From the NCBI RefSeq assembly GCF_000026545.1, contig NC_011601.1: a DNA stretch of 64,000 nt; one strand, written 5' to 3'. The stretch comes from Escherichia coli O127:H6 str. E2348/69. Lineage in GTDB: Bacteria > Pseudomonadota > Gammaproteobacteria > Enterobacterales > Enterobacteriaceae. The notes under the pieces were generated by a model. That model made no database searches. It saw only the letters and a list, made by a program, of their open reading frames with translations, and was not told where the DNA came from. The translations under genes were made by a program, and so were the position numbers. Shown here piece after piece: positions 1 to 64,000 of this stretch (positions are counted from its first letter, which is position 1; each line of letters starts with the position of its first letter).

Positions 1-559
1 TGATGTAAGAGAGACGGAAACTCCCCAGCGCGACAAAGCCTTGAGCAAAGGTAGAGAAACCACTGTCAAAACCGGAAATTGGCGACGCCCCGACAAAGTC
101 GTAATAGAGCGAGTTAATGCCGTAGACGATAATCATCGTACCGAGCGTGGTAATGAACGGCGTCACGTTGAGATAGGCGATAATCAGGCCGTTGATCAAA
201 CCGATCACCGCACCAATGGCACAGACAATCAGAATAACCAGCGCAATCGGCATCGTCGCCATTTCCGGGAAGACTTTGTTGGCGTTATCCATGGACTGCA
301 ATAACGTCGCTGCTACTACTGCCGCCAGCCCCACCTGGCGACCAGCAGAAAGGTCAGTCCCCTGGGTGACAATTAACCCTGCCACACCAAGCGCGATAAT
401 AATACGCACCGATGACTGGGTGAGAATATTACTTAAGTTCAACAGACTTAAAAATGTTGGGTCCTGGAAAATAATAATCGCCAGCAAAACTAAAAGAACG
501 ACGTAAATACCGCCCTCTTTCAGGTAAGTAAGAAAACTTTTCTTATTTAACGCACTCAT
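1..559 (-). CDS. mglC: Galactose/methyl-galactoside ABC transporter permease MglC (partial, 3' end outside window)
   Basis: Minus-strand frame runs off window start; ATG at 559-557 translates MSALNKKSFLTYLKEGGIYVVLLVLLAIIIFQDPTFLSLLN, matching the MglC N-terminus; sits downstream of mglA as in the mglBAC operon. Confidence 0.85.
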   Translation of the reverse strand, partial: MSALNKKSFLTYLKEGGIYVVLLVLLAIIIFQDPTFLSLLNLSNILTQSSVRIIIALGVAGLIVTQGTDLSAGRQVGLAAVVAATLLQSMDNANKVFPEMATMPIALVILIVCAIGAVIGLINGLIIAYLNVTPFITTLGTMIIVYGINSLYYDFVGASPISGFDSGFSTFAQGFVALGSFRLSYI

Positions 560-574
560 GGGAAGCCCCTAATC

Positions 575-2095
575 TTAAAGGTGCAAAGACGCAAGACGCA
601 GAATTTCGCTTTGCGTTGTTGTTTTTGTATCGACAATTCCGGAAACGAGACCATTGCTCATAACCAGAATACGGTCTGTTATCCCTAACAACTCTGGCAT
701 TTCGGAGGAGATAATAATAATCCCCTTGCCTTTCTTCGCCAGTTCGGCAATTAACTGATAAATCTCAAACTTAGCCCCAACATCAATACCGCGCGTCGGT
801 TCATCGAGCATTAATATTTCTGGTTGCGTTAACAGCCAGCGACCAATAATCACTTTTTGCTGATTACCACCGGAGAGCGAACCAATTTGCGTCCGATGCC
901 CCGGTGTTTTTACCCGCATCGAATCAATCACCCACTGGGTATCGCTTTTCATCCGCGAGTTATCCAGTAAACCAACTTTATTTTTATAGTTGCGGATATT
1001 GGAAATTAACGAGTTAAAGCCAATATCCAGATAGGCATAAATTCCCGTTGAGCGGCGCTCTTCAGTTACCAGTGCAAATCCGTGGTTTATGGCTTCGTTG
1101 GCATTATGGTTATTGATCTTTTTGCCGTGCAACGTAATGGTGCCAGCCGATTTCTCGCGAATACCAAATAACGTCTCAACAATATCGGTACGTTTCGCTC
1201 CCACCAGACCGGCTATACCGAGAATCTCCCCTTTATGCAGATCAAACGAGACATCGCGAATCGACGGCTGGCGCAGCGACGTCAGGTTACGCACTTCCAG
1301 AATCACTTCGCCCGGCTTGTTTTCTTTGTCAGGGAAACGCTGGTTAAGAGAACGCCCAACCATCATGGCGATGATCTTGTCCATCGTCAGCCCTGCCAGC
1401 GGTTCGGTAGCGATCCACTGACCGTCGCGCAATACGGTAACTTCATCACATAACTGGAAGATTTCTTCCATTTTATGCGAGATATAAACAATACCGCAGC
1501 CGCGCTCTTTTAATTTACGAATAATAGTGAACAGATGATTGACCTCTTTTTCGGTTAACGAAGAAGTCGGTTCATCCATAATCACAATTTTCGCGTTATA
1601 GGAAAACGCTTTGGCAATTTCGATCATCTGCATTTGCGAAACAGATAATGTACCGACGCGCGCACGCGGATCGATATCAATATCCAGTTCATCAAAAATC
1701 GCTTTGGTTTCGCGGTACATTTTGTCCTGATCGACAAACATGCCTTTGGTGGGATATCGCCCCAGCCACATGTTGTCCATCACCGAACGTTGTAATACCA
1801 GGTTTAACTCCTGGTGTACCATCGAAATACCATTTTCCAGTGCTTCTTTGGCGGAATGGAAATCGATCTCTTTACCCTGGAATAAAATGGTGCCGGAGTC
1901 TTTTTGATAAATACCAAACAGGCATTTTAATAATGTCGATTTTCCTGCACCGTTTTCCCCCATTAATGCATGGATAGAATGTGGTCGGACTTTTAAATTA
2001 ACGTTATCAAGTGCCTTAACACCAGGAAAAGACTTGTTGATACCGCTCATTTCCAACAAGTATTCCCCGGAAGACGGAGTCGTTGAGCTGACCAT
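575..2095 (-). CDS. mglA: Galactose/methyl-galactoside ABC transporter ATP-binding protein MglA
   Basis: 506-aa ORF with duplicated ABC ATPase motifs (GENGAGKST); length and sequence match MglA. Confidence 0.95.
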
Positions 2096-2155
2096 ATAAT
2101 TTTACCTTGTTGGCCATACAATAAGGGCGCAGTAAACGACTGCGCCCAATCAGTC

Positions 2156-3154
2156 TTATTTCTTGCTGAATTCAGCCAGGTTGTCTTTATCTACGCCAAC
2201 ATAAGGTACGCGGACCACTTTGTTGTCGATTTTCCAGTTGGTGCCATCAGCCGCACCTTTGCCATCGGCCAGGTTTTTCGCCAGATCAAAGGTCGCTTTC
2301 GCCTGGTTGTTAGCATCGTTCAGTACGGTGCCCGCCAGTGCACCGGATTTCACCAGCGCCAGCGCTTCTGGCAGCGCATCGACGCCAAACACCGGAATGC
2401 TGGACTTGTTGTGTGCTTTCAGTGCTTCTACCGCGCCCATTGCCATCGCGTCGTTGTTGGCGATAACCACCTCGATTTTGTTGGCGTTCGGGCCAGACAG
2501 CCAGGCATCCATCTTATCTTTCGCCTGAGCGGTGTCCCACATAGCGGTATCTAACTGTAACTGTTCAGTTTTAATGCCTTTGTCGTTCAATTCTTTAATC
2601 ACGTAAGTGGTACGTGCTTCTGCATCCGGATGCCCCGGCTCACCTTTCAGCAGTACGAATTGAATCTGACCGTCTTTGTTCAGATCCCAACCCTGATTCG
2701 CCGCCCAGTGTTTAGCAATCAAATCGCCCTGAATAATGCCGGACTCTTTGGAGTCAGTGCCAACGTAGTAGGCTTTGTCGTAGCTATCCAGCGCCTTACG
2801 AGACGGTTCTTTGTTGAAGAAAACCACCGGCACGTTTTGCCCACGCGCTTTCTCAATCACCGTACCCGCAGCTGCCGGGTCAACCAGGTTGATTGCCAGT
2901 GCCTTCACCCCTTTCGCCAGCAATACGTCGATCTGATCGTTCTGCTTGGACTGGTCATTCTGAGAATCATTCATCAGCAGCTGAACATCTGGCGCGGCTT
3001 TCGCATCTTGCTCAATAGCCTTGCGCACTACAGACATAAAGTTATCGTCGTACTTATAGATTGTTACACCAATGCGAGTATCAGCAGCGTGTGCAGCGGC
3101 ACCGAATAACATGCTGGCCATCACAGCAGACAGGGTTAACACCTTCTTATTCAT
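2156..3154 (-). CDS. mglB: Periplasmic galactose/glucose-binding protein MglB
   Basis: 332-aa ORF with signal peptide [23 protein letters not shown]; matches MglB. Confidence 0.95.
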
Positions 3155-3405
3155 GGTATCTCCGGTTTTTCTTATGCAGGGTAGTGCTTGAGATAAATGC
3201 TCGGCGGGGCAGTAGAGTTAATGAAGTGTTACTGAACGCCGAAGCTCACTTTTTAAAATTCGTTCTTCCATGCCCGGTAACGCTCCAGAAAACGGCTTTA
3301 ATTGTTGTTATGACGCTATTACCTCGGTGAAAGTGATTATTAACTGTTACATACTGGTTACAACGTTAAAACGGTGCAATCATAGCCATCACATTGTTAA
3401 GATAC

Positions 3406-3421
3406 TGTGAAATCACTCACA
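3406..3421. promoter_or_regulatory. CRP-binding site in mglB promoter region
   Basis: tgtgaaatcactcaca fits the CRP consensus TGTGA-N6-TCACA perfectly; upstream of mglB. Confidence 0.5.
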
Positions 3422-3424
3422 GAT

Positions 3425-3438
3425 TGAAAGCGGTTACA
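3425..3438. promoter_or_regulatory. GalR/GalS-type operator (mgl operator)
   Basis: Reverse complement tgtaaccgctttca fits the gal operator pattern; overlaps the galS stop, upstream of mglB. Confidence 0.45.
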
Positions 3439-4474
3439 TCGCCTGATTTGTTGAGTTAGTGATCGCCGCCGCATTCTGGCGTGTTGCGACAGAATGGCGA
3501 CGCACTAACGTCGGCATAAAACAGTGGCTGGCACGAGGATCAATATTGTCTGCTGCCCCCTGCAAGGCCAGTTCGGTAGCTAATTTAGCCATTGAAGCAA
3601 TGGGATAACGCACCGTCGTTAATTGCGGGTCGGTGTAACGGGCGATGGGAATATCATCGAAACCAATGATTGAGAGATGTAACGGAATCGCAATGCCATT
3701 ATCTTTTAATGCTGTCAGTGCGCCAGCGGCCATATTGTCGTTATAAGCAAATACAGCGGTTAGTTGTAGGTTGCGCCCCAGCAGTTCAACCATCGCCGCC
3801 TCACCGCCCGGCATGTCCGGCGTGCCAGTGCCAATCCAGCTTTCCGGCGGAATAATATCCTGCTCTTTCAACGCACTCATCCAGCCTGCTTTACGCATGG
3901 CGTCATCTTCAATGCCGTGGCTGGAAGAAAGATAACCAATACGTTGATGACCGTTATTCAGCAACATGCGCGTCGCCATTCGGGCACCGCTGAGATTATC
4001 CAGGCAAACGCAACGATGGGCGTACCCCGGCACAACGCGGTTGATTAACACCATACCGGGAATGTTATCCATAAATTGTGCCAGTTCATCGTCACTCAAT
4101 GCTTTTGAGTGAACAATCAACGCATTACAACGCTGGCGAATTAACACCTCAATGGCGTGACGCTCTTTTTCCGCTTCATGATAGCTATTGCCGATTAGCA
4201 CGTATTTCTGATGCTGCTGGGCGACCAGATCCACCGCTTTTACCAGCGCGCCGAAAAACGTATCAGAAACGTCCATCACCACCACGCCAATGGTATCGCT
4301 AACCTGAGTTGCCAGCGCCTGGGCATTGGCGTTTGGCCGATAATCCAGCTCACTCACGGCTTTCATTACTGCTTCACGCGTATCGGCACTGACCAGCGTG
4401 CTGTTATTGAGCACCCGGGAAACCGTTGCCACAGAGACGCCAGCCTGACGCGCTACATCACGAATGGTGATCAT
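3434..4474 (-). CDS. galS: Galactose isorepressor GalS (LacI family)
   Basis: ORF 3434-4480 begins [26 protein letters not shown]; trimmed 2 codons to the recalled 346-aa protein starting MITIRDV; HTH plus periplasmic-binding fold. Confidence 0.9.
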
Positions 4475-4570
4475 ATTCACTACCTGTTATGAGATTGCAG
4501 TAAATGACTGCTCGCTGGCGGCTATTTTGTCAGCACTGAATACAGGACTTCGTGAATCGAGTCACAGCAA

Positions 4571-4584
4571 TGGAAACGGTTACA
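4571..4584. promoter_or_regulatory. Candidate gal-type operator upstream of galS
   Basis: tggaaacggttaca fits the GalR/GalS operator half-site pattern, about 95 bp upstream of the galS ATG. Confidence 0.35.
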
Positions 4585-4615
4585 GCCGTTTTGTTAACGA
4601 ATGTGATCCAGATCG

Positions 4616-5773
4616 TTATCTTGATGTTTTAGATATTGTCGGTCCGGCAGCACGCAAAGTTAACTGACGCCAGAGCCATTCCACCGGCCCCTGGCGGAAG
4701 TAACGCAGCCAGATAACAGAGAAGAAGATATTCGCCAGCCATACCGGAATAACAAACGCCAGCAGCTCCAGACGGTCAAACTGCATAAACAAACCGAGGT
4801 GGTAAAAAAGCGTAGTACAAATCAGCGTTTGCAATAGATAGTTGGTCAGTGCCATCCGTCCGACACAGGCGATTGCCAGCACCAGCTTAAAGCGGCTTAA
4901 TTGCGGCCAGAAGCCATAAAACAGCGACGCATAGCCAATCGCCTGAAACGGCGCACTCAGTTCCCGCGGCATCTGAAGTAAGAAGGCGCACCAACGATAC
5001 GCCCAGTCCAGTCGCCATTGCAGGGCGATGACAGGAAGGTTAATGATCATCCCAATCGCCACCAGCACAAAACCAGTACGACGATAGTGACGTAAGCTGA
5101 ACTGCCCTTTCAGCCAGCCACTGCGCATCAATGCGGCACCAATGAGCATCATCCCAGCCAGTTGCCAGCCATACTGTGCGCCCAGTGCCAGTAAACTGTT
5201 GCCAACACCATCGGCACGATTACTGATCGCTTCAACACCACCGTGAAGTTTCCAGTGCTTTTCATACAAAATAGCCGATGCATCAGGTGTCCAGGCGCGG
5301 CTGGTCTGGCTATCGGAAATCAACCCCAATAACAGCAAAACGCCAAGCCCCACCAGATAAAGCATGACGCCGGTATTAAACAGGCTTTTTACCGATGGCG
5401 CATCGCGCACCAGCCGCCAGCAGATTAAGCCCACCAGCCCGTAAGCCAGCAGAATATCGCCGTCCCAGAACAATAAACCGTGAATAAAGCCCAGCAAGAC
5501 TAACAGCGTTAACCGCGACTGGATCCATCGTCTGCCACGGGGCAGCAACATTTGCAGGCCCGCACCAAACAACAGCGCAAAAAGCGTGAGGAATTTCACC
5601 TGGCCGATGAGATCGAGAAATGCCCAGGTCCATGCATCCTGTGGCGTAATAGCGCCGTACCAGGCGGGATTGAGATAAGCCGCCTTTGGTAGCCCAAAGG
5701 CGCTGATGTTTAATAGCAGGATCCCCAGAATGGCGACGCCGCGAACAAAATCGAGCGTGACGTTGCGCTCCAC
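4616..5773 (-). CDS. yeiB: Inner membrane protein YeiB (DUF418 family)
   Basis: Frame 4616-5902 trimmed to a GTG start giving 385 aa (VERNVTLDFVRGVAILGILLLN...), the recalled YeiB length; polytopic membrane protein. Confidence 0.8.
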   Translation of the reverse strand: MERNVTLDFVRGVAILGILLLNISAFGLPKAAYLNPAWYGAITPQDAWTWAFLDLIGQVKFLTLFALLFGAGLQMLLPRGRRWIQSRLTLLVLLGFIHGLLFWDGDILLAYGLVGLICWRLVRDAPSVKSLFNTGVMLYLVGLGVLLLLGLISDSQTSRAWTPDASAILYEKHWKLHGGVEAISNRADGVGNSLLALGAQYGWQLAGMMLIGAALMRSGWLKGQFSLRHYRRTGFVLVAIGMIINLPVIALQWRLDWAYRWCAFLLQMPRELSAPFQAIGYASLFYGFWPQLSRFKLVLAIACVGRMALTNYLLQTLICTTLFYHLGLFMQFDRLELLAFVIPVWLANIFFSVIWLRYFRQGPVEWLWRQLTLRAAGPTISKTSR

Positions 5774-5789
5774 GGTTCCTGCCTTTTTA

Positions 5790-6458
5790 TCAGTTGTGAT
5801 GACGCACAGCGCGCAGAAACTCGTGGCGCGTATTCTGACTGGATTTGAACAATCCACCAAGAGAGGTCGTTGTCGTGGCACTGGTTGCATCGCGGATGCC
5901 ACGCGCCTTCACGCAGTAATGCACCGCGTCGATAGAGACAGCCACATTATTGGTGCCCAGCAGCGTTTGTAGCGCAATGAGAATTTGCTGCGTCAGACGT
6001 TCCTGTACCTGCGGACGCTGGGCAAAGAACTGCACAATACGGTTAATTTTTGACAGACCAATGACCGAATCTTTCGGGATATAGGCCACCGTCGCTTTGC
6101 CATCGATGGTAACAAAATGGTGTTCACAGGTGCTGGTCAGAGTGATATCGCGCACGGTGACCATTTCATCGACCTTCATTTTGTTTTCAATGAGGGTGAT
6201 TTTCGGGAAATTGGCGTAATCCAGACCGGAGAAAATTTCATCGACATACATTTTAGCGATGCGATGCGGCGTTTCCATCAAACTGTCATCAGCCAGGTCG
6301 AGATTCAGCAGCTGCATGATTTCGGTCATATGACCAGCAATAAGGCTTTTGCGCGTTTCGTTATCCATTTCATGCACGGGCGGGCGCAGCGGTGTTTCCA
6401 GTCCTCGCGCAACTAACGCTTCATGAACCAGGGCCGCTTCTTTACTGAGTGATGGCAT
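5790..6458 (-). CDS. folE: GTP cyclohydrolase I
   Basis: 222-aa [27 protein letters not shown]... matches FolE. Confidence 0.95.
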
Positions 6459-6682
6459 TTATGATTTCTCCTGCAGGTGTGACGCCTCCGCCCTGCGTGG
6501 GGGCAAAGTTATTAAGCTGATTTACAGCCTGATTATTGTGCGTGAGGCGGCGCACATAATCCAGTATTCACAGCGATAATTATTGTAATTGCCGCTGCCT
6601 TTCATCAGCAGATGTTAAAACATCGTTATGCAAATACGGAAGTGAAAGTTACTCACAGCACATTGAATAAACGGTATGATGA

Positions 6683-7552
<870 letters not shown>

Positions 7553-7556
7553 AAGT

Positions 7557-7580
7557 CCGCCCGGTTCGCCGGGCATCTTC
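7557..7580. terminator. Candidate bidirectional terminator between convergent yeiG and cirA
   Basis: GC-rich hairpin gcccgg-ttcg-ccgggc with T-rich flanks on both strands. Confidence 0.4.
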
Positions 7581-7583
7581 TCA

Positions 7584-9575
7584 TCAGAAGCGATAATCCA
7601 CTGCCATAAAGTAACGACGTCCGTCTTCGTTATAGCTGTAGTCGTCACGACTGAGATCCTTGTCGCCAAGGTTCAGCACGCCTGCGCGCAGTTTGACGTC
7701 TTTAGTTACCTGCCAGGCCGCACCGGTATTCCAGATGGTATAACCGCCCGGAGTTTTAGCCGTCGCGCTGTCGGCGCGTTTCTGCCCGGTATAGTGACCA
7801 GAAACATAGAATGACCAGTCTTCCAGCGCCAGCGGTTTCCAGTCCAGCGTACCGTTAGCAGTATGGAACGGCAGATCGGATAGCGGTTTGTTTTCGCCGT
7901 TGCTGACATCACGACCATCGTTGTAGGTGTAGTTGATCGACAGTTTCCATTCATCGTTGAACGGAATTTTCAGTTCGGTTTCCACGCCCTGAATACGAGC
8001 TTTGTTAACGTTGTAGTAGCTAAATACCGGTATGCGCCGTCCGTTAGCGCCCGTCTCAAAACCGACAAAGTTTTGGTAGCCCGGTGCAGCGTTGACGTCA
8101 GACGTACGGCTGATGCTGATACGATCTTTCACATCGTTACGGAAAACGGTAACGCTGGATTCAACCCCTTCCAGCCAGCCTTCTTCACCCATGTAGTAAA
8201 GCCCCAGCTCCCAACTTTCGCTGGTTTCTGGTTTCAGATCCGGGCTACCCACAATCTTACATGCGCCACGGCAGGAATTGCTCGTCCAGTCAGGGCTAAG
8301 TTGCAACAGAGAAGGTGCTTTAAATGCCGTCGCCCAGCCCCCTTTCACCGTTACGGTGTCGGTGGCGTTATAAACCAGGTAGGCACGCGGACTCCAGTGT
8401 TCACCGTAGGTTTCGTGATCGTCCATACGCACGCCGGTCGTCAGCGCCAGCGGCTCGAAGATCCGCCATTCATCTTCCACAAACAGCGCGTACTGGCTGG
8501 CAGACGTTTTGGAGCTGGTTCCCCCGGTCAGGTTCACCGCATCGCTAAGTTTGTCGTGACGCCATTCACCGCCAACCGTGAGAAACTGATTAATCGCCGT
8601 CAGCGGCAACGTGTATTTGCCGTCGACCGTATTGCTTTCGGAAGTTATCGGGCTGCTGTTGCCAGGGTTTTTGTTCTCGATTTTCTCACCGTAGTATTTC
8701 AGTTCGCTGGTGCCGTAATCCCAACGCCCATTATGGCTGACGGAGTAGTTCTGGCGTTCCAGGCGGTTTTTGTCCAGCGAGTCGGAATCACGATCCTGAC
8801 GGTCGAAACCGTATCCGGCAGTAAAATCGTGATTTTGATTCGGTGTCCAGGCAAATTCGACATTGCCGTCGCGGCTGGAGAATCCTTCAATACGCGGCGT
8901 TTCTCCGGTATCGGTGGTTGTTGAGTTTTGCGGGTCATCCTTTTCACGTTTTGCCAGGCTGCCGTAAGCTTTCATTCCCAGCACGCCGTCAATTAATGGT
9001 CCGCTGGTAAAGAATTGACCGTTATAGGTATCACCGCGATCGCGATGTTCCTGAACGGTGGTATCGACGGTAACGGTGCCCGACCATTTCTGACCGATTT
9101 TTTTGGTGATGATATTCACTACACCGCCGAGCGCATCGGAACCGTACAGCGACGACATCGGGCCACGGACCACTTCAATACGTTCGATGGAATCGACAGG
9201 GATCCAGTTCAGATCGAAATCATTGTGGCGGAAGACGGCATTGCGGGAGTTAACGCGTTTACCGTCGACAAGAATCAGGGTGTAGCTGCTGTCCAGACCA
9301 CGAATACTTACGCCCTTACGGTTATCCCCTTCGTTCGTCAGTTGTACGCCAGGCACTTCTTTGAGGACATCCTCCAGATTCTGTACCGGTTTTCGCTGCA
9401 GGTCTTCCTGGGTAATGACGCTGATACTGGCGGGAGCATCTTTAAGGTTTTGTTCAACGGAAGATGCAGTGACAACCATCGTTTCGCCATCATCATCGAC
9501 CGCTAACACAGGCCATGCACAAGAAATAGCGGACAAACACAGCCCGACCCGTACGAAAGGGTTCAACCTAAACAT
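7584..9575 (-). CDS. cirA: Catecholate siderophore / colicin I outer-membrane receptor CirA (TonB-dependent)
   Basis: Longest ORF is 728 aa; trimmed to [25 protein letters not shown] (663 aa) matching the CirA precursor; C-terminal ...YRF. Confidence 0.93.
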
Positions 9576-9742
9576 TCCATATCTCCATGAGGTAACTACG
9601 AAAATAAAATGGGTATCGCTCACATCTTCTTTACGTCCCCTTGCGTACGGCAGCATCGCGGTGGACTTATTTGTATGCAGGTGATCATCCCAGAAAGCCG
9701 GAACAGCCTCTGATTTGTCAGCCTTTTTTGATTGCGGCGTAA

Positions 9743-9770
9743 CGATAATGCAAACGATAACAATTATCAA
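9743..9770. promoter_or_regulatory. Fur box in cirA promoter
   Basis: Minus-strand gataattgttatcgtttgcattatcg contains GATAATTGTTATC, a close match to the Fur consensus GATAATGATAATCATTATC; upstream of cirA. Confidence 0.55.
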
Positions 9771-9821
9771 TCCAAATGTTAAATTTTATATCAGCATGAT
9801 TTGTCAGGGAAATGGAATTGA

Positions 9822-9850
9822 AAAAGCCCTCTCGGTTGAGAGGGCTTAGC
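9822..9850 (-). terminator. Rho-independent terminator of lysP
   Basis: Minus-strand hairpin GCCCTCTC-aacc-GAGAGGGC followed by TTTTT, immediately 3' of the lysP stop. Confidence 0.6.
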
Positions 9851-9866
9851 AAGGAAGCGAGGAAAC

Positions 9867-11336
9867 TTATTTCTTATCGTTCTGCGGGAACTTCATTTCG
9901 CTGTAGCGTACGAAGTGAGTTCCTTTAATCAGCTTGTAGCCGAACCAAATAATCAGGAACAGCGGGATACCAATATACGTTGCCGCTACGCCGCCCCAGT
10001 CAATGGTATCTTTCAGGAACGCTTCGTAGTTCTGGCCCAAAGTGATAATCAGACACAGAATGAATGCGAAGATCGGCCCCAGTGGGAAGAAACCTGAACG
10101 GTACGGCAGATCGTTAATGTCGTGTCCCTGCAATACGTAACCGCGACGGAAGCGATAGTGGCTAATGGCAATCCCCAGCCAGGCGATAAAACCCGTCATC
10201 CCGGAGGTGTTCAGCAGCCACAGGTATACCGTCTGGTTGCCAAACATGGAGGTCAGGAAGCACAAACCGGCAATCACCGTCGTCGCATACAGCGCATTAC
10301 GCGGCACGCCACCACGCGACAGTTTAGCGAAAATGCGCGGCGCTTTACCGTCACACGCCAGGGTATACAGCATACGAGTAGACGCATACATACCGGAGTT
10401 ACCTGCTGACAGCACTGCCGTCAGAATAACTGCGTTCATCACCGCCGCCGCAGAGAGCAGACCCGCGTGCTGGAACACCAGGGTGAACGGACTGACGCTG
10501 ATGTCTTTAACATCGTTACGCAGCAGGCTCGGATCGGTATACGGAATAATCAGGCTGATAATCAGGATCGCGAACACATAGAACAACAGGATTCGCCAGA
10601 ATACCTGACGTACCGCGCGTGGAATGTTTTTCGCCGGATCTTCGGACTCGCCTGCAGCAATACCGATCAGCTCGGTTCCCTGGAAAGAGAAGCCGACAAT
10701 CATAGCTACGCCGATCATCGCCGCAAAACCACCAGCAAACGGCGCTTCGCCGATTGTCCAGTTGCTCCAGCCTGCAGGCTGCGCGCCTTTGAAGATACCG
10801 ATAATCATCAGCACGCCAACGATGATAAAGACAATAACTGTCGTGACTTTGATCAGTGAGAACCAGTATTCCGCTTCACCAAAGCCGCGAACAGAGATGT
10901 AGTTCAACAGGAAGATAACGCCGAGGAACAACGCACTCCAGATCCAGCCCGGTGTATCCGGGAACCACCAGCTCATGACCAGCTGTGCTGCAACCAGGTC
11001 AACGGCAATAGTCACCGCCCAGTTGTACCAGTAGTTCCAGCCCAGCGCGAAGCCAAAGCCTTCTTCAACATAGTTCTGACCGTAAGTGGCAAACGAACCG
11101 GAAACCGGCATATATGCAGCCAGTTCACCGAGACTGGTCATCAGGAAGTAAACCATCAGGCCAATCAGCATATACGAGAGCAATGCCCCGCCCGGACCTG
11201 CCTGAGAAATCGTTGCGCCAGAGGCAACAAAAAGACCTGTACCGATGGAACCGCCAATGGCAATCATCGTCAGGTGACGCGCCTTCAATTCACGGCGTAA
11301 GCCCGGCGCTTCTGTAGTTTTAGTTTCGGAACCCAT
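9867..11336 (-). CDS. lysP: Lysine-specific permease LysP (APC family)
   Basis: 489-aa ORF ...GLRRELKARHLTMIAIGGSIGTGLFVASG... matches LysP. Confidence 0.95.
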   Translation of the reverse strand: MGSETKTTEAPGLRRELKARHLTMIAIGGSIGTGLFVASGATISQAGPGGALLSYMLIGLMVYFLMTSLGELAAYMPVSGSFATYGQNYVEEGFGFALGWNYWYNWAVTIAVDLVAAQLVMSWWFPDTPGWIWSALFLGVIFLLNYISVRGFGEAEYWFSLIKVTTVIVFIIVGVLMIIGIFKGAQPAGWSNWTIGEAPFAGGFAAMIGVAMIVGFSFQGTELIGIAAGESEDPAKNIPRAVRQVFWRILLFYVFAILIISLIIPYTDPSLLRNDVKDISVSPFTLVFQHAGLLSAAAVMNAVILTAVLSAGNSGMYASTRMLYTLACDGKAPRIFAKLSRGGVPRNALYATTVIAGLCFLTSMFGNQTVYLWLLNTSGMTGFIAWLGIAISHYRFRRGYVLQGHDINDLPYRSGFFPLGPIFAFILCLIITLGQNYEAFLKDTIDWGGVAATYIGIPLFLIIWFGYKLIKGTHFVRYSEMKFPQNDKK

Positions 11337-11540
11337 ACAAAAATGCTATCCATCTTAAAAATGAGGCGCGATTGTAGCAGACGATTGGCAATCCTTCCGG
11401 CAGAAATACACGGTTATAAGACACCTTCATGATCGCCCAGGGATTATAAGTAAAGCAGCCAATCTCTTTTCTGGCGAATGCATGCTGAGGGCGCTGCGTC
11501 ACGAAATCGACACAGCACCAGCATGTTCTTGTACAGCACC

Positions 11541-12422
11541 TTAACGCGGTACATTCGCGGGATCGCAATAGTCCAGAAAGCGCCGTAGCGCGTTGGAAAG
11601 GTGTTTTTGCCGATGATGTATACGCCACAACGTACGCATCAGGCGCGGCAGAGGGACTGCAACTTCACTTAATGTGCCTGCCTGCAATTGATCTTCAATC
11701 ACCCGTCGCGACAGGCAACTAATTCCCAACCCATGACGCACCGCATGTTTGATTGCCTCGGAGTTACCTAATTCCATCGCCATCTCAAACTTCGGTAAAT
11801 GTGACAGCAACAGATAATCGACAATCTCCCGCGTGCCGGAACCGCGTTCACGCAGGATCCACGGCGCAGCGGCCAGCTGTTCTAAGGTGACCGGACCACG
11901 AGCCAACGGCGAAGTCGGCGCGGCGAAAACCACCAGCTCGTCTTCCAGCCACGGTTCAGAAATGATTTCAGTGCTGTGGCACGGTCCTTCAATAAAGCCA
12001 ATATCAACGCGGAAATCCAGCACCGCTTGCATCACGTCCTGGCTATTCCCAACGCTAAGTTCAATCGGCAACTGCGGATAATCATGGCGATAACGGGCGA
12101 TAACTGCAGGCAGAATGTAGTTACCGATGGTACTACTGGCATAGATACGAATCGCGCCGTTGTCTTCGCGAAACAGTTGTTCGATTTCAACCGCCTGTTC
12201 AAGCAGTGCCAACGCTCGCGGATAGAGCAGCCGCCCGTGTTCATTAACAACCAGTCTTTTCCCCACGCGATCAAACAGTTGAACGCCAAGCTGCCCTTCC
12301 AGGTCGGTCAAGGCTGCGCTCACTGCTGATTGCGACAACGCCAGCATCACCGACGCCTGGGTGGTTGATCCACTTTTCAATACTTCTGCAAAAACTTCCA
12401 ACTGCCGGAGGGTGATGTGCAT
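11541..12422 (-). CDS. yeiE: LysR-family transcriptional regulator YeiE
   Basis: 293-aa ORF with N-terminal LysR HTH ([35 protein letters not shown]); divergent from yeiH. Confidence 0.9.
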
Positions 12423-12520
12423 AGTCGCTTACCACTTATAAAGATTAATTATAAATATATAATCAATTTTATTTTTAAACCAGTTAGTCGTAACCTTATG
12501 CCCGGTTAAAGGAGAGGGTT

Positions 12521-13570
12521 ATGACGAATATCACCTTACAGAAACAACATCGTACACTGTGGCATTTTATTCCGGGGTTAGCCCTGAGTGCAGTTATCAC
12601 CGGGGTCGCCCTGTGGGGTGGTTCCATTCCCGCGGTTGCGGGTGCCGGGTTTAGTGCCCTCACCCTCGCAATCTTGTTGGGGATGGTTTTAGGCAACACC
12701 ATTTACCCGCACATCTGGAAAAGCTGTGACGGTGGTGTGCTGTTTGCCAAGCAATATTTATTACGTCTGGGTATCATTCTTTATGGCTTCCGTCTGACGT
12801 TCTCGCAAATTGCCGATGTCGGTATCAGTGGGATCATCATTGACGTGTTGACGCTGTCCAGTACCTTCCTGCTGGCTTGCTTCCTGGGGCAGAAAGTGTT
12901 TGGTCTGGATAAGCACACCAGCTGGTTGATCGGTGCCGGTAGCAGTATCTGTGGTGCTGCCGCGGTACTGGCGACTGAGCCGGTAGTGAAAGCAGAAGCC
13001 AGTAAAGTAACCGTGGCTGTTGCAACCGTTGTTATCTTCGGGACCGTCGCGATTTTCCTCTACCCGGCGATATATCCGCTGATGTCTCAATGGTTTAGTC
13101 CGGAAACTTTCGGTATCTACATTGGTTCTACTGTGCACGAAGTGGCGCAGGTGGTGGCGGCAGGTCATGCCATCAGCCCGGATGCAGAAAACGCAGCAGT
13201 TATTTCCAAAATGCTGCGCGTGATGATGCTGGCTCCGTTCCTCATCCTGCTGGCGGCGCGTGTTAAACAGCTGTCTGGGGCGAACAGCGGCGAGAAAAGC
13301 AAAATCACTATTCCGTGGTTTGCCATCTTGTTCATCGTCGTTGCCATCTTTAACTCGTTCCACCTGTTACCGCAGAGCGTGGTGAACATGCTGGTAACGC
13401 TGGATACCTTCCTGCTGGCAATGGCGATGGCGGCGCTGGGTCTGACCACTCACGTCAGCGCGCTGAAAAAAGCCGGGGCGAAACCTCTGCTGATGGCACT
13501 GGTACTGTTTGCCTGGCTGATTGTTGGTGGTGGTGCGATTAACTATGTGATTCAAAGCGTCATCGCATAA
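12521..13570 (+). CDS. yeiH: Inner membrane protein YeiH (UPF0324 / PSE family)
   Basis: 349-aa polytopic membrane ORF divergent from yeiE; matches YeiH. Confidence 0.9.
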
Positions 13571-13584
13571 ACCACTACATCTTG

Positions 13585-13636
13585 CTCCTGTTAACCCGCT
13601 ATCATTACCGTTTTCCTCCAGCGGGTTTAACAGGAG
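13585..13636 (+). other. Imperfect inverted repeat spanning the nfo ribosome-binding site
   Basis: ctcctgttaacccgct (13585-13600) pairs with agcgggtttaacaggag (13620-13636), 16 bp stem with one bulged base and a 19-nt loop; right arm contains the AGGAG SD 8 nt before the nfo ATG. Confidence 0.45.
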
Positions 13637-13643
13637 TCCTCGC

Positions 13644-14501
13644 ATGAAATACATTGGAGCGCACGTTAGTGCTGCTGGCGGTCTGGCAAATGCCGCAATT
13701 CGCGCCGCCGAAATCGACGCAACCGCGTTTGCCTTGTTCACCAAAAACCAACGTCAGTGGCGTGCCGCACCGCTCACGACGCAAACCATCGATGAATTCA
13801 AAGCCGCCTGTGAAAAATATCACTACACATCGGCGCAAATTCTTCCCCACGACAGTTATCTGATTAACCTCGGACATCCGGTTGCTGAAGCTCTGGAAAA
13901 ATCGCGCGATGCCTTTATAGATGAAATGCAGCGTTGCGAACAGCTGGGGCTTTCTTTGCTCAACTTCCACCCTGGCAGCCATCTGATGCAGATTTCAGAA
14001 GAGGATTGCCTTGCGCGTATTGCCGAATCCATCAACATTGCGCTGGATAAAACTCAAGGTGTCACCGCGGTGATTGAAAACACCGCCGGTCAGGGCAGTA
14101 ACTTAGGGTTTAAATTCGAACATCTCGCGGCGATTATCGACGGCGTGGAAGATAAATCCCGCGTCGGCGTCTGCATTGATACCTGCCATGCTTTCGCTGC
14201 CGGGTATGATTTGCGTACTCCTGCCGAATGCGAGAAAACGTTCGCTGATTTTGCCCGTATTGTAGGCTTTAAGTATCTGCGCGGGATGCACCTCAACGAT
14301 GCGAAAAGCACCTTTGGCAGCCGCGTTGACCGTCATCATAGCCTCGGCGAAGGCAATATCGGTCATGATGCGTTCCGCTGGATCATGCAAGACGACCGTT
14401 TCGACGGCATTCCGCTGATCCTTGAAACCATCAACCCGGATATCTGGGCAGAAGAGATCGCCTGGCTGAAAGCGCAACAAACTGAAAAAGCGGTGGCCTG
14501 A
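13644..14501 (+). CDS. nfo: Endonuclease IV (AP endonuclease)
   Basis: 285-aa [42 protein letters not shown]... matches Nfo. Confidence 0.95.
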
Positions 14502-14504
14502 TCG

Positions 14505-15593
14505 ATGAACGACAGGGAAAAGCAGATTCTTAAAATTTTACGGCGTAACCCGCTGATTCAACAGAATGAAATCGCCGATATTCTGCAAATCAGCCGCTCA
14601 CGTGTTGCCGCTCATATTATGGATTTGATGCGCAAGGGTTTGATTAAAGGCAAAGGATATATCCTTACCGAGCAGGATTACTGTGTGGTTGTGGGTGCAA
14701 TCAATATGGATATTCGCGGAATGGCGGATATCCGTTACCCGCAAGCAGCCTCTCATCCAGGTTCTGTTCACTGTTCCGCAGGCGGCGTCGGACGTAATAT
14801 CGCGCATAACCTGGCTCTGCTTGGTCGGGATGTGCATTTAATTTCAGCTATTGGCAACGATTTTTACGGCGAGACATTACTGGAAGAAACGCGCCGCTCG
14901 GGCGTGAACGTTTCAAACTGCATTCGTCTGCATGGACACAGCACTGCAACTTATCTCGCTATCGCTAATAAGCAGGAAGAAACTATCCTGGCAATCAATG
15001 ACACACATATTCTGCAACAGCTAACGCCTCAACTGCTCAATACTTCACGGGACTTGATTCGCCATGCTGGTGTGGTGCTGGCTGATTGTAATCTCACACC
15101 TGAAGCCCTGGAGTGGGTCTTTACCATTGCTGATGAAATTCCGATGTTTGTCGATACCGTTTCCGAATTTAAAGCGAACAAAGTAAAAAACTGGTACAGC
15201 CGGATCCACACTCTGAAACCGACACAAAATGAACTGGAAATTTTGTGGGGGCAACCGATTAAAGACGACAACGATCGTATCAGAGCTGTAAATTCGCTGC
15301 ATCAACAAGGTGTTAAACGCATTTTTGTTTATCTGAAAGATGAATCTGTATTTTGCAGCGATAAGGATGGAGAACAATTTTTGCTGACCGCGCCAGCGCA
15401 TACGACAGTAGACAGTTTTGGTGCTGACGATGGTTTTATGGCGGGCCTGGTATATAGCTTTCTTGAAGGATACAGTTTCCGCGACAGCGCCCGTTTTGCG
15501 ATGGCCTGCGCGGCAATTTCACGCGCCAGCGGCAGCTTAAACAACCCTACCCTGTCTGCCGATAACGCGCTTTCATTAGTGCCAATGGTGTAA
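14505..15593 (+). CDS. yeiI: PfkB-family carbohydrate/nucleoside kinase with N-terminal winged-helix domain (YeiI)
   Basis: 362-aa ORF; N-terminal HTH-like segment (MNDREKQILKILRRNPLIQQNEIADILQISRSRVAAHIMDLMRKGLI) followed by a ribokinase-like core (GGVGRNIAHNLALLGR) paralogous to PsuK. Confidence 0.88.
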   Translation: MNDREKQILKILRRNPLIQQNEIADILQISRSRVAAHIMDLMRKGLIKGKGYILTEQDYCVVVGAINMDIRGMADIRYPQAASHPGSVHCSAGGVGRNIAHNLALLGRDVHLISAIGNDFYGETLLEETRRSGVNVSNCIRLHGHSTATYLAIANKQEETILAINDTHILQQLTPQLLNTSRDLIRHAGVVLADCNLTPEALEWVFTIADEIPMFVDTVSEFKANKVKNWYSRIHTLKPTQNELEILWGQPIKDDNDRIRAVNSLHQQGVKRIFVYLKDESVFCSDKDGEQFLLTAPAHTTVDSFGADDGFMAGLVYSFLEGYSFRDSARFAMACAAISRASGSLNNPTLSADNALSLVPMV

Positions 15594-15600
15594 CAATGTT

Positions 15601-15635
15601 GCCGGATTCGACGCTTGACCGCATCTTATCCGGCT
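15601..15635. repeat. REP (repetitive extragenic palindrome) element
   Basis: gccggattcgacgcttgaccgcatcttatccggct resembles the REP consensus GCCGGATGCGGCG...CTTATCCGGCC; between convergent yeiI and nupX. Confidence 0.6.
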
Positions 15636-15648
15636 CATAAATTGCGCA

Positions 15649-16899
15649 CTACGCTAAACCAATAAAGAATCCTGCAATAGTAGCACTCATCAGGTTAGAA
15701 AGTGTCGCCGCCGCCAGCGCGCGTAAACCAAGTTGGGCGATTTCCGGCGCACGGTGTGGCGCAACCGCAGAAAACGCCCCCACCACCACCCCGATAGAAC
15801 CAAAGTTAGCGAAACCGCACAACGCGAAAGAAATAATCGCCACGGTTTTAGCATCCAGAGTGCCACCCGTTTGCAGATATGGCGAGAAATTGAGATAAGC
15901 GACAAATTCATTGATCGCCAGCTTCTGCCCAATCAAACTCCCGGCAAGATTTGCATCACTCCAGTCAACCCCCATCACCCACGCCAATGGGGCCAACAGG
16001 TAACCTAAAATCGACTCCAGCGAAGCATGTTCAAAACCAAACCAGCCGCCAACACCGCCGATAATACCGTTAATCAACGCAATTATTGCAACAAATGCCA
16101 TCACCACTGTCGCCACACCTGCGGCGATTTTCAGCCCGGTCATTGCCCCTGTTGCAGCGGCTTCAATAATGCTCTTTGGCGGTGTTTCGGTGAAAGAGAG
16201 GTTATTAAAGGAAACCTGCGAAGATTCCGTAGCCGGGCTTAACAGGCGGGCAAACAAGATCCCACCGGGAATCGCCATTAACGATGCCGCCAGCAGATAT
16301 TCCACAGGCACGCCCAGTGCGGCGTAACCAATCATTGTCGAACCAGCAATCGAGGCCATACCGCTGCAAATCGCTGTAAATAATTCATTGCGATTCAGCC
16401 GATCGATAAAGGGTTTGACGATTGCCGGAATTTCGTTTTGCCCGAGGAAAATGGTAGTGACCGCGACGAATGACTCGATCTTGCTGATATTTAATGCTTT
16501 CTGGAAGATACCGCCGAGAATTCGAATTAAGATCCCCATCACACCGATGTAGTAGAGAATACTCACCAGCGCGGTGACGAAGATAATTGCCGGTAACACC
16601 CTGAAACCAAAGATAAATCCTGCGCCATCAAATAAGGTATCCATTTTCGGTCCGACCAGAGAACCGAAAATAAATGCGCTACCCGCGTCGCTGTACGCCA
16701 TCACTTTATGGACGCCAAAAGCGACTTTTTCTGCGACCCAACGCCCTGGCGGTAACCAAAGCATTATGCCGCCAATCACGACCTGTAACACTAACGCCGC
16801 GCCAACGGTACGCAGGCTGATCTTCTTTTTGTTTACTGACAGCAAAAACGCAATAGCCAGTAATACCACCATTCCCAGAACACTTCTCATGACATCCAT
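15649..16899 (-). CDS. nupX: NupC-family nucleoside transporter NupX
   Basis: 416-aa ORF; concentrative nucleoside transporter fold; close paralog of the psuT product in this window. Confidence 0.9.
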   Translation of the reverse strand: MDVMRSVLGMVVLLAIAFLLSVNKKKISLRTVGAALVLQVVIGGIMLWLPPGRWVAEKVAFGVHKVMAYSDAGSAFIFGSLVGPKMDTLFDGAGFIFGFRVLPAIIFVTALVSILYYIGVMGILIRILGGIFQKALNISKIESFVAVTTIFLGQNEIPAIVKPFIDRLNRNELFTAICSGMASIAGSTMIGYAALGVPVEYLLAASLMAIPGGILFARLLSPATESSQVSFNNLSFTETPPKSIIEAAATGAMTGLKIAAGVATVVMAFVAIIALINGIIGGVGGWFGFEHASLESILGYLLAPLAWVMGVDWSDANLAGSLIGQKLAINEFVAYLNFSPYLQTGGTLDAKTVAIISFALCGFANFGSIGVVVGAFSAVAPHRAPEIAQLGLRALAAATLSNLMSATIAGFFIGLA

Positions 16900-16998
16900 A
16901 GTTATTATCTCTTCATGTCATTTTGGGCGACGGCTCTCTGCCCATCATAAATAGCCGGGCCTGCATCTTGCGATACTGACCCGGCTTGTTATCAACAC

Positions 16999-17940
16999 TT
17001 AATGGGTTTTTATGTAGCCGCGTACGCACTCTTCGACTAATCCCCAGAACCAGTCGGTATCAATAGTGATGCCGACTTTGGTATTGGCGGGCTTGCCAAG
17101 AACACCCAGCTCGTCGCAGACGGTACGCCCATAGCAAGGGCCACTGTTAACGTCCACTTCGACGTACATTTCCTGGGTTTTAATGCCATCAGGGTTAATC
17201 AAATAACCGATGCAGGTGGCGTCGTGCACCGGGCCGCCAGCCAGGCCGTAGTTTTCGAACTGCGTTTTGAGAGTGAAGTTCATGATGTCGCTGAACAGCT
17301 CTCCGGCAGGGCCGCCAGCCCTTTCCATCCGAGCAATCACATCCGGGGTGCAAACGGTCTGGTTGGTAAGATCGAGGCCCATCATCACTAATGGAACGCC
17401 GGAGGTGAACACCACACGTGCGGCCTCCGGGTCAGCAAAGATGTTGAACTCAGCAGATGGGGTGAAGTTGCCAGTACCATAAGCACCGCCCATCAGAACA
17501 ATTTCACGGATTTTCGGCAGGATCGCGGGTTGCATACGCATTGCCACCGCGATGTTTGACAACGGACCAACCGGCACCAGAGTGATATCGCCATCGCTTG
17601 CCATAAGGGTATCGATGATATATTTCACCGCATGAGTGTTTTCTGCCTGGCGGGTCAGCGGCTCGAATACCGGGCCATCCAGTCCGGTTTCACCGTGAAT
17701 ATTATCGGCAACAATTTGTTGACGCATAATGGGCTGCGGCATCCCCGCATAAACCGGAACATTAATCTCCAGTTTCTGGCAAACATTCAGGCCATTAATT
17801 AATGTTTTATCGAGGGTTTGATTACCCGCTACAATGGTGATACCTAATAAATCAATCGCCGGATGTTTCGCCGCCATCATTATAGCAATAGCATCATCAT
17901 GACCCGGATCACAATCCAGAATAATTTTTCTCTTTTCCAT
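16999..17940 (-). CDS. rihB: Pyrimidine-specific ribonucleoside hydrolase RihB
   Basis: 313-aa ORF with N-terminal DCDPGHDDA nucleoside-hydrolase motif; matches RihB (YeiK). Confidence 0.92.
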
Positions 17941-18108
17941 TGTTTATTTCCTCTGTTTCCAGTTGCGTTATTGTTTCTACAGCAAAGAAAATTCGATCGG
18001 GCCGATGATTGAATCTTAACAACAGCGTACGTATGCTAAATATGAGAAATCTCATAGCGGATAAACATCGTGAAAGAAATCCACAATAATGATCTTAAGC
18101 AGCAATTG

Positions 18109-18768
18109 ATGAGTGAATCTGCGTTTAAGGATTGCTTTTCAACGGATGTTTCAGCCGATACGCGGCTGTTTCATTTTTTAGCGCGTGACTACATTGTGCA
18201 GGAAGGGCAACAGCCGTCCTGGCTGTTTTACCTGACGCGAGGCCGCGCCAGGCTTTACGTCACGCTTGCTAATGGTCGCGTGTCGCTGATCGATTTCTTT
18301 GCCGCGCCCTGTTTTATTGGCGAGATTGAGTTAATCGACAAAGACCATGAACCGCGTGCAGTGCAGGCTATTGAAGAGTGTTGGTGCCTTGCGCTCCCTA
18401 TGAAGCATTACCGCCCGTTGTTATTAAACGACACGCTATTTTTACGAAAACTCTGCGTCACCTTAAGTCATAAAAATTATCGTAATATTGTTTCTTTAAC
18501 TCAGAATCAATCATTTCCGTTAGTGAATCGCCTGGCAGCTTTTATATTACTCTCGCAGGAAGGTGATCTTTATCACGAAAAGCATACGCAAGCGGCAGAG
18601 TATTTAGGCGTCTCTTATCGTCATCTTTTATATGTTCTCGCGCAATTCATTAATGACGGTTTATTAATTAAAAGCAAGAAAGGGTATCTCATTAAAAACA
18701 GAAAGCAGTTGTCAGGACTGGCGCTGGAGATGGACCCGGAGAATAAATTCTCCGGGATGATGCAGTAA
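18109..18768 (+). CDS. yeiL: CRP/FNR-family transcriptional regulator YeiL
   Basis: ORF 18070-18768 (232 aa) trimmed to [10 protein letters not shown]... giving the recalled 219 aa; cNMP-binding-like domain plus C-terminal HTH; start could be 18070. Confidence 0.85.
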
Positions 18769-18790
18769 AAATTATTGGCAATAGTGCGAT

Positions 18791-18827
18791 TGCCGGATGC
18801 AACGCTTAATAAGGTGTACATCCGGCA
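18791..18827. repeat. REP-like palindromic element
   Basis: tgccggatgcaacgcttaataaggtgtacatccggca; terminal inverted repeats GCCGGATG/CATCCGGC; between yeiL and psuT. Confidence 0.5.
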
Positions 18828-18834
18828 ATGAAAC

Positions 18835-20085
18835 TCAAGCTAAACCAATAAAGAACCCGGCAATGGTCGCGCTCATCAGGTTAGAAAGTGTCGCCGCCGC
18901 CAGCGCCCGTAAACCAAGCTGGGCGATTTCCGGCGCACGTTTTGGCGAAATAGCCGAAAACGCCCCAACGACAACACCGATAGAACCAAAGTTAGCAAAA
19001 CCACACAGCGCAAAGGAGATGATCGCCACGGTTTTCACTTCCAGCGTGCCGCCCGTTTGCAGATATGGCGAAAAACTCAGGTAAGCGACAAATTCGTTAA
19101 TCGCCAGTTTCTGCCCAATCAAACTTCCGGCAAGATTTGCATCACTCCAGTCCACCCCCATAATCCATGCCAACGGGGCCAGCACATAGCCGAAAATGCT
19201 TTCCAGAGAGACATTGGCAAAACCAAACCAGCCGCCAACTCCACCAATAATGCCGTTGATCAGCGCAATGATCGCCACAAATGCCATTACCACCGTCGCC
19301 ACACCGGCGGCGATTTTCAGCCCGGTCATTGCACCGTTCGCCGCAGCTTCAATAATGCTTTTTGGCGGTGTTTCGCTAAACGACAGATTTTCAAATGTCA
19401 CCTGCGAAGGCTCGGTGGCTGGGCTAAGAATACGTGCAAACAAAATACCACCAGGGATCGCCATCAGCGATGCCGCTAACAGGTAGTCAATTGGTACGCC
19501 CATTCCGGCATAACCAATCATCATCGAACCGGCAATGGACGCCATCCCGCTACAAATTGCCGTAAATAGCTCGTTGCGATTCATGCGATCGATAAACGGT
19601 TTAACGATCGCCGGGATCTCATTTTGCCCGAGGAAAATAGTGGTAACCGCAACAAAAGATTCGATTTTGCTGATGTTGAGGGCTTTCTGAAAAATACTAC
19701 CAAGAATGCGGATTAGCAGCCCCATCACGCCAATGTAGTACAGCAGGCTGATGAGCGCGGTAACGAAAATAATCGCCGGGAGTACGCGAAAGGCGAAGAT
19801 AAAGCCCGCACCGTCAAACAGAACATCCATTTTGGGACCGACCAGCGAACCAAAAATAAAGGCACTTCCTGCGTCACTGTAGGACATCACTTTATGGACG
19901 CCTAATGCCGCCTGCTCTACTGCCCATTTTCCCGGGGGAAAATAGAGCATGATGCCACCAATGGCAATTTGCAGCAGCAGCGCAGCCCCAACCGTGCGCA
20001 AGCTGATGCTCTTTTTATTTACCGACAACACAAAGGCAATTGCCAGCAATACCACCATCCCCACAACACTTCTCATTATATCCAT
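18835..20085 (-). CDS. psuT: NupC-family pseudouridine/nucleoside transporter PsuT
   Basis: 416-aa ORF, roughly 88% identical by eye to NupX; heads the distal end of the psuK-psuG-psuT operon. Confidence 0.9.
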   Translation of the reverse strand: MDIMRSVVGMVVLLAIAFVLSVNKKSISLRTVGAALLLQIAIGGIMLYFPPGKWAVEQAALGVHKVMSYSDAGSAFIFGSLVGPKMDVLFDGAGFIFAFRVLPAIIFVTALISLLYYIGVMGLLIRILGSIFQKALNISKIESFVAVTTIFLGQNEIPAIVKPFIDRMNRNELFTAICSGMASIAGSMMIGYAGMGVPIDYLLAASLMAIPGGILFARILSPATEPSQVTFENLSFSETPPKSIIEAAANGAMTGLKIAAGVATVVMAFVAIIALINGIIGGVGGWFGFANVSLESIFGYVLAPLAWIMGVDWSDANLAGSLIGQKLAINEFVAYLSFSPYLQTGGTLEVKTVAIISFALCGFANFGSIGVVVGAFSAISPKRAPEIAQLGLRALAAATLSNLMSATIAGFFIGLA

Positions 20086-20178
20086 AATGATTTTCCCTTC
20101 ATGCCAGTAAACCCGGCGTCAGCGCCAGGTTTTGGTATGTTTGATGAGTACGGGCGACGGCTTTCTGCCCACCAGAAA

Positions 20179-21117
20179 TTAACCCACGAGACGCTGATAT
20201 TCTTTGGCAATTTCGCTCGCCAGAATGGCGTTATTAAAGACCAGTTGAATATTGGATTTCAGGCTATCACCGCCGGTTAGCTCCGCAACACGCGCCAGCA
20301 GGAACGGTGTACTCTCTTTCCCAATAACACCCTGTTCTTCGGCTTCAGCAACGGCTTGATCAATTGCTGCATTGATGGTTTCTTCTGGCATCGCAAACTG
20401 TTCCGGGATCGGGTTCGCTACCACCAGGCCGCCGTTCAAACCGGTTTGCCACTTCACTGCCATCGCGCGAGCAATTTCGCGGGCACTGTCAAGACGAATG
20501 CTGACTTCAAATGGGCTGGTTCGGCAGAAAAACGCAGGCAGCGCTTTTGTCTGATAACCAATTAACGGTACACCGAAGGTTTCTAAATATTCTGTTGTTA
20601 ATCCTAAATCGAGAATAGATTTTGCCCCCGCACAAACAACAGTGACATTGGTATTTGCCAGTTCCTGTAAATCGGCAGAAATATCGAAGGTATGTTCCGC
20701 TCCGCGATGCACACCACCAATACCTCCGGTTGCAAAAACTTTAATCCCAGCCAGTGCTGCAATAATCATGGTTGATGCAACGGTAGTCGCGCCATTTTTC
20801 CCTGCAGCAACGACAAAAGGTAAATCACGACGACTAACTTTCGTCACGTTATGTCCTTCACGGCCCAGCAATTCGATTTCTTCTTTACTTAAGCCCACTT
20901 TCATCACACCGCCAATAATGGCGATAGTGGCTGGTACTGCGCCCTGTTTACGAATTGTTTCTTCTACTTCAATTGCGGTTTGGGCATTTTGTGGGAATGG
21001 CATTCCGTGAGAAATTATGGTCGATTCCAGCGCAACAACCGGTTTTTTATTTTTTAAAGCATCCTGTACTTCAGCGGATATTTGTAATAATTCAGGGGAC
21101 AGAGTTAATTCAGACAT
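20179..21117 (-). CDS. psuG: Pseudouridine-5'-phosphate glycosidase PsuG
   Basis: 312-aa ORF MSELTLSPELLQISAEVQDALKNKKPVVALESTIISHGMPFPQN...; indigoidine-synthase-A-like fold; matches PsuG (YeiN). Confidence 0.92.
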   Translation of the reverse strand: MSELTLSPELLQISAEVQDALKNKKPVVALESTIISHGMPFPQNAQTAIEVEETIRKQGAVPATIAIIGGVMKVGLSKEEIELLGREGHNVTKVSRRDLPFVVAAGKNGATTVASTMIIAALAGIKVFATGGIGGVHRGAEHTFDISADLQELANTNVTVVCAGAKSILDLGLTTEYLETFGVPLIGYQTKALPAFFCRTSPFEVSIRLDSAREIARAMAVKWQTGLNGGLVVANPIPEQFAMPEETINAAIDQAVAEAEEQGVIGKESTPFLLARVAELTGGDSLKSNIQLVFNNAILASEIAKEYQRLVG

Positions 21118-22046
21118 TCTGTGTTCTCCACTAACGATGTAACATTGGCAATTGATAATTCAGGGTTGTTGGTATATTCACAGGCAAGTGCCATTGACGA
21201 ACATCCCTGCGCAAATCGAACAGAATCGATAAACGGCATACCGTCTACCCAACAGGAGGCCAGCCCCGCCATCATGGCGTCGCCTGCCCCAGTAACATTG
21301 ATGACATTCGTTTTAATAGGGGCCGACCACCCACTTTCACCGTTGATATCACTGTAGTAAACGCCATCCCCTCCCATGCTCAGCACCAGGCGGTTCAGGC
21401 CGTGTTGATGAAACCAGGCGGCGACCTTTGCGACATCTTCACGTCCGGAAAGTGCAATTCCGCTCAACGTTTCGGCTTCAAGACGGTTAGGTTTTAACGT
21501 ATGGATTTTGCTCAGATGATCGCGGATTTTGACGCATTTCCATGCCGATACCGGATCAATAAATACAGGCGTTTCCCCGCTATTTTCCAGAACCCAGACC
21601 AGCGCCTCTTCACTAAGGTTGCAATCCGCGACAATAACCTTTGCACCGCGAATAAACTCCTGATGCTGGGCAAGAAATTCTGCAGAAATACAGTCACTAA
21701 TACTCATATCATTTATCGCGACAAGCATTTCTCCTGTATTATCGAGCAGTGATAAATAGCTGGATGTATTCTCACCCGGAACAATTAAGCATTTATCGAC
21801 ATAAACACCGGATTGATTAGTTTGCGCCAGTAATGATTGCCCATAAAAATCACCACCTACTGCACTTAAAAGCCAGGCATTTTTCCCCAGTAACGCCAGA
21901 TTATGAGCGATATTCCTTCCCACGCCACCTGGGGTAAATTTAATTTTTCCGGGATTCGAATCCGCATAATTCAATGGATGATGTGAATACCCAGCCACAT
22001 CAATATTCGCCGAGCCAATAATTACTATGTAGTCCTTTTCGCGCAT
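21105..22046 (-). CDS. psuK: Pseudouridine kinase PsuK (PfkB family)
   Basis: Frame 21105-22160 trimmed to MREKDYIVIIGSANIDVAGYS... giving the recalled 313 aa; overlaps the psuG start. Confidence 0.88.
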   Translation of the reverse strand: MREKDYIVIIGSANIDVAGYSHHPLNYADSNPGKIKFTPGGVGRNIAHNLALLGKNAWLLSAVGGDFYGQSLLAQTNQSGVYVDKCLIVPGENTSSYLSLLDNTGEMLVAINDMSISDCISAEFLAQHQEFIRGAKVIVADCNLSEEALVWVLENSGETPVFIDPVSAWKCVKIRDHLSKIHTLKPNRLEAETLSGIALSGREDVAKVAAWFHQHGLNRLVLSMGGDGVYYSDINGESGWSAPIKTNVINVTGAGDAMMAGLASCWVDGMPFIDSVRFAQGCSSMALACEYTNNPELSIANVTSLVENTECLN

Positions 22047-22289
22047 AGCACGCCCCCTGGCAATAAATTGCCAACGAAGAAATTGGGTAAAATAGTCATT
22101 ACAGTCAATAAGACTATTAGAGCACGTGTTCAGATTTAAACACATGTTCATAATAAGCATGTTTAACGTAATGTAAATCGATCAGAAAAAACGAAATCGG
22201 CCAGATATGAAGGCGGTCACAAAATTTGTCTATTTATGCAGCAACAAAAGAGAAAGTTGTGATGTGTAACACACAATATGGCAGGCAAG

Positions 22290-22314
22290 AAAAAGGGCAG
22301 AGATGTTTCTGCCC
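22290..22314 (-). terminator. Rho-independent terminator (distal terminator of the fruBKA transcript)
   Basis: Minus strand reads GGGCAGA-aacatc-TCTGCCC followed by TTTTT. Confidence 0.55.
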
Positions 22315-22345
22315 TCAGATTGTTGACAATGCGCGCTTTGTTCAT

Positions 22346-22444
22346 GCTGGATGTGGCGTAAACGCCTTATCCGACCTACAAAAGCGCAAAAATTCAATAT
22401 ATTGCAGGGTTCATGTAGGTCTGATAAGCATAGCGCATCAGGCA
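22346..22444. repeat. BIME: pair of inverted REP elements
   Basis: gctggatgtggcgtaaacgccttatccgacctac (22346-22379) and gtaggtctgataagcatagcgcatcaggca (22415-22444) both match REP consensus variants in opposite orientation. Confidence 0.6.
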
Positions 22445-22456
22445 ATTTTGCGTTTG

Positions 22457-22494
22457 TCATCATCGGGGCAGAGATGTCTCAGCCCCGATGATGA
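22457..22494. other. Perfect 13-bp-stem hairpin immediately 3' of fruA
   Basis: tcatcatcggggc (22457-22469) pairs perfectly with gccccgatgatga (22482-22494), 12-nt loop; no adjacent T-tract so not a classical intrinsic terminator. Confidence 0.5.
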
Positions 22495-22501
22495 AGAGAA
22501 A

Positions 22502-24193
22502 TTATGCGTTTTTTTCTACTATTTGTGTTTCCGGGCGTTTGAGGAAGGCATAGGCCAAACCCGCCACCAGCGTACCGGCAATAATTGCTACCAGGTAACC
22601 CAATACCGGCGTAATAGCGCCAGGGATCAGCAGAACAAACAGACCACCGTGTGGTGCCATCAGTTTCGCACCAATCGCCATTGAAATTGCGCCAGTCAGC
22701 GCCCCACCAACGATACAGCACGGTAGCACACGCATCGGATCACGAGCAGCAAACGGAATTGCACCTTCCGAAATAAAGCACAGACCAAGTACCAGAGCGG
22801 CTTTGCCACCTTCCTGCTGCGCTTTGTCGAATTTGCGACGCGCCACCATTGTTGCCAGACCCATTGCCAGCGGTGGCACCATACCTGCCGCCATAATCGC
22901 CGCCATCGGGCCATAGGTTTGAGTACTCAGCAGACCCACACCGAATGCGTACGCTGCTTTGTTTACCGGACCGCCCATGTCAGTACACATCATGCCACCG
23001 AGGATCGCCCCCAGCAGAACCGCATTCGCAGTCCCCATGGTCTGCAGCCAGTGAGTCAACCCATCGAGAATGCCAGCAACCGGTTTACCGATTAGGTAGA
23101 TCATCGCCAGACCGACCACCAGACTGGAAATTAGCGGAATGATCAGGATCGGTTTCAGTGCCTCCATACTCTGTGGCAGTTTCAGTTGCGTACTGATTAA
23201 CTTCGCAATGTAACCCGCCAGGAAGCCCGCAATAATACCACCAATGAAGCCAGAACCGGTGCTAACCGCCAGCATACCGCCAATCAGACCCGGCGTGAGA
23301 CCCGGACGATCGGCAATGGAGAAGGCAATATAACCTGCCAGTACCGGCACCATCAGCGCAAAGGCTGAACCACCACCAATCTGCATCAGCGCCGCTGCCA
23401 ACGTACCCGGCTCTTTAAACGCTTCGATACCAAAAGCAAAAGAAAGCGCGATACACAGACCACCTGCAACAACCATCGGCAGCATGTAAGAGACGCCCGT
23501 CAGCAAGTGACGGTAAGCACCTGCACTCTCTTTCTTACCTTCAGTGGTCGCTGTTTGAGTTTTGCCCGCCGGTTCATACGGCGTTGCTTCAGCAACCGCT
23601 TTATCCAGTTCCTGCGCAGTTTTCTTCAGCGCCAGACCGGTAGAGGTGCGATACATCGGTTTACCAGCAAATTTCGCCAGATCCACTTCGATATCTGCCG
23701 CCACAATCACCAGATCCGCTGCTGCGACTTCTTCAGGGGTGATTGCATTGCCCGCGCCAACAGAACCACGGGTTTCAACTTTCACCCACCAGCCACGTTT
23801 TTTCGCTTCGGTTTCAATGGCTTCAGCCGCCATAAAGGTGTGTGCTACGCCAGTCGGGCAAGCAGTCACCGCAACTACGCGTTTCGGACCGCTGGCAGCA
23901 ACCGGTGCTGTCGCAGCGACCGGCGCAGTGTAAGGTTTCGCATGGCCTTTGGCTTCACTCAGGAACAACTCAGGGTGCGCAACTGCCCGGGAAATATCAC
24001 CCAGCCAGACATTTTTACCGTTCAGCGCGCTGTCATTCGGGATGGAATCACCGAGAACAATCGCCATTTCTGCGTCGTTCGGATTGTCGATGATTTCCAG
24101 TTTTGCTTTTCGCGCCGCCGCGCCCAGCAGGGTCTTCGCCATATAGGCGCGTGCCTGACCGAGATTAGCGTCAATAATCAGCAGCGTTTTCAT
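22502..24193 (-). CDS. fruA: Fructose PTS EIIB'BC component FruA
   Basis: 563-aa ORF matching FruA. Confidence 0.95.
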   Translation of the reverse strand: MKTLLIIDANLGQARAYMAKTLLGAAARKAKLEIIDNPNDAEMAIVLGDSIPNDSALNGKNVWLGDISRAVAHPELFLSEAKGHAKPYTAPVAATAPVAASGPKRVVAVTACPTGVAHTFMAAEAIETEAKKRGWWVKVETRGSVGAGNAITPEEVAAADLVIVAADIEVDLAKFAGKPMYRTSTGLALKKTAQELDKAVAEATPYEPAGKTQTATTEGKKESAGAYRHLLTGVSYMLPMVVAGGLCIALSFAFGIEAFKEPGTLAAALMQIGGGSAFALMVPVLAGYIAFSIADRPGLTPGLIGGMLAVSTGSGFIGGIIAGFLAGYIAKLISTQLKLPQSMEALKPILIIPLISSLVVGLAMIYLIGKPVAGILDGLTHWLQTMGTANAVLLGAILGGMMCTDMGGPVNKAAYAFGVGLLSTQTYGPMAAIMAAGMVPPLAMGLATMVARRKFDKAQQEGGKAALVLGLCFISEGAIPFAARDPMRVLPCCIVGGALTGAISMAIGAKLMAPHGGLFVLLIPGAITPVLGYLVAIIAGTLVAGLAYAFLKRPETQIVEKNA

Positions 24194-24209
24194 TATGCCT
24201 CTCCTGCTG

Positions 24210-25148
24210 TCAGTTAAAAGGTTGTAAGTCGACGCGCGCCATCATTGCGGCCAACTGCGGACGATCGGTAATACCCACATTGCTTTGACTTACCGCCAGG
24301 GCTGCAACAGCTGTCGCCAGACGCAGTGTGTGTTCACTGGATTCACGCATCAGCAAGCCATAAATCAGGCCACCAACCATAGAATCCCCTGCGCCAACGG
24401 TGCTTACGACATCGACTGACGGTGGTTTGGCGATCCATTCGCCGGAGGCATTAACCCAAAGCGCGCCTTCGGCACCCAGTGAAATAACAACATGCGCGAT
24501 GCCTTGTTCACGCAGCGCATGCGCAGCTTCAATCACATCTTTCATTTCAGGCAGTTTACGGCCTGCCCAGATTTCCAGCTCGCGGCGGTTAGGTTTCACC
24601 AGCCACGGTGCCGCTTTCAAACCTGCTACTAACGCTTCACGGCTACTATCAAAGATAATGCAAGGACACTGACTACGCAGGCGAGTCATCCAGTCGGTGA
24701 ACGCTTCCGGGCTGACGCCTGACGGTAAGCTTCCGCTGACACAGACCATATCGAACTGACCGAGCCAGCTCAGAGAATCAGTCACAAAGCGTTCCCAGTC
24801 GGCGGGGGTGACTTCAAAACCCGAGAAGTTGAAGTCGGTCACTTCGCCGTCTTTTTCCGTCAGCTTAACGTTAATTCGGGTGCGCCCCTGTACAACCTGG
24901 AAACGGTTGGCAATGCCCAGCTCGCTGAACAGTTGCTGAAAACCATCCTGATTGTCTTTACCCATGAAGCCGCCAACGGTGACATCAATTCCCAGGTCTT
25001 TTAATACTTTGGCCACGTTGATGCCTTTACCCGCCGCATGCAGACCGGTGGTTTTCACCAGGTTCACTTCGCCGCGTTCAATTTCCGGGCAGAAACCAAC
25101 AAGGTCATAAGCCGGATTAAGGGTGATAGTAGCAACACGTCTGCTCAT
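24210..25148 (-). CDS. fruK: 1-phosphofructokinase FruK
   Basis: 312-aa PfkB-family ORF matching FruK. Confidence 0.95.
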   Translation of the reverse strand: MSRRVATITLNPAYDLVGFCPEIERGEVNLVKTTGLHAAGKGINVAKVLKDLGIDVTVGGFMGKDNQDGFQQLFSELGIANRFQVVQGRTRINVKLTEKDGEVTDFNFSGFEVTPADWERFVTDSLSWLGQFDMVCVSGSLPSGVSPEAFTDWMTRLRSQCPCIIFDSSREALVAGLKAAPWLVKPNRRELEIWAGRKLPEMKDVIEAAHALREQGIAHVVISLGAEGALWVNASGEWIAKPPSVDVVSTVGAGDSMVGGLIYGLLMRESSEHTLRLATAVAALAVSQSNVGITDRPQLAAMMARVDLQPFN

Positions 25149-26278
25149 TATGCGCCCTCCCCAAGACCAGCAGCGATAGCGTCGCCAATGGCTTTCAGCG
25201 CCTGTTCAGCATCTGCACCCTGGGCGGTAAAGCGTAGGCGATGACCTTTCTTAACGCCAAGTGCCACAACTTTCATCAGACTACGTCCGTTTGCCGGTTT
25301 GCCGGTGCCATCAAGGTTTGTCACGGTAATATCACTGTTAAATTGTTTAATGGTATTGACCAGCATGGTACCTGGACGAGCATGCAGGCCGTGTTCATTG
25401 CGCACCACAAACTCCGCGCTTAACACGTCGTCGGTCGGCGCATCATCGCTGGTCAGCAGCGCCAGCAACGTTGCCGCATCCGCTTTCAGCAAGCGGTCAG
25501 CTTTATTATCGAGCAACAAATCAGCGAGACGCTTAAGAACCGCGATGGGCTGATCGTCATTCATCGCCACACTCACCAGCATGGCTGCCGTTTCGCCGTC
25601 CACATCAAAAGCATTTGCCGCACGGCTTACCGCAATCGCGCTACGCAGATTGCCTTCGGCGCTATCGCTCAGCCAGATACCCTGCCCGAGGTTCAGCGGT
25701 TGTTCATTGATGGCTTTGGTGACGAAAGTGGCGTCAACTGCCCCCGCTTCTTTCAGACGCGCAGCGTTCAGCGCCTGAAGAGTCAGCAGATCGCTGGCGA
25801 CGATATCCAGCGTCAGCATTTCGTTGTCGAGCTTCAGCTGCTCACTCTGCTTTTCGCCCATCAGCAATGCGCGAAGTTCTTCTGCTGTTGTTGCTGACTT
25901 CAGTTGTTCAGCAACGGAATCATCGCTCAGTACGTGGGTCAGCTGGCGTAGCAGGCCCAGATGTTCATCCGAGCTGGCAGCAATACCGATCGCCACGTAC
26001 GCTACCTGGCCGTCACCCCAGGTGACGCCTTCCGGGAACTGAAATACCTGAACGCCGGTTTTCAGCACCTGATCGCGGGTGTCGGTAGTGCCGTGTGGAA
26101 TAGCAATACCATTGCCGAGGAACGTTGAGGTTTGCTGTTCGCGCGCCAGCATGCCATTGACGTAGCCTTCAGCTACATTACCGGCCTGCACCAGCGCCGC
26201 AGCGACCTGGCGAATCGCCTCTTCTTTGTCTCCGGCCTTTTCGCCCGGATGGATGTCCTGTACGGATAACTGGAACAT
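25148..26278 (-). CDS. fruB: Fructose PTS EIIA-FPr fusion FruB
   Basis: 376-aa ORF with N-terminal EIIA-like and C-terminal HPr-like ([11 protein letters not shown]) domains; matches FruB. Confidence 0.95.
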
Positions 26279-26292
26279 AGTTCTCCTCTCTT

Positions 26293-26313
26293 GCTGAATT
26301 GAAACGATTCAGC
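26293..26313. promoter_or_regulatory. Cra (FruR) operator in fruB control region
   Basis: gctgaattgaaacgattcagc contains a TGAATCGTTTCA-type Cra half-palindrome just upstream of the fruB ATG. Confidence 0.55.
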
Positions 26314-26362
26314 TTCTATGAGAAAAAAGCGCCAACCTGGCTTAGGGTTAAAGACAAGATCG

Positions 26363-26376
26363 CGCTGAAACGTTTC
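26363..26376. promoter_or_regulatory. Cra (FruR) operator
   Basis: gctgaaacgtttca matches the Cra consensus GCTGAAACGTTTCA. Confidence 0.6.
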
Positions 26377-26644
26377 AAGAAAGCATAATACTTTTGTTTC
26401 AGCACGCAAGGAAAGCCGTAAAGTTATGAGCAAAAGTTTGATGTGCTGCACAATTTTTTGTCATTTTTCCTAATTGCTGATGGGAAAATCCGTTATCAGC
26501 AATTTCATTTCAGCAGCGTCAGCAGCCAATCAGCAACAGTGAAATGGCATTTTGATTATTCGTGGCGCTTTTGATTTCGCTGTCTGTTTATTTTCTGACA
26601 AGCAGCGTAAACTCCGCGTCTTCCTCTTCCAGTGATCGACCAGC

Positions 26645-27826
26645 ATGCATAACTCCCCCGCAGTCACCAGCGCGAAATCGTTTGACCTGACCTCGATGGC
26701 GTTTTTAATCGTTGCCTTTCTCACCGGTATTGCGGGCGCTCTGCAAACCCCGACACTCAGTATTTTTCTTACTGATGAAGTACATGCCCGTCCGGCGATG
26801 GTGGGATTCTTCTTTACCGGCAGCGCAGTCATTGGGATTCTGGTGAGTCAGTTTCTCGCCGGGCGCTCTGATAAGCGCGGCGATCGCAAATCGCTGATTG
26901 TCTTTTGCTGCCTGTTAGGCGTGCTGGCCTGCACCCTTTTTGCCTGGAATCGCAACTACTTTGTTTTGCTATTCGTTGGCGTCTTTCTTAGCAGCTTTGG
27001 CTCGACCGCTAACCCGCAAATGTTTGCCCTTGCCCGTGAACATGCCGACAAAACCGGACGTGAGGCGGTGATGTTCAGCTCTTTTTTACGCGCTCAGGTT
27101 TCACTGGCATGGGTCATTGGCCCACCGCTGGCTTATGCCTTAGCGATGGGTTTCAACTTTACGGTAATGTATCTGAGCGCAGCGGTAGCGTTTATTGTTT
27201 GCGGCGTGATGGTGTGGCTGTTTTTGCCGTCGATGCAAAAAGAGCTTCCGCTGGCGACCGGCACGGTTGAAGCGCCGCGCCGTAACCGTCGCGATACGTT
27301 GCTGCTGTTTGTCATTTGTACATTGATGTGGGGCTCGAACAGCCTGTACATCATCAACATGCCGCTATTTATTATCAACGAACTGCATCTTCCCGAGAAA
27401 CTGGCCGGTGTGATGATGGGGACCGCCGCCGGGCTGGAAATCCCGACCATGTTGATTGCCGGATATTTTGCCAAACGTCTAGGTAAGCGCTTCTTAATGC
27501 GCGTTGCTGCCGTGGGTGGCGTCTGTTTTTACGCAGGAATGCTGATGGCGCATTCACCTGTCATTCTGTTGGGCTTGCAGCTGCTAAATGCTATTTTTAT
27601 TGGCATTCTGGGCGGCATCGGGATGCTCTATTTTCAGGATTTGATGCCCGGTCAGGCAGGTTCAGCCACCACGCTCTATACCAACACGTCGCGCGTGGGC
27701 TGGATCATCGCAGGATCAGTGGCGGGCATCGTCGCCGAGATCTGGAATTATCACGCTGTGTTCTGGTTTGCGATGGTGATGATTATCGCCACTCTGTTTT
27801 GCTTACTGCGAATTAAAGATGTTTAA
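26645..27826 (+). CDS. setB: Sugar efflux transporter SetB (MFS)
   Basis: 393-aa 12-TM MFS ORF matching SetB. Confidence 0.9.
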
Positions 27827-28077
27827 GGCGCGGTCAGCATTTCCAGATCGATAAGCCAGGTCATTGCCTGCTGACGCGAGTTACCGCACATTTCAGCGCT
27901 GGCTTGTAAGCCTGCACAGACTTTCGGTCGCAGTGGCGAGGTGAAAATTTTACAGCGTTGCTGTTCATCAAGCTGAATGCAGGGCGTATTGGCGGGCTTG
28001 CCATCTGGCATACCGGGAATAGGGCTGGAAATTGAAGGGGCAGTGCAACACGCCCCGCAACCCGGACGGCATTCCAT
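27823..28077 (-). CDS. yeiW: Cysteine-cluster protein YeiW (UPF0153)
   Basis: Frame 27823-28209 trimmed to [45 protein letters not shown]... (84 aa); Cys-rich; stop overlaps the setB stop convergently. Confidence 0.8.
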
Positions 28078-28231
28078 ACGTTGTTCTCTTAAGGTTAACC
28101 ACCGGATTGATGAGCGCGCACAGTACCACCTTTTTTGCACCAGCAAAAGTGCGAATACCACTTGCCCGAAAGGCCCGTCGCGAGTACTTTGTCGCGATAT
28201 TTTTGACATTTTTGACTACAGGAATTTTTCG

Positions 28232-28804
28232 ATGCCAAGAGCGAACGAAATTAAAAAAGGTATGGTACTGAATTACAACGGCAAACTGCTGCTGGTTAAG
28301 GACATTGATATTCAGTCGCCCACTGCCCGCGGTGCCGCTACGCTGTACAAAATGCGTTTTTCTGATGTCCGTACCGGGCTGAAAGTAGAAGAGCGTTTCA
28401 AAGGTGATGATATCGTTGACACCGTGACGCTGACCCGCCGTTACGTTGACTTCTCCTATGTCGATGGCAACGAATATGTCTTTATGGATAAAGAAGACTA
28501 TACCCCGTATACCTTCACCAAAGATCAGATTGAAGAAGAGTTGCTGTTTATGCCTGAGGGCGGCATGCCGGACATGCAGGTGCTGACCTGGGACGGTCAA
28601 TTGCTGGCGCTTGAGCTGCCGCAGACCGTTGATCTGGAAATCGTTGAAACTGCACCAGGCATCAAAGGGGCATCTGCCAGCGCCCGTAACAAACCGGCGA
28701 CATTGAGCACTGGTCTGGTGATTCAGGTACCAGAATACTTAAGCCCGGGCGAAAAAATTCGTATCCATATCGAAGAACGCCGTTATATGGGTCGTGCTGA
28801 CTAA
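28232..28804 (+). CDS. yeiP: Elongation factor P-like protein YeiP (EfpL)
   Basis: Frame 27977-28804 trimmed to [30 protein letters not shown]... (190 aa); EF-P fold. Confidence 0.92.
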
Positions 28805-28820
28805 CTTCAGCCGCATGCAG

Positions 28821-28850
28821 AAAAGGGATAGCTCAGGCTGTCCCTTTTTT
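28821..28850 (+). terminator. Rho-independent terminator of yeiP
   Basis: aaaaggga-tagctcaggctg-tccctttttt hairpin plus T-tract directly after the yeiP stop. Confidence 0.6.
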
Positions 28851-29026
28851 AATTTATTATACCAATCTTCTATTTTGCGCTTCCTGAACACCTTACGCCC
28901 GCAATTTTCACTCGTTGATTGATCGCCCTCACACTTCATCGCATTAACAATCCAGACCAATTTCAATTGTTGTCATATAACTTTACACTGTCATTGTTAA
29001 TTAATCGTTACTAAGACGTGACTCCT

Positions 29027-30493
29027 ATGAATACAATCGCCTCCGTTACGCTCCCGCATCATGTACACGCTCCACGATACGATCGACAGCAGTTGCAATC
29101 ACGTATCGTTCATTTTGGCTTTGGAGCCTTTCACCGCGCACATCAGGCATTACTGACCGATCGTGTGCTGAATGCCCAGGGCGGCGACTGGGGGATCTGT
29201 GAAATCAGCTTGTTCAGCGGCGATCAACTGATGAGCCAACTCCGCGCACAGAACCATTTATATACCGTGCTGGAGAAAGGTGCGGACGGCAATCAGGCGA
29301 TAATTGTCGGTGCCGTTCACGAATGTCTGAATGCAAAACTGGATTCCTTAGCGGCAATTATTGAGAAATTTTGCGAGCCACAGGTGGCAATTGTTTCCCT
29401 GACGATTACCGAAAAAGGCTATTGTATTGACCCGGCCACCGGTGCACTCGACACCAGCAATCCGCGTATTATTCACGATCTACAAAACCCTGAAGAACCT
29501 CACTCCGCGCCAGGTATTCTCGTCGAAGCACTGAAACGCCGCCGTGAGCGCGGCCTTACACCGTTTACCGTGCTCTCCTGCGACAATATTCCCGACAATG
29601 GCCATGTGGTGAAAAACGCGGTGCTGGGAATGGCAGAAAAACGTTCGCCAGAACTCGCCGGGTGGATAAAAGAACACGTCAGTTTTCCGGGAACTATGGT
29701 CGACCGCATTGTTCCGGCTGCAACCAACGAATCACTGGCGGAAATAAGCCAGCATCTGGGGGTGAATGATCCCTGCGCAATTAGCTGCGAACCGTTTATC
29801 CAGTGGGTGGTTGAAGATAACTTCGTCGCTGGGCGTCCTGCCTGGGAAGTCGCAGGTGTACAAATGGTGAATGATGTCCTGCCATGGGAAGAGATGAAAC
29901 TGCGGATGCTTAATGGCAGCCACTCTTTTCTCGCTTATCTGGGTTACCTCTCAGGATTCGCCCATATCAGTGATTGCATGCAGGATCGCGCATTTCGCCA
30001 TGCTGCCAGAACATTAATGCTGGATGAGCAAGCGCCGACACTGCGGATTAAAGATGTCGATTTAACACAATATGCGGATAAGTTAATTGCACGTTTTGCT
30101 AATCCGGCACTGAAACATAAGACCTGGCAAATCGCGATGGATGGCAGCCAAAAATTACCGCAACGCATGCTGGCAGGTATTCGCATACATCTGGGGCGCG
30201 AAACGGACTGGTCGTTGCTGGCATTAGGCGTTGCAGGCTGGATGCGTTACGTCAGCGGCGTTGATGATGCCGGAAATGCCATTGATGTTCGCGATCCGCT
30301 TAGCGATAAAATTCGTGAACTTGTTGCGGGCAGCAGCAGTGAACAACGCGTAACCGCCCTGCTTTCCCTGCGTGAAATTTTCGGTGATGATCTGCCAGAT
30401 AACCCGCATTTTGTGCAGGCCATCGAACAAGCCTGGCAACAAATCGCACAATTCGGCGCGCATCAGGCGCTATTAAACACCCTCAAAATTTAA
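29027..30493 (+). CDS. yeiQ: Mannitol-dehydrogenase-family sugar-alcohol oxidoreductase YeiQ
   Basis: ORF 29018-30493 trimmed 3 codons to MNTIASVTL... (recalled 488 aa); long-chain mannitol/fructuronate dehydrogenase family. Confidence 0.88.
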   Translation: MNTIASVTLPHHVHAPRYDRQQLQSRIVHFGFGAFHRAHQALLTDRVLNAQGGDWGICEISLFSGDQLMSQLRAQNHLYTVLEKGADGNQAIIVGAVHECLNAKLDSLAAIIEKFCEPQVAIVSLTITEKGYCIDPATGALDTSNPRIIHDLQNPEEPHSAPGILVEALKRRRERGLTPFTVLSCDNIPDNGHVVKNAVLGMAEKRSPELAGWIKEHVSFPGTMVDRIVPAATNESLAEISQHLGVNDPCAISCEPFIQWVVEDNFVAGRPAWEVAGVQMVNDVLPWEEMKLRMLNGSHSFLAYLGYLSGFAHISDCMQDRAFRHAARTLMLDEQAPTLRIKDVDLTQYADKLIARFANPALKHKTWQIAMDGSQKLPQRMLAGIRIHLGRETDWSLLALGVAGWMRYVSGVDDAGNAIDVRDPLSDKIRELVAGSSSEQRVTALLSLREIFGDDLPDNPHFVQAIEQAWQQIAQFGAHQALLNTLKI

Positions 30494-30511
30494 CGATTTC
30501 TGCGGTTAAAG

Positions 30512-30560
30512 CGGATGAAGCTCGCCTTCGTCCGCTCTCCCCTTCTCTTTTCTGCCTTTT
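30512..30560 (+). terminator. Candidate terminator after yeiQ
   Basis: agcggatgaag-ctcgc-cttcgtccgct hairpin (one G-U pair) followed by a pyrimidine-rich tract. Confidence 0.4.
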
Positions 30561-30610
30561 TTAGCCAGGATTAACGCTCAGTTAACTTACCAGAGTATTG
30601 CGGAGCCGTT

Positions 30611-31597
30611 GTGACCAGAACCAACCTCATCACCGGTTTTCTCGGCAGCGGGAAAACTACGTCGATTCTTCATCTGTTAGCCCATAAAGATCCCAACGAA
30701 AAATGGGCGGTACTGGTTAATGAATTTGGGGAAGTCGGAATTGATGGTGCTTTGCTCGCCGATAGCGGCGCACTGCTGAAAGAGATCCCCGGCGGCTGCA
30801 TGTGCTGCGTTAATGGTTTACCCATGCAGGTAGGGTTGAATACCTTACTGCGTCAGGGAAAACCAGACCGCTTGTTGATAGAGCCGACCGGGCTGGGCCA
30901 TCCGAAACAGATCCTCGATCTCTTAACCGCACCCGTCTATGAACCGTGGATAGATCTGCGCGCCACGTTGTGCATTCTCGATCCACGCCTGTTGCTGGAC
31001 GAAAAAAGCGCCAGCAATGAAAACTTCCGTGACCAACTGGCTGCCGCAGACATTATTGTCGCCAATAAATCCGACCGTGCGACGCCCGAAAGTGAGCAAG
31101 CGCTAGAGCGCTGGTGGCAGCAAAATGGTGGCGATCGGCAATTAATTCACAGCGAGCATGGAAAAATTGACGGTCATCTTCTGGATTTGCCGCGTCGCAA
31201 TTTAGCCGAGTTGCCCGCCAGCGCCGCGCATTCTCATCAGCATAGCGTGAAAAAAGGGTTAGCAGCGTTAAGCCTGCCAGAGCATCAACGCTGGCGTCGC
31301 AGTCTGAACAGCGGACAAGGGCATCAGGCCTGTGGCTGGATATTCGACGCTGATACGGTATTCGACACCATTGGTATTCTGGAATGGGCGCGACTTGCAC
31401 CGGTGGAACGCGTCAAAGGCGTGCTGCGTATTCCCGAAGGGCTGGTGCGAATCAACCGTCAGGGCGATGACCTGCACATTGAAACGCAAAACGTTGCGCC
31501 ACCGGACAGTCGTATTGAGCTGATTTCCAGCAGCGAAGCTGACTGGAATGCCTTGCAGAGCGCGCTGTTGAAGCTTCGTTTAGCGACTACCGCGTAA
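30611..31597 (+). CDS. yeiR: COG0523/CobW-family zinc-binding GTPase YeiR
   Basis: 328-aa ORF, GTG start, P-loop GFLGSGKTT and CxCC (GGCMCC) metal motif. Confidence 0.88.
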   Translation: MTRTNLITGFLGSGKTTSILHLLAHKDPNEKWAVLVNEFGEVGIDGALLADSGALLKEIPGGCMCCVNGLPMQVGLNTLLRQGKPDRLLIEPTGLGHPKQILDLLTAPVYEPWIDLRATLCILDPRLLLDEKSASNENFRDQLAAADIIVANKSDRATPESEQALERWWQQNGGDRQLIHSEHGKIDGHLLDLPRRNLAELPASAAHSHQHSVKKGLAALSLPEHQRWRRSLNSGQGHQACGWIFDADTVFDTIGILEWARLAPVERVKGVLRIPEGLVRINRQGDDLHIETQNVAPPDSRIELISSSEADWNALQSALLKLRLATTA

Positions 31598-31635
31598 GGT
31601 TGCCTGCGTTTTTCAGTAAGATAATTAGAGAAAAT

Positions 31636-32349
31636 ATGATTAAAAATTTGCCGCAAATAGTGTTGTTGAATATTGTCGGCCTCGCGCTGTTTCTTTCCTG
31701 GTATATTCCCATTAATCATGGATTCTGGTTGCCGATTGATGCGGATATTTTTTATTTCTTTAATCAGAAACTGGTCGAAAGTAAGGCCTTTTTGTGGCTG
31801 GTTGCATTGACCAACAATCGCGCTTTCGACGGTTGTTCACTGCTGGCGATGGGAATGTTGATGCTGAGTTTCTGGCTGAAAGAAAACGCCCCAGGCAGAC
31901 GACGTATCGTGATTATTGGTCTGGTCATGCTATTAACTGCAGTGGTATTAAACCAGCTGGGTCAGGCACTAATTCCTGTAAAACGGGCCAGCCCAACGTT
32001 GACTTTTACCAATATTAACCGCGTCAGCGAACTGCTCTCTGTTCCCACGAAAGATGCCTCACGAGATAGCTTTCCCGGCGATCACGGTATGATGCTGCTT
32101 ATTTTTTCGGCATTCATGTGGCGTTATTTCGGCAAAGTTGCAGGCCTTACCGCCCTTATTATTTTTGTGGTTTTTGCGTTTCCCAGAGTAATGATTGGCG
32201 CACACTGGTTTACTGACATCATCGTCGGTTCCATGACCGTGATATTGATCGGCTTGCCCTGGGTGTTGCTGACGCCATTAAGTGATCGATTAATCACCTT
32301 TTTTGACAAATCACTACCTGGAAAAAACAAACATTTCCAAAACAAATAA
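31636..32349 (+). CDS. lpxT: Lipid A 1-diphosphate synthase LpxT (PAP2 family)
   Basis: Frame 31600-32349 trimmed to MIKNLPQIVLLNIVGLALFLSWYIP... (237 aa); matches LpxT (YeiU). Confidence 0.88.
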   Translation: MIKNLPQIVLLNIVGLALFLSWYIPINHGFWLPIDADIFYFFNQKLVESKAFLWLVALTNNRAFDGCSLLAMGMLMLSFWLKENAPGRRRIVIIGLVMLLTAVVLNQLGQALIPVKRASPTLTFTNINRVSELLSVPTKDASRDSFPGDHGMMLLIFSAFMWRYFGKVAGLTALIIFVVFAFPRVMIGAHWFTDIIVGSMTVILIGLPWVLLTPLSDRLITFFDKSLPGKNKHFQNK

Positions 32350-32760
32350 CTCACAGTAATTAACATCATCAGGTTTATTTTTATAGTGAGGATAATCCTG
32401 ATGATGCGCCTCCTGCTTTCATCCATCGAGCGCAAAAATCATTCTCTAAGTAAATGAATGGATTGCATGCGTTTCACTCAATCGTACTTTAATTGACCAA
32501 TCCCGCTGATTAACTTTCTGTATCACTTTTTCTTATAAAAAATCATGTAAAACCGCTCGCCAAGACCGCACCAATCGGGTAATCTCGAACTCGTTTTGCC
32601 TCGGCGGTAGATTATCCTCACAGCATATAATTTTGTGCGTTAGTCCACAGATTTGGCCTTAAGGAATTGTTTCAACATGCCCAGGTAATTAGTCTCGTGT
32701 CGCTTGGCATTTTTTTATAACGATATTTGTCGTTAAGGACTTCAAGGGAAAACAAACAAC

Positions 32761-33327
32761 ATGGTCAAATCTCAACCGATTTTGAGATATATCTTGCGCG
32801 GGATACCCGCGATTGCAGTAGCGGTTCTGCTTTCTGCATGTAGTGTAAATAACACCGCAAAGAATATGCATCCTGAGACACGTGCAGTGGGTAGTGAAAC
32901 ATCATCACTGCAAGCTTCTCAGGATGAATTTGAAAACCTGGTTCGTAATGTCGACGTAAAATCGCGAATTATGGATCAGTATGCTGACTGGAAAGGCGTA
33001 CGCTATCGTCTGGGCGGCAGCACTAAAAAAGGTATCGATTGTTCTGGTTTCGTACAGCGTACATTCCGTGAGCAATTTGGCTTAGAACTTCCGCGTTCGA
33101 CTTATGAACAGCAGGAAATGGGTAAATCTGTTTCCCGCAGTAATTTGCGCACGGGTGATTTAGTTCTGTTCCGTGCCGGTTCAACGGGGCGCCATGTCGG
33201 TATTTATATCGGCAATAACCAGTTTGTCCATGCTTCCACCAGCAGTGGTGTTATTATTTCCAGCATGAATGAACCATACTGGAAGAAGCGTTACAACGAA
33301 GCACGCCGGGTTCTCAGCCGCAGCTAA
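32761..33327 (+). CDS. mepS: Peptidoglycan DD-endopeptidase MepS (Spr; NlpC/P60 lipoprotein)
   Basis: 188-aa ORF with lipobox LLSAC and NlpC/P60 catalytic region (GIDCSGFV...H); matches MepS. Confidence 0.93.
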
Positions 33328-33373
33328 TAAACCGTTTGGATGCAATCCCTTGGCTATCCTGACGAGTTAACTG

Positions 33374-33405
33374 AAAGCACTGCTTAGGCAGTGCTTTTTT
33401 GTTTT
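33374..33405 (+). terminator. Rho-independent terminator of mepS
   Basis: aaagcactgc-ttagg-cagtgcttt hairpin followed by tttttgtttt. Confidence 0.65.
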
Positions 33406-33507
33406 CATTCATCAGAGAAAATGATGTTTCCGCGTCTTGATCCAGGCTATAGTCCGGTCATTGTTATCTTTTAAATGTTGTCGTAATTTCAGGAAATTAA
33501 CGGAATC

Positions 33508-35064
33508 ATGTTTATACGCGCTCCCAATTCTGGACGTAAGCTCCTGCTTACCTGCATTGTTGCAGGCGTGATGATTGCGATACTGGTGAGCTGCCTTCAG
33601 TTTTTAGTGGCCTGGCATAAGCACGAAGTCAAATACGACACACTGATTACCGACGTACAAAAGTATCTCGATACCTATTTTGCCGACCTTAAATCTACTA
33701 CTGATCGGCTCCAGCCGCTGACCTTAGATACCTGCCAGCAGGCTAACCCCGAACTGACCGCCCGCGCGGCGTTTAGCATGAATGTTCGTACGTTTGTGCT
33801 GGTAAAAGATAAAAAAACATTCTGTTCATCTGCGACCGGTGAGATGGACATTCCACTCAATGAATTGATTCCGGCGCTCGACATTAATAAAAACGTCGAT
33901 ATGGCGATCTTACCCGGCACGCCGATGGTGCCGAACAAACCCGCAATCGTCATCTGGTATCGCAACCCTTTGCTGAAAAATAGCGGCGTGTTTGCCGCTC
34001 TGAATCTCAACCTGACGCCTTCACTCTTTTATAGTTCACGGCAGGAAGATTACGATGGCCTCGCCCTCATTATTGGTAATACTGCGCTATCTACCTTTTC
34101 TTCACGTTTGATGAACGTTAATGAATTAACCGACATGCCGGTCCGTGAAACTAAAATTGCGGGCATTCCTCTGACCGTTCGGCTTTATGCAGATGACTGG
34201 ACATGGAACGATGTGTGGTACGCATTTTTACTGGGTGGCATGAGTGGAACTTTCGTTGGACTTCTCTGCTATTACCTGATGAGTGTGCGTATGCGCCCAG
34301 GCAGAGAAATCATGACCGCCATCAAGCGCGAACAATTTTACGTGGTATATCAACCGGTGGTTGATACACAAGCTTTGCGGGTAACGGGCCTGGAAGTACT
34401 GCTACGCTGGCGGCATCCAGTAGCAGGTGAAATCCCCCCGGATGCCTTCATTAACTTTGCCGAAGCGCAAAAGATGATTGTGCCACTGACTCAGCACCTG
34501 TTTGAGTTGATTGCCCGCGATGCCGCAGAATTAGAAAAAGTACTGCCGGTAGGCGTCAAATTTGGCATTAACATTGCGCCGGCCCACTTGCACAGCGAAA
34601 GCTTTAAAGCGGATATCCAGAAACTGCTCACTTCCCTGCCCGCACACCATTTCCAGATTGTGCTGGAAATTACCGAGCGCGATATGCTGAAAGAGCGAGA
34701 AGCCACACAACTCTTCGCCTGGCTGCATTCGGTCGGCGTAGAAATTGCTATTGATGACTTCGGCACCGGGCACAGCGCGCTTATCTATCTTGAGCGTTTT
34801 ACGCTCGATTATCTGAAAATTGATCGTGGATTTATCAACGCCATCGGTACGGAAACGATCACTTCACCCGTACTTGACGCGGTGCTGACGCTGGCGAAAC
34901 GTCTCAATATGCTGACAGTTGCTGAAGGGGTCGAAACGCCAGAACAGGCACGATGGCTAAGCGAACGCGGCGTTAATTTCATGCAAGGCTACTGGATTAG
35001 TCGCCCGTTACCGCTGGACGATTTTGTTCGCTGGCTGAAGAAACCGTATACGCCGCAGTGGTAA
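33508..35064 (+). CDS. rtn: EAL-domain c-di-GMP phosphodiesterase Rtn (PdeN) with CSS-type periplasmic sensor
   Basis: 518-aa ORF; N-terminal TM/periplasmic region and C-terminal EAL domain (EVLLRW, DDFGTG). Confidence 0.88.
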   Translation: MFIRAPNSGRKLLLTCIVAGVMIAILVSCLQFLVAWHKHEVKYDTLITDVQKYLDTYFADLKSTTDRLQPLTLDTCQQANPELTARAAFSMNVRTFVLVKDKKTFCSSATGEMDIPLNELIPALDINKNVDMAILPGTPMVPNKPAIVIWYRNPLLKNSGVFAALNLNLTPSLFYSSRQEDYDGLALIIGNTALSTFSSRLMNVNELTDMPVRETKIAGIPLTVRLYADDWTWNDVWYAFLLGGMSGTFVGLLCYYLMSVRMRPGREIMTAIKREQFYVVYQPVVDTQALRVTGLEVLLRWRHPVAGEIPPDAFINFAEAQKMIVPLTQHLFELIARDAAELEKVLPVGVKFGINIAPAHLHSESFKADIQKLLTSLPAHHFQIVLEITERDMLKEREATQLFAWLHSVGVEIAIDDFGTGHSALIYLERFTLDYLKIDRGFINAIGTETITSPVLDAVLTLAKRLNMLTVAEGVETPEQARWLSERGVNFMQGYWISRPLPLDDFVRWLKKPYTPQW

Positions 35065-35145
35065 GGTGTGCTTACGTCCCTTATTATTCATAGTGAAAGC
35101 ATGCCGGATTGCGGCTAATGATGAGTAAAAGGAAATCCGTTGCAG

Positions 35146-36960
35146 ATGATTGTGCGCATACTGCTGCTGTTTATCGCTCTGTTCACCTTTGGTGCGCAGG
35201 CGCAGGCTATCAAGGAAAGCTATGCCTTTGCCGTACTGGGCGAACCCCGGTACGCATTTAATTTCAACCATTTTGATTATGTGAACCCCGCCGCGCCAAA
35301 AGGTGGGCAAATAACGTTGTCTGCCCTCGGCACCTTCGATAATTTCAACCGCTATGCACTGCGCGGCAATCCGGGCGCACGCACCGAGCAGCTGTACGAC
35401 ACGCTATTTACGACTTCCGATGACGAACCAGGCAGTTATTACCCGCTGATTGCTGAAAGAGCACGCTATGCTGACGATTATTCCTGGGTGGAGGTCGCTA
35501 TTAATCCACGCGCCCGTTTTCATGATGGTTCGCCCATTACTGCCCGCGATGTAGAGTTTACTTTTCAAAAATTTATGACCGAAGGCGTGCCGCAATTTCG
35601 TCTGGTCTACAAAGGCACCACCGTCAAAGCCATTGCGCCGTTAACCGTGCGCATTGAGTTAGCTAAACCCGGCAAAGAAGATATGCTGAGTCTGTTTTCG
35701 CTGCCGGTATTTCCAGAAAAGTACTGGAAAGATCACAAACTTAGCGACCCGCTCGCCACGCCTCCGCTTGCCAGTGGTCCGTACCGCATTACGTCCTGGA
35801 AAATGGGGCAAAATATTGTCTATTCCCGCGTGAAAGATTACTGGGCAGCAAACTTACCGGTAAACCGTGGACGCTGGAATTTCGACACCATTCGCTACGA
35901 TTATTACCTCGATGATAATGTCGCCTTTGAAGCGTTTAAAGCAGGAGCCTTTGATTTGCGTATGGAAAACGACGCCAAAAACTGGGCCACGCGCTATACC
36001 GGTAAAAATTTCGATAAAAAATACATCATCAAAGATGAGCAAAAGAACGAATCAGCCCAGGATACGCGCTGGCTGGCGTTTAATATCCAACGTCCGGTAT
36101 TCAGCGATCGCCGGGTCCGGGAAGCGATCACTCTCGCCTTTGACTTTGAATGGATGAACAAAGCGTTGTTTTACAATGCCTGGAGTCGCACGAACAGTTA
36201 TTTTCAGAATACCGAATATGCGGCCAGAAATTACCCCGACGCCGCGGAACTGGTGCTTCTGGCACCAATGAAAAAAGATCTACCGCCAGAAGTCTTCACG
36301 CAAATCTACCAGCCGCCGGTATCCAAAGGCGATGGCTACGATCGTGACAACCTGTTAAAAGCCGACAAACTTCTCAACGAAGCAGGCTGGGTGCTGAAGG
36401 GTCAGCAACGCGTTAATGCCACAACGGGTCAGCCACTCAGCTTTGAATTATTGCTTCCCGCAAGCAGCAATAGTCAGTGGGTATTGCCGTTCCAGCACAG
36501 CCTGCAACGGCTGGGTATCAACATGGACATTCGCAAGGTGGATAACTCGCAAATCACCAACCGCATGCGCAGTCGCGACTATGACATGATGCCGCGCGTA
36601 TGGCGGGCGATGCCGTGGCCCAGTTCCGATTTACAAATTTCCTGGTCATCGGAATATATCAATTCCACTTATAATGCCCCCGGCGTGCAAAGCCCGGTTA
36701 TCGACTCGCTGATCAACCAAATTATTGCCGCGCAGGGAAATAAAGAAAAATTACTGCCGTTGGGGCGAGCACTGGATCGCGTATTAACGTGGAATTATTA
36801 CATGCTGCCAATGTGGTATATGGCGGAAGACCGTCTCGCCTGGTGGGATAAATTCTCCCAACCCGCTGTACGCCCTGTTTACAGCCTGGGTATCGATACC
36901 TGGTGGTATGACGTTAATAAAGCGACGAAACTGCCGTCAGCCAGACAACAGGGAGAGTAG
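35146..36960 (+). CDS. yejA: Periplasmic substrate-binding protein YejA of the YejABEF peptide/microcin C ABC importer
   Basis: ORF 35140-36960 (606 aa) trimmed to the recalled 604 aa; signal peptide ...FGAQAQA; SBP family 5; exact start uncertain. Confidence 0.88.
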
Positions 36961-38055
36961 ATGGGCGCTTATCTGATTCGCCGTCTGTTGCTGGTGATCC
37001 CAACGTTATGGGCGATTATCACTATCAACTTTTTCATCGTGCAAATTGCGCCTGGCGGTCCGGTCGACCAGGCCATCGCCGCCATTGAGTTTGGTAATGC
37101 CGGAGTATTACCCGGCGCAGGCGGTGAAGGTGTTCGCGCCAGCCATGCGCAAACGGGCGTCGGCAATATCAGCGACAGTAATTACCGTGGCGGACGCGGA
37201 TTGGATCCAGAAGTGATCGCCGAGATCACTCATCGCTACGGTTTCGATAAGCCGATCCACGAACGTTACTTCAAAATGCTCTGGGACTACATCCGTTTTG
37301 ATTTTGGCGACAGCCTTTTTCGCAGCGCCTCGGTGCTGACGCTGATTAAAGACAGTCTGCCGGTCTCCATCACCCTCGGATTGTGGAGCACGCTGATTAT
37401 CTATCTGGTGTCGATTCCGTTAGGCATTCGCAAAGCTGTTTATAATGGGAGCCGTTTTGACGTCTGGAGTAGTGCATTTATCATCATCGGCTACGCCATT
37501 CCGGCCTTTTTGTTTGCCATCCTGCTGATTGTCTTCTTCGCGGGCGGCAGCTATTTCGATCTGTTCCCTCTGCGCGGCCTGGTTTCCGCTAACTTTGATT
37601 CGCTGCCGTGGTATCAGAAAATCACCGATTATCTGTGGCATATCACGCTGCCGGTGCTGGCGACAGTGATTGGCGGCTTTGCGGCTCTGACCATGCTGAC
37701 AAAAAACTCATTCCTTGATGAAGTGCGTAAGCAATACGTGGTGACGGCACGTGCGAAAGGGGTAAGTGAAAAAAATATTCTCTGGAAACATGTGTTCCGC
37801 AACGCCATGCTGCTGGTGATTGCCGGTTTTCCGGCGACGTTTATCAGCATGTTTTTTACCGGCTCGCTGCTGATTGAGGTGATGTTTTCACTCAATGGCC
37901 TCGGCTTACTGGGCTACGAAGCGACCGTCTCGCGCGATTATCCTGTAATGTTTGGTACCTTGTATATTTTCACCCTGATTGGCCTGCTGCTGAATATTGT
38001 CAGTGATATCAGCTATACGCTGGTCGATCCGCGTATAGATTTTGAGGGACGCTAA
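36961..38055 (+). CDS. yejB: ABC transporter permease YejB
   Basis: 364-aa permease immediately after yejA. Confidence 0.92.
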
Positions 38056-39080
38056 TGCCGCGACTCAGCCCCGTCAATCAGGCCCGTTGGGCGCGTTTTC
38101 GCCATAACCGTCGCGGCTACTGGTCGTTATGGATTTTCCTCGTCTTGTTTGGTTTGAGTTTGTGTTCTGAACTTATCGCCAACGATAAACCGTTGCTGGT
38201 GCGTTATGACGGCAGTTGGTATTTCCCGTTGTTGAAAAACTACAGCGAAAGCGATTTTGGCGGCCCGCTGGCAAGTCAGGCTGATTATCAGGACCCGTGG
38301 CTGAAACAACGGCTGGAAAATAACGGCTGGGTACTGTGGGCTCCGATTCGCTTTGGTGCTACCAGTATCAACTTTGCTACCGATAAGCCCTTCCCTTCTC
38401 CACCCTCCCGGCAAAACTGGCTGGGAACGGATGCCAATGGCGGCGATGTACTGGCACGCATTCTCTATGGCACGCGGATCTCAGTTCTGTTTGGCCTGAT
38501 GCTGACCCTCTGCTCCAGCGTGATGGGCGTGCTGGCGGGGGCACTACAAGGCTATTACGGCGGTAAAGTCGATCTCTGGGGGCAACGTTTTATTGAAGTA
38601 TGGTCGGGGATGCCGACGCTGTTTTTGATTATTTTACTTTCCAGCGTCGTACAGCCTAACTTCTGGTGGCTGCTGGCAATTACTGTCTTGTTTGGCTGGA
38701 TGAGTCTGGTCGGTGTGGTGCGGGCGGAGTTTTTACGTACCCGTAATTTCGACTACATCCGCGCGGCGCAGGCGCTTGGCGTCAGCGATCGCAGTATCAT
38801 CCTGCGTCATATGTTGCCAAATGCCATGGTCGCTACCCTCACTTTTTTACCGTTTATTTTATGTAGTTCGATAACCACCCTGACCTCACTCGATTTCCTC
38901 GGCTTCGGTCTGCCGCTCGGTTCACCGTCACTCGGCGAACTGCTGTTACAAGGGAAAAATAACCTTCAGGCCCCGTGGCTTGGGATCACCGCCTTCTTGT
39001 CGGTGGCGATATTGTTGTCTTTGCTGATCTTTATTGGTGAAGCCGTCCGCGACGCATTTGATCCTAATAAGGCGGTGTAG
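38055..39080 (+). CDS. yejE: ABC transporter permease YejE
   Basis: 341-aa permease overlapping the yejB stop. Confidence 0.92.
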   Translation: MPRLSPVNQARWARFRHNRRGYWSLWIFLVLFGLSLCSELIANDKPLLVRYDGSWYFPLLKNYSESDFGGPLASQADYQDPWLKQRLENNGWVLWAPIRFGATSINFATDKPFPSPPSRQNWLGTDANGGDVLARILYGTRISVLFGLMLTLCSSVMGVLAGALQGYYGGKVDLWGQRFIEVWSGMPTLFLIILLSSVVQPNFWWLLAITVLFGWMSLVGVVRAEFLRTRNFDYIRAAQALGVSDRSIILRHMLPNAMVATLTFLPFILCSSITTLTSLDFLGFGLPLGSPSLGELLLQGKNNLQAPWLGITAFLSVAILLSLLIFIGEAVRDAFDPNKAV

Positions 39081-39081
39081 C

Positions 39082-40671
39082 ATGACGCAAACTCTGTTAG
39101 CGATTGAAAATTTGTCGGTGGGTTTTCGCCATCAGCAAACCGTACGTACAGTAGTCAATGATGTTTCACTACAGATTGCGGCTGGCGAAACGCTGGCGCT
39201 GGTAGGTGAGTCTGGTTCAGGTAAGAGCGTTACCGCGCTGTCAATTTTACGCCTGCTCCCTTGCCCGCCGGTTGAATATCTCTCCGGCGATATTCGTTTT
39301 CATGGCGAATCGCTGCTTCATGCCAGCGATCAAACGTTGCGCGGTGTACGCGGTAATAAGATCGCCATGATTTTTCAGGAGCCGATGGTGTCGTTAAATC
39401 CATTACATACCCTGGAAAAACAGCTTTATGAAGTACTTTCACTCCACCGCGGGATGCGTCGGGAAGCGGCTCGTGGCGAAATTCTTAACTGCCTTGATCG
39501 CGTCGGTATCCGCCAGGCGGCAAAACGGCTGACAGATTATCCGCATCAGCTCTCCGGCGGCGAACGCCAGCGGGTGATGATTGCGATGGCGCTGTTAACG
39601 CGACCGGAATTATTAATTGCCGATGAACCAACCACCGCGCTGGACGTCTCTGTCCAGGCGCAGATTTTACAGCTGTTGCGCGAACTGCAAGGCGAGCTGA
39701 ATATGGGTATGCTGTTTATTACTCATAACCTCAGCATTGTCAGAAAACTGGCCCACCGCGTGGCGGTAATGCAAAACGGTCGCTGTGTCGAGAAAAATAA
39801 CGCCGCTACGCTATTTGCCTCACCCACTCATCCTTACACACAAAAGCTACTCAACAGTGAACCATCTGGCGACCCGGTGCCATTGCCAGAACCTGCCTCA
39901 ACTTTGCTAGATGTTGAACAGCTTCAGGTTGCCTTCCCCATCCGCAAAGGGATTTTGAAGCGCATTGTGGATCATAATGTGGTGGTGAAAAACATCAGTT
40001 TTACGCTACGGGCAGGTGAAACACTGGGTTTAGTGGGCGAGTCCGGTTCCGGGAAAAGCACGACGGGACTGGCGCTGCTGCGACTGATTGACTCTCAGGG
40101 CAGCATCGTCTTTGACGGTCAGCCACTGCAAAATTTAAATCGCCGCCAGCTGTTACCTATTCGTCATCGCATTCAGGTGGTATTTCAGGATCCAAACTCC
40201 TCACTCAACCCACGACTCAACGTTTTGCAAATTATTGAGGAAGGCTTACGGGTTCACCAGCCGACGCTTTCTGCCGCACAACGCGAACAACAAGTGATAG
40301 CCGTGATGCATGAAGTGGGATTAGATCCTGAAACACGCCACCGTTATCCGGCGGAGTTCTCTGGTGGTCAGCGGCAACGTATTGCGATTGCCAGGGTGTT
40401 AATTCTTAAGCCCTCGCTGATCATTCTTGATGAACCAACATCATCACTCGACAAAACGGTGCAGGCGCAAATATTGACGCTATTGAAATCATTGCAACAA
40501 AAGCATCAACTGGCCTATTTGTTTATCAGCCACGATTTGCACGTTGTCCGCGCGTTATGTCATCAGGTTATCGTACTGCGACAAGGGGAAGTAGTGGAAC
40601 AAGGACCGTGCGCGCGCGTGTTTGCCGCACCGCAGCAGGAGTATACGCGTCAGCTACTGGCGTTGAGCTGA
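39082..40671 (+). CDS. yejF: ABC transporter ATP-binding protein YejF (double ATPase)
   Basis: Frame 39034-40671 trimmed to [15 protein letters not shown]... (529 aa); two Walker A sites (GESGSGKS twice). Confidence 0.9.
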
Positions 40672-40674
40672 CGC

Positions 40675-41019
40675 TTAAAAAGGATTGTAGTTTGAAAAGG
40701 GTTCGGCAATTGCCACACCAAAATTTTTCAATCGGCATGTTGCAGCAAATTCGTCCTGGCGATTTACAAACAGGCACGGCTCACCTTCACACTCCAGCAC
40801 CGAACATGGAACTTCGATGTCGCTTAACGCCTGGCTTAGTTTGTACATCACCGACCATGCATTATCACCATCCGGGCTAAGCAATTTAAGCGCCACCAGG
40901 CTGTTGTCACCGCACGGTCCATTTTGCGGAATCGGTTCAACCTTCGAACCTGCGAAACCAGCAGACCAGCGATAGTTCTGCGGCAGTCGATGGACGATTG
41001 AGAGTTGTAATGAAGTCAC
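40675..41019 (-). CDS. yejG: Uncharacterized protein YejG
   Basis: 114-aa [50 protein letters not shown]...; matches YejG. Confidence 0.85.
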
Positions 41020-41352
41020 TTATTTTCCCCGGAAGTACATTTTACTTCACAATTTGTTTACATCAATTTTAACACATCATCAACAATCCGTCTTTATACA
41101 GATCGTAAAGATTGATGCCTCGCCTGCGTGGCCTCTATGGCTCTGATTTAAATAATATCTGCGGGCGTGGTCACGTTTGCGGGGCTATATGTACCCGTTT
41201 CTGCGATCTAACTCAACCTTTTTAACTACAATAATGTGACTTTTTACATAAATTGATTTTACATAAAATAAACATATATCGGGGGAATGATAGATTTGTG
41301 GTTGACATGCATCAACAAAGGAAGCCTTTTAGCTTCCTCGTTGTGCAATAGA

Positions 41353-42543
41353 TCACCGTTTTTTCGGCCGACTGGCGTACAAACAGAAGAGAATGGAGCT
41401 GGTTGCGCAGAATGCAATTGACCAAATCATCGGCCATGCAGAGTTAAAGGTCGCAAGAGAAAGTAATGCGCCAACAATTGCCCCTATGCCGAAACGGAAG
41501 GTTCCTGCCAGCGAAGATGCCGTTCCCGCCATATGGGGAAACTCATCAAGAATGACCGCCATCGCATTGGATGACACCATCGACACGCAGCCCACAAACG
41601 CCGCAACGCCAACCACCAGCGACCAGAATCCCAGCCCCAGCAGTGCACTGATGACCATCCACGCTGCCATAATAAACTGTATCCACAACCCCGAGCGGAA
41701 CATATTTAACGCGCCAATACGGCGGACGAAGCGGCTGTTAAAGATGGTCATCACGAACAGAAAAAGAATGTTTAGCGCAAAGTAATAACCAAAGTTTTCC
41801 GGCGCGACGTGGTTGATTTCAATGTAGACAAACGGTCCGGCGCTTAAGAATGAGAACATCCCGGCAAAGCTGAAACCGCTGGCCAGCATATAACTCAGGA
41901 CACGCTTATGACGGAACAGCGCCGCAAAGTTACCAATAGTGGTACGAATGTGAAAAGGCTGGCGACGCTCCGGCGGTAAGGTTTCTTTGATCAGAAAGAA
42001 GATCATTGCCGAAGCCAGAATCGCCGCCACGGCGAGGATCCAGAAGATGTAATGCCAGCTCAGCCACACCAGCACCCAGCCGCCAACTATCGGTGCCATC
42101 AGCGGTGCAATGGTCGTCACCAGCATGACAAACGACATCATCCGTGAGAACTCTTCTTTCGGGTAGATATCACGCATCAAAGCGTTGATAACCACGCTGG
42201 CCGCAGCCGCAGCCAGCCCGTGGAAGAAACGCATCACAATCAGCTGATCGATGGTTTGTGCCAACGCACACGCCACCGCGGCGGCGGCAAACACCAGCGT
42301 ACCGCCAAGAACCACCGGCTTACGCCCGAAGCTGTCTGCCATCGGCCCGTAGATTAACTGCCCCAACGCAAAGCCCAGAATATAAGTACTGAGGGTCATC
42401 TGCGTACTGCCCGCCGGTACACCAAACTGCGCTGAAATTACCGGTAGCGCAGGCAGATACATATCAATCGACAGCGGCATCAACATGGCCAGCAGGCCAA
42501 GGATAAAAACAATAGCAAACGACGAATGCTGTCGGGTGGTCAC
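41353..42543 (-). CDS. bcr: Bicyclomycin/multidrug efflux MFS transporter Bcr
   Basis: 396-aa 12-TM MFS ORF matching Bcr. Confidence 0.92.
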
Positions 42544-42570
42544 AACGGGCTCCTGAAAGTCATTGAAAAG

Positions 42571-43266
42571 TTAGACGACGCTGGCAATTTCTTCTTCAGT
42601 TAACGGACGATATTCACCGGGGGCTAAATCAGCATCCAGCGTAATGCCGCCAATACGTTCACGATGCAGCTCAACCACATGGTTACCCACGGCGGCGAAC
42701 ATGCGTTTCACCTGATGATAACGCCCTTCGCTGATGGTCAGACGAACCTGCGTTGGGGTAATCACTTCCAGCACCGCCGGCTTAGTGAGATCTTTTTCGT
42801 TATGCAGCTGCACGCCTTTAGCAAATTGCTCTGCCGTATCGTCAGCTACGGGTGATTCCAGCGTTACCAGATAGGTCTTCTCGCAATGATGGCGCGGGGA
42901 AGTAATGCGGTGCGACCACTGACCATCATCTGTCATTAGTACCAGACCGGTGGTATCGATATCCAGACGCCCTGCAGCGTGCAGTTTCCACGCTACCGGT
43001 TCATCAAGAAAATAGAGCACCGTTGGGTGATCCGGGTCGTCCGTGGAGCAAACATAGCCCTGAGGCTTATTGAGCATGAAGTAACGTGGACCGTGTTGCT
43101 GCGCCAGCGGGTTGCCATCGTAAGCGACATCATGTTCAGGGAGCAGTTTGAACGCTGCATTACGGACGATTTCGCCATCGACGGTGACACGATTGCCGCG
43201 GATTTCACGCCCGGCAATAGCACGGCTAACGCCGAGTTGCTGTGCGATAAATTTATCAAGTCGCAT
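42571..43266 (-). CDS. rsuA: 16S rRNA pseudouridine516 synthase RsuA
   Basis: Frame 42571-43362 trimmed to [22 protein letters not shown]... (231 aa); S4 domain plus pseudouridine synthase core. Confidence 0.9.
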
Positions 43267-43415
43267 GTGTGTGATTTTGCCTGTAAAAAACGGAGGTCGG
43301 GTAATGACCCGAAAATCTGAACTGTTGTCTGCCCAGTATAGCGGTCTAATAACTTCCCTCAAGGGAAAAAGATCCGTGGCATACTATTAGCAGAATAATC
43401 TACCTACGCGAGACC

Positions 43416-45176
43416 ATGATTTTTACACTCCGCCCATATCAGCAAGAAGCCGTGGATGCCACGCTCAACCATTTTCGTCGTCATAAAACCCCTGCTGTAA
43501 TCGTGCTGCCCACCGGTGCAGGTAAAAGCCTGGTGATAGCGGAACTGGCGCGGCTGGCGCGTGGTCGCGTGCTGGTGCTGGCACACGTTAAAGAACTGGT
43601 GGCACAAAACCATGCAAAATATCAGGCGCTGGGGCTGGAAGCCGATATTTTTGCCGCCGGGCTAAAGCGCAAAGAGAGCCACGGTAAAGTAGTATTTGGC
43701 AGCGTGCAGTCGGTCGCCCGTAATCTTGATGCCTTTCAGGGTGAATTTTCGCTGTTGATTGTCGATGAATGCCACCGTATTGGTGACGATGAAGAGAGCC
43801 AGTATCAGCAAATCCTCACTCACCTGACCAAAGTGAATCCCCACTTACGCCTGCTGGGGCTGACTGCCACGCCTTTTCGACTGGGCAAAGGCTGGATCTA
43901 CCAGTTCCATTATCACGGCATGGTACGCGGCGATGAGAAAGCCCTTTTCCGTGACTGCATTTATGAGCTGCCGCTGCGTTATATGATTAAACACGGCTAT
44001 CTGACGCCGCCAGAACGGCTGGATATGCCAGTAGTGCAATACGATTTCAGCCGCTTGCAGGCACAGAGTAACGGACTGTTCAGCGAAGCCGATCTCAACC
44101 GCGAGCTGAAAAAACAGCAACGCATTACGCCACACATCATCAGCCAGATTATGGAGTTTGCTGCAACGCGCAAAGGGGTGATGATTTTCGCCGCGACGGT
44201 CGAACACGCAAAAGAGATTGTGGGATTACTGCCTGCCGAAGATGCAGCACTGATTACTGGCGACACACCCGGCGCTGAGCGCGATGTGTTAATTGAAGAT
44301 TTTAAAGCCCAGCGTTTTCGCTATCTGGTCAACGTCGCGGTACTGACCACCGGATTTGACGCCCCGCACGTCGATCTTATCGCCATTCTGCGCCCTACCG
44401 AATCGGTGAGTCTTTACCAACAAATTGTCGGGCGCGGCCTGCGCCTGGCCCCCGGCAAGACTGATTGCTTAATTCTTGATTATGCGGGTAATCCTCACGA
44501 TCTCTACGCGCCGGAAGTTGGTACACCGAAAGGCAAAAGTGACAACGTCCCGGTACAAGTTTTCTGCCCTGCCTGCGGTTTTGCCAACACCTTTTGGGGG
44601 AAAACGACTGCCGACGGGACATTGATTGAACACTTTGGTCGTCGCTGTCAGGGATGGTTTGAAGATGACGACGGACATCGCGAACAGTGTGACTTCCGTT
44701 TCCGTTTTAAAAATTGCCCGCAATGTAACGCAGAAAATGATATTGCCGCCCGCCGTTGCCGCGAGTGTGACACCATTCTGGTTGACCCGGATGATATGTT
44801 AAAAGCGGCGCTACGACTGAAAGACGCGCTGGTATTACGCTGTAGCGGCATGTCTTTGCAGCATGGGCACGACGAAAAAGGCGAATGGTTGAAAATCACC
44901 TATTACGATGAAGACGGCGCGGATGTGAGTGAGCGTTTCCGTCTGCAAACGCCCGCCCAGCGAACTGCCTTCGAGCAACTTTTTATCCGCCCGCATACGC
45001 GCACACCGGGCATCCCGCTGCGCTGGATCACCGCCGCCGATATCCTCGCCCAGCAAGCCTTATTGCGACACCCGGATTTTGTCGTCGCCCGCATGAAAGG
45101 CCAGTACTGGCAAGTGCGTGAAAAAGTGTTCGATTACGAAGGTCGTTTTCGTCGGGCGCACGAATTACGCGGTTAA
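43416..45176 (+). CDS. radD: Superfamily-2 helicase RadD (YejH)
   Basis: 586-aa ORF with Walker A PTGAGKS, DECH box, helicase C motifs and a C-terminal zinc-finger-like Cys cluster. Confidence 0.92.
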
Positions 45177-45192
45177 TGGTAGTTTTGATTGA

Positions 45193-45585
<393 letters not shown>

Positions 45586-45602
45586 TTGCTGAATAAGTTG
45601 TA

Positions 45603-45630
45603 AAAAACCCCGCTCCGGCGGGGTTTTTTG
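45603..45630. terminator. Bidirectional Rho-independent terminator (rplY / yejK)
   Basis: aaaaaccccgc-tccg-gcggggtttttt; A/T tracts on both sides serve the convergent genes. Confidence 0.7.
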
Positions 45631-45670
45631 TCTCTGCAAATTATGCCTGATTACGGTATTGCTATTTTTT

Positions 45671-45705
45671 GCAGGCCAGATAAGGCGTTCACGCCGCATC
45701 TGGCA
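45671..45705. repeat. REP element
   Basis: gcaggccagataaggcgttcacgccgcatctggca matches the inverted REP consensus GGCCGGATAAGGCGTTCACGCCGCATCCGGC. Confidence 0.55.
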
Positions 45706-45723
45706 TTCAGAACACAAAACCGA

Positions 45724-64000: not shown

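Follow-up and report, generated by a model that had tools for sequence, protein, structure and literature searches.

A U-less hairpin at the yeiH-nfo boundary of Escherichia coli encloses the nfo promoter and may insulate nfo from yeiH transcription

The SoxS-induced DNA-repair gene nfo lies only 73 bp behind yeiH, an unrelated gene for a membrane protein that is read in the same direction. This arrangement raises the question of how nfo expression is kept apart from transcription of its neighbor. The locus was analyzed in a 64,000-nucleotide stretch of the genome of E. coli O127:H6 str. E2348/69 (contig NC_011601.1), which is called the window here and whose coordinates are used throughout. 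A first-pass annotation of the window had noticed an imperfect inverted repeat in the yeiH-nfo spacer and had proposed that the repeat insulates nfo translation from upstream transcription. The genes and the parts of the repeat are as follows.

12521-13570, + strand: yeiH coding sequence, 349 aa (ORF list; RefSeq annotation of identical E. coli DNA), with the stop codon at 13568-13570
13585-13600, + strand: left arm of the repeat, CTCCTGTTAACCCGCT, which contains the anti-Shine-Dalgarno motif CTCCTG and doubles as the spacer of the nfo promoter
13601-13619, + strand: hairpin loop of 19 nt, which holds the -10 element, the transcription start site (TSS) and the pyrimidine-rich initial transcribed stretch TTTTCCTCC
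13620-13636, + strand: right arm of the repeat, AGCGGGTTTAACAGGAG, with one bulged T, located in the nfo 5' UTR and including the Shine-Dalgarno (SD) sequence
13632-13636, + strand: nfo SD sequence AGGAG, inside the right arm and 7 nt from the ATG at 13644
13644-14501, + strand: nfo (endonuclease IV) coding sequence (ORF list and RefSeq annotation)
14505-15593, + strand: yeiI, co-transcribed with nfo

The sequence bears out the description of the repeat in the annotation: 16 bp with a bulged T and a 19-nt loop, situated in the 73-bp spacer, with AGGAG of the right arm ahead of the nfo start codon. The stem is rich in G+C around a CCCGC/GCGGG core. The region 13560-13700 is the same as in strain MG1655, whose coordinates are obtained by adding 2237196 to those of the window; this allowed us to place published transcript ends on the repeat. 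The 76-bp element occurs once per genome in the 5425 complete E. coli genomes and its sequence is identical in 5291 of them. We reject a dispersed repeat of the REP/BIME or MITE type because the repeat is present in a single copy. A covariance-model scan of 13000-14200 against Rfam 15 gave a best match at chance level (lncRNA Sphinx_2, E = 6.9).

Next we analyzed the folding of the corresponding RNA. The segment 13570-13660 forms a strong hairpin with a minimum free energy of -29.1 kcal/mol, as against -15.8 +/- 2.8 kcal/mol for 200 dinucleotide shuffles (z = -4.7); none of the 200 shuffles folded as well. The minus strand of the repeat folds with about the same stability as the plus strand.

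The position of the nfo start site determines which RNAs can form this hairpin. SMRT-Cappable-seq places a plus-strand TSS at MG1655 position 2250806 at the head of the operon b2159|b2160 (nfo-yeiI), whose transcription termination site is 2252832, or 15636 in the window (PMC6131387). An independent study lists a TSS at 2250807 within the yeiH 3' UTR (PMC10687069). Together with the sequence upstream these data give the following promoter elements.

13562-13581, + strand: soxbox/marbox-like 20-mer ATCGCATAAACCACTACATC, which covers the yeiH stop codon and is separated by 18 bp from the -10 element downstream
13600-13605, + strand: probable nfo -10 hexamer TATCAT, at the 5' end of the loop and 5-6 nt upstream of the mapped TSS
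13610/13611, + strand: nfo TSS (MG1655 2250806/2250807; SMRT-Cappable-seq and the supplement of the TRS study), in the loop

The base at 13610 is a G. Expression of nfo has been described as driven by SoxS via a marbox (PMC2989944). The 20-mer agrees with the mar/soxbox consensus AYNGCACNNWNNRYYAAAYN at 12 of 13 specified positions, and its center is about -38.5/-39.5 from the mapped TSS, compared with -41.5 for micF. Soxbox A and B sites and the geometry of class II SoxS promoters, in which the soxbox overlaps the -35 region, have been described (PMC9638938). By sequence match the 20-mer has the GCAC ... CAAA elements and the fixed distance to the -10 element of class II SoxS/MarA/Rob soxboxes. 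The geometry of the nfo promoter thus resembles that of class II SoxS promoters, with the 20-mer as putative soxbox. In the 31 related species described below, the T, A, T and final T of the -10 hexamer are invariant and the 18-bp gap between the soxbox-like site and the -10 element is constant in nearly all. A consensus promoter scan of the region missed the nfo promoter, the Cappable-seq tables of 2016 have no entry at this site and the supplement of a Salmonella SoxS/MarA study has no entry for nfo.

The location of the TSS inside the loop has two consequences: the DNA of the left arm serves as the spacer of the nfo promoter, and the main nfo mRNA carries the right arm without the left arm. 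The full hairpin is therefore possible only in transcripts that come from yeiH. The annotation had foreseen that a transcript starting in the loop would escape the hairpin, and the mapped start lies exactly there. It had also named a start downstream of the left arm as an observation that would speak against its proposal; the main nfo mRNA does in fact lack the hairpin, and what stands of the proposal concerns RNA arriving from upstream.

For such RNA the computed accessibility of the ribosome binding site is very different from that in the nfo transcript. The mean P(unpaired) of the SD sequence is 0.64 in the nfo transcript from the mapped TSS, but only 0.001-0.004 in read-through RNA. The computed cost of opening the SD sequence rises from 2.7 kcal/mol in the nfo transcript to 10.4-11.4 kcal/mol in RNA with yeiH sequence; for the footprint of the 30S subunit it rises from 11.4 to 22-26 kcal/mol. 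The proposed occlusion of the SD sequence in yeiH read-through RNA is hence borne out at the level of prediction: upstream-initiated RNA would have the nfo SD paired in the stem, and the promoter-proximal transcript would leave it largely free. We made the same comparison for 31 species between read-through RNA and a transcript from the equivalent of the E. coli TSS, the start in the other species being assumed by analogy. In 26 of the 31 species, opening the initiation region (-13 to +3) is predicted to cost at least 3 kcal/mol more in the read-through RNA (median 7.9 kcal/mol). Citrobacter and Kluyvera have lost the AGGAG segment, and their inner stem lies directly against the ATG; the difference in accessibility is predicted for them as well.

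An arrangement of this kind is known from phage T4, where gene e (lysozyme) and I-TevI have a late promoter within a hairpin that sequesters the SD sequence (reviewed in PMC3014915). As in T4, the long upstream RNA at nfo is predicted to bury the initiation region, and transcripts from the internal promoter lack the 5' arm and should be translatable. Pairing of the initiation region in the upstream RNA is a prediction at nfo; a separate TSS downstream of the 5' arm is found there. Unlike the T4 genes, nfo is a chromosomal stress gene, and its promoter is of the sigma-70/SoxS type, not of the T4 late type. A further difference is that at nfo the upstream mRNA has its 3' end at the hairpin, and the translational effect of the hairpin is a predicted one.

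A second likeness is to IS10 and IS50, for which Davis, Simons and Kleckner reportedly described in 1985 a 'fold-back inhibition' of transposase translation on transcripts started externally. There, too, the external RNA carries a segment complementary to the ribosome binding site, and transcripts from the element's own promoter begin beyond this segment. The IS elements differ from yeiH-nfo in that they are mobile whereas the latter is a core gene pair, and we know of no 3'-end function of the IS10/IS50 fold-back structure.

These observations could be explained by a hairpin that only hides the nfo SD sequence while yeiH transcription reads through into nfo, with no role at the yeiH 3' end. 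The strong predicted occlusion in long RNA only, its conservation in most relatives, the TSS in the loop and the precedent of T4 e/I-TevI all agree with this explanation. It is difficult to reconcile with the mapped RNA 3' ends, which lie directly behind the stem.

13637-13647, + strand: mapped 3' end of RNA, attributed to yeiH and peaking at 13639 and 13642 (TRS analysis of two RNAtag-seq data sets)

In MG1655 coordinates the two data sets give peaks at 2250833-2250843 (dominant position 2250835) and 2250834-2250842 (dominant position 2250838); the terminus is classified as 'Primary' for yeiH, with a 3' UTR of 73 nt and a maximum U-tract of 2 (PMC10687069). The dominant 3' ends are thus 3 and 6 nt past the stem (range 1-11 nt), just ahead of the nfo ATG. 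For yeiH (b2158), SMRT-Cappable-seq reports its own TSS at 2249699 and a transcription unit consisting of b2158 alone; a yeiH-nfo unit (b2158|b2159) is not listed by this method (PMC6131387). The Term-seq tables of Adams 2021 have entries for neither yeiH nor nfo. Read starts are about 4 times as dense in the 73-nt 'UTR' as in the yeiH coding sequence (PMC10687069 supplements), and nfo-initiated RNA therefore adds reads in this region. We infer that the RNA 3' end at 13637-13647 belongs to yeiH-initiated RNA; in principle, short RNAs started at the nfo promoter or endonucleolytic cleavage close to the AUG could also give rise to it.

The yeiH 3' terminus after the stem and the lack of a listed yeiH-nfo unit indicate that the element is first of all a structure of the yeiH 3' end. 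With this role, occlusion of the SD sequence concerns only RNA that extends past the stem. The same two observations, the RNA 3' terminus right after the stem and the full-length sequencing that reports no yeiH-nfo unit, count against a hairpin that acts on translation only. Two further points against it, the conservation of the inner helix and the stem in Edwardsiella, are described below; taken together they make this explanation unlikely. The annotation fared in a mixed way here. Its observation that no T-tract follows the stem was correct, since the 8 nt after the stem, TCCTCGCA, contain 2 T and no T-run. Its step from there to setting aside a terminator-like role was not, given the yeiH 3' terminus at 13637-13647. 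In the same manner insulation of nfo gains from the TSS in the loop and from the predicted SD occlusion, while the 3'-end role had been dismissed wrongly.

RNA 3' ends of this type have been described before. Dar & Sorek (2018) found that transcripts terminated by Rho have precise steady-state 3' ends just downstream of stable stem-loops without U-tracts (PMC6061677). Such stem-loops shield the RNA from PNPase and RNase II and have rut sites immediately downstream (PMC6061677). The yeiH-nfo stem-loop is like this class: it is stable, it has no U-rich tail, and it is followed directly by a precise RNA 3' end, whatever the 5' origin of the RNAs. It differs from the class in an unusually long loop, which is explained by the -10 element and start site of the next gene that it holds, and in a 3' arm that is the SD sequence of the next gene; Rho dependence and protection from exonucleases are here what we infer. 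Sequence composition downstream of the stem weakly suggests a region for Rho.

13680-13900, + strand: C-rich, G-poor stretch in the early nfo coding sequence, a candidate Rho-utilisation region

The C/G ratio in this stretch is 1.4-2.0 (78-nt windows, 13680-13900); the stretch starts about 45 nt past the stem and not immediately behind it.

The 3' ends at 1-11 nt after the stem would also be expected if the hairpin were a non-canonical intrinsic terminator of yeiH, which itself releases RNA polymerase downstream and buries the SD sequence only incidentally. Efficient intrinsic termination by E. coli RNA polymerase requires a U-tract. The E. coli hairpin has the G+C-rich stem of an intrinsic terminator, but neither the short loop (about 3-8 nt) nor the U-tract, and a consensus scan of the E. 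coli sequence found no terminator on the + strand at the hairpin. Because of the missing U-tract and the long loop we reject a classical intrinsic terminator in E. coli.

A comparison with other species gives a more complete picture. We fetched 80 nfo loci from Enterobacterales, Salmonella and Klebsiella not being among them; yeiH is upstream of nfo in 68 of the 80. Both arms of the repeat are recognizable around an invariant TATNNT in 31 species of Enterobacteriaceae type (including the genera Escherichia, Citrobacter, Enterobacter, Leclercia, Lelliottia, Pluralibacter, Kosakonia, Pseudocitrobacter, Shimwellia and Cedecea). A canonical terminator, with a loop of 3-8 nt and a T-run, was found between yeiH and nfo in none of these 31 species. 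It is present upstream of a separate nfo promoter in 10 of 36 more distant Enterobacterales. The median yeiH-nfo spacer is 75 nt in the former and 104 nt in the latter group. The terminators of Edwardsiella, Serratia, Yersinia and Providencia are positioned like the E. coli hairpin, just after yeiH. They have loops of 3-8 nt and T-runs and lie upstream of a separate nfo promoter, whereas the E. coli hairpin has a 19-nt loop with the -10 element and TSS and no U-tract.

The terminator of Edwardsiella shows the relationship in the stem itself. Its sequence is CACCCTGTTAACC-loop-GGTTAGCAGGGTG with a T-run behind it, and the stem sequence CCCTGTTAACC...GGTTAGCAGGG is common to this terminator and the hairpin of both E. 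coli and E. cloacae (CTCCTGTTAACCC...GGGTTAACAGGAG). Otherwise the 8-mer CTGTTAAC is seldom seen: the 457 kb of fetched loci contain it 14 times, both orientations counted. In 6 of the 31 species the stem is followed by 4-6 consecutive T (e.g. AGGAGTTTTTTATG); the other 25, including E. coli, have no such run. In E. cloacae the stem is a perfect one of 13 bp and a U-run comes after it. Judged by these sequence comparisons, the hairpin probably goes back to a yeiH terminator, and the nfo -10 element and TSS now lie in its loop. That Edwardsiella carries the same stem as a canonical terminator is unexpected for a hairpin that serves only to hide the nfo SD sequence. The homologous canonical hairpin of Edwardsiella and the T-runs of the six relatives do favor an intrinsic terminator. 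With 2 T in 8 nt, a 19-nt loop and a negative consensus scan in E. coli, and with a T-run that is not conserved among the 31 species, we nevertheless consider release of RNA polymerase by the hairpin itself to be distinctly unlikely.

Conservation of the arms speaks to the question of whether the hairpin has any function at all. The annotation had suggested a check of conservation across Enterobacterales, and the hairpin is kept in all 31 Enterobacteriaceae-type species. The loop varies in sequence and in length, from 9 to about 50 nt, while the arms are retained. The left arm, which corresponds to the promoter spacer, is unusually conserved across genera; this could come in part from its promoter function. 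Matched changes in both arms occur in Shimwellia (TGTCAAACCCGC/GCGGGTTTGACA, perfect and without the bulge), Kosakonia (GACCCGC/GCGGGTC), Enterobacter sp. Bisph1 (TGTAGAC/GTTTTACA) and Enterobacter sp. ENT03 (CCCGG/CCGGG). An alignment of the arms only has 84.8% paired cells, compared with 34-55% in slid registers, and double-sided changes at five pairs, a level reached in 1 of 500 shuffles. The arms of a species fit each other better than arms swapped between species (0 of 10,000 permutations as good, phylogeny not being corrected for).

The most conserved part of the structure is the inner helix AACCCG/CGGGTT, which does not contain the SD sequence; this again counts against a purely translational function. 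The inner helix is nearly invariant and is for this reason uninformative on covariation. About a third of the species either lack the outer helix with the SD sequence or have it in a shifted position. RNAalifold recovered only 6 inner pairs from the arms-only alignment and returned no structure from the full MAFFT alignment, because the loop is gappy. Formal covariation of the hairpin is thus modest in these alignments. In distant Enterobacterales a weak enrichment of pairing with an anti-SD sequence was found (9 of 49 loci at p < 0.05). An asymmetry of wobble pairs between the strands was considered as evidence and rejected, since only terminal pairs accounted for the excess (35 vs 19). In non-terminal G-U pairs the two strands hardly differ (11 on the plus and 12 on the minus strand), and wobble pairs can therefore not identify the strand on which the structure acts.

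On the basis of these data one could argue that the hairpin has no function. The left arm would be kept as promoter spacer, the right arm as ribosome binding site, and their complementarity would be the relic of an old terminator. Conservation that is mostly invariance, the modest covariation and the evidence of descent from a terminator fit this view. Promoter spacers, however, are normally free to vary, and this one has been retained, along with its complement, in different genera. Moreover, own arms fit better than shuffled partners, matched changes occurred in several lineages such as Shimwellia and Kosakonia, and an RNA end maps at the stem. We regard a mere relic as improbable.

A DNA-level element that controls the promoter, either as an operator for a dimeric regulator or as a cruciform flanking the nfo -10 element and start, is very unlikely: the arms do bracket the -10 element and TSS, wobble pairs have no strand asymmetry and the minus strand folds equally well, but the arms are anywhere from 9 to about 50 nt apart in different species, with register shifts and bulges, which is incompatible with the fixed half-site spacing of a dimeric operator and led us to reject such a palindrome, while compensatory changes in two arms are unexpected for a protein site, an RNA end is mapped at the base of the stem and, to our knowledge, nfo has no regulators other than SoxS/MarA/Rob.

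The explanation that we favor, with slightly better than even confidence, is that of a U-less hairpin at the yeiH 3' end which encloses the nfo promoter and which also blocks nfo translation on read-through RNA. The stem-loop would exist only in transcripts that arrive from yeiH and would act as the 3'-end structure of the yeiH mRNA. As a stable hairpin of the U-less type found at Rho-terminated steady-state ends, it would shield the yeiH RNA from 3'-5' exonucleases. The SoxS-type promoter of nfo would be nested in the DNA of the hairpin, with the soxbox-like site at the yeiH stop codon and the left arm as its spacer. With the -10 element and start site in the loop, the nfo-yeiI mRNA would start with the right arm only and its SD sequence would be usable.

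For yeiH RNA that continues past the hairpin, the favored reading predicts a different fate. The nfo SD sequence would be locked in the stem, and we propose that nfo is for this reason not translated from such RNA. The ribosome-free read-through RNA would be exposed to Rho, and trimming back would produce the 3' end just after the stem. The lack of translation would in this way both insulate nfo and favor Rho. Hence the hairpin may insulate nfo from yeiH transcription at two levels. In this chain the translation block is suggested by the computed accessibilities, and the participation of Rho at the yeiH-nfo boundary by the likeness to known Rho-terminated ends.

The comparison with Edwardsiella also suggests that the hairpin originated from a canonical yeiH terminator. 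Rather more tentatively, and as less likely than not, we consider a complete scenario in which the ancestral terminator, which Edwardsiella would have kept in its canonical form, was remodelled in Enterobacteriaceae to a 'promoter-in-terminator'. Its loop would have been expanded to accommodate the -10 element and start of a SoxS-dependent nfo promoter, and its 3' arm and former U-tract would have been recruited as SD sequence and spacer. A single hairpin would then end or protect the yeiH mRNA, block nfo translation on read-through RNA and hand ribosome-free RNA to Rho. It would amount to a conserved insulator at the boundary of a stress gene, with its mechanisms coupled to each other.

The design of a gene boundary with a promoter in a hairpin is tidy but not unprecedented. 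One hairpin around a downstream promoter offers a way for both genes to stay independent without a separate terminator. Operon predictors that call yeiH and nfo co-transcribed from their short spacer are probably wrong. In practical terms, the behavior of nfo reporters that include the left arm will depend on the position at which transcription starts. If confirmed, the yeiH-nfo boundary would be a chromosomal counterpart of the T4 promoter inside an SD-sequestering hairpin, and it would provide an example of how a U-less 3' hairpin, blockage of translation and Rho could be coupled at compact gene boundaries.

Among the 80 fetched Enterobacterales nfo loci (L-numbers), two from Edwardsiella carry a conventional terminator after yeiH:

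L064 ~2410-2450 and L075 ~2395-2435: canonical yeiH terminator, Edwardsiella ictaluri and E. hoshinae

This terminator has the stem CCCTGTTAACC / GGTTAGCAGGG in common with the hairpin in the yeiH-nfo spacer of E. coli (window 13585-13636, + strand). Because this stem sequence is shared, the comparison suggests that the E. coli hairpin is a remodelled terminator. The spacer of Pectobacterium zantedeschiae (L035) retains CCTGTTAAC without an obvious hairpin.

The arrangement around the Shine-Dalgarno (SD) sequence differs among genera. The ACAGGAG segment is gone from the 25 nt upstream of nfo in Citrobacter spp. and Kluyvera (L005, L007, L013 and L015) and nfo therefore has no recognisable SD sequence there (GGCGGGTTTAATTTATG); in the same four loci the -10 element (TATACT) lies within a stem that is extended to 14 bp and closes a loop of 9 nt. 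The inner stem, the near-invariant helix of the E. coli hairpin, has moved to take in the -10 element (CCCGCTATC/GATAGCGGG) in Enterobacter sp. Ag1 (L023) and Cedecea neteri (L024), where 16 inserted nt lie between this stem and the SD sequence. Despite the shift and the insert, the CTCCTG/CAGGAG complementarity is kept as a separate outer helix. Several distant species from Serratia, Rouxiella, Tatumella, Edwardsiella and Morganella (L048, L046, L038, L045, L075 and L080) have a different nfo promoter, with CATAAT as the -10 element; upstream of it lies a CCTG-type segment complementary to their own SD sequence, as in Serratia oryzae (TCCTGTGTGTATC...GATAACACAGGAG). The overall enrichment of SD-complementary segments over shuffles is weak (p < 0.05 at 9 of 49 loci).

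Downstream, yeiI follows nfo after a gap of only 3 nt (window 14501-14505). SMRT-Cappable-seq data describe them as a single transcription unit, one that counted as 'novel' when compared with the operons of the reference annotation (PMC6131387). The 3' end of this operon, at 2252832 (window 15636), falls directly past the following element:

window 15601-15634: REP-like hairpin GCCGGATTCGACGCTTGACCGCATCTTATCCGGC, 8 nt past the yeiI stop

No U-tract follows this hairpin, as is also the case for the one between yeiH and nfo.

At the upstream end of the yeiH-nfo spacer, a putative regulatory site reaches into yeiH:

window 13562-13581: soxbox-like site of nfo, overlapping the last yeiH codons and stop (GCA TAA)

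Owing to this overlap the same bases are under a double constraint from the yeiH C-terminus and from nfo regulation. The soxbox-like motif, including ...GGCATAA..., is kept across genera.

The nfo mRNA itself starts with a pyrimidine-rich stretch (window 13611-13619), which reads UUUUCCUCC in E. coli and UUUCCCCC in many relatives; an anti-SD-like CCUCC occurs within these first transcribed bases. The predicted folding of the primary transcript leaves the SD sequence just 64% free, so the leader may by itself modulate how well nfo is translated.

Follow-up and report, generated by a model that had tools for sequence, protein, structure and literature searches.

YeiI of Escherichia coli, a winged-helix relative of pseudouridine kinase, as a candidate pseudouridine-sensing repressor of the psuK-psuG-psuT operon

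What does a DNA-binding-type domain do on a sugar kinase, and which of its neighbours does such a protein serve? The yeiI gene (14505-15593, plus strand) raises these questions in a 64-kb stretch of DNA, hereafter the window, to which E. coli E2348/69 is 100% identical over 14505-22160. A first-pass annotation had grouped yeiI with nupX and rihB in a module of undefined substrate, paralogous to a psuK-psuG-psuT module on the far side of yeiL. Open reading frames and family profile scores confirmed the gene identities and positions given there. YeiI matched NF007416 (814 bits), the pyrimidine-preferring nucleoside hydrolase RihB (16999-17940, minus strand) matched NF007417 (726 bits; cutoff, 459), and the CRP/FNR-family regulator YeiL (18070-18768, plus strand) matched NF007707 (419 bits; cutoff, 180). 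NupX (15649-16899, minus strand; NupC, TIGR00804), whose gene follows rihB in the rihB-nupX operon, and PsuT (18835-20085, minus strand), the transporter of the pseudouridine operon, scored 501 and 518 bits, respectively, against the curated cutoff of 442 for NupC/CNT-family transporters. The pseudouridine-5'-phosphate glycosidase PsuG (20179-21117, minus strand) belonged to the Indigoidine_A family in all related loci, and PsuK (21105-22046, minus strand), a pseudouridine kinase without a helix-turn-helix (HTH), matched NF007355 with 709 bits. The two transporters, earlier put at about 88% identity, shared 370 of 416 residues (88.9%; 80% at the DNA level). Paralogy held for the transporter and kinase pairs, but did not extend to RihB (IU_nuc_hydro) and PsuG (Indigoidine_A), whose folds are unrelated. 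YeiI itself proved as unusual as had been supposed: papers of 2022 and 2025 describe it as uncharacterised, a 2025 survey presents it as an example of machine learning wrongly predicting 'pseudouridine kinase', and we found no published function for it in the literature.

The surroundings of yeiI did not bear out its grouping with nupX and rihB. A single module of these three genes, in which YeiI would be the kinase and/or regulator for an undefined and perhaps modified nucleoside, is suggested by their adjacency in E. coli, by the paralogy of the kinase and transporter components, and by a NupX that has no defined substrate (PMC3368855). However, yeiI lies on the strand opposite to nupX and rihB, behind nfo (endonuclease IV; 13644-14501, plus strand). 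The nfo stop codon precedes the yeiI start by 3 bp, so the two genes are probably co-transcribed, and their adjacency is conserved in Citrobacter, Enterobacter, Phytobacter and Leclercia loci. Moreover, yeiI occurs without nupX, rihB and yeiL in most genera: it adjoins psuT-psuG-psuK in the absence of these genes in nine other enterobacterial loci, Salmonella, Affinibrenneria and a metagenome contig, and is directly convergent to transporter-psuG-psuK, again without them, in Citrobacter, Enterobacter, Leclercia, E. albertii, Salmonella and Affinibrenneria. The convergent arrangement was found in four chromosomal contexts, namely nfo/fruA, a Salmonella island that adjoins RelB/ParE and transposases, Affinibrenneria and the metagenome contig. 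Comparison of these loci shows yeiI and psuK-psuG-psuT to form a four-gene cassette that apparently moves as a unit. PsuT shared 98% of its residues with the E. albertii transporter and 94-95% with that of Citrobacter, and psuT is orthologous to the one psu-linked transporter that other genera possess. NupX branched outside the psu-linked transporters of other Enterobacteriaceae in the transporter tree, and nupX is an older paralogue of psuT.

The conserved partner of rihB is yeiL. A divergent pairing of yeiL with a rihB-type hydrolase gene was present in E. coli, Phytobacter, Hafnia alvei and Enterococcus malodoratus; rihB, a transporter gene and yeiL stand alone as a unit in Hafnia, and rihB accompanies yeiL in Enterococcus, in both cases without yeiI. 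In addition, nupX alone has been lost in some E. coli strains, and a base-releasing hydrolase would make a kinase redundant in the same pathway. On this evidence a single yeiI-nupX-rihB module is highly improbable. Comparison instead shows rihB-nupX-yeiL to be a mobile module of its own, nested within the cassette in E. coli and some other strains, where it separates yeiI from psuT. The description 'no defined substrate' holds for NupX and YeiI only, because RihB cleaves uridine and cytidine in vitro (Km of 142 and 532 uM; review PMC10526354). We propose that yeiL and the divergent rihB-nupX operon make up a unit for pyrimidine-nucleoside uptake and hydrolysis with its own CRP/FNR-type regulator. 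Direct reading of the rihB/yeiL control region (17941-18069) revealed an FNR/CRP-type half-palindrome, TTGAATCTTAACAA (18009-18022), and a palindrome, ATGAGAAATCTCAT (18042-18055).

We then considered the two domains of YeiI. Its residues 1-48 matched Pfam HTH_24 in a profile search (E = 2.8e-11), and the AlphaFold (AF2) model of the N-terminus contained three helices (residues 3-14, 20-27 and 31-43) followed by a beta-hairpin wing (46-53), with pLDDT values of 71-88. Thus, the domain encoded by codons 1-53 (14505-14663, plus strand), previously termed winged-helix-like, is a real winged helix, with ISRSRVAAHIMDL as its recognition helix and KGKGYIL as its wing. In all comparisons, conservation was higher in the HTH than in the kinase-like domain, and no part of YeiI is better conserved; relative to a Yersinia fusion protein, identity was 74% in the HTH and 47% in the remainder.

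The second domain (codons 54-362; 14664-15593, plus strand) was assigned to the PsuK-like PfkB fold by alignment with PsuK, motif reading and model superposition. Residues 54-359 were 41% identical to PsuK (E = 8e-83), and the YeiI model superposed on E. coli pseudouridine kinase (EcPUKI; 7VTD) with a TM score of 0.95 and an rmsd of 1.9 A. Pseudouridine is contacted in EcPUKI by N14, D16, S30, Y97, N112, N143 and K170 (PMC9061257). These positions correspond to N67, D69, S83, Y150, N165, N196 and K223 of YeiI, and every one is retained; the alignment of YeiI with PsuK that had been suggested earlier therefore finds the substrate contacts conserved. Equivalents of the base contacts Ser30, Asn143 and Lys170 and of the ribose contacts Asn14 and Asp16 were kept in 41 of 43 YeiI orthologues. 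In contrast, the motifs of phosphoryl transfer have changed. PsuK carries the canonical KPNRLEAE, MGGDG and GAGD, whereas YeiI has TQNE in place of NxxE (Asn replaced by T240), the acidic KDES in place of GxxG, and GADD in place of GAGD, switches that are fixed in the 43 orthologues. The statement that the two kinases share their catalytic core is accordingly correct for the nucleoside contacts, but not for NxxE, GxxG and GAGD. Among 53 sites that are at least 90% conserved in catalytic homologues, the YeiI class keeps 44 and switches 9, five of which sit in these three motifs. YeiI scored 266 bits against the pseudouridine kinase profile NF007355, below its equivalog cutoff of 540. Between E2348/69 and K-12, yeiI shows 109 synonymous and 53 nonsynonymous codon differences, with the switched motifs kept in both alleles. 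This excess of synonymous change, together with retained ligand contacts and altered phosphate motifs, is the pattern of the sensor-pseudoenzyme class, and from the motif changes we infer that the kinase activity of YeiI has been lost or nearly lost.

An alternative is that YeiI is an active kinase retuned to a modified uridine or pseudouridine derivative, and acts as both enzyme and regulator. The Enterobacteriaceae clade retains the catalytic Asp (D309) and the equivalent of Lys185 (K238), so residual or altered activity is possible, and the conserved pocket-side switches (D29 to A/S, M107T and M114T) could alter specificity. By the same switches, the ligand of YeiI could be something other than plain pseudouridine. 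In addition, no other PsuK-type kinase was found in the loci of three fused proteins, described below, that likewise lack the NxxE Asn, which suggests that this one change alone is tolerated. In YeiI, however, three phosphate-binding motifs are altered together and fixed, and the residues that hydrogen bond the pseudouridine base are all unchanged. The glycines of the PfkB GxxG motif contact ATP phosphates, and YeiI has acidic residues in their place. In a deep relative, P0098, the residue equivalent to Lys185 and the catalytic Asp (GIDN) are gone as well, yet the base contacts, the HTH, the cassette and the operator described below are kept. No second glycosidase or other downstream enzyme was found beside yeiI in 14 cassettes. 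The degenerate phosphoryl-transfer motifs make a kinase for another modified nucleoside less likely, and we regard this alternative as unlikely overall. A psuK mutant is unable to use pseudouridine despite an intact yeiI (PMC12506659, citing Preumont 2008).

Relatives outside the Enterobacteriaceae suggest how such a protein could have arisen. In Yersinia, Serratia, Photorhabdus, Shewanella, Aeromonas, Vibrio and Clostridia, the psuG operon begins with a gene for a canonical pseudouridine kinase that carries this winged helix. We identified 63 of these winged-helix (wHTH)-PfkB genes directly upstream of psuG; 60 encode canonical motifs, three lack only the NxxE Asn, and no second psuK was found near any of them. 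They are annotated only as 'PfkB family carbohydrate kinase', and we found no experimental study of them in the literature. The fusions share with YeiI the two-domain architecture, a near-identical recognition helix (ISRS-x-VA-x-HIM) and an operator motif in the controlled promoter. They differ in possessing all catalytic motifs and in being the first gene of the psuG operon, and are presumably both enzyme and autoregulator, whereas YeiI is degenerate, lies apart from the operon and occurs together with an HTH-less PsuK. All 14 degenerate YeiI-class genes were convergent to an operon in which a distinct psuK without an HTH is present, and none lay inside the psuG operon. In a tree built by neighbour joining only, YeiI, on a long stem, and enterobacterial PsuK both fell inside the Enterobacterales-type wHTH-PsuK clade (bootstrap, 95). 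Distribution and tree point to an ancestor that was a bifunctional, self-regulating wHTH-PsuK and was then duplicated; one copy would have dropped the HTH and remained the enzyme (PsuK), while the other would have retained the HTH and shed catalysis (YeiI).

The best sigma-70-like match in 13400-22600 (10/12) gives the psuK promoter at 22150-22177 (minus strand), with a -35 of TTTACA (22177-22172), a 16-nt spacer and a -10 of TATTAT (22155-22150). A mutation reported from a long-term stationary-phase culture of K-12 turns the equivalent psuK -35, TTTACT, into TTGACT. The predicted YeiI operator (22149-22120, minus strand) begins at the base following the -10 hexamer and reads GAACATGTGTTT-AAATCT-GAACACGTGCTC, two palindromes 18 bp apart centre to centre. 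With at most one mismatch allowed, a scan of the window returned this site alone, against an expectation of 0.06. Further upstream are two CRP-like sites (22206-22273, minus strand), TGTGTTACACATCACA (22273-22258) and TGTGACCGCCTTCATA (22221-22206), assigned by consensus resemblance only, which form conserved blocks in an alignment of ten enterobacterial psuK upstream regions; the fruA terminator hairpin (22293-22316, minus strand) sets the upstream limit of the control region.

The tandem palindrome, CAAACAnnTGTTTG twice with a separation of 18-19 bp, also occurs downstream of the promoters of fused-kinase operons in at least 16 genera. Within 120 bp upstream it was present at 30 of the 63 fused genes at a threshold of at least 14/16 matches, against a background of 3 hits in 1.15 Mb. 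Every Enterobacteriaceae psuK promoter has conserved it, placed after the -10 of the HTH-less psuK; nine enterobacterial loci each gave a single tandem hit, which lay upstream of psuK every time, and the motif was found upstream of psuK in L087 and L094 as well. Divergent variants occur in Aeromonas and several Clostridia, and the second half-site of Salmonella is degenerate. None was found in three psuK-psuG-psuT operons without a nearby winged-helix gene, a small control set whose genomes may encode a winged-helix partner at another locus. The link between the operator and YeiI is thus a correlation, co-occurrence across taxa, and the site is a candidate operator. A motif scan found no such operator near rihB or nupX, a further point against a common module. 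Two other regions had been put forward as YeiI targets, and neither gained support: 15594-15648 is the spacer between the convergent ends of yeiI and nupX, with an inverted repeat (GCCGGAT...ATCCGGC) inside, rather than a promoter region, and neither this spacer nor that between rihB and yeiL contains a match.

Since the link is correlative, the tandem palindrome might be the site of another regulator, and YeiI a remnant of the fusion protein that is in decay or has another target. The half-site CAAAC resembles half-sites of the box bound by PurR of the LacI family, most clearly in the Aeromonas variant GACAAACGTTTG, and the orthologue from Phytobacter sp. V91 (P0052) has a degraded pocket as well. 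Against this, the PurR box has no spacer of the CAAACA-NN-TGTTTG kind. Across Proteobacteria and Clostridia the motif and the winged helix occur together, and loci that lack the winged helix also lack the motif; both the conservation of the YeiI HTH and the excess of synonymous change argue against decay. We consider this explanation very unlikely.

Taken together, these findings lead us to favour, as probable, a role for YeiI as a pseudouridine-sensing repressor of psuKGT that arose through duplication and subfunctionalisation. In the pseudouridine-catabolism cassette of psuK-psuG-psuT and the convergent yeiI, YeiI would be the specific transcription factor. Its winged helix would bind the tandem palindrome at 22149-22120, and because this site directly follows the -10 and spans the predicted transcription start, its occupancy by YeiI would shut off the promoter. 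The C-terminal domain, a former pseudouridine kinase, would still bind pseudouridine. Closure of the PsuK dimer on pseudouridine binding runs through the Ser30 loop; if YeiI closed in the same way, its two winged helices would shift, releasing the operator and inducing psuKGT, while the upstream CRP-like sites may add catabolite control.

Known systems offer partial parallels to this proposal. One is E. coli PsuK/PUKI itself (YeiC; PDB 7VTD, 7VVA), with the same PfkB fold (TM score 0.95, 41% identity) and identical residues for hydrogen bonds to the ribose and to the base of pseudouridine, among them the residue of the Ser30 loop by which dimer closure is triggered. Unlike PsuK, YeiI has an extra N-terminal winged helix and altered NxxE, GxxG and GAGD motifs, and its gene lies on the other strand, apart from the psuG operon. 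Enzyme-derived sensor regulators include NagC/Mlc of the ROK family, Bacillus subtilis PurR with its PRT-like domain, and the Nudix-related NrtR. As proposed for YeiI, each joins a DNA-binding domain to a pathway-enzyme homologue that binds ligand and has lost catalysis, although their folds and families differ from that of YeiI. BirA and NadR are bifunctional enzyme-repressors; with an HTH on an active enzyme and DNA binding controlled by substrate or product, they resemble the inferred ancestor, whereas YeiI, from an unrelated family, has apparently given up its enzymatic half. The plant plastid fructokinase-like proteins FLN1 and FLN2 are PfkB members without kinase activity in a transcription complex, and thus share family, loss of activity and a role in transcription with the proposal for YeiI, but they are eukaryotic, contain no DNA-binding domain themselves and have no connection to nucleosides. 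To our knowledge, no PfkB-derived transcriptional sensor has been described. The fuller claim, that YeiI is a catalytically dead sensing repressor, that the functions of the fusion were split, and that YeiI is both the first PfkB-derived transcription-factor sensor and the first dedicated regulator of modified-RNA-nucleoside catabolism in bacteria, we judge as evenly balanced between right and wrong.

YeiI is among the E. coli proteins listed without function, and the proposal names for it a target promoter, a 30-bp operator, a ligand and a lost catalysis. It corrects the reading of the gene neighbourhood by separating rihB-nupX-yeiL from the cassette of yeiI and psuKGT. The family may also provide a series for the splitting of enzyme and regulator, from fused and active through intermediate (Affinibrenneria) and degenerate (Enterobacteriaceae) to fully dead (P0098). 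If the proposal is true, the twice-repeated operator would define a regulon extending from Clostridia to Enterobacteriaceae. The pseudouridine operon would gain a regulator, which bears on the physiology of RNA turnover and may be relevant to strains engineered to overproduce pseudouridine for mRNA manufacture.

ORF listing and NCBIfam scans placed nfo (13644-14501) and yeiI (14505-15593) on the plus strand, nupX (15649-16899) and rihB (16999-17940) on the minus strand, yeiL (18070-18768) on the plus strand, and psuT (18835-20085), psuG (20179-21117) and psuK (21105-22046) on the minus strand; every gene named in the first-pass annotation was found where it had been placed. The stretch from 14505 to 22160 matches E. 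coli E2348/69 at 100% identity. NupX and PsuT, previously put at ~88% identity, are 89% identical, and the extra winged-helix-like domain ascribed to the N-terminus of YeiI was borne out by a match of residues 1-48 to HTH_24 (E = 2.8e-11). The common core claimed for the two kinases held in that YeiI residues 54-359 are 41% identical to PsuK and keep the pseudouridine pocket, but the phosphate motifs are altered. The initial observation therefore stands on the gene identities, the paralogy, the HTH match and the superposition of the PfkB fold.

In the AlphaFold model of YeiI (pLDDT 86.5), three helices and a beta-hairpin wing precede a PfkB fold that superimposes on E. coli pseudouridine kinase (PsuK, or EcPUKI; 7VTD) with a TM score of 0.95. 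When contacts of the EcPUKI-pseudouridine structure were transferred onto YeiI, Asn14, Asp16, Ser30, Tyr97, Asn112, Asn143, Lys170 and the base Asp256 were all retained, and replacement of Met114 by Thr was the only change among the mapped contacts. YeiI carries three pocket-side substitutions, which could shift its ligand preference. Among the phosphate motifs, NxxE has Thr240 in place of its Asn, Lys-Asp-Glu-Ser replaces the GxxG glycines and GAGD has become GADD; enterobacterial YeiI still has both the catalytic Asp and the catalytic Lys.

The 94 full-length winged-helix-PfkB homologues that we compared form two classes. The first comprises every homologue sharing 67% or more identity with YeiI, among them those of E. 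coli, Salmonella, Enterobacter, Citrobacter and Pseudocitrobacter, and all its members show the switches just described. Nearly all homologues at 40-56% identity, including those of Yersinia, Serratia, Xenorhabdus, Pasteurella, Shewanella and Aeromonas, possess canonical KPNRLEAE, GxxG and GAGD motifs together with the pocket of PsuK. An unbiased site scan agreed: the catalytic class showed 90% or greater conservation at 53 sites, of which 44 are unchanged in the YeiI class and 9 are switched, with 5 of the 9 falling within the three phosphate motifs. The recognition helix, ISRS-x-VA-x-HIM, is nearly invariant throughout the family, and in every comparison the HTH is better conserved than the kinase-like domain. 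The 2022 structure paper for E. coli pseudouridine kinase (PMC9061257) calls YeiI uncharacterised, as does a 2025 survey of E. coli proteins of unknown function, which adds that a psuK mutant cannot use pseudouridine (PMC12506659); a list of hypothetical transcription factors includes YeiI without giving a target (PMC6055005). Where PMC6698644 mentions "YeiI" as a LysR-type regulator, YeiE is evidently meant. The open literature yielded nothing relevant on a function for YeiI or on a PfkB pseudokinase regulator.

Gene context was surveyed by scanning one genome per species with an alignment of the winged-helix-PfkB homologues, which gave 80 loci, and further loci were added by targeted look-up. 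Outside the Enterobacteriaceae, the winged-helix kinase gene lies directly upstream of psuG, often with a NupC-type transporter gene next; such psuG-adjacent fusions occur in Yersiniaceae, Hafnia, Photorhabdus, Gilliamella, Chromobacteriaceae-type genera, Shewanella, Aeromonas, Vibrio, Ferrimonas and several Clostridia. The order yeiH-nfo-yeiI, convergent transporter-psuG-psuK and fruA, with a single transporter and neither rihB nor yeiL, was found in E. albertii, four Citrobacter, Enterobacter, Phytobacter ATCC 27989 and Leclercia. The four-gene cassette recurs at other sites in Affinibrenneria and on a metagenome contig, while in Salmonella enterica (GCA_010633625.1; locus L086) yeiI-psuTGK sits away from the nfo/fruA position, in an island with RelB/ParE, transposases and a thymidine-phosphorylase-like gene, a setting that fits horizontal transfer of all four genes together. 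A separate HTH-less psuK accompanies 14 of 14 degenerate YeiI-type genes, and a second psuK was found with 0 of 63 psuG-adjacent fusion genes (60 canonical, 3 lacking the NxxE Asn only); this correlation is perfect across all loci. Cassettes bearing yeiI without rihB or yeiL in E. albertii, Citrobacter, Enterobacter and Leclercia contradict the yeiI-nupX-rihB module proposed by the first-pass annotation, and yeiI very probably belongs with psuKGT, not with rihB-nupX. Xenorhabdus (L030-L033, L036, L052 and L055-L057) carries one or two extra winged-helix-PfkB paralogues that have canonical kinase motifs and are not psuG-adjacent. These paralogues have a conserved upstream element in common, CTTACGATC...TCTCA, also present ~105 bp upstream of psuG-linked genes in Yersinia, Hafnia and Photorhabdus.

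YeiL homologues are widespread. In Hafnia alvei, yeiL is divergent from a hydrolase-transporter pair, with yeiI and the psu genes absent nearby, and in Enterococcus malodoratus it is divergent from genes for a nucleoside hydrolase, a ribokinase-like protein and a nucleoside transporter of the Bmp/ABC type. PsuT is orthologous to the lone transporter found in other genera (98% identical to that of E. albertii, 94-95% to those of Citrobacter). A recent tandem duplication of psuT as the origin of nupX was ruled out, since NupX falls outside the group formed by psu-linked transporters from other genera; the DNA identity is 80%. Given the separate occurrence of the yeiL/rihB unit, the orthology of PsuT and the outside position of NupX, the locus is nested, with nupX-rihB/yeiL inserted between yeiI and psuT-psuG-psuK. 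The insert is not specific to E. coli, as one Phytobacter ursingii genome possesses the full E. coli order; it is absent in the type strain. In some E. coli strains nupX alone has been lost. Of strains AVS0750 (L095) and TUM2820 (L096), one retains a 66-bp nupX remnant, and the other carries an IS5-associated deletion from nfo to yeiL, without yeiI, nupX or rihB, and a psuG with an internal stop. The earlier description of the module's substrate as undefined no longer applies to RihB, which takes uridine and cytidine in vitro (PMC10526354), but still applies to NupX, which has no defined substrate (PMC3368855). The divergent rihB-yeiL spacer holds an FNR/CRP-like motif, TTGAATCTTAACAA, at 18009-18022, and a perfect palindrome, ATGAGAAATCTCAT, lies at 18042-18055, shortly ahead of the start of yeiL; each is a candidate site for YeiL or FNR.

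In an alignment of psuK upstream regions from ten enterobacterial loci, conservation was concentrated in five islands. Islands 1 and 2 are CRP-like sites, island 3 is a -35 hexamer (TTTACA or TTTACT), island 4 is the -10 hexamer, and island 5 comprises two GAACAnnTGTTY palindromes 18 bp apart directly past the -10 (22149-22120), which we refer to as the predicted operator. It abuts the best promoter-like match in the 9-kb region, TTTACA-16-TATTAT (22177-22150). In at least 16 genera, the tandem consensus, CAAACAnnTGTTTG, sits with 18-19 bp spacing ~60 bp or less ahead of the fused kinase gene; when 14 or more of 16 matches are required, 30 of the 63 upstream windows of fused genes contain it, compared to a background of 3 per 1.15 Mb. 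The psuK-upstream operator is the only tandem match at each enterobacterial locus, and the operator likewise precedes psuK in the Affinibrenneria and metagenome cassettes; some taxa have divergent variants. It is absent from 3 of 3 psuK-psuG-psuT operons without a fused or neighbouring winged helix, a small control set, and none was found near rihB, yeiL, nupX or yeiI. Within the window, the single palindrome is present in 3 copies versus 1.09 expected, and the only other tandem match, at 12171-12200, has three mismatches. This match lies inside the yeiE coding sequence, has a perfect first palindrome (AAACAGTTGTTC) and is probably due to chance. No operator was found upstream of yeiI in Salmonella or Affinibrenneria, where yeiI stands alone, and there is therefore no sign of autoregulation via the motif.

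One change is correlated between recognition helix and operator, with Arg33 accompanying an outer G in the YeiI clade versus Gly, Ser or Ala with an outer A elsewhere. A search for further independent cases turned up none, and this correlation, which represents one evolutionary event, is suggestive only; the association of operator and protein is correlative. In the open literature searched, subscription journals and curated databases being outside its coverage, no paper was found that names a regulator of psuKGT. On the metagenome contig (L094), which bears the most degenerate YeiI relative, a second tandem operator, TAACACTTGACCACAAAAGAACAAGTGTTT, at 919-948 lies just upstream of an unannotated 112-residue gene, a hint of a further target in this organism. 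In Yersinia kristensenii (L001/L002, 8001-8027), the annotated 9-residue N-terminal extension of the fused kinase, MFKNKQVSI, is translated operator, and translation probably begins at the ATG downstream, the position that lines up with every other member of the family.

An intergenic psuK/fruA mutation, at -126 relative to psuK, is reported to have recurred in a 1,200-day stationary-phase evolution experiment, in which nupX acquired four mutations (PMC7858067). In K-12 (L085), -126 falls on the third base of the -35 hexamer, and the mutation converts TTTACT to TTGACT, nearer to consensus. Position -126 is also listed as a parental difference from the reference, so its recurrence may not be independent; with that qualification, the mutation provides independent support for the predicted psuK promoter. 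The -35 and nupX mutations suggest selection on pseudouridine and nucleoside scavenging in starvation. An Rfam scan of 12000-25000 returned only two matches, both sub-threshold and REP-like sRNA, in the fruA-psuK spacer (22340-22422; naRNA4, 29 bits; ES036, 27 bits); this REP-like sequence is missing from the K-12 spacer allele, which differs by insertions/deletions. When seven HTH queries were compared with 21901-22520 by tblastn for an HTH remnant upstream of E. coli psuK, matches were at chance level only (best E = 0.006 over 26 residues).

In a simple neighbour-joining tree of kinase domains (200 bootstraps), the HTH-less enterobacterial PsuK clusters with the Yersinia, Hafnia, Photorhabdus and Pasteurella fusions (bootstrap 90). 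The YeiI clade, which has a long stem, groups with Affinibrenneria (bootstrap 100) as sister of the PsuK/fusion group (joint bootstrap 95). The Affinibrenneria motifs are intermediate (KPSQHEAA, DDNS and GADE), and in the deep relative P0098 the catalytic Asp (GIDN), the equivalent of Lys185 and Asn67 are gone while the base contacts, HTH, cassette and operator remain. Taken together, the tree and motif states form the pattern expected if a bifunctional kinase-repressor had duplicated, with one copy losing the HTH and the other losing catalysis. Between E2348/69 and K-12, 14450-22620 is a sharply bounded divergent haplotype: DNA identity is 98-99.7% in the flanks (yeiH, nfo and fruK), 95-98% in nupX/rihB/yeiL, 92% in psuT, 88% in psuG, 81% in yeiI, 80.6% in psuK and 63-70% in the psuK promoter region. 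The E2348/69 YeiI and PsuK alleles cluster with E. albertii rather than K-12 in the kinase-domain tree, and most of 5,430 E. coli records share only 90-95% identity with this region. An ancient allelic dimorphism or introgression, peaking at a regulator and its target, would fit these observations.

With the architecture, motif states, gene contexts, and presence and position of the operator as observed, we infer the remainder of the following scheme. YeiI would bind 22149-22120 and block the psuK promoter. Closure of the dimer on pseudouridine binding is documented for PsuK (PMC9061257), and pseudouridine may close the YeiI dimer in the same manner, releasing the DNA. Kinase activity of YeiI would be little or none, and CRP would add catabolite control. 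On balance, these comparisons lead us to favor, with moderate confidence, the view that YeiI is a pseudouridine-responsive repressor of the psuK promoter that has largely or wholly given up catalysis.

Follow-up and report, generated by a model that had tools for sequence, protein, structure and literature searches.

The haemoglobin Lepore delta-beta fusion and the red/green opsin hybrids are genes formed by unequal crossover between tandem paralogues. In Salmonella and E. coli, the tufA and tufB genes are ~99% identical, inverted with respect to each other, and kept homogeneous. The nupX-psuT locus of E. coli resembles the tuf pair in that dispersed paralogous coding sequences recombine, leaving short conversion patches and occasional rearrangements, yet nupX and psuT are 78-80% identical, directly oriented, 3.2 kb apart and functionally diverged. 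Given this low identity and functional divergence, exchange occurs rarely and in patches, and the rearrangement amounts to a small hybrid-forming deletion. As with the Lepore and opsin hybrids, an interval is lost, an in-frame chimera is left under the promoter of the upstream copy, and the junctions vary. The present repeat, however, lies on a haploid bacterial chromosome, no "anti-Lepore" product was seen in 5,426 genomes, and the interval holds two unrelated genes, rihB and yeiL.

The paralogy of nupX and psuT was known before, and the deletion mechanism is an ordinary one. Among the E. coli CNT transporters NupC, NupX and PsuT, the parental genes correspond to the known NupX and PsuT/YeiM without any difference (PMC11241209). 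Uridine and cytidine are transported by NupX, and were not transported by PsuT in the single published assay (PMC11241209).

The analysed window is a stretch of 64,000 nucleotides that matches E. coli E2348/69 with 100% identity. It contains nupX (yeiJ; 15649-16899, minus strand), the left direct-repeat copy, identified by a 416-codon ORF, Pfam and RefSeq annotation, and psuT (yeiM; 18835-20085, minus strand), the right copy, identified by a 416-codon ORF and Pfam. Between them, in the deletable interval, lie rihB (16999-17940, minus strand), encoding a pyrimidine ribonucleoside hydrolase, and yeiL (18070-18768, plus strand), encoding a CRP/FNR-family regulator, both defined by ORF and annotation. 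The nupX gene sits in a rihB-nupX operon with yeiL as divergent regulator, and psuT belongs to the psuK-psuG-psuT operon. NupX, PsuT and the hybrid protein of strain SY019 described below all belong to the CNT family (TC 2.A.41), with the Pfam domains Nucleos_tra2_N, Gate and Nucleos_tra2_C scoring 243+/-1, 81 and 56 bits, respectively, above the gathering thresholds.

Structure of the direct repeat

At a fixed offset of 3186 bp, nupX and psuT are identical at 1001 of 1251 positions (80.0%) with no indel. The 250 differences are distributed as 43, 19 and 188 over codon positions 1, 2 and 3, and the proteins, which are each other's closest relatives within E. coli, share 89% of their amino acids. 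Similarity is uneven, the 3' 500 nt being 85.4% identical versus 76.4% over the remainder. There are seven perfect runs of at least 20 bp, the longest of which measures 35 bp (15686-15720, equal to 18872-18906). These values agree with the first-pass annotation, which had described two minus-strand genes forming direct repeats at a distance of 3.2 kb, with long identical runs that include a 34-mer at both 3' ends, now placed inside the 35-bp run; identity is not below the 75% at which that annotation would have given up the repeat, and runs longer than 20 bp are present.

Homology slightly exceeds the span originally noticed. Upstream, it continues for ~45-85 nt beyond the start codons, with a 41-nt indel, and downstream it passes through a REP palindrome and stops directly after it. 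The repeat unit is ~1.35 kb long, comprising REP, coding sequence and leader hairpin, and the two units are direct with a period of 3186 bp. The leader hairpin motif at the right end of the left unit lies upstream of nupX (16925-16943, minus strand; GGGCAGAGAGCCGTCGCCC in mRNA sense), and the motif common with it at the right end of the right unit lies upstream of psuT, just past the psuG stop (20152-20170, minus strand).

Stern-type REP/BIME elements, of which a genome has hundreds, are imperfect palindromes of 3' spacers, with the consensus GCC(G/T)GATGCG(G/A)CG(C/T)-N0-8-(G/A)CG(C/T)CTTATC(C/A)GGCCTAC. A degenerate REP palindrome, an imperfect inverted repeat at the left end of the repeat unit, occupies 15601-15638 between the yeiI and nupX stops; its arms are of 14 nt (79% complementary). 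A second imperfect inverted repeat, REP-derived and remodelled in E2348/69, occupies 18789-18829 between the yeiL and psuT stops, with arms of 20 nt (80%). Both are extragenic and close to the 3' end of their gene, 10 nt (nupX side) and 5 nt (psuT side) from the stop codons. The pattern GCCGGAT-N-ATCCGGC, found at 15601-15634 and 18792-18826, has only these two matches in the 64-kb window, where 0.01 would be expected by chance; other matches to the REP right arm, with up to 2 mismatches, lie at 22366, 22415 and 45671. Although the nupX-side REP of K-12 matches the consensus exactly, the E2348/69 copies are degenerate, with 5 substitutions on the nupX side and no match at 5 or fewer on the psuT side. 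The psuT-side REP of K-12 and the REP of E. albertii present 3 substitutions each, and the nupX side of K-12 holds a second, inverted REP, forming a BIME-like pair. The nupX-side REP is orthologous to the one in the psuT-yeiI spacer of E. albertii, and REP and a 14-nt linker stand in the same register past the stop codon in nupX, psuT and that single-copy spacer. This shared distance and register bears out the earlier statement that a REP-type palindrome follows each gene as part of the repeated unit.

Strain comparison reveals strain-specific runs of paralogue-type sites in orthologous alleles. The 3' end of K-12 nupX carries 9 consecutive psuT-type sites (offsets 0-54; permutation p<5e-5), and psuT of strain M1 carries 7 consecutive nupX-type sites (p=0.001). 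In E2348/69 psuT, 5 consecutive nupX-type diagnostic sites that are not in K-12 or M1 psuT fall in the 35-bp run, with a permutation p of 0.018 that is uncorrected for 16 tests and marginal after them. Judged from these alleles, the runs show that short gene-conversion patches between the paralogues occur, especially at the 3' end, and the 35-bp perfect match is probably such a patch, lineage-specific and directed from nupX to psuT.

Natural deletions and hybrid genes

The 5,426 complete E. coli genomes were searched by BLAST with a query in which the yeiI flank was fused to the psuG/psuK flank. This joined query was covered in one place in five genomes only, those of strains 11PC, CFSAN004176, SY019, EH10-18-47 and E203449, all of which are annotated with yeiI, one CNT gene and psuG-psuK, without rihB or yeiL. 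A rihB-yeiL match is missing from eight genomes in all, a number that fits the five hybrids plus IS-mediated or larger losses, and the genome-wide absence of rihB-yeiL in the five was deduced from these counts. Each deletion is a singleton, and ~4,450 genomes keep both copies.

The remaining gene is in every case a full-length hybrid of 416 codons with a psuT 5' part, a nupX 3' part and normal CNT Pfam architecture. Along each hybrid, the informative sites switch once, from nupX-type (3') to psuT-type (5'), at five different positions; since the junctions differ, the five deletions arose independently. Four of the hybrids present 0 mismatches, over 1251 bp plus 300 bp to either side, against a chimera of an intact relative's genes, with junction identity blocks of 5, 13, 23 and 23 bp. 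The fifth has its junction in a 5-bp block and 19 residual mismatches, distant from the junction. Breakpoint mapping against intact sister haplotypes places all crossovers in the window-equivalent zone 15698-16143 (blocks 15698-15702, 15812-15816, 15923-15935, 15953-15975 and 16121-16143), within the 3' 40% of the gene, the part in which the copies are 85% identical, as against 76% elsewhere. The nupX-type 3' segment is 49-495 nt long, the 11PC junction lying at the extreme 3' end, and the hybrids are PsuT proteins whose C-terminal domain carries 0-13 NupX-type substitutions. In all five genomes, one period is lost, the hybrid is in register and the flanks are parental. Hybrid-forming deletion is thus real but rare: the loss of rihB-yeiL with formation of a chimeric transporter, which the first-pass annotation had predicted, is seen in nature as five independent chimeric alleles among 5,426 complete genomes.

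The gene order of the hybrid locus is that of E. albertii and Citrobacter, as well as of Leclercia, so that the single-transporter genomes might retain an ancestral locus that never received the insertion. This is scarcely credible, given that the 49-495 nt 3' segment equals the nupX of an intact sister while the remainder equals the psuT of the same strain, that an ancestral psuT is expected to show psuT-type sites along its whole length, as the E. albertii gene does, and that the flanks are identical to those of E. coli relatives with the full locus. For four of the five hybrids, the never-inserted locus was rejected by the mismatch-free two-parent reconstruction.

It is also highly improbable that these genomes are assembly artefacts, produced by collapse or mis-joining across two similar genes. 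Chromosome-level "whole genome shotgun" assemblies account for three of the five records, and short identity blocks at the junctions could let a graph assembler switch paths; however, no fewer than two of the genomes are finished and complete, the laboratories, hosts and countries differ among the five, as do the junctions, and ~79% identity is too divergent for collapse. Mis-joining would moreover leave the 1.8-kb unique segment in the assembly, whereas the eight genomes without rihB-yeiL anywhere accommodate all five.

The reciprocal duplication, recognisable by a yeiL-CNT-rihB adjacency, was searched for with a junction-specific query containing random filler, and none was found in the 5,426 genomes; the top two matches were internal rihB deletions. 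In the literature searched, no published report of the five natural PsuT-NupX hybrids was found. The annotation pipeline gives the hybrids only generic names. Two further losses were seen at the locus, both at microhomologies of 3-6 nt: an internal deletion of nupX in 971 genomes, and the loss of nupX in an E. ruysiae-like contig.

With 78-80% identity, nupX and psuT are a poor yet usable substrate for homologous recombination. A rare in-register unequal crossover, as seen in the five genomes, removes one period, i.e., the 5' part of nupX, rihB, yeiL and the 3' part of psuT, and the in-frame hybrid left behind is driven by the psu operon and ends as nupX does, REP included. As to the pathway, RecA may exchange strands through the mismatches, as the RecA-dependent deletion of the first-pass annotation would have it, or the copies may misalign without RecA; junction blocks of 5, 5, 13, 23 and 23 bp do not tell the two apart. 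None of the five mapped junctions lies inside a REP; the REPs are where the repeat unit ends, and do not drive deletion.

A divergence of 20% strongly inhibits recombination controlled by RecA and mismatch repair, and efficient RecBCD/RecA recombination is said, after Shen and Huang in 1986, to need ~23-27 bp, which is more than the 5-bp junction blocks offer. The deletions may be real but RecA-independent, for example through replication slippage, template switching or single-strand annealing where the misaligned copies share short identities; besides the 20% divergence of nupX and psuT, two junctions in 5-bp blocks and one in 13 bp point this way, as do the microhomologies used by the 971-genome deletion and the E. 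ruysiae-like contig. This is possible though unlikely. Every junction falls exactly in register, and the five cluster in the most similar 3' 40%, which fits long homology-guided pairing, and the mapped block is a site of heteroduplex resolution, not the start of pairing. RecA-independent deletion reportedly drops steeply with distance, according to work from the Lovett laboratory, and 3.2 kb is a long distance for such events.

Origin of the two-copy arrangement

The dS between nupX and psuT is 1.18-1.39, similar to that between E. coli and Citrobacter orthologues and 2-4 times as high as between E. coli and E. albertii. In a neighbour-joining tree, a PsuT clade of Escherichia and Citrobacter excludes E. 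coli NupX with 86% bootstrap. At the locus, only one transporter gene is present in E. albertii, three Citrobacter species and Leclercia; it is of PsuT type, C-terminal diagnostic residues included, and adjoins yeiI. For C. freundii, only NupC and PsuT are reported (PMC11241209). A stand-alone yeiL-rihB-CNT module exists in Hafnia, Raoultella and Superficieibacter, in unrelated contexts. Given the dS, the single psuT of relatives and the stand-alone module elsewhere, nupX and psuT are regarded as ancient paralogues. The placement of E. coli NupX relative to the rihB-linked transporters of other genera has a bootstrap of only 23-52%, and module orthology therefore rests mainly on synteny.

Comparative synteny and phylogeny suggest that the E. 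coli lineage acquired a yeiL-rihB-nupX module between yeiI and psuT, and its insertion, rather than local duplication, is most likely what juxtaposed the two genes. We consider it likely overall that nupX and psuT are ancient CNT paralogues, that the module was inserted between yeiI and psuT, and that the resulting direct units give rise to conversion patches and rare deletions. It is conceivable that a two-copy locus was ancestral and was lost repeatedly in E. albertii or Citrobacter through deletions with an extreme 3' junction, as in 11PC.

The first-pass annotation had regarded the repeat as an old segmental duplication that carried the REP with it. Its age and the inclusion of the REP in the repeated unit stand, while an origin in place does not agree with dS, tree and synteny. 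In its explicit form, psuT and its downstream REP would have been duplicated in place in the Escherichia ancestor, after which the copies diverged and one joined the rihB operon. The copies are indeed adjacent, direct and the closest relatives in E. coli (89% amino-acid identity), and their homology extends collinearly past the coding sequence on both sides, with REP and linker in the same register and a leader hairpin, as in a segmental duplication. They are not, however, each other's closest copies as in-paralogues would be: their dS is as high as that of E. coli-Citrobacter orthologues, the Escherichia-Citrobacter PsuT clade leaves NupX outside, the relatives listed above have a single PsuT-type gene, and the triad is a unit in other contexts in three other genera. 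The leader hairpin also precedes the rihB-linked transporters of other genera, and thus provides no evidence for local copying. Duplication in place is hence unlikely.

Plain insertion of the module does not by itself explain the REP in the same register at both copies, which needs recombination-based insertion or later conversion. A quite unlikely extension of the module reading is that rihB-yeiL and one transporter copy form a cassette moving by homologous recombination alone. An in-register crossover would excise a 3186-bp circle, and the reverse would be a Campbell-type integration into the psuT of a genome without the module, the incoming DNA being such a circle or material taken up by transformation or transduction; such integration would also have been the module's first entry between yeiI and psuT. 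If true, this would explain why REP and leader flank both copies, as well as the divergence of only 2-4.5% in nupX-rihB-yeiL between E. coli haplotypes with yeiI and psuK flanks that differ by ~19%.

Under module acquisition, the origin of the locus is corrected from a young local duplication to old paralogues most likely joined by gain of yeiL-rihB-nupX. The genome survey provides a population-scale measure for a natural, ~79%-identical, 1.25-kb direct repeat, against which models of homeologous recombination and paralogue stability can be calibrated. Given that NupX and PsuT differ in reported uridine and cytidine transport, the hybrids offer natural chimeras with which specificity could be mapped: up to 13 residues are of NupX type in their C-terminal domain, which makes up much of the substrate site.

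A direct repeat of transporter genes and REP palindromes

A BLAST search among complete E. coli genomes identified the E2348/69 chromosome as the source of the window, with 100% identity across 6.7 kb. Both nupX (yeiJ; 15649-16899) and psuT (yeiM; 18835-20085) are 416-codon open reading frames on the minus strand, and their paralogy and membership of the CNT family were previously known (PMC11241209). The first-pass annotation had described them as a same-orientation repeat with long identical runs and had proposed a pairwise alignment. This alignment agrees with the description: it presents a constant offset of 3186 bp, zero indels, 1001 identical nucleotides out of 1251 (80.0%), and seven perfect runs of at least 20 bp, the longest of which has 35 bp (15686-15720 = 18872-18906) and includes the 34-mer reported from first inspection. 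The 250 differences are distributed as 43/19/188 by codon position, and the proteins are 89% identical. Identity is uneven, being 85.4% in the 3' 500 nt versus 76.4% in the remainder.

The homology slightly exceeds the interval originally proposed. Upstream, the motif GGGCAGARAGCCGTCGCCC (mRNA sense) is common to nupX (16925-16943) and psuT (20152-20170), with a 41-nt indel between this leader motif and the start codon. Downstream, a REP and a 14-nt linker can be aligned, and homology ends directly past the REP. Given the REP, the coding sequence and the leader motif are all shared, the repeat unit comprises all three and spans about 1.35 kb.

A conserved leader with a small GGGC...GCCC hairpin precedes nupX and psuT as well as relatives of theirs in Citrobacter, Leclercia, Superficieibacter and Raoultella. 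In psuT and some of these relatives CATCAnnCATACCnAAA comes after the hairpin; E. coli nupX lacks it there. One outer pair of the Leclercia hairpin is compensatory, and in Hafnia the equivalent place is taken by a hairpin unrelated in sequence. The psuT leader also contains a second hairpin (20112-20129), whose conserved stem leads into a run of U about 25 nt ahead of the start codon. An Rfam scan of 14000-23000 (E ≤ 1) returned nothing at the shared leader or at the nupX and psuT REPs, and a scan for consensus promoters and terminators performed no better than on shuffled sequence. The leader may work as an intercistronic RNA element that regulates or stabilises.

The REP-type palindrome initially noted after each gene is present 3' of both nupX and psuT. 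The pattern GCCGGAT...ATCCGGC occurs at 15601-15634 and 18792-18826, both imperfect inverted repeats and the sole matches in 64 kb, where 0.01 are expected. E. albertii has one psuT-yeiI spacer, and the REP in it is the orthologue of the nupX-side REP, being near-identical in sequence and placed in the same register; the K-12 psuT REP (yeiL side), with that register too, is clearly this element again. Compared with the classical REP consensus, the K-12 nupX-side REP has 0 substitutions, the K-12 psuT-side and E. albertii REPs have 3 each, and the E2348/69 nupX-side REP has 5. An extra 51 bp adjacent to K-12 nupX carries a second, inverted REP. The E2348/69 psuT-side REP (18789-18829) has become, through remodelling, a near-perfect palindrome, TTGCCGGATG...CATCCGGCAA, whose 20-nt arms enclose a 1-nt loop. 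It looks as though one arm had served as template for the other; the right half of this REP has lost its likeness to the K-12 REP. An inverted REP pair also lies in the psuK-fruA spacer (22340-22428), where the sole hits of the Rfam scan (22340-22422) are weak matches, under gathering scores, to the REP-derived sRNAs naRNA4 and ES036.

Given the same element, register and linker are found at both copies, and also in E. albertii, the idea that the REP was part of the copied unit is supported. Recombination-based insertion, later conversion and independent REP gain are possible sources of its presence on both copies.

Among eight intact haplotypes, within-strain identity between nupX and psuT is 78.0-80.0%, and the longest perfect run has 20 to 38 bp, its position differing by strain. 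Run-length permutation tests on the diagnostic-site strings of these haplotypes revealed strain-specific patches in the opposite paralogue's state. K-12 nupX is psuT-type over its last ~55 nt, TGA stop included (9 consecutive sites, p<5e-5), the psuT of strain M1 has a nupX-type run of 7 sites (p=0.001), and that of E2348/69 has a 5-site nupX-type run that creates the 35-mer (p=0.018, marginal after 16 tests). Given this last run, the 35-bp match is probably a lineage-specific conversion patch rather than a relic of the original copy. Shared polymorphism was not accepted as evidence of conversion: nupX and psuT both vary at 49 sites, and about 49 are expected by chance alone because variation concentrates at third codon positions.

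Origin of the pair

The first-pass annotation had attributed the pair to an old segmental duplication. The dS values, the synteny and the tree replace this origin with one in which ancient paralogues were juxtaposed via module insertion. The dS between nupX and psuT is 1.18-1.39, near saturation; it matches that of E. coli-Citrobacter orthologues (1.06-1.58 for psuT, nfo and yeiH), and the E. coli-E. albertii values of 0.29-0.73 are far below it. Among the one-genome-per-species contigs listed, a sample outside which Salmonella, E. fergusonii and E. marmotae fall, yeiH-nfo-yeiI adjoins psuT-psuG-psuK-fruA in E. albertii, three Citrobacter species and Leclercia, and nupX, rihB and yeiL are lacking there. 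C. freundii is described as having NupC and PsuT only (PMC11241209).

At the 37 diagnostic amino-acid positions that are fixed between E. coli NupX and PsuT, the transporter is PsuT-type at 35/37 in E. albertii and at 27-28/37 in Citrobacter, with 4/4 and 3/4, respectively, at the C-terminal fixed positions. Hence, these transporters are not deletion hybrids. A module of a yeiL-like regulator (divergent), rihB and a 416-residue CNT gene is found in Superficieibacter, Hafnia alvei and Raoultella, where its surroundings are unrelated. In an NJ tree, Escherichia and Citrobacter PsuT cluster together (86% bootstrap) with E. coli NupX outside; this tree places NupX with low bootstrap support against the transporters linked to rihB in other genera. 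Read most economically, these comparisons make nupX and psuT ancient paralogues, and in the E. coli lineage a yeiL-rihB-nupX module would have entered the space between yeiI and psuT.

A Campbell-type origin with the crossover within the coding sequence finds no support, given the four C-terminal fixed sites of E. albertii PsuT are all in the PsuT state; nucleotide sliding windows for such a crossover were ambiguous. In an E. ruysiae-like contig (L102, Logan SRR15598565, with E. ruysiae as its NCBI protein name), psuK-psuG-psuT-yeiL(split)-rihB directly adjoins yeiI, which suggests the psuT-yeiL-rihB arrangement may extend past E. coli proper.

Further variation at the locus

Two extremely divergent E. 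coli haplotype classes exist at yeiI (14505-15593) and at psuG, psuK and the psuK-fruA spacer (20179-22500). Divergence between E2348/69 and K-12 is about 19% in yeiI and psuK, 12% in psuG, 0.5% in yeiH/nfo, and 2-4.5% in nupX-rihB-yeiL, and flank-query identity is bimodal (at least 99% in 2006 records, 80-90% in 3351). E. albertii matches the E2348/69 type at 91-92% identity. The K-12 type, which is in the majority, matches either of them at about 79-81%, which gives it the appearance of an allele of ancient or foreign origin.

In 971 of 5,426 complete genomes, the type strain ATCC 11775 and Nissle 1917 among them, nupX has lost the same internal 1135 bp (15698-16832) at a 3-nt microhomology junction, so that just its last 49 bp and first 67 bp are left. 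About 18% of genomes are therefore without the repeat pair. The E. ruysiae-like contig presents a third independent route to nupX loss: the gene and its leader are deleted (7864-7919) between two copies of a 6-nt microhomology, AGCCGG, one located in the rihB terminator hairpin and the other in the REP. IS1 replaces the 5' part of nupX, rihB and yeiL in strain ET734 (retrieved sequence L015, 2900-4418), and ISKpn26 replaces the 3' end of nfo, yeiI, nupX, rihB and most of yeiL in TUM2820 (L098, 2346-4253).

On large conjugative IncHI1A plasmids of E. coli, such as pLAO65 (NZ_OP242285.1; L101, 3836-7816) and those retrieved as H165-H170, a chromosomal yeiL-psuT-psuG-psuK block adjoins an ISVsa5 transposase. 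Phylogroup-B2-like chromosomes carry alleles identical to those of this block, and the host thus acquires a mobile psu operon and, with it, a transporter copy that is its third. A shorter RihB of 287 residues, from a gene that lacks 78 bp internally and in frame (L010, 2600-3463), is common among E. coli; one protein of this kind is recorded on up to 484 contigs.

Natural deletion hybrids

Given whole-region BLAST ranked by coverage does not separate rare deletion genomes, a synthetic flank-join query was used instead, in which a 1.3 kb yeiI flank is fused to a 1.3 kb psuG/psuK flank. The two halves are 4.5 kb apart in a normal genome and match in separate places, and merging them requires a loss of about 3.2 kb. 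A merged full-length match was obtained in 5 of 5,426 complete E. coli genomes: 11PC (mink, China), CFSAN004176 (USA), SY019 (Korea), EH10-18-47 (Laos) and E203449 (Mali). All five are annotated with yeiH-nfo-yeiI, a single CNT transporter and psuG-psuK-fruA, with rihB and yeiL missing. The natural rihB-yeiL deletion with a chimeric transporter gene that the first-pass annotation predicted thus exists in these five genomes. In total, rihB-yeiL was undetectable in 8 of the 5,426 genomes, a tally, not a genome-by-genome account, that fits the five hybrids, the IS1-mediated ET734 deletion, and one or two larger losses.

Typed at the 265 sites separating K-12 nupX from K-12 psuT, each hybrid switches once from a nupX-type 3' end to a psuT-type 5' end, at a position that differs by strain. 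Mixed-strain parent pairs may narrow the junction blocks artificially, and the mapping was repeated with both parental genes taken from one intact sister genome. Four of the five hybrids can be rebuilt without a single mismatch from the nupX and psuT of such a genome, across the 1251 bp of the gene and 300 bp on either side. Measured from the stop-codon end, their junctions lie at 49-54 nt in 11PC (parent 13TMH22, 5 bp block), 274-287 nt in CFSAN004176 (parent 2013C-4830, 13 bp), 304-327 nt in EH10-18-47 (parent K-12, 23 bp) and 472-495 nt in SY019 (parent 2017C-4173W12, 23 bp). No perfect parent for the E203449 hybrid was found among the intact relatives retrieved; with the imperfect parent WP8-S18-CRE-02, its junction is at 163-168 nt (5 bp), and all 19 mismatches are distant from it. 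The five junctions are clean single switches inside the more similar 3' 40% of the gene. Given five distinct junctions and five different YeiI alleles, the five deletion events are independent.

Every hybrid is an intact 416-codon open reading frame with normal CNT architecture. The proteins are PsuT with 0, 4, 7, 8 or 13 NupX-type substitutions in the C-terminal domain, and the 11PC product has exactly the sequence of K-12 PsuT. Natural nupX/psuT hybrids are not described in the literature searched, which for this locus consists of an engineered whole-locus deletion in strain DGF-298 plus one transport study. A junction-specific query, with random filler added that sets the joining distance, found no reciprocal tandem duplication in the 5,426 complete genomes, its best two matches being internal rihB deletions.

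Hybrid genes are a textbook outcome of unequal crossover between direct paralogues. Each hybrid locus has lost exactly one 3186-bp period, in register and recurring independently, and the junctions are clustered where similarity is highest, with 0 of the 5 falling within the REPs. Misaligned copies would pair between sister chromosomes or inside one chromosome, strand exchange would then proceed across the mismatches, and the exchange would resolve as a deletion. The RecA dependence originally proposed is plausible. A RecA-independent route to the deletions is unlikely, its favourable points being junction blocks as short as 5 bp and 13 bp and the further microhomology deletions known at this locus. 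The hybrids amount to five singletons among roughly 4,450 genomes retaining both nupX and psuT, a rarity that fits strong suppression of recombination at about 20% divergence.

What the first reader, a model, noticed from the sequence alone, without database searches (positions are those of the whole stretch)
18041..18056. 16-bp perfect palindrome in the divergent rihB-yeiL control region
tatgaga-aa-tctcata is a perfect 7-2-7 palindrome located between the divergently transcribed rihB-nupX operon and yeiL, about 55 bp upstream of the annotated yeiL start. It does not match CRP, FNR or NarL consensus sites. A perfect dyad at this position is a plausible operator for a dimeric regulator (YeiL itself, or a nucleoside-responsive repressor) controlling both promoters.
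Basis: seen in the sequence. Interest (0 to 1): 0.3.

Follow-up and report, generated by a model that had tools for sequence, protein, structure and literature searches.

The report
Conserved YeiL operator between rihB and yeiL
The 16-bp inverted repeat between the E. coli rihB and yeiL genes is very probably a real protein-binding control site, since its core is unchanged next to yeiL-type regulator genes from E. coli to Enterococcus; it most likely docks the YeiL regulator and ties that poorly understood protein to nucleoside-breakdown genes.

Summary
The dyad TATGAGA-AA-TCTCATA is exactly at 18041-18056. A 7-2-7 repeat alone is not remarkable: the window holds 11, against about 5 in shuffles. 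Its conservation is what matters. In 15 non-redundant Enterobacterales intergenic regions, 18042-18054 is invariant. Only 2 of 72 flanking columns are invariant, and both are the -11 positions of two predicted -10 hexamers. The same box, TA(T/G)GAGA-NN-TCTC(A/C)TA, sits just upstream of yeiL homologues in three Enterococcus species. It also occurs upstream of 6 of 7 metagenomic homologues of 40-47% identity, sometimes as a perfect 16-bp palindrome. The divergent neighbour is usually a nucleoside hydrolase. The box follows yeiL, not rihB. E. coli rihA and rihC lack it, and one box-bearing homologue is paired with an MFS transporter instead.

Best reading: it is the operator of YeiL, a CRP/FNR-family regulator. 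It is centred about -42 from a predicted rihB promoter that has no -35 element, which is the class II activator position, and it lies over +1 of the predicted yeiL promoter. No binding or transcription-start data were available.

The true yeiL start is GTG 18070, 13 nt after the dyad, not the K-12 ATG at 18110. This is a new member of a known kind, of moderate interest.

The parts
18041..18056 (.). 16-bp dyad TATGAGA-AA-TCTCATA, the proposed YeiL box. Family consensus: TA(T/G)GAGA-NN-TCTC(A/C)TA.
   Evidence: sequence; conservation and variants.
18042..18054 (.). Core ATGAGAAATCTCA, invariant in 15 non-redundant enterobacterial sequences. GAGA/TCTC is invariant in all 11 distinct box variants across phyla.
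18032..18037 (+). Predicted -10 hexamer TATGCT of the yeiL promoter. Its -11 A (18033) is one of only two invariant flank columns. It ends 3 nt before the dyad, so the predicted start of transcription (about 18044-18045) lies inside the left arm.
   Evidence: The same -10 was called by the promoter scan in Enterococcus L022. This is an inference; no transcription-start data.
18009..18014 (+). Predicted -35 hexamer TTGAAT of the yeiL promoter, with a 17-bp spacer. It is also the left half of an FNR-like TTGAA-N4-AACAA (18009-18022).
   Evidence: Inference.
18013..18018 (-). Predicted -10 hexamer of the rihB promoter: TAAGAT in Escherichia, TATGAT/TATAAT elsewhere. Its -11 A (18017) is the other invariant flank column. 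No -35 element is present. The predicted start is about 18006, which puts the dyad centre at about -42.5.
   Evidence: Inference.
18059..18061 (+). Shine-Dalgarno GGA, 8 nt before GTG 18070. It is GGGAA in other Enterobacterales and GGAGG in Firmicutes homologues at the same place.
18070..18768 (+). yeiL, 232 aa with a GTG start. CRP/FNR-family regulator with cNMP_binding and HTH_Crp_2 domains.
16999..17940 (-). rihB, pyrimidine ribonucleoside hydrolase. The divergent presumed target.
15649..16899 (-). nupX, nucleoside transporter, downstream of rihB in the same orientation.

Best explanation
The dyad is the operator ('YeiL box') of the adjacent CRP/FNR-family regulator YeiL. It sits in a compact pair of back-to-back promoters. 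A YeiL dimer would bind the two GAGA-containing half-sites, TA(T/G)GAGA, which lie 2 bp apart.

On the rihB-nupX side, the box is centred about 42 bp upstream of the predicted transcription start of a promoter that has a -10 element but no -35 element. This is the geometry of class II activation by CRP/FNR proteins, so YeiL would switch on the otherwise silent nucleoside hydrolase/transporter operon.

On the yeiL side, the same bound dimer covers the predicted +1 to +12 of the yeiL promoter, just ahead of the ribosome-binding site. It would therefore also autoregulate yeiL, and this geometry predicts negative autoregulation.

What is shown: the sequence, its extreme and symmetric conservation, its strict linkage to yeiL, and its fixed spacing to conserved -10-like hexamers. 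What is inferred: that YeiL is the binding protein, the start sites, and the sign of regulation.
For: (1) All 18 orthologous loci carry rihB divergent from yeiL across an IGR of about 130 bp. They have ATGAGAAATCTCA(T/C) in the same place and orientation. The 13 core columns are invariant, against 2 of 72 flank columns.

(2) Enterococcus yeiL homologues (57-59% identity) have TATGAGAAATCTCATA, TATGAGAATTCTCACA or the perfect palindrome TATGAGAATTCTCATA at the same distance from the start codon, divergent from a RihB-like hydrolase.

(3) Six of 7 homologues of 40-47% identity carry the box. Two of them show the symmetric double change TAGGAGA..TCTCCTA. The central 2 nt vary freely (AA/AT/TA/TT). 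GC content of these contigs runs from 38 to 67%.

(4) The box stays with yeiL when the partner gene is an MFS transporter (L029) or a nucleobase permease (L035). It is absent from the rihA, rihC and deoC promoters.

(5) The YeiL recognition helix GVSYRHLL is invariant among homologues. YeiL has cNMP_binding and HTH_Crp_2 domains.

(6) In all 17 box-bearing loci examined, a minus-strand TANNNT hexamer lies at a fixed offset (15 at -28, 2 at -27). The -35 matches at most 3 of 6. This puts the box centre at -42.5 or -41.5.

(7) A plus-strand -10 ends 3 nt before the box in E. coli, Enterococcus, L027 and L035.

(8) MG1655 annotates YeiL as a DNA-binding transcriptional activator. RegulonDB is reported to hold one YeiL site and one target (PMC9308461).
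Against: No binding, footprint, ChIP or transcription-start data could be obtained. The primary YeiL paper, Anjum et al. 2000, is not held, and three transcription-start supplements gave nothing.

From my memory of that paper, yeiL is positively autoregulated, with a transcript start 22 bp upstream of the then-annotated ATG. That would be about 18088, placing the dyad near -39.5. This conflicts with the autorepression geometry predicted here.

The YeiL recognition helix (SYRHL) lacks the R-E..R residues that read TGA in CRP and FNR, so family analogy cannot predict the site.

The plus-strand -35 and the minus-strand -10 overlap, so conservation cannot separate them. One 40% homologue (L031) and two more distant ones (L032, L033) lack the box upstream.

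No second box was found in the window or in about 314 kb of loci, so there is no regulon evidence.
Confidence: 0.6

Rival explanations
1. YeiL binds the box but acts purely as a repressor of both divergent promoters. It would occlude the -35 region of P_rihB and the +1 of P_yeiL, and rihB would be silent in K-12 because YeiL holds it off until a signal releases it.
For: The box overlaps the predicted +1 of P_yeiL and the -35 region of P_rihB. rihB is reported as physiologically silent (PMC2898832). Divergent regulator-target pairs with one shared operator are often repressor systems (general knowledge).
Against: The rihB-side promoter has no -35 element in any lineage (at most 3 of 6 matches). 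The box-to--10 spacing is fixed to within 1 bp even where the plus-strand -10 moves (L029, L030, L036). A repressor has no need of such fixed spacing. MG1655 annotation calls YeiL an activator.
Confidence: 0.17
2. The dyad is the class II activator site for yeiL itself. This assumes the transcript start I recall as reported, about 18088, which centres the dyad near -39.5 and gives positive autoregulation. rihB control would be incidental.
For: My recollection of Anjum et al. 2000 is of positive autoregulation and a start 22 bp before the ATG now annotated at 18110. The 'activator' annotation agrees. RegulonDB lists yeiL as the only YeiL target.
Against: A start at 18088 lies inside the conserved coding extension. 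MKEIxNDxLKQQL is conserved with third-position changes, and the 18110 ATG is not conserved outside Escherichia. No conserved -10 element lies at about 18076-18082. A centre at -39.5 is off the usual -41.5 phase. The paper itself could not be read.
Confidence: 0.08
3. The dyad is an operator for a different dimeric regulator: CRP, DeoR, CytR or an unknown nucleoside-responsive repressor.
For: The E. coli copy matches 8 of 10 bases of the CRP core TGTGA-N6-TCACA (sequence). It matches 11 of 16 bases of the deo operator TGTTAGAATTCTAACA, found upstream of deoC. rihA and rihC are catabolite-controlled (PMC2898832).
Against: The TGA of the CRP core is not conserved; it is GGA in L028, L029, L030 and L036. 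The inner GAGA/TCTC, which would lie in CRP's non-specific spacer, is invariant. The box persists in Enterococcus and other low- and high-GC contigs, where yeiL is the only gene always beside it. The deo operator has 4 mismatches to the box consensus. A genome-wide in vitro CRP footprint table lists a site inside yeiL but none at the dyad.
Confidence: 0.08
4. The dyad acts as RNA. It would form a small 5'-UTR hairpin just ahead of the ribosome-binding site that sets yeiL mRNA stability or translation.
For: It lies 13-15 nt before the start codon in almost all homologues. A 6-bp stem with a 4-nt loop can be drawn. One variant pair changes on both sides, UA to GC.
Against: The fold is weak: -5.4 kcal/mol for the whole 38-nt fold, which includes a second hairpin, with z = -1.6. 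Covariation is no better than shuffles (149-178 of 500). Seven cells break outer pairs against one compensatory change. The loop-proximal bases are invariant. There is no Rfam match. The conserved -10 element predicts a start inside the left arm, so the full stem would not be transcribed.
Confidence: 0.04
5. Chance palindrome with no function.
For: Perfect 7-bp-arm inverted repeats are common: 11 with a 2-nt spacer in this window and about 5 expected.
Against: There are 13 invariant columns across about 14 genera, while only 2 of 72 flank columns are invariant. The box recurs across phyla and across 38-67% GC.
Confidence: 0.01

Closest known systems
CRP and FNR binding sites at class II promoters (TGTGA-N6-TCACA; TTGAT-N4-ATCAA, centred near -41.5)
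   Same: The adjacent regulator belongs to the same protein family. The site is a two-fold symmetric site of about 16 bp. The E. coli copy contains TGA-N6-TCA. It is predicted to be centred at -42.5 or -41.5 of a promoter with a -10 element and no -35 element.
   Different: The conserved determinant is (T/G)GAGA-N2-TCTC(A/C), reaching to 1.5 bp from the dyad centre. TGA is replaced by GGA in several homologues. YeiL's recognition helix is SYRHL rather than RE..R or E..SR (the CRP/FNR residues are from established knowledge). Only one site is known per genome region, not a global regulon.
The YeiL autoregulatory site recorded in RegulonDB, from Anjum, Green & Guest 2000, Microbiology 146:3157
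   Same: Same regulator and same promoter region. RegulonDB is said to hold exactly one YeiL site and one target. The dyad is the only strongly conserved dyad in that region, so it may be the same site.
   Different: I could not read the paper or RegulonDB, so identity is unverified. The FNR-like TTGAA-N4-AACAA at 18009-18022 is an alternative candidate for the recorded site. The link to rihB-nupX, the cross-phylum box and the revised start codon are not, to my knowledge, part of that record.
DeoR operators of the deo operon (TGTTAGAATTCTAACA and TGTTAGAATACTAACA)
   Same: Both are 16-bp dyads with an AGAA-TCT centre, and both lie at nucleoside-catabolism genes. Identity is 11 of 16, or 12 of 16 for the Enterococcus gilvus form.
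   Different: Positions 2 and 4 of each half-site differ, and G4/C13 is invariant in the YeiL box. The deo operator has 4 mismatches to the box consensus. DeoR is an unrelated protein family, and no deoR gene accompanies the box.
FLP (FNR-like protein) sites of Lactobacillus casei
   Same: FLP is a CRP/FNR-family member with redox-sensitive cysteines whose site departs from the FNR consensus (from memory; cited as context in PMC3590769).
   Different: The sequence is different. I recall it as CCTGA-N4-TCAGG. Not tested here.

Membership tests
CRP/FNR family transcription factor (the protein YeiL) | N-terminal cNMP-binding-like beta-roll domain | tested here: met
   PF00027, 52.9 bits against a cut-off of 27.5. 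Weak PDB matches to CRP.
CRP/FNR family transcription factor (the protein YeiL) | C-terminal Crp-type helix-turn-helix | tested here: met
   PF13545, 27.7 bits against a cut-off of 27. NCBIfam NF007707 'YeiL', 419 bits.
CRP/FNR-type DNA site | Two-fold symmetric inverted repeat of about 14-22 bp | tested here: met
   7-2-7 dyad. It is a perfect 16-bp palindrome in E. gilvus and L036.
CRP/FNR-type DNA site | Conserved TGA-N6-TCA core with a variable 6-bp centre | tested here: not met
   Present in the E. coli copy, but TGA becomes GGA in 4 homologues. Four of the 6 'spacer' bases (GA..TC) are invariant.
Class II activator-dependent promoter (rihB side) | Site centred near -41.5 relative to the transcription start | tested here: inconclusive
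   Centred at -42.5 (15 loci) or -41.5 (2 loci) relative to a start inferred from a conserved TANNNT hexamer. No experimental start site.
Class II activator-dependent promoter (rihB side) | Recognisable -10 element with a poor or absent -35 element | tested here: met
   The -10 matches 3-6 of 6, with A2 and T6 in all 17 loci. The best -35 matches at most 3 of 6. The scan finds no full minus-strand promoter.
Class II activator-dependent promoter (rihB side) | Regulator-dependent transcription | not testable with these tools
   Needs yeiL mutant and reporter or in vitro transcription data.
Autoregulatory operator | Site lies within the regulator's own promoter or leader, and is linked to the regulator gene across genomes | tested here: met
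   The site lies between the predicted -10 element and the SD in all box-bearing loci. It is linked to yeiL regardless of the partner gene.
Autoregulatory operator | The regulator binds the site | not testable with these tools
   No EMSA, ChIP or footprint available. The primary paper is not held.
DeoR operator | Match to TGTTAGAA-TTCTAACA | tested here: not met
   11 of 16 bases match. The deo operators have 4 mismatches to the box consensus. The invariant G4/C13 differs.
Structured RNA element (5'-UTR hairpin) | Stable fold with compensatory changes, or a known RNA family | tested here: not met
   z = -1.6. Covariation equals shuffles. No Rfam hit.

The most novel reading that the evidence does not exclude
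YeiL is not primarily a 'nitrogen-starvation' regulator. It would be the dedicated local switch of a horizontally mobile nucleoside/nucleobase-scavenging module: a hydrolase plus a transporter, with yeiL divergent from them. The module has moved between Firmicutes and Enterobacterales together with its promoter architecture. It uses its own 16-bp box, TA(T/G)GAGA-NN-TCTC(A/C)TA, which differs from every characterised CRP/FNR consensus. The long-standing 'silent' state of E. coli rihB would then reflect the absence of YeiL's activating signal.
Probability: 0.45. Interest if true: 0.55.

Novelty: new member of a known kind. Interest (0 to 1): 0.4.

Why it matters
YeiL is the third CRP/FNR paralogue of E. 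coli. After 25 years it still has no defined DNA motif, signal or regulon beyond itself, and rihB is a textbook 'silent' gene.

A box conserved across phyla gives a concrete motif to test. Its fixed position relative to a hydrolase/transporter promoter that lacks a -35 element gives a concrete target operon.

The comparison also shows that the K-12 reference start codon of yeiL is probably 13 codons too short. That affects any expression construct or promoter fusion designed from it. It is still one local transcription-factor site of a familiar type, so its importance is limited to specialists.

Tried and rejected
1. Reading the dyad as a canonical CRP/FNR site (TGA-N6-TCA). This is attractive for E. 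coli, with 8 of 10 matches to CRP. I rejected it as the conserved determinant because TGA becomes GGA in four homologues and the inner 'spacer' bases are invariant.

2. DeoR operator. The deo operators were confirmed in MG1655, but they have 4 mismatches to the box consensus.

3. RNA hairpin or known RNA family. The fold is weak, there is no covariation, and there is no Rfam hit.

4. A small upstream ORF starting at the ATG inside the dyad. Rejected because all positions are invariant, including third codon positions, and there is no SD.

5. Other copies. None with up to 2 mismatches in the 64-kb window or the loci. rihA, rihC and deoC upstream regions are negative.

6. Literature. Anjum et al. 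2000 and Thomason et al. 2015 are not held. Transcription-start supplements of three papers gave nothing for this locus. No held paper contains the box sequence in a relevant context or links nupX and rihB regulation. The first 'yeiL' search was swamped by misspellings of 'yield'.

Full report
OBSERVATION

The window is E. coli. It is not K-12; the intergenic region is 100% identical to strain Combat2C1. At 18041-18056 the sequence is TATGAGA-AA-TCTCATA, with 7-nt arms that are perfectly complementary around an AA spacer. It lies between rihB (16999-17940, minus strand, followed by nupX at 15649-16899) and yeiL on the plus strand.

As a bare pattern it is not remarkable. The window holds 11 perfect 7-N2-7 repeats against 5.0 +/- 2.0 in Markov-1 shuffles. 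For spacers of 0-6 nt it holds 56 against 32 +/- 6.

WHERE yeiL REALLY STARTS

MG1655 annotates the ATG at window 18110, giving 219 aa. RefSeq PGAP uses the GTG at 18070, giving 232 aa.

- The NCBIfam YeiL model aligns from residue 1 of the long form.
- In 18 orthologous loci and in Enterococcus, the N-terminal MKEIxNDxLKQQL is conserved, with third-codon-position changes and an ATG or GTG at that place.
- The K-12 ATG codon is not conserved outside Escherichia.

The dyad therefore ends 13 nt before the real start codon, with a GGA Shine-Dalgarno in between.

CONSERVATION

A scan of one genome per species with YeiL returned 18 loci. They came from Escherichia spp., Citrobacter, Buttiauxella, Phytobacter, Entomohabitans, Superficieibacter, Klebsiella spallanzanii, Silvania, Cedecea, Ewingella, Hafnia and others.

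- All have rihB divergent from yeiL across about 130 bp.
- All carry ATGAGAAATCTCA(T/C) in the same orientation and register.
- In 15 non-redundant sequences anchored on the motif, columns 18042-18054 are invariant. Flank identity to E. coli falls to 31-75%.
- Only two of 72 flank columns are invariant: 18017 and 18033.
- Within E. coli, the 36-mer around the dyad is 100% identical in 5359 of 5401 records and is single-copy.

BEYOND THE ENTEROBACTERALES

YeiL has 57-59% identical homologues in Enterococcus. Each is divergent from a hydrolase that is 75-76% identical to RihB. Their intergenic regions carry one of three forms, again 14-15 nt before the start codon:
- TATGAGAAATCTCATA, identical to E. 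coli
- TATGAGAATTCTCACA
- TATGAGAATTCTCATA, a perfect 16-bp palindrome

An exhaustive profile search gave more distant homologues. Of seven at 40-47% identity whose contigs I could fetch, six carry the box just upstream:

| Locus | Box | Divergent gene |
|---|---|---|
| L027 | TATGAGATATCTCACA | not on the contig |
| L028 | TAGGAGATTTCTCCTA | nucleoside hydrolase |
| L029 | TAGGAGATATCTCATA | MFS transporter |
| L030 | TAGGAGATTTCTCATA | nucleoside hydrolase |
| L035 | TATGAGATATCTCACA | xanthine/uracil permease |
| L036 | TAGGAGATATCTCCTA | nucleoside hydrolase |

L031 (40%), L032 (36%) and L033 (32%) lack the box.

- GAGA-N2-TCTC occurs once per locus at that place. There are 5 other hits in 314 kb, about the number expected by chance.
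- The consensus is TA(T/G)GAGA-NN-TCTC(A/C)TA. GAGA/TCTC is invariant, the central two bases are free, and the T-to-G change appears on both arms in two lineages.
- The contigs range from 38 to 67% GC.

WHAT THE BOX IS LINKED TO

yeiL is the only gene always beside the box.
- The box persists when the partner gene is an MFS transporter or a nucleobase permease.
- It is absent from the E. coli rihA, rihC and deoC upstream regions, where the best matches have at least 4 mismatches.
- It has no second copy in the 64-kb window, which includes the psu and fru operons.
- The YeiL recognition helix GVSYRHLL is invariant across the homologues.

This is the basis for assigning the site to YeiL. It is an inference from co-occurrence, not a demonstration of binding.

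PROMOTER ANATOMY (INFERRED)

On the plus strand, TTGAAT (18009-18014), a 17-bp spacer and TATGCT (18032-18037) form a sigma-70-like promoter.
- Its -11 A is the invariant column 18033.
- The -10 element ends 3 nt before the box in E. coli, Enterococcus, L027 and L035.
- The scan tool calls the same promoter in E. malodoratus.
- The predicted yeiL start, about 18044-18045, is therefore inside the left arm.

On the minus strand, a TANNNT hexamer (TAAGAT in Escherichia; TATGAT, TATAAT or TACAAT elsewhere) lies at a fixed offset from the box in all 17 box-bearing loci examined: 15 at -28 and 2 at -27.
- Its -11 A is the other invariant column, 18017.
- The best -35 matches at most 3 of 6.
- This puts the box centre at -42.5 or -41.5 of the divergent promoter, the position from which CRP/FNR proteins activate class II promoters (established knowledge).
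- The spacing holds even in loci where the plus-strand -10 has moved (L029, L030, L036). This argues that the box-to-rihB-promoter phase is the constrained one.

MECHANISM PROPOSED

A YeiL dimer on the box would activate the rihB-nupX promoter, which lacks a -35 element. It would also sit over +1 of its own promoter and autoregulate. rihB is reported to be physiologically silent in K-12 (PMC2898832). That fits a promoter needing an activator whose signal is absent in the laboratory.

CONFLICTS AND GAPS

- The primary YeiL paper (Anjum, Green & Guest 2000) is not held.
- From memory, it reports positive autoregulation and a transcript start 22 bp before the then-annotated ATG, at about 18088. 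That would centre the dyad near -39.5.
- MG1655 calls YeiL an activator, and RegulonDB is said to list one YeiL site and one target.
- I cannot tell whether that recorded site is this dyad or the FNR-like TTGAA-N4-AACAA at 18009-18022.
- A start at 18088 would lie inside the conserved coding extension, so I give that reading a low weight, but it is not excluded.
- No transcription-start data could be found.

RIVALS

- CRP: the E. coli copy matches 8 of 10 bases of the CRP core. However, the TGA is not conserved, the 'spacer' bases are invariant, and the box occurs in Enterococcus. An in vitro CRP footprint table lists a site inside yeiL (window 18562-18577) but none at the dyad.
- DeoR: the deo operators TGTTAGAATTCTAACA and TGTTAGAATACTAACA are present upstream of deoC. 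They share 11 of 16 bases with the dyad but differ at the invariant G4/C13.
- RNA hairpin: the fold is weak (z = -1.6), there is no Rfam match, and covariation is no better than shuffles, with 7 pair-breaking cells against 1 compensatory change.
- Chance: excluded by the conservation.

VERDICT

The real start codon is 13 nt away. The E. coli copy does look CRP-like, although that is not what is conserved. The likely logic is class II-type activation of rihB-nupX plus autoregulation.

This is a new, well-defined member of a known kind: a transcription-factor operator. Its motif is unlike the canonical CRP/FNR sites. Interest is moderate at 0.4.

Noticed in passing
window 18070-18112: The K-12 MG1655 reference annotates yeiL from the ATG at 18110 (219 aa). 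Conservation, NCBIfam NF007707 and PGAP support the GTG at 18070 (232 aa). The first 13 codons are conserved at protein level from E. coli to Enterococcus.
   Followed up: yes
window 22058-22073: Another perfect 7-2-7 inverted repeat, TGGCAATAAATTGCCA, lies 12 nt upstream of the psuK start codon (minus strand, 22046), directly ahead of a GGGGG ribosome-binding site. It may be an operator for the pseudouridine operon psuKGT.
   Followed up: no
window 18562-18577 (minus strand): CGTGATAAAGATCACC inside the yeiL coding region is the intragenic CRP site listed at MG1655 2255813 in the Footprint-seq preprint (PMC12871828).
   Followed up: partly
window 18009-18022: TTGAATCTTAACAA matches 8 of 10 bases of the FNR consensus TTGAT-N4-ATCAA. 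It overlaps the predicted -35 of the yeiL promoter and the predicted -10 of the rihB promoter. It may be the FNR site behind the FNR repression of yeiL that I recall as reported.
   Followed up: partly
window 18738-18753: Perfect 7-2-7 inverted repeat GGAGAATAAATTCTCC inside the last codons of yeiL (PENKFSG), about 80 bp from the convergent psuT stop.
   Followed up: no
L022, L024, L025 (Enterococcus), about 3945-5690: The Enterococcus hydrolase is 75-76% identical to E. coli RihB and YeiL is 58-59% identical. The promoter hexamers and the box are at identical spacing. This points to cross-phylum horizontal transfer of the whole rihB-yeiL module, including its control region.
   Followed up: partly
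L032 2960-2990: A 36%-identical YeiL homologue, divergent from a nucleoside hydrolase, lacks the dyad. It has two direct copies of ATAGGATA 15 bp apart, which resemble the TAGGAGA half-site. This may be a rearranged site.
   Followed up: no
L001 708-1959 (strain Combat2C1): nupX is annotated as frameshifted in the strain whose intergenic region is 100% identical to the window, whereas the window's nupX ORF is intact (416 aa).
   Followed up: no
window 22455-22492: A long GC-rich inverted repeat, CATCGGGGCAGAGATGTCTCAGCCCCGATG, appeared as a chance GAGA-N2-TCTC hit. It looks like an intrinsic-terminator or REP-type stem.
   Followed up: no

Follow-up and report, generated by a model that had tools for sequence, protein, structure and literature searches.

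The window, by which we mean the whole stretch of 64,000 nucleotides that was analysed, carries the pseudouridine operon on its minus strand in the order psuK-psuG-psuT, with psuK first. Positions 21900-22500 are 100% identical to the E. coli strains NGF1 and E2348/69. REP elements were seen at ~22330-22450 of the fruA-psuK intergenic region. With the terminator of the fruBKA operon at 22316..22293 and the REP elements beyond it, the control region of psuK is confined to approximately 22047-22292 (Table 1). The psuK promoter region is dimorphic in E. coli: of 5426 complete genomes, 1199 have the type present in the window and ~4203 have the K-12 type; the PsuK proteins of the two types are 88% identical, compared with 97-99% for PsuG, PsuT, and FruA. 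An in-frame ORF of 351 amino acids (21105..22160) was considered as an N-terminally extended PsuK and rejected, since K-12 has this frame closed.

The initial annotation had placed three repeats upstream of psuK, and all three are found there, the gene being read from the minus strand with its start codon at 22046..22044. Repeat (a) is a perfect 7-nt inverted repeat, aatagtc (22091-22097) and gactatt (22112-22118), with arms 14 nt apart. Repeat (b), consisting of cacgtgttca (22123-22132) and cacatgttca (22141-22150), is a direct repeat with nine of ten positions identical and a start-to-start spacing of 18; a repeat search extended it to 17 nt at 76% identity. Repeat (c) joins ttaaacacatg (22136-22146) to catgtttaa (22158-22166) through a perfect 7-nt core, TTAAACA/TGTTTAA, while the longer version requires a 2-nt indel. 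The likelihood of such features was assessed by comparing 22047-22292 with 1000 dinucleotide-shuffled versions of it. The region has three perfect 7-nt inverted repeats whose loop is no longer than 20 nt, against a mean of 0.31, and 1.4% of shuffles reached this count; 17% reached a 10-nt direct repeat with one mismatch or none, and 0.1% reached the inverted and direct repeats jointly. From one sequence alone, the repeats are a real but modest signal, and the strong evidence comes from conservation across related loci. That they are chance features of AT-rich intergenic DNA is scarcely credible: the direct repeat by itself is common enough in shuffled sequence, and the repeat region has a G+C content of only 37%, but the joint occurrence is rare and, contradicting a chance origin, sequence, spacing, and position are kept in more than 60 loci of several families.

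Table 1. Features of the psuK control region and associated genes, in window coordinates.
Feature	Position	Strand	Remarks
yeiI	14505..15593	+	Pfam: N-terminal HTH_24 winged helix and PfkB kinase-like domain; candidate box-binding regulator
psuK (pseudouridine kinase)	21105..22046	-	ATG 22046..22044; from annotation of identical genomes; NCBIfam NF007355 at 709 bits
Shine-Dalgarno GGGGG of psuK	22053..22057	-	From sequence; AGAGG or AGGGG in orthologues
Leader stem-loop B (UGGCA...UGCCA)	22058..22073	-	Just 5' of the Shine-Dalgarno; compensatory changes
Leader stem-loop A, repeat (a), AAUAGUC-N14-GACUAUU	22091..22118	-	7-bp stem, 14-nt loop
Conserved CTCTAATA block after box 2	22115..22122	-	Kept in most genera
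Candidate operator box 2, GAACACGTGCTC	22120..22131	-	AACA and TG invariant in 40 distinct sites
Candidate operator box 1, GAACATGTGTTT (RAAC-N4-GTTY)	22138..22149	-	AAC and TGTT invariant in 40 distinct sites
Predicted transcription start	~22143 (+/-2)	-	From promoter prediction
-10 hexamer TATTAT	22150..22155	-	Promoter scan; TAnnAT after a 16-nt spacer in 36 loci
TTAAACATG in promoter spacer, right arm of repeat (c)	22158..22166	-	AAAACA semi-conserved
-35 hexamer TTTACA	22172..22177	-	Promoter scan; TTTACT in K-12 and most genera
CRP-like site TGTGACCGCCTTCATA	22206..22221	-	9 of 10 positions of TGTGA-N6-TCACA
Intrinsic terminator closing the upstream fruBKA operon	22293..22316	-	Upstream limit of the psuK control region
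fruA-psuK intergenic region	455 bp	-	Precedes psuK
fruA	Stop codon ends at 22502	-	

A cross-genus footprint was assembled by scanning GTDB species genomes, which gave 70 loci. Escherichia, Citrobacter, Buttiauxella, Enterobacter, Kosakonia, Phytobacter, Klebsiella, Leclercia, and Kluyvera share a common order of elements: TGTGA-N6-TCAWA, 44 bp, TTTACT (TTTACA in the window), a 16-nt spacer, TAnnAT, and then a double box with the consensus RAAC-N4-GTTY, 6 nt, RAAC-N4-GYTY. The same picture emerges within E. coli, where the intergenic regions of the window and of K-12 MG1655 are only ~75% identical, yet 22123-22179, which covers repeats (b) and (c), forms an island of conservation.

A consensus promoter scan identified TTTACA-16-TATTAT as the best candidate in the region, with 10 of 12 matches. 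Hexamers resembling TTGACA and TATAAT, separated by a spacer within the 16-18 nt typical of sigma-70 promoters, are kept in ~50 loci. The start predicted from these elements has no entry at its position in two published sets of supplementary transcription start sites (Cappable-seq and SMRT-Cappable-seq), and no activity of the promoter is to be expected under standard laboratory conditions. Two further readings of the upstream DNA were discarded, namely a sigma-54 promoter at TGGCAA-N-TTGCC near the Shine-Dalgarno sequence, where the two elements are one base too close and K-12 reads TGGTAA..TTACC, and a LexA box in the Citrobacter upstream region, which is missing its ACAG half.

The CRP-like site is centred at approximately -70.5/-71.5 from the predicted start, which corresponds to a class I position (sites resembling TGTGA-N6-TCACA near -61.5, -71.5, or -82.5). 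The distance from TGTGA-N6-TCAWA to the -35 hexamer downstream of it is exactly 44 bp in 31 loci, despite the diverged DNA between the two. A published transcriptome, in which psuT and psuG fall together with mal, mgl, man, and tre genes (PMC12803456), adds to the predicted site as indirect evidence for control of psuKGT by CRP.

The double box accounts for most of what was seen as repeats. Repeat (b) forms the left two-thirds of both boxes, copy 2 in box 1 and copy 1 in box 2, and the left arm of repeat (c) forms the right part of box 1; the boxes are 18 bp apart, centre to centre. Together they comprise four AAAC/GTTT half-sites and occupy about -6 to +24, a span that widens to about -8 to +26 when the conserved flanks are included. 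In all enterobacterial loci this conserved 34-nt site starts on the final two bases of the -10 hexamer and includes the predicted +1, an overlap with core promoter elements of the kind seen in operators. The pattern of variation is also that of an operator, with AAC and GTT invariant and the N4 centres and the 6-nt spacer variable. This dyad pattern holds from E. coli out to Woeseiaceae-type loci. The boxes of Enterobacterales are spaced by 18 bp, those of environmental Proteobacteria by 19 bp. The half-sites within one box are 8 bp apart, unusually close for a dimer. Footprinting of the psuK upstream regions thus upholds the initial annotation's suggestion of operator sites for repeat (b) and the left arm of (c), which are kept across Enterobacterales and beyond as a double box over the -10 and start. 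The right arm of (c), in the -35/-10 spacer, is only semi-conserved, as AAAACA occurs at this place in Escherichia, Citrobacter, and Enterobacter and is missing in Klebsiella and Leclercia; the spacer element is possibly a third, weak half-site. Repeat (a), whose sequence is not kept, does not qualify.

We built a 34-nt weight matrix from 40 distinct sites, in which AAC..TGTT of box 1 and AACA..TG of box 2 are invariant, while the centres and spacer are variable. Within the 64-kb window the matrix gave a single match, with a score of 42.7, the next unrelated match scoring 7.9. In 844 kb of related loci it gave one match per locus, in each case directly upstream of psuK or HTH-psuK; the matrix is partly circular in being trained on sites that it finds, and four loci outside the training set were also matched. 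No further site scoring above 12 was found upstream of yeiI, upstream of nupX-rihB, or elsewhere in the window and the 844 kb of loci. BLAST likewise indicated one copy of the double box per E. coli genome. The short motif AACAYRTGTT had four matches in the window against 8.5 expected and is uninformative.

Repeat (a) behaves differently from the boxes. The earlier suggestion that it could be an operator is not borne out, as it is the stem geometry that is conserved, and not the sequence. In Citrobacter the stem and loop have the same size and the inner pairs differ (AATAACC/GGTTATT, AATAATT/GGTTATT, and AATAATCCTT/AAGGATTATT). Since the stem is kept while the inner pairs covary, repeat (a) is better understood as an RNA stem-loop than as a protein site: to judge from these alignments, it behaves as a covarying stem-loop in the psuK mRNA leader and not as an operator. 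Stem-loop A is missing from the K-12-type allele. A second leader element, stem-loop B, shows compensatory changes in four of its five pairs across 27 sequences.

These structures raise the question of whether the boxes themselves function in RNA. Boxes 1 and 2 are mutually complementary, and box 2 with the conserved CTCT is complementary to the Shine-Dalgarno region, so that part of the box conservation could be exerted at the RNA level. Taken further, the boxes would act mainly as RNA, through a hairpin of box 1 with box 2, the leader stem-loops A and B, and an anti-Shine-Dalgarno helix (CAYGUGCUCU with AGRGGRCGUG), and would control translation or mRNA stability, possibly via a ligand, a small RNA, or a protein. 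RNAalifold predicted the box 1/box 2 helix together with stem-loop B, and the covariation score of this tested structure was reached in none of 500 shuffles. However, five of the eight box 1/box 2 pairs never vary, and the variable centre consists of Y-R positions that pair three times in four by chance. The predicted start also falls within the 5' arm of the box 1:box 2 hairpin, and the outer AAC of box 1 is invariant even though it is partnerless in most genera.

The anti-Shine-Dalgarno strand CAYGUGCUCU is made up of the right half of box 2 and the conserved CTCT, and the CUC(U) of the CTCTAATA block may pair with the Shine-Dalgarno region. The helix formed by 22128..22120 with 22057..22049 has 90% of cells paired, with mostly wobble-preserving changes, in the same sequences from which it was derived, and is suggestive only. 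Many single-sequence folds enclose the Shine-Dalgarno sequence, and a conserved single-stranded block, TTAACGAACTCATT, lies between stem-loops A and B in many genera. Rfam covariance models run on 22047-22290 gave no match at E<=1, the only hits being sub-threshold, REP-related ones at 22340-22439. The boxes also persist in fused-type and environmental loci that have essentially no leader, the boxes abutting the ATG. We consider it unlikely, on balance, that RNA is the main form in which the boxes act.

If the boxes are bound by a protein, a cognate DNA-binding protein should accompany them, and one does. An HTH_24-PfkB gene is present in nearly every boxed locus whose flank allows a check. 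In the window this gene is yeiI, and the PfkB domain of YeiI is ~40% identical to PsuK, its paralogue. yeiI is convergent with and adjacent to psuKGT in most Enterobacteriaceae, and lies directly after psuT in E. albertii, most Citrobacter, Klebsiella, Enterobacter, Leclercia, and others; in E. coli, psuKGT and yeiI are separated by the inserted genes yeiL-rihB-nupX. Wherever yeiI is in the cluster, the double box precedes psuK. Yersinia, Serratia, Hafnia, and Photorhabdus instead have a single HTH-PsuK fusion gene, followed by psuG. In these fused loci (Yersiniaceae, Hafniaceae, and Morganellaceae), the double box lies 35 nt before the ATG, behind a conserved TTTACT-17-TAAAAC. All nine environmental or MAG loci with an HTH-PfkB gene and a PsuG-family gene carry two boxes 19 bp apart immediately ahead of the ATG; in six loci the boxes are at -35 and -16, and the other three have variant boxes or positions. 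Their HTH-PfkB proteins are ~40% identical to E. coli PsuK, and the double box of the environmental loci closely follows -10-like elements. No box was seen at four psuK loci that lack an HTH. Homologues with the HTH_24-PfkB architecture run into the thousands.

The sequence of YeiI is consistent with a role as a sensor. Its HTH shares 67-75% identity with the HTH of the fused HTH-PsuK proteins; across enterobacterial genera the HTH is 91-98% identical, versus 72-86% for YeiI as a whole. In the recognition-helix region, SRSxVAxHIM is kept out to Woeseiaceae. The crystal structure of EcPsuK defined pseudouridine contacts by N14, D16, S30', G41, V42, N45, Y97, M114, N143, V166, S167, K170, and D256 (PMC9247573). 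Of these 13 residues, 12 are invariant in YeiI and the fused proteins, the exception being M114, which is Thr in YeiI. YeiI has GADD in place of the GAGD of kinases, whereas the fused HTH-PsuK proteins of Yersinia, Serratia, Photorhabdus, and environmental loci keep GAGD. The catalytic Asp is retained in YeiI, which might for this reason be a second kinase rather than a regulator. NCBIfam classifies YeiI as a "sugar kinase," and we found no solved structure that includes the HTH. Upstream of yeiI the matrix search located no second double-box site, hence nothing that points to autoregulation in E. coli. A protein of unknown function is how YeiI is still described (PMC9061257).

Other regulators were weighed as owners of the boxes, including the CRP/FNR-family protein YeiL, DeoR, KdgR, and CytR, and we regard this explanation as improbable. 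The gene for YeiL adjoins psuT in E. coli, and the inner palindrome, TGTTTAAATCTGAACA, has a 5-N6-5 layout like the sites of the CRP family; yet yeiL-rihB-nupX is not in the cluster of E. albertii, most Citrobacter, Klebsiella, Enterobacter, or Leclercia, where the boxes are fully kept. Woeseiaceae-type loci have boxes as well, and the only nearby HTH is the one fused to PsuK. The DeoR operator has the consensus TGTTAGAA-TTCTAACA, with a 16-bp palindrome, TGTTAGAATTCTAACA. It resembles the psuK site in its nucleoside-catabolism context and in the outer TGTT...AACA shared with the inner palindrome (22142..22127), but, compared by eye, this segment agrees with the consensus at just ~11 of 16 positions, and neither the flanking half-sites nor the phylogenetic distribution fits. 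For KdgR, the register of the left half differs; the TGCAA motif of CytR is absent. PurR, NsrR, TyrR, ArgR, and PhoP gave poor matches when their consensus sequences were compared by eye.

Taking the sequence comparisons together, we propose, with a probability of about two-thirds, that YeiI represses psuKGT at the double box, that pseudouridine relieves the repression, and that CRP activates. Transcription would start from a weak sigma-70 promoter (TTTACA-16-TATTAT, start ~22143), aided by CRP-cAMP bound at TGTGA-N6-TCATA, at ~-70.5. YeiI would be the most likely protein to bind the four AAAC/GTTT half-sites at ~-8 to +26, and once on the boxes would block RNA polymerase, so that initiation would not occur. 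Binding of pseudouridine or pseudouridine 5'-phosphate to the kinase-like domain would then release YeiI. Full expression would need carbon limitation, with CRP-cAMP making up for the weak -35 hexamer. The fused HTH-PsuK of Yersinia, Serratia, Hafnia, Photorhabdus, and distant Proteobacteria would apparently be kinase and autoregulator in one, and in Enterobacteriaceae the two roles would be divided between PsuK, without an HTH, and YeiI.

The proposed system is classical in kind, with a repressor operator and a class I CRP site serving a weak promoter, and its closest parallels differ from it in instructive ways. The ROK-family repressors NagC, Mlc, and XylR, like YeiI, consist of a winged helix joined to a domain homologous to the pathway kinase. 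Their operators lie over the promoters of catabolic or transport operons, repression is relieved by the substrate, and activation is often by CRP, all of which would apply to psuK only as proposed here. The sensor domain of ROK proteins belongs to the ROK/ASKHA fold, as opposed to PfkB/ribokinase with a Pfam HTH_24 in YeiI, and ROK operators are a single 23-bp palindrome rather than tandem short AAAC-N4-GTTT palindromes. Class I CRP promoters with an overlapping repressor, such as lac and deoP2, share with psuK a weak -35, an operator overlapping the start (a candidate one at psuK), and the position of the predicted CRP site at ~-70.5/-71.5. At psuK, CRP binding and the start are predicted, and the putative repressor is an uncharacterised protein. 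The kinase-derived HTH-PfkB proteins are a probable regulator class hitherto uncharacterised.

A further parallel is with BirA, the biotin ligase and bio repressor, and with NadR. The fused HTH-PsuK, with GAGD and its own double box in front, suggests from its sequence a single protein that catalyses and autoregulates. In BirA a reaction intermediate is the corepressor of a biosynthetic operon; since the psuKGT pathway is catabolic, the ligand should induce. E. coli differs from both systems in having the functions on separate paralogues, PsuK and YeiI. A broader proposal, which we advance tentatively and rate at somewhat less than even odds, is that HTH_24-PfkB proteins are an unrecognised, enzyme-derived family of transcription factors that sense a modified nucleoside. 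The ancestor would have been a kinase and autorepressor acting at tandem AAAC-N4-GTTT boxes, duplicated in Enterobacteriaceae into PsuK, solely a kinase, and the sensor-repressor YeiI (GAGD to GADD), with a leader RNA fold masking the Shine-Dalgarno sequence as a possible second layer.

Pseudouridine is the most abundant modified nucleoside, and the bacterial enzymes of its catabolism were identified in 2008. To our knowledge no regulator of pseudouridine catabolism has been described; the initial annotation, which called the regulator of the operon undefined, agrees with the searchable literature, of which coverage is incomplete, and with databases, where we found no published regulator of psuKGT, and YeiI can now be nominated. 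Naming a candidate regulator, an operator at base-pair level, a promoter, and a probable CRP input turns control of the pseudouridine operon into a testable model. If true, a pseudouridine-responsive repressor/operator pair would be a useful biosensor, in view of ongoing work on pseudouridine production for mRNA therapeutics.

The promoter assignment also bears on a recurrent, adaptive A-to-C SNP in the psuK/fruA intergenic region, which was reported in two mouse-gut studies (PMC7518454, PMC9509342) and, as the identical change, after 1200 days of evolution in stationary phase (PMC7858067). Its authors describe the change as a promoter mutation with effects on psuK expression and on growth. 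We converted its coordinate from NC_000913.2 to NC_000913.3 using three srlR mutations in the same tables, for which 1978 is the sole fitting offset. Position 2257444 of NC_000913.2 thereby becomes 2259422 of NC_000913.3, which is equivalent to 22175 of the window, and the change reads T to G in the sense of psuK. It falls on the third base of the -35 hexamer, turning TTTACT of K-12 into TTGACT. Mutations toward consensus that raise expression or fitness are a hallmark of sigma-70 promoters, and we infer from the approach to the -35 consensus that the SNP raises psuK expression. The SNP may thus be read as a -35 up-mutation of a weak, predicted CRP-dependent, and probably repressed promoter, comparable to class I CRP promoters in being selected when expression is beneficial; this offers a mechanism for a highly repeatable mutation of E. 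coli K-12 in the mouse gut and in long-term stationary phase. TTGACT is present in 5 of 4224 K-12-type genomes, four of which are laboratory derivatives of K-12.

Two types of psuK and its promoter occur in E. coli, that of the window (21105-22292) and that of the K-12 strain MG1655 (locus L001). Of 5426 genomes, 1199 have the window-type promoter and about 4203 that of K-12. The PsuK proteins of the two types share 88% identity, whereas the flanking PsuG, PsuT, and FruA are 97 to 99% identical, and the nearest relative of the window psuK allele is that of E. albertii (96%). The divergence of PsuK between conserved flanks, together with this relationship to E. albertii, points to an old import by recombination. 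The longest ORF at psuK (21105-22160, minus strand) adds 38 codons upstream, across the operator and leader. This extension was ruled out as a coding region because K-12 has no open frame there and the conserved Shine-Dalgarno sequence belongs to the annotated start codon, the ATG at 22046.

Features of the psuK leader and its surroundings
Feature	Coordinates	Strand	Position
Stem-loop B, UGGCA...UGCCA	22058-22073	minus	directly 5' of the psuK Shine-Dalgarno sequence
Candidate anti-Shine-Dalgarno helix, CACGUGCUC with GGGGGCGUG	22120-22128 with 22049-22057	minus	
YTTAACGAACTCATT block, example	L011:5945-5960		between leader stem-loops A and B
Pair of similar G+C-rich hairpins with GGGCAGAGATGT core	22293-22316 and 22466-22495		either side of the REP elements
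REP elements	~22330-22450		between the two hairpins
nupX-rihB-yeiL	15649-18768		in E. coli, separates psuT from yeiI
nfo/yeiI junction	14501-14505		nfo stop codon, yeiI start 4 nt on

Stem-loop B, in the psuK leader, shows two-sided changes at four of its five pairs across 27 enterobacterial sequences; the K-12 version, UGGUA...UACCA, is one example. A second, possible pairing joins CACGUGCUC, which comprises box 2 of the candidate operator and a conserved CTCT, to GGGGGCGUG; the pairing is found in 90% of cells across genera, mostly with wobble changes, and the helix, if formed, would hide the psuK ribosome-binding site. Between stem-loops A (22091..22118) and B, a YTTAACGAACTCATT block, predicted to be single stranded, is strongly conserved in Citrobacter, Enterobacter, Kosakonia, and related loci; it is missing from both E. 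coli alleles.

Of the two GGGCAGAGATGT-core hairpins, the promoter-proximal one (22293-22316) is the fruBKA terminator, because it alone is trailed by a T run. On the other side of the operon, psuT is followed directly by yeiI, the gene of the proposed regulator, in E. albertii, most Citrobacter, Klebsiella, Enterobacter, and Leclercia, all lacking nupX-rihB-yeiL at this position, from which we infer that these genes are an inserted nucleoside-salvage module. The 4-nt gap between nfo and yeiI, and the retention of this pair across genera, indicate that yeiI is probably cotranscribed with the endonuclease IV gene nfo. No double box was found upstream of yeiI.

When clinical E. coli mutated in recA are exposed to ciprofloxacin, PsuG and PsuK are among the most reduced proteins (PMC11039860), a hint that psuG and psuK may be induced in the SOS response or RNA turnover; no LexA box was seen in the psuK promoter. 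Evolution experiments selected a -35 allele, TTGACT (NC_000913.3 2259422, which in K-12 corresponds to window 22175), that just 5 of 4224 K-12-type genomes carry, namely, the laboratory K-12 derivatives ER1821R, ER2683, S17-1, and ST18 and the pigeon strain fEC.1.

Follow-up and report, generated by a model that had tools for sequence, protein, structure and literature searches.

The repeat block at positions 26472-26537, located in the spacer between the divergent genes fruB and setB, is a genuine cis-element of the fru control region that has apparently gone unannotated. It most likely (probability about 0.5) represents a helically phased array of binding sites that acts together with CRP. 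This reading is supported by the conservation of the repeats, their helical phasing and their anchoring to the CRP site, which together argue for a protein-binding array distinct from the Cra operators.

Organisation of the fruB-setB control region

The fruBKA operon, founding target of Cra, is also a textbook case of a PTS operon activated by CRP; descriptions of its control region usually include two Cra operators and one CRP site. In the window (the whole stretch of 64,000 nucleotides of E. coli O127:H6 str. E2348/69 that was analysed), fruB (25148-26278, minus strand) and setB (26645-27826, plus strand) form a divergent pair, separated by a spacer of 366 bp that is 100% identical in strain ATCC 11775 and occurs as a single copy in 5413 of 5426 complete genomes. 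The repeat block, taken as 75 bp, is identical in 4661 of 5411 E. coli genomes. In MG1655 coordinates, the block corresponds to 2263689-2263754, and the RefSeq record of MG1655 holds no annotated feature within the fruB-setB spacer.

Both Cra operators were retrieved, namely O2, listed as fruB-proximal (GCTGAAACGTTTCAAG; 26364..26379, plus strand; 20.1 bits), which is invariant in the alignment of orthologous spacers described below, and O1, listed as fruB-distal (GCTGAATCGTTTCAAT on the fruB strand; 26298..26313, minus strand; 21.1 bits), which is conserved. The repeat block is distinct from these two operators, as claimed in an earlier note on this DNA. The sequences of O1 and O2 match the operators quoted in PMC11157272. 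Furthermore, a lone good CRP-like site was found (aagTTTGAtgtgctGCACAatt; 26434..26455, centre 26444.5, no strand assigned). Its score of 10.9 bits is the best of the intergenic region on the CRP consensus and falls at the 99.98th percentile of the window, and the site is kept as TTAGA-N6-GCACA in the alignment. This agrees with a report of a single CRP site in the spacer from which both fruB and setB are activated (PMC3105977).

A sigma-70 promoter of fruB was predicted at 26382..26409 (TTGCGT-16-TATGCT; minus strand; 7.6 bits in the matrix scan), with a -10 element called at this column in 26-35 of 74 orthologues. We infer a fruB start near 26375, thus within O2, which is consistent with the occurrence of Cra sites downstream of the fruB start (PMC7897506). 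The best candidate for a setB core promoter, likewise a prediction, is ctgTTTATT...TAAACT (26584..26613, plus strand; -10 at 26608-13), both elements of which are conserved in the alignment, the -10 being called at this column in 24 of 74 orthologues. The sole published setB start found was a 5-read site located 460 nt upstream, inside fruB (Kim 2012, PMC3415461 supplement); the same start-site data contain no Klebsiella entry.

Repeat composition of the block

The perfect 10-bp inverted repeat claimed for this block was recovered, as AATTGCTGAT (26472-26481) and ATCAGCAATT (26495-26504) are exact reverse complements, separated by a 13-nt spacer (26472..26504, no strand assigned). It consists of two of the sites discussed below, A and B, with matched flanks. 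Also, the distance of about 110-170 bp upstream of setB proved accurate, the block being located 108-173 bp upstream of this gene. Four TCAGCA hexamers had been listed as well; those at 26510, 26519 and 26530 were found in place, but the first one starts at 26497 and not at 26495, the latter position being the start of ATCAGCA, so that the earlier coordinate was off by 2 nt. Direct reading of the sequence revealed in addition an inverted copy, TGCTGA, at 26476.

These five copies in 66 bp constitute the densest TCAGCA/TGCTGA cluster of the 64-kb window. Allowing for the excess of this hexamer in the window overall, which is about 4-fold, the Poisson probability of a five-copy cluster is about 2e-7 per 66-bp bin and about 2e-4 over the window. 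Perfect 10-bp inverted repeats with a spacer of at most 20 nt number 10 in the window, versus about one per shuffled window, and the perfect inverted repeat by itself is unremarkable and constitutes weak evidence. No second array was found elsewhere in the 64-kb window. Similarly, 50 kb of MG1655 spanning sgrR-sgrS-setA and cra contained no comparable cluster and no match to the composite pattern GCTGA-N27-29-TCAGC-N4-6-TCAGC, of which about 0.1 per genome would be expected by chance. Hence, no regulon emerged from these two regions.

Conservation across Enterobacteriaceae

A scan with one genome per species yielded 80 Enterobacteriaceae fruB loci, with FruB proteins that were 80-99% identical. 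The alignment comprised 74 fruB-setB spacers, and 74-82 fruB upstream regions were compared overall; all orthologues come from this family, with FruB identities of at least 80%, and are not independent of one another in phylogeny. A protein-database search for more distant FruB loci yielded almost exclusively Salmonella entries. The setB gene was divergent from fruB in 73 of the 80 loci, with a spacer of 330-372 bp. Strong conservation in the 74-spacer alignment was found for O1, O2, the fruB -35 element, the CRP site and the setB-proximal blocks. Inside the repeat block, only three pentamers were conserved, namely those of sites A, C and D, each base being present in 67-74 of the 74 sequences, and the sequence between these pentamers was essentially random across genera.

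Site A (TTGCTGAtgg; 26474..26483, plus strand), with its pentamer GCTGA at 26477-81, forms the core of the 5' arm of the inverted repeat. Its family consensus is ttTGCTGA[A/C]Gc, the G, C, T, G and A of the pentamer each occurring in 70-73 of 74 orthologous regions. Site C (TCAGC, within tTTCAGCa; 26510..26514, minus strand), which reads TGCTGAAAT on the fruB strand, is near-invariant (71-73/74), and site D (TCAGC, within gTCAGCa; 26519..26523, minus strand) is conserved in 67-74 of 74 sequences. Site B (TCAGC; 26497..26501, minus strand), the core of the 3' arm of the inverted repeat, is a facultative position: it occurs in about half of the genera and sequences (it is missing from about 40%), at 17-21 bp from site A, or at 8 bp in four Enterobacter species. 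Lastly, site E (TCAGC; 26530..26534, minus strand) is an extra copy, found in Escherichia rows only, at 82-83 bp from the CRP half-site GCACA.

Since only A, C and D are near-invariant and B occurs in about half of the genera, the conserved object is not the perfect palindrome. What is conserved instead is an array in which TTGCTGAMG, the extended motif shared by the flanks of A, C and D, occurs once in forward and twice in reverse orientation, plus lineage-specific extras. The palindrome of E. coli is a lineage-specific elaboration of this array, the flanks of A and B having become identical in the E. coli lineage. The inverted repeat measures 9 bp in Escherichia sp. MOD1-EC7003 and 8 bp in E. 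albertii, and it is broken in E. whittamii and other Escherichia lineages. Sites C and D of E. coli correspond to two copies of a 9-bp unit (TCAGCAGCG/TCAGCAGCC), site D being the second, and this unit has undergone expansion in E. coli strain E89, which carries four copies. TRF returned nothing at a score of at least 30, yet the two-copy 9-bp unit is present, for C-D in Escherichia only.

Helical phasing relative to the CRP site

The CRP site serves as the anchor of the lattice on which the pentamers lie. In most genera, site A and the CRP half-site GCACA are 28-30 bp apart; in clades with deletions, the distance is 19-20 or 10 bp. The distance from A to C is 32-34 bp in almost all genera, that from A to D 41-43 bp, and that from C to D 9-11 bp. 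Measured from GCACA, forward copies occur at about 10, 19-20, 28-30 and 40 bp, and reverse copies at 48-52, 61-64, 70-74 and 82-83 bp. A periodogram of the pentamer centres relative to the CRP centre displayed a peak at 10.5-10.75 bp (R = 0.70, pooled); with each distinct offset counted once, R was 0.43 at 10.9 bp, versus a 99th percentile of 0.32 for the null distribution of random placements. The block hence displays what characterises a helically phased array, namely a repeated, conserved motif at multiples of about 10.5 bp with variable intervening sequence.

The helical register is kept in Lelliottia and Yokenella, which lack 11 bp of the stretch from the CRP site to site A, in Enterobacter and Leclercia, with a deletion of 12-13 bp, and in Klebsiella and Raoultella, with one of 20 bp. 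These phase-preserving, clade-specific deletions, of 10-13 or 20 bp overall, are independent and differ in position and clade. Phasing to a DNA site that is itself bound by a protein is what the assembly of proteins on one face of the helix predicts, and it has no obvious meaning for RNA.

It is highly improbable that the block has no function and merely arose as a by-product of 9-bp slippage and quasi-palindrome homogenisation in an AT-rich spacer. Such an origin would fit the tandem C-D unit of E. coli with its four copies in strain E89, the lineage-specific nature of the perfect inverted repeat and of site E, and the expectation of about one perfect 10-bp repeat per 64 kb by chance. However, it leaves unexplained why pentamers at three positions are kept in 67-74 of 74 sequences while the intervening sequence is randomised, and why deletions preserve the phase and the distance to the CRP site is fixed.

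Linkage of the array to fruB and not to setB

Two roles had been put forward for the repeat block, namely that of a setB operator array and that of a second layer in the control of fru. An intact setB gene is missing beside fruB in seven of the 80 loci. In Phytobacter, UBA3516 and Kosakonia sp. S29, another divergent gene is present, encoding a short-chain dehydrogenase or a PEP-mutase/isocitrate-lyase-like protein; Enterobacter sp. Bisph1 contains only a C-terminal remnant of setB; and Siccibacter colletis has lost setB by a deletion that brings the 3' end of yeiW up against the array, leaving no divergent gene. All seven loci keep sites A, C and D together with the CRP site and O1/O2 in intact form, and their setB-proximal blocks are reduced or gone. 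A further conserved block, defined by the alignment and located about two turns past site D (TGAAATGGCATTTTGATTATTCGTGG; 26540..26565, no strand assigned), keeps its TGAAAT part in most of the loci without setB. The array thus stays with fruB where setB is lost, replaced or truncated, indicating a fru/CRP control module and not a setB-specific operator. Of the two roles proposed, the second layer of fru control is hence the favoured one, and the setB operator is disfavoured because the array outlives setB in these seven loci.

Accordingly, repeats acting as setB-specific operators or core promoter elements are very unlikely. The position of the block, 108-173 bp upstream of setB, the reported activation of setB by CRP from the shared site (PMC3105977), and the conservation of the divergent layout with its spacer of about 366 bp in 73 of 80 loci would suit such a role, but the persistence of the array in loci where setB is deleted, replaced or truncated speaks against it. 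The same holds for the promoter predictions. Indeed, no sigma-70 promoter for setB was found in the block by a consensus scan and no conserved -10 element by a matrix scan, the nearest conserved candidate being that at 26608; there is no sigma-70-like -10 element at a conserved distance from the pentamers, the sequence is variable where such an element would be required, and the best conserved candidate for a setB promoter lies about 90-140 bp downstream of the array. Relative to the predicted starts, the array of E. coli occupies about -100 to -155 for fruB and about -85 to -145 for setB.

Relationship to Cra and CRP sites

The block does not match the canonical models for Cra sites, CRP sites, terminators and Rfam families. 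A Cra consensus matrix run over the spacer returned nothing above 1.5 bits beyond O1 and O2. The best 16-mers in 26472-26537 scored 0.6-0.8 bits, versus 20-21 bits for O1 and O2, and a canonical Cra operator was rejected on this basis. Canonical CRP sites in the block were rejected as well: they were absent from the top scores, and the spacings between forward and reverse pentamers are 8, 17-21 and 32-34 bp, not 11 bp.

All five copies nevertheless carry the outer bases of the Cra half-site, as GCTGA or TCAGC, three of them being near-invariant, and this pentamer coincides exactly with the five outer bases of GCTGAAWC, the full half-site. The pentamers might thus represent auxiliary Cra half-operators, with weakly bound Cra dimers, possibly bridged by FruK, looping to O1/O2 for a tighter repression of fruBKA, in the manner of lac O2/O3. 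Although the array travels with the Cra-controlled fruB promoter, site A taking the form GCTGAAGC in many genera and site C that of GCTGAAAC or GCTGAAAT, this explanation is unlikely for several reasons. First, the 16-mers of the block reach at most 1.5 bits, versus 20-21 bits for O1 and O2. Second, conservation extends neither to the inner TGAAWC nor to the central CG, GCTGAC being found at site A in about 40% of the species; at position 6 of this site, 33 of 74 sequences have an A and 30 have a C, and at position 7, 57 have a G. Third, there is no second half-site at operator spacing. Fourth, a T is preferred before GCTGA in the array, versus an A or a C in true operators. Lastly, classic Cra footprints on fru DNA reportedly revealed two operators, which was also counted against auxiliary half-operators. 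The possibility of FruK-bridged or non-canonical Cra looping has been raised in PMC11157272. Among named proteins, only Cra, in a non-canonical half-site mode, is a candidate for the pentamers, and it fails its core test.

Secondary structure and termination

Alternatively, site A may pair with B, C or D into a nucleic acid hairpin that constitutes the functional unit. This would be either an RNA stem-loop in a long setB leader or an upstream transcript, serving as an attenuator or insulator between the divergent promoters, or a DNA cruciform. On either strand, the E. coli repeat yields an RNA hairpin of -13.6 kcal/mol (z = -3.2), its plus-strand tail is UUUCAUUU, with a U-rich run in Salmonella, and a weak plus-strand start inside fruB would transcribe across the region. 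Moreover, almost every orthologue has a downstream copy with which site A can pair (mean z -1.9), and the mean best stem measures 7.80 bp, versus 7.45 ± 0.13 bp after permutation. Compensatory changes between A and B (C-G, A-U and U-A) occur at columns 28/42, next to the core, and the covariation of the A-B flanks amounts to 0.214, versus 0.175 in shuffles, with 0 of 500 shuffles as high, only 59% of the cells being paired. However, the relatedness of the sequences or template-switch correction of quasi-palindromes could account for this A-B covariation, about 40% of the sequences lack B, and the extensions of A-C and A-D covary to the same degree as shuffles. A Fisher test of position A+6 versus D-1 gave p = 0.004, uncorrected for phylogeny. 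In addition, the tight spacing of A to C and D and the phasing to CRP through 10- and 20-bp deletions have no RNA rationale, and the array persists in Siccibacter without a plus-strand gene following it. A hairpin as the functional unit is therefore quite unlikely. Since the copies share TTGCTGAMG flanks and the A-C and A-D helices do not covary beyond shuffles, repeated protein sites fit better than a stem.

An intrinsic terminator was rejected, none being found in 26200-26750 by a terminator scan. The repeat stem contains 4 G-C pairs of 10 and a 13-nt loop, and the tail UUUCAUUU is not conserved. Term-seq tables list no 3' end at MG1655 2263600-2263899 on either strand. The same tables do list a very strong 3' end in the fruB leader. 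Further, a scan of 26200-26750 against Rfam 15, with E values up to 10, returned chance-level eukaryotic matches (E of at least 1.6), none of them in the block.

Other candidate functions

Two small open reading frames, a GTG-initiated one of 43 amino acids (26443-26574) and an ATG-initiated one of 20 codons (26481-26543) that starts in site A, were rejected as not conserved; both cross segments with indels of 1-13 bp, and other genera lack their start codons. A role of FruB in regulating its own operon by binding DNA through its central M region was also discarded, Pfam recognising two EIIA_2 stretches, the second of which is probably this region, and no DNA-binding domain. The AlphaFold model of FruB is poor (pLDDT 53.5), the M region being alpha/beta. 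Comparison by eye with consensus sequences showed that none of the sigma-54, sigma-32, sigma-E and sigma-28 promoters fits the invariant GCTGA. Neither do, on the same basis, the sites of IHF, Fis, LexA, DnaA, YpdB, KdgR/PlaR, MetR/LysR-type regulators and PutA, or the marbox.

Several published signals map to the fruB-setB spacer. Low-resolution gSELEX signals have been reported for FlhDC, with the listed site inside setB, and for PlaR, whose box (ATnTGAAACnnnGTTCAnTT) resembles Cra operators. Peaks of the RpoH and RpoF holoenzymes have been reported too, that of RpoH being of low resolution. A synthetic-biology paper used the spacer merely as an integration site, and a paper on uridine does not link CytR to it. 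In the literature on factors at the fruB-setB spacer, none is assigned to the repeat block, and the published signals leave the pentamers unexplained.

Putative mechanism and comparison with known systems

The array consists of copies of the 9-bp motif TTGCTGA(A/C)G, with GCTGA as invariant core, at lattice points about 10.5 bp apart on one face of the helix; the lattice begins about 1.5 turns away from the dyad of the lone CRP site in the region controlling fruB and setB. Site A in forward and sites C and D in reverse orientation are fixed across Enterobacteriaceae, whereas B, E and other points are filled or empty depending on the lineage. A sequence-specific DNA-binding protein would recognise these copies and assemble cooperatively alongside CRP, and this assembly, about 100-150 bp upstream of the fruBKA promoter, would modulate CRP-dependent transcription, acting either as a co-activator or as a CytR-like anti-activator. 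As the control region is shared, setB may be affected too. Whereas conservation, spacing, phasing and linkage to fruB are observed, we infer protein binding, action with CRP and the direction of the effect. The invariant core of 5 bp is short for a typical helix-turn-helix site, which counts against a binding-site array, as do the partial covariation of A and B and the constant presence of a complementary partner for site A. In addition, the mixed orientation of the copies and the genus-dependent occupancy of the lattice indicate that a single rigid complex would not fit all species.

Several known systems resemble this arrangement in part. In the CytR-CRP complexes of deoP2, cdd and udp, a second regulator binds beside CRP on a fixed helical face and modulates CRP-dependent transcription. 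CytR half-sites are short (GTTGCATT / TGCAA), and direct or inverted orientation as well as variable spacing are tolerated; CytR promoters have two CRP sites flanking the operator. The array would be alike in having short sites beside CRP on a fixed helical face. However, the CytR half-site shares only TTGC with TTGCTGA, the invariant TGA of the array not being part of it; moreover, the fru control region has one CRP site, and the array lies wholly on the side distal to fruB. The malEp-malKp region is another divergent control region of a sugar-transport operon, in which copies of a short asymmetric motif and CRP sites lie in helical register and support a higher-order complex. Its MalT boxes differ in sequence, are bound by a known activator and reach the -35 regions, whereas the sites of the array lie at least 100 bp from either predicted start.

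Very short repeated cores one turn apart, recognised by an oligomeric or ribbon-helix-helix type of binder, are also found in the MraZ operator (TGGGN direct repeats with 10-bp spacing), and the GTTGCA sites of PutA in the put divergent region are similarly cores of 5-6 bp scattered over a divergent control region. These sites have other sequences, and the MraZ repeats are all direct, whereas those of the array are forward near CRP and reverse distally; neither MraZ nor PutA is known to act at the fru locus. Finally, LacI-family pseudo-operators, such as lac O2/O3 and Cra O1/O2, are comparable in that the array shares the outer Cra pentamer and lies at a looping distance of 110-210 bp from O1/O2. 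Unlike these, it fails the 16-bp operator model, the inner half-site and the central CG not being conserved.

Going a step further, and with less confidence than for the phased array as such, the GCTGA lattice may tentatively be considered as the docking platform of a regulator new to the fructose operon, either an uncharacterised Enterobacteriaceae protein or an unconventional complex of Cra and FruK. Such a regulator would cooperate with CRP on one face of the helix and provide a third input to fruBKA, and possibly to setB.

Significance for fructose uptake

The array is small and precisely defined and belongs to a classic operon, making it directly and cheaply testable; even if nothing binds to it, it would still represent a clean case of phase-preserving indel evolution in a bacterial promoter. 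It is as conserved across Enterobacteriaceae as the known Cra and CRP sites, with its helical phase locked to CRP. If it is indeed a third element of the control region, an input to fructose uptake is missing from the current fruBKA model, and the neighbouring sugar-efflux gene may be affected as well.

Copy-number variation and motif matches outside the array

Among the GCTGA/TCAGC pentamers of the array in the fruB-setB spacer, the neighbouring sites C and D (26510-26514 and 26519-26523) differed in copy number in one strain. E. coli E89 (L082; NZ_CP121157.1) contained four copies of the 9-bp unit TCAGCAGCG versus two, a gain of 18 bp that was aligned to positions 26510-26527. Since E89 was the sole genome in the 90-95% identity band (1 of 5413 genomes), the C-D pair behaves as a rare copy-number variant. 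Elsewhere in the window, a Cra-like 16-mer (GCGGAATCGGTTCAAC; 40926-40941; 14.7 bits, rank three in the window) was found in yejG, and a cluster of three TGCTGA hexamers (34883-34930), the second densest in the window, in pdeN. Both lie within coding sequence and are probably incidental. As to published binding data, the signal attributed to FlhDC in Table 1 of PMC9962212 may originate from Cra-box-like sequences or from co-purified Cra, and not from FlhDC. The entries of that table belong mostly to the classic Cra regulon.

The setB side of the spacer

Examination of the upstream flanks of fruB in other genomes revealed that the adjacent setB gene was lost, replaced or truncated in seven loci (L053, L056, L058, L067, L073, L075 and L079), representing at least three to four such changes. 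In place of setB, Phytobacter and relatives have an SDR or PEP-mutase-like gene, setB is reduced to a remnant in Enterobacter sp. Bisph1, and a clean deletion in Siccibacter colletis has made yeiW the neighbouring gene. A strongly conserved block, TGAAATG(G/C)CATTTTGAT(T/A)TTCGTGG, was located at 26540-26565. It includes the near-palindrome AAATGSCATTT and has one good TGAAA half, similar to boxes of the KdgR/PlaR/Cra type; its TGAAAT part was retained in most loci without setB. A weak plus-strand start site (5 reads), 460 nt upstream of the start codon, has been assigned to setB (Kim et al. 2012). This site corresponds to approximately 26136-26186, within the fruB coding region and antisense to fruB.

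Strain labels and gene annotation

The contig labelled 'Chryseobacterium sp. 18061' carried a typical Enterobacteriaceae fruB-setB locus, with a FruB 84% identical to that of E. coli, and this locus was almost identical to that of 'Citrobacter sp. 18056' (the pair L072 and L070; CACSKA010000001.1 and CACSJR010000003.1). The former assembly is probably mislabelled or contaminated. L069 is labelled just 'Proteobacteria bacterium', yet it is Kosakonia-like. Downstream of setB, the longest ORF for yeiW (27823-28209, minus strand), which has a 4-nt overlap with the setB stop, is 128 amino acids long, versus 255 nt (84 amino acids) annotated in K-12, a discrepancy that is solely due to start-codon choice.

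The fruB promoter and leader

Further motif copies were present towards fruB. A conserved extra TTGCTGAAT directly adjoins the Cra operator O1 (within 26291-26313), and a TGCTGAAA copy lies in reverse orientation in the spacer of the predicted fruB promoter (26398-26405); both fit the array motif and not the flank of a Cra operator. The extra TTGCTGAAT forms, with the outer half of O1, a 7-bp inverted repeat (GCTGAAT-N7-ATTCAGC), predicted to fold in the fruB mRNA into a hairpin of -7.7 kcal/mol, 10 nt ahead of the ribosome-binding site. In addition, the fruB 5' leader contains, in the interval between Cra operators O2 and O1, a stem-loop (AGCGC...GCGCU) followed by U6 (26322-26366, minus strand). 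In published Term-seq tables, two sample lists place a very strong 3' end of RNA 44 nt upstream of fruB, at MG1655 position 2263539 (minus strand). Together, the stem-loop with its U6 tract and this 3' end suggest that transcription of the fru operon terminates prematurely or that the operon yields a short leader RNA.

Follow-up and report, generated by a model that had tools for sequence, protein, structure and literature searches.

Overlaps between convergent genes were described statistically by Lillo & Krakauer (2007, PMC2174442), who found 4 bp to be the modal overlap length, identified CTAA, TTAA, CTAG and TTAG as the tetramers that solve the convergent case, and counted 58 convergent overlaps in E. 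coli; a rho-independent terminator was predicted in only 20% of the genes involved. The setB-yeiW pair has the same configuration as these YTAR overlaps, with no structural difference. It is also among the 165 convergent excludons of MG1655 identified with ExcludonFinder (NAR 2025, PMC12288877), where its overlap was seen in at least 50% of 58 RNA-seq samples, and where excludon pairs in general showed higher synteny. Both the structure of the pair and its classification are already published.

Like other convergent excludons (PMC12288877), the pair consists of convergent neighbours whose transcripts overlap and which have little or no spacer between them. For the characterised excludons, however, reciprocal expression and RNase III processing were demonstrated, whereas setB-yeiW is listed on the overlap of its transcript boundaries. 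Excludons with long 3′ UTRs set by embedded terminators differ further from setB-yeiW, in which it is the coding ends that overlap. A third point of comparison is the programmed collision of RNA polymerases. In vitro experiments indicate that polymerases converging between two genes collide at defined positions only if the nascent RNA forms a stem-loop (Wang, Watters, Ju & Liu, bioRxiv 10.1101/2022.10.23.513370), and setB-yeiW likewise has a stem-loop exactly at the convergent boundary, foldable on both strands.

The window analysed was a 64,000-nucleotide stretch of E. coli O127:H6 str. E2348/69. In it, setB (26645..27826, + strand, 393 aa) ends in ...cga att aaa gat gtt TAA, with its stop at 27824-27826, and yeiW (27823..28077, − strand, 84 aa) ends in ...atg ctg acc gcg cct TAA, with its stop at 27825..27823. 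An earlier note on this DNA had read the two stops as overlapping within ttaa, and the sequence, the ORF list and RefSeq all agree with that reading. The coding sequences share the four nucleotides TTAA (27823..27826, both strands), of which two (27824-27825) belong to both stop codons, and no intergenic DNA lies between the genes. The identical 4-nt overlap is annotated in RefSeq for EPEC E2348/69, to which positions 27300-28300 were 100% identical over the 1 kb compared; the same interval was found at 95% identity or above in 5,413 of 5,426 complete E. coli genomes. The junction is of the YTAR class in that both stops lie inside one CTAA/TTAA/CTAG/TTAG tetramer with the central TA in common, and in that two protein-coding genes, as judged from Pfam domains, orthologues and RefSeq, meet tail to tail on opposite strands. 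The ORF list gives 26645..27826 (+, 393 aa) for setB and 27823..28209 (−) for the yeiW frame; this mechanical ORF extends upstream to 28209, and the start in RefSeq and in the orthologues is 28077.

Among the eight annotated convergent junctions of the window, setB-yeiW was the sole CDS overlap. Six others had gaps of 3, 31, 34, 55, 66 and 138 nt, and the eighth was formed by a pseudogene and tRNA-Pro. YTAR sites numbered 502 in the window, below the counts in shuffled sequences; the tetramer by itself is common, and its count therefore uninformative. What is non-random is the use of a YTAR tetramer as the common end of two conserved ORFs, not the tetramer itself. A near-abutting convergent pair was observed at yejG/yejF (~39769-39775; NZ_CP059840.2 1772420-1772424), also on the ExcludonFinder list (PMC12288877). 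Like setB-yeiW it has virtually no spacer, but its stops, 3 nt apart, do not overlap.

Conservation of the junction was analysed in 80 yeiW loci from species-representative genomes, in each of which the setB homologue and both stops were located; Salmonella was not among these loci, and its case was taken from PMC12902445. The exact 4-nt overlap was found in 40 of the 51 species with a convergent setB-yeiW pair, in genera including Escherichia, Citrobacter, Kluyvera, Pseudocitrobacter, Enterobacter, Kosakonia, Pluralibacter, Superficieibacter, Buttiauxella, Cedecea, Huaxiibacter and Rahnella. Read in the setB orientation, the tetramers of these 40 loci and the window were TTAA (20), TTAG (18), CTAG (2) and CTAA (1), and all four permitted tetramers therefore occur at this junction. 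The geometry is not, on these comparisons, a strain-specific accident. It is this depth of conservation, with all four tetramers in use, together with the natural unlocking cases described below, that the present analysis adds to the published description.

In Rahnella (L062, L071 and L076; 2752-2791), SetB is 12 residues longer than the enterobacterial protein and ends in the same 4-nt overlap. This suggests that the YTAR end point may have been reached independently, or else retained while the length of the SetB tail changed. It also suggests that the YTAR position may serve as a natural stopping point for a convergent ORF extending towards its neighbour.

These data would be accounted for if setB-yeiW were an ordinary, evolutionarily old YTAR tail-to-tail overlap, kept without need of antisense selection, and we consider this reading probable. 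The central TA is used by both stops, and the third base of each stop is the complement of the partner's last wobble base. The overlap would in this sense be 'locked', a change at either central base killing at least one stop. At the outer bases only transitions would be tolerated, as these would be silent in the partner and would interconvert TAA and TAG. A deletion at the junction would cut into a protein, with no spacer to absorb it. The overlap would persist because purifying selection acts on two protein ends, and selection for antisense control would be unnecessary to account for it.

Substitution patterns at synonymous sites were examined in this light. Elsewhere these sites were saturated, with a mean entropy of 1.4-1.5 bits and 47% purines over 103 four-fold columns. 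The wobble base of yeiW Pro84 was T in 17 sequences and C in 18, with no purines, and that of setB Val393 was T in 30 of 30; position 393, whether Val or Ile, had only pyrimidines at the wobble. Purine-free columns made up 5 of the 103 four-fold sites. Each of these two wobbles, at Pro84 and at Val393, is paired on the opposite strand with the third base of the partner's stop codon. Beyond these two stop-linked wobbles, no excess synonymous constraint was detected in the yeiW tail by alignment entropy. In the setB tail, low synonymous entropy was confined to the stop-linked Val wobble and to six columns, the latter probably reflecting a preference for CTG codons.

Several lineages have left the overlap. 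In Entomohabitans (L041), the yeiW stop has changed from TAA to TGA, which destroyed the setB stop and extended SetB by 8 residues, and at locus L053 the yeiW stop has been lost and the overlap enlarged to 13 nt. Elsewhere both stops are intact and separated by a spacer, of 32 nt in Klebsiella indica, 25 nt in K. oxytoca and 19 nt in Citrobacter sp. MGH106; in these three the overlap is broken and both genes are kept. The stop-loss loci and the spacer lineages behave as the locking model predicts. YTAR is the target and duplication site of IS5, and an insertion with a 4-bp duplication would therefore regenerate both stops.

The spacer of Citrobacter sp. MGH106 (L035, 2753-2777) has the sequence AGCCAGTCCCATCAGGCTC and forms, with the adjacent bases, a small 6-bp stem-loop, flanked towards yeiW by CTAG and towards setB by TTAA. 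The spacer resembles an insertion in which the stop-bearing tetramer may have been duplicated. In Salmonella, a horizontally acquired operon, opvAB, lies between setB and yeiW, and both genes are again kept (PMC12902445). The phase-variable opvAB (STM2209-STM2208) sits at the site of the TTAA junction or immediately beside it (PMC12902445). A separate case was observed in the clinical E. coli strain N24 (L084, 1846-2824), in which a deletion spans the junction: setB, lacking its C-terminus, is annotated as a pseudogene, and the 3′ end of the yeiW homologue is altered and overlaps setB by ~95 nt.

The setB-yeiW junction would thus serve as a clean example of a mutationally locked overlap kept across many enterobacterial genera, in which natural variants show each exit: stop loss with protein extension, spacer insertion, and a horizontally acquired island. 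Its importance beyond bookkeeping would be small, since the overlap is in RefSeq, the class has been described statistically since the 2000s, and the pair is in the 2025 excludon map.

The earlier note had further claimed that no room is left for a terminator between the genes and that each transcript must run into the partner's coding region. With intergenic DNA of zero, the first of these stands, and the second follows from the geometry for full-length mRNAs: the tail of every full-length setB mRNA is antisense to yeiW, and that of every full-length yeiW mRNA is antisense to setB. A consensus scan found no classical terminator on the − strand below 27823, past the yeiW stop, and none on the + strand past 27826 until 28177-28198. 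There, a terminator-like hairpin with a T-run (28177..28208, + strand; −10.3 kcal/mol, z −1.5) lies ~350 nt beyond the end of setB, between yeiW and yeiP. We infer it to be a candidate end point of setB read-through after crossing all of yeiW antisense, although the 3′ ends listed from the Term-seq data of Adams et al. 2021 (PMC7815308) include none at this hairpin. Nor do those listed include any labelled setB, primary or antisense, any antisense to yeiW, or any at or beyond the junction. In the data listed from that study coverage was low: 26-27 reads per 800 nt in the absence of bicyclomycin, rising to 81-114 in its presence (PMC7815308).

Base composition differed along the two read-through RNAs. 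GC skew on the + strand was +0.17 to +0.22 over 27720-27839, so that yeiW read-through RNA has more C than G, and +0.27 to +0.32 over 27920-28039, where setB read-through RNA is G-rich. Termination would probably be diffuse. Immediately beyond the yeiW stop the RNA is rich in C and poor in G, which would suit Rho loading once ribosomes leave, and termination of yeiW read-through is therefore probably Rho-dependent. Read-through from setB would probably end further on, near or beyond the 5′ end of yeiW; because its RNA is G-rich over 27920-28039, it may well cross most of yeiW.

Transcripts initiated at the yeiW promoter may often not reach the junction at all. The sole yeiW 3′ end among the Term-seq entries listed by Adams et al. 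2021 (PMC7815308) is internal to the gene, at window position 28033 (−), 44 nt after the start codon. Its read count was 66,368 at OD 0.4 in LB, its intrinsic terminator score was 6.97 (values from 3 upwards point to intrinsic termination), and its Rho score of 1.36 was not significant and was called 'No' (PMC7815308). The position agrees with a terminator-like hairpin inside yeiW (28027..28056, − strand), GGGGCGTGTTGCACTGCCCC followed by TTCAATTTCC, which the consensus scan called at 28056-28037. This hairpin is formed by the G-A-C-C-T-A-P codons, and Escherichia alone retains the wobble pair that strengthens its stem. The element could act as a translation-sensitive attenuator or could just mark a stable decay end. 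In either case, so strong an internal 3′ end means that many transcripts from the yeiW promoter may stop before the junction.

The promoter itself lies in the yeiW-yeiP divergent intergenic region (28078..28231, − strand), YeiP being an EF-P-like protein and the divergent neighbour of yeiW. The region matches the published sequence of 'Promoter 5 (yeiW)', used as a vanillin-inducible promoter (PMC5291986 supplement). In that study vanillin raised yeiW 9-fold and induced the reporter 4.3-fold; yeiW was listed as up and setB was unmentioned (PMC5291986).

Of the alternatives to an ordinary locked overlap, the one that survives best is a functional convergent excludon, in which the overlap would be retained for the repression that transcribing either gene imposes on its partner, whether polymerases collide head-on, RNase III cleaves the sense-antisense duplex, or both. 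The sugar efflux pump and the stress-induced cysteine-cluster protein would then be expressed in a mutually exclusive way. The place of the pair in the MG1655 excludon map fits this reading, but the ExcludonFinder criterion is near-automatic for setB-yeiW because only overlapping transcript boundaries are needed and the coding sequences already overlap by 4 nt. The zero-length spacer does guarantee overlapping 3′ UTRs, the geometry is kept in most of the species with the convergent pair, and excludon pairs have higher synteny as a class; the yeiW tail, however, carries no extra synonymous constraint, the six-column dip in setB is probably codon preference, and in Salmonella, Klebsiella indica, K. 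oxytoca and Citrobacter sp. MGH106 the stops are separated and both genes retained. Interference might still matter under particular conditions, given the vanillin response of yeiW. Against this, the literature searched yielded no pair-specific expression test for setB-yeiW, and neither gene has an entry among those listed in the published p19 dsRNA tables, a weak negative as the method captured few 3′-UTR duplexes. The low coverage and the strong premature 3′ end in yeiW (among the Term-seq entries listed, PMC7815308) also count against it. At such coverage polymerase collisions should be rare. With both genes at low expression, and with many transcripts from the yeiW promoter perhaps ending only 44 nt into the ORF, any mutual interference would probably be weak. 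On balance we regard a functional excludon as unlikely.

The mutual antisense interference that the earlier note considered likely did not find support in the covariation, synonymous-constraint, mapped-end or duplex data, nor in the lineages with separated stops; it is plausible but unsupported. That the overlap is a selected regulatory device of any kind would seem quite unlikely. Less likely again is the specific form in which overlap and hairpin together make up a selected collision/antisense device, such that stress induction of yeiW (by vanillin or aldehydes) down-tunes SetB in cis, and the reverse, with the spacer lineages (Salmonella with opvAB, Klebsiella) uncoupled; we would call this form very unlikely. 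Were reciprocal regulation true, a sugar efflux transporter would be coupled to a cysteine-cluster protein that is stress-inducible and has no assigned function, a consequence of modest and locus-specific interest.

The hairpin invoked in that form was examined separately. Folding identified an imperfect palindrome on the junction (27800..27839, both strands), consisting of TTAA flanked by the final 8 sense codons of setB and by the final 4 full codons, plus one base of the next, of yeiW; it includes the codons for I-K-D-V-stop in setB and for A-P-stop in yeiW. In E. coli the structure is stable, at −16.7 kcal/mol on the setB-sense strand (z −3.8 versus shuffles) and −9.6 kcal/mol on the yeiW-sense strand (z −2.1), and a G+C-rich stem-loop is thus present at the boundary on both strands, with an A/U-rich inner stem. 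Such a hairpin might be a coding-embedded bidirectional terminator, or a collision-positioning stem-loop like that required in vitro, ending both transcripts at the boundary. However, neither tail after the stem, UUUCCAG for setB and AAACAGA for yeiW, is a proper U-tract, and the consensus terminator scan did not call the hairpin. Across 38 sequences 75.1% of cells were pairable, compared with 30-50% in slid controls but 75.2% in column shuffles, and no covariation was found, the score being reached by 80 of 500 shuffles. RNAalifold returned no consensus pairs at the junction, and many genera have only a weak version of the hairpin (−2 to −9 kcal/mol). The Term-seq entries listed (PMC7815308) place no 3′ end at it. 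No Rfam match occurred in 26000-29200 at E ≤ 1, and an inverted-repeat finder with a seed of 6 missed the junction palindrome, reporting only an unrelated GC palindrome at 28111-28122. The hairpin thus differs from bidirectional terminators in lying inside coding sequence, without flanking A/U tracts, mapped 3′ ends or covariation. The level of pairing is explained by the conservation of the protein ends, and the hairpin is probably a by-product of these. A role in ending both transcripts is highly improbable, while the folding energies and the excess of pairing over slid controls may leave some small chance of a local role in Escherichia.

Finally, the overlap could be an annotation artefact, one stop or yeiW itself being mis-called so that two real coding sequences do not meet; the short length of yeiW (84 aa), its unknown function and the alternative upstream start at 28209 would permit this, but the protein evidence makes it almost certainly wrong. 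YeiW matches Pfam CxxCxxCC (E=7e-8), as a YkgJ/CxxCxxCC cysteine-cluster protein, and has orthologues at 65-99% identity across Enterobacterales and even in Burkholderiales, all beginning M-E/D-C-R. Most of these terminate at the same codon, including many from species without an adjacent setB, which upholds the annotated yeiW stop. SetB, a sugar efflux MFS transporter, matches Pfam MFS_1 (E=4.6e-44), and its C-terminus, ...RIKDV*, is kept across genera, also in Klebsiella with separated stops. No internal stop was found in either ORF among the 35 sequences examined.

A further observation was made upstream of setB, in the fruB leader (26300-26380). A very strong 'orphan' 3′ end is among the Term-seq entries listed at K-12 coordinate 2263539, window ~26321 (−), with read counts of 218,310 and 431,335 (PMC7815308). 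It falls after gccaggttggcgctttttt(t)c, ~43 nt before the start codon of fruB, and is flanked by two palindromes resembling Cra (FruR) operators. The 5′ UTR of fruBKA may therefore contain a leader terminator or give rise to a short RNA.
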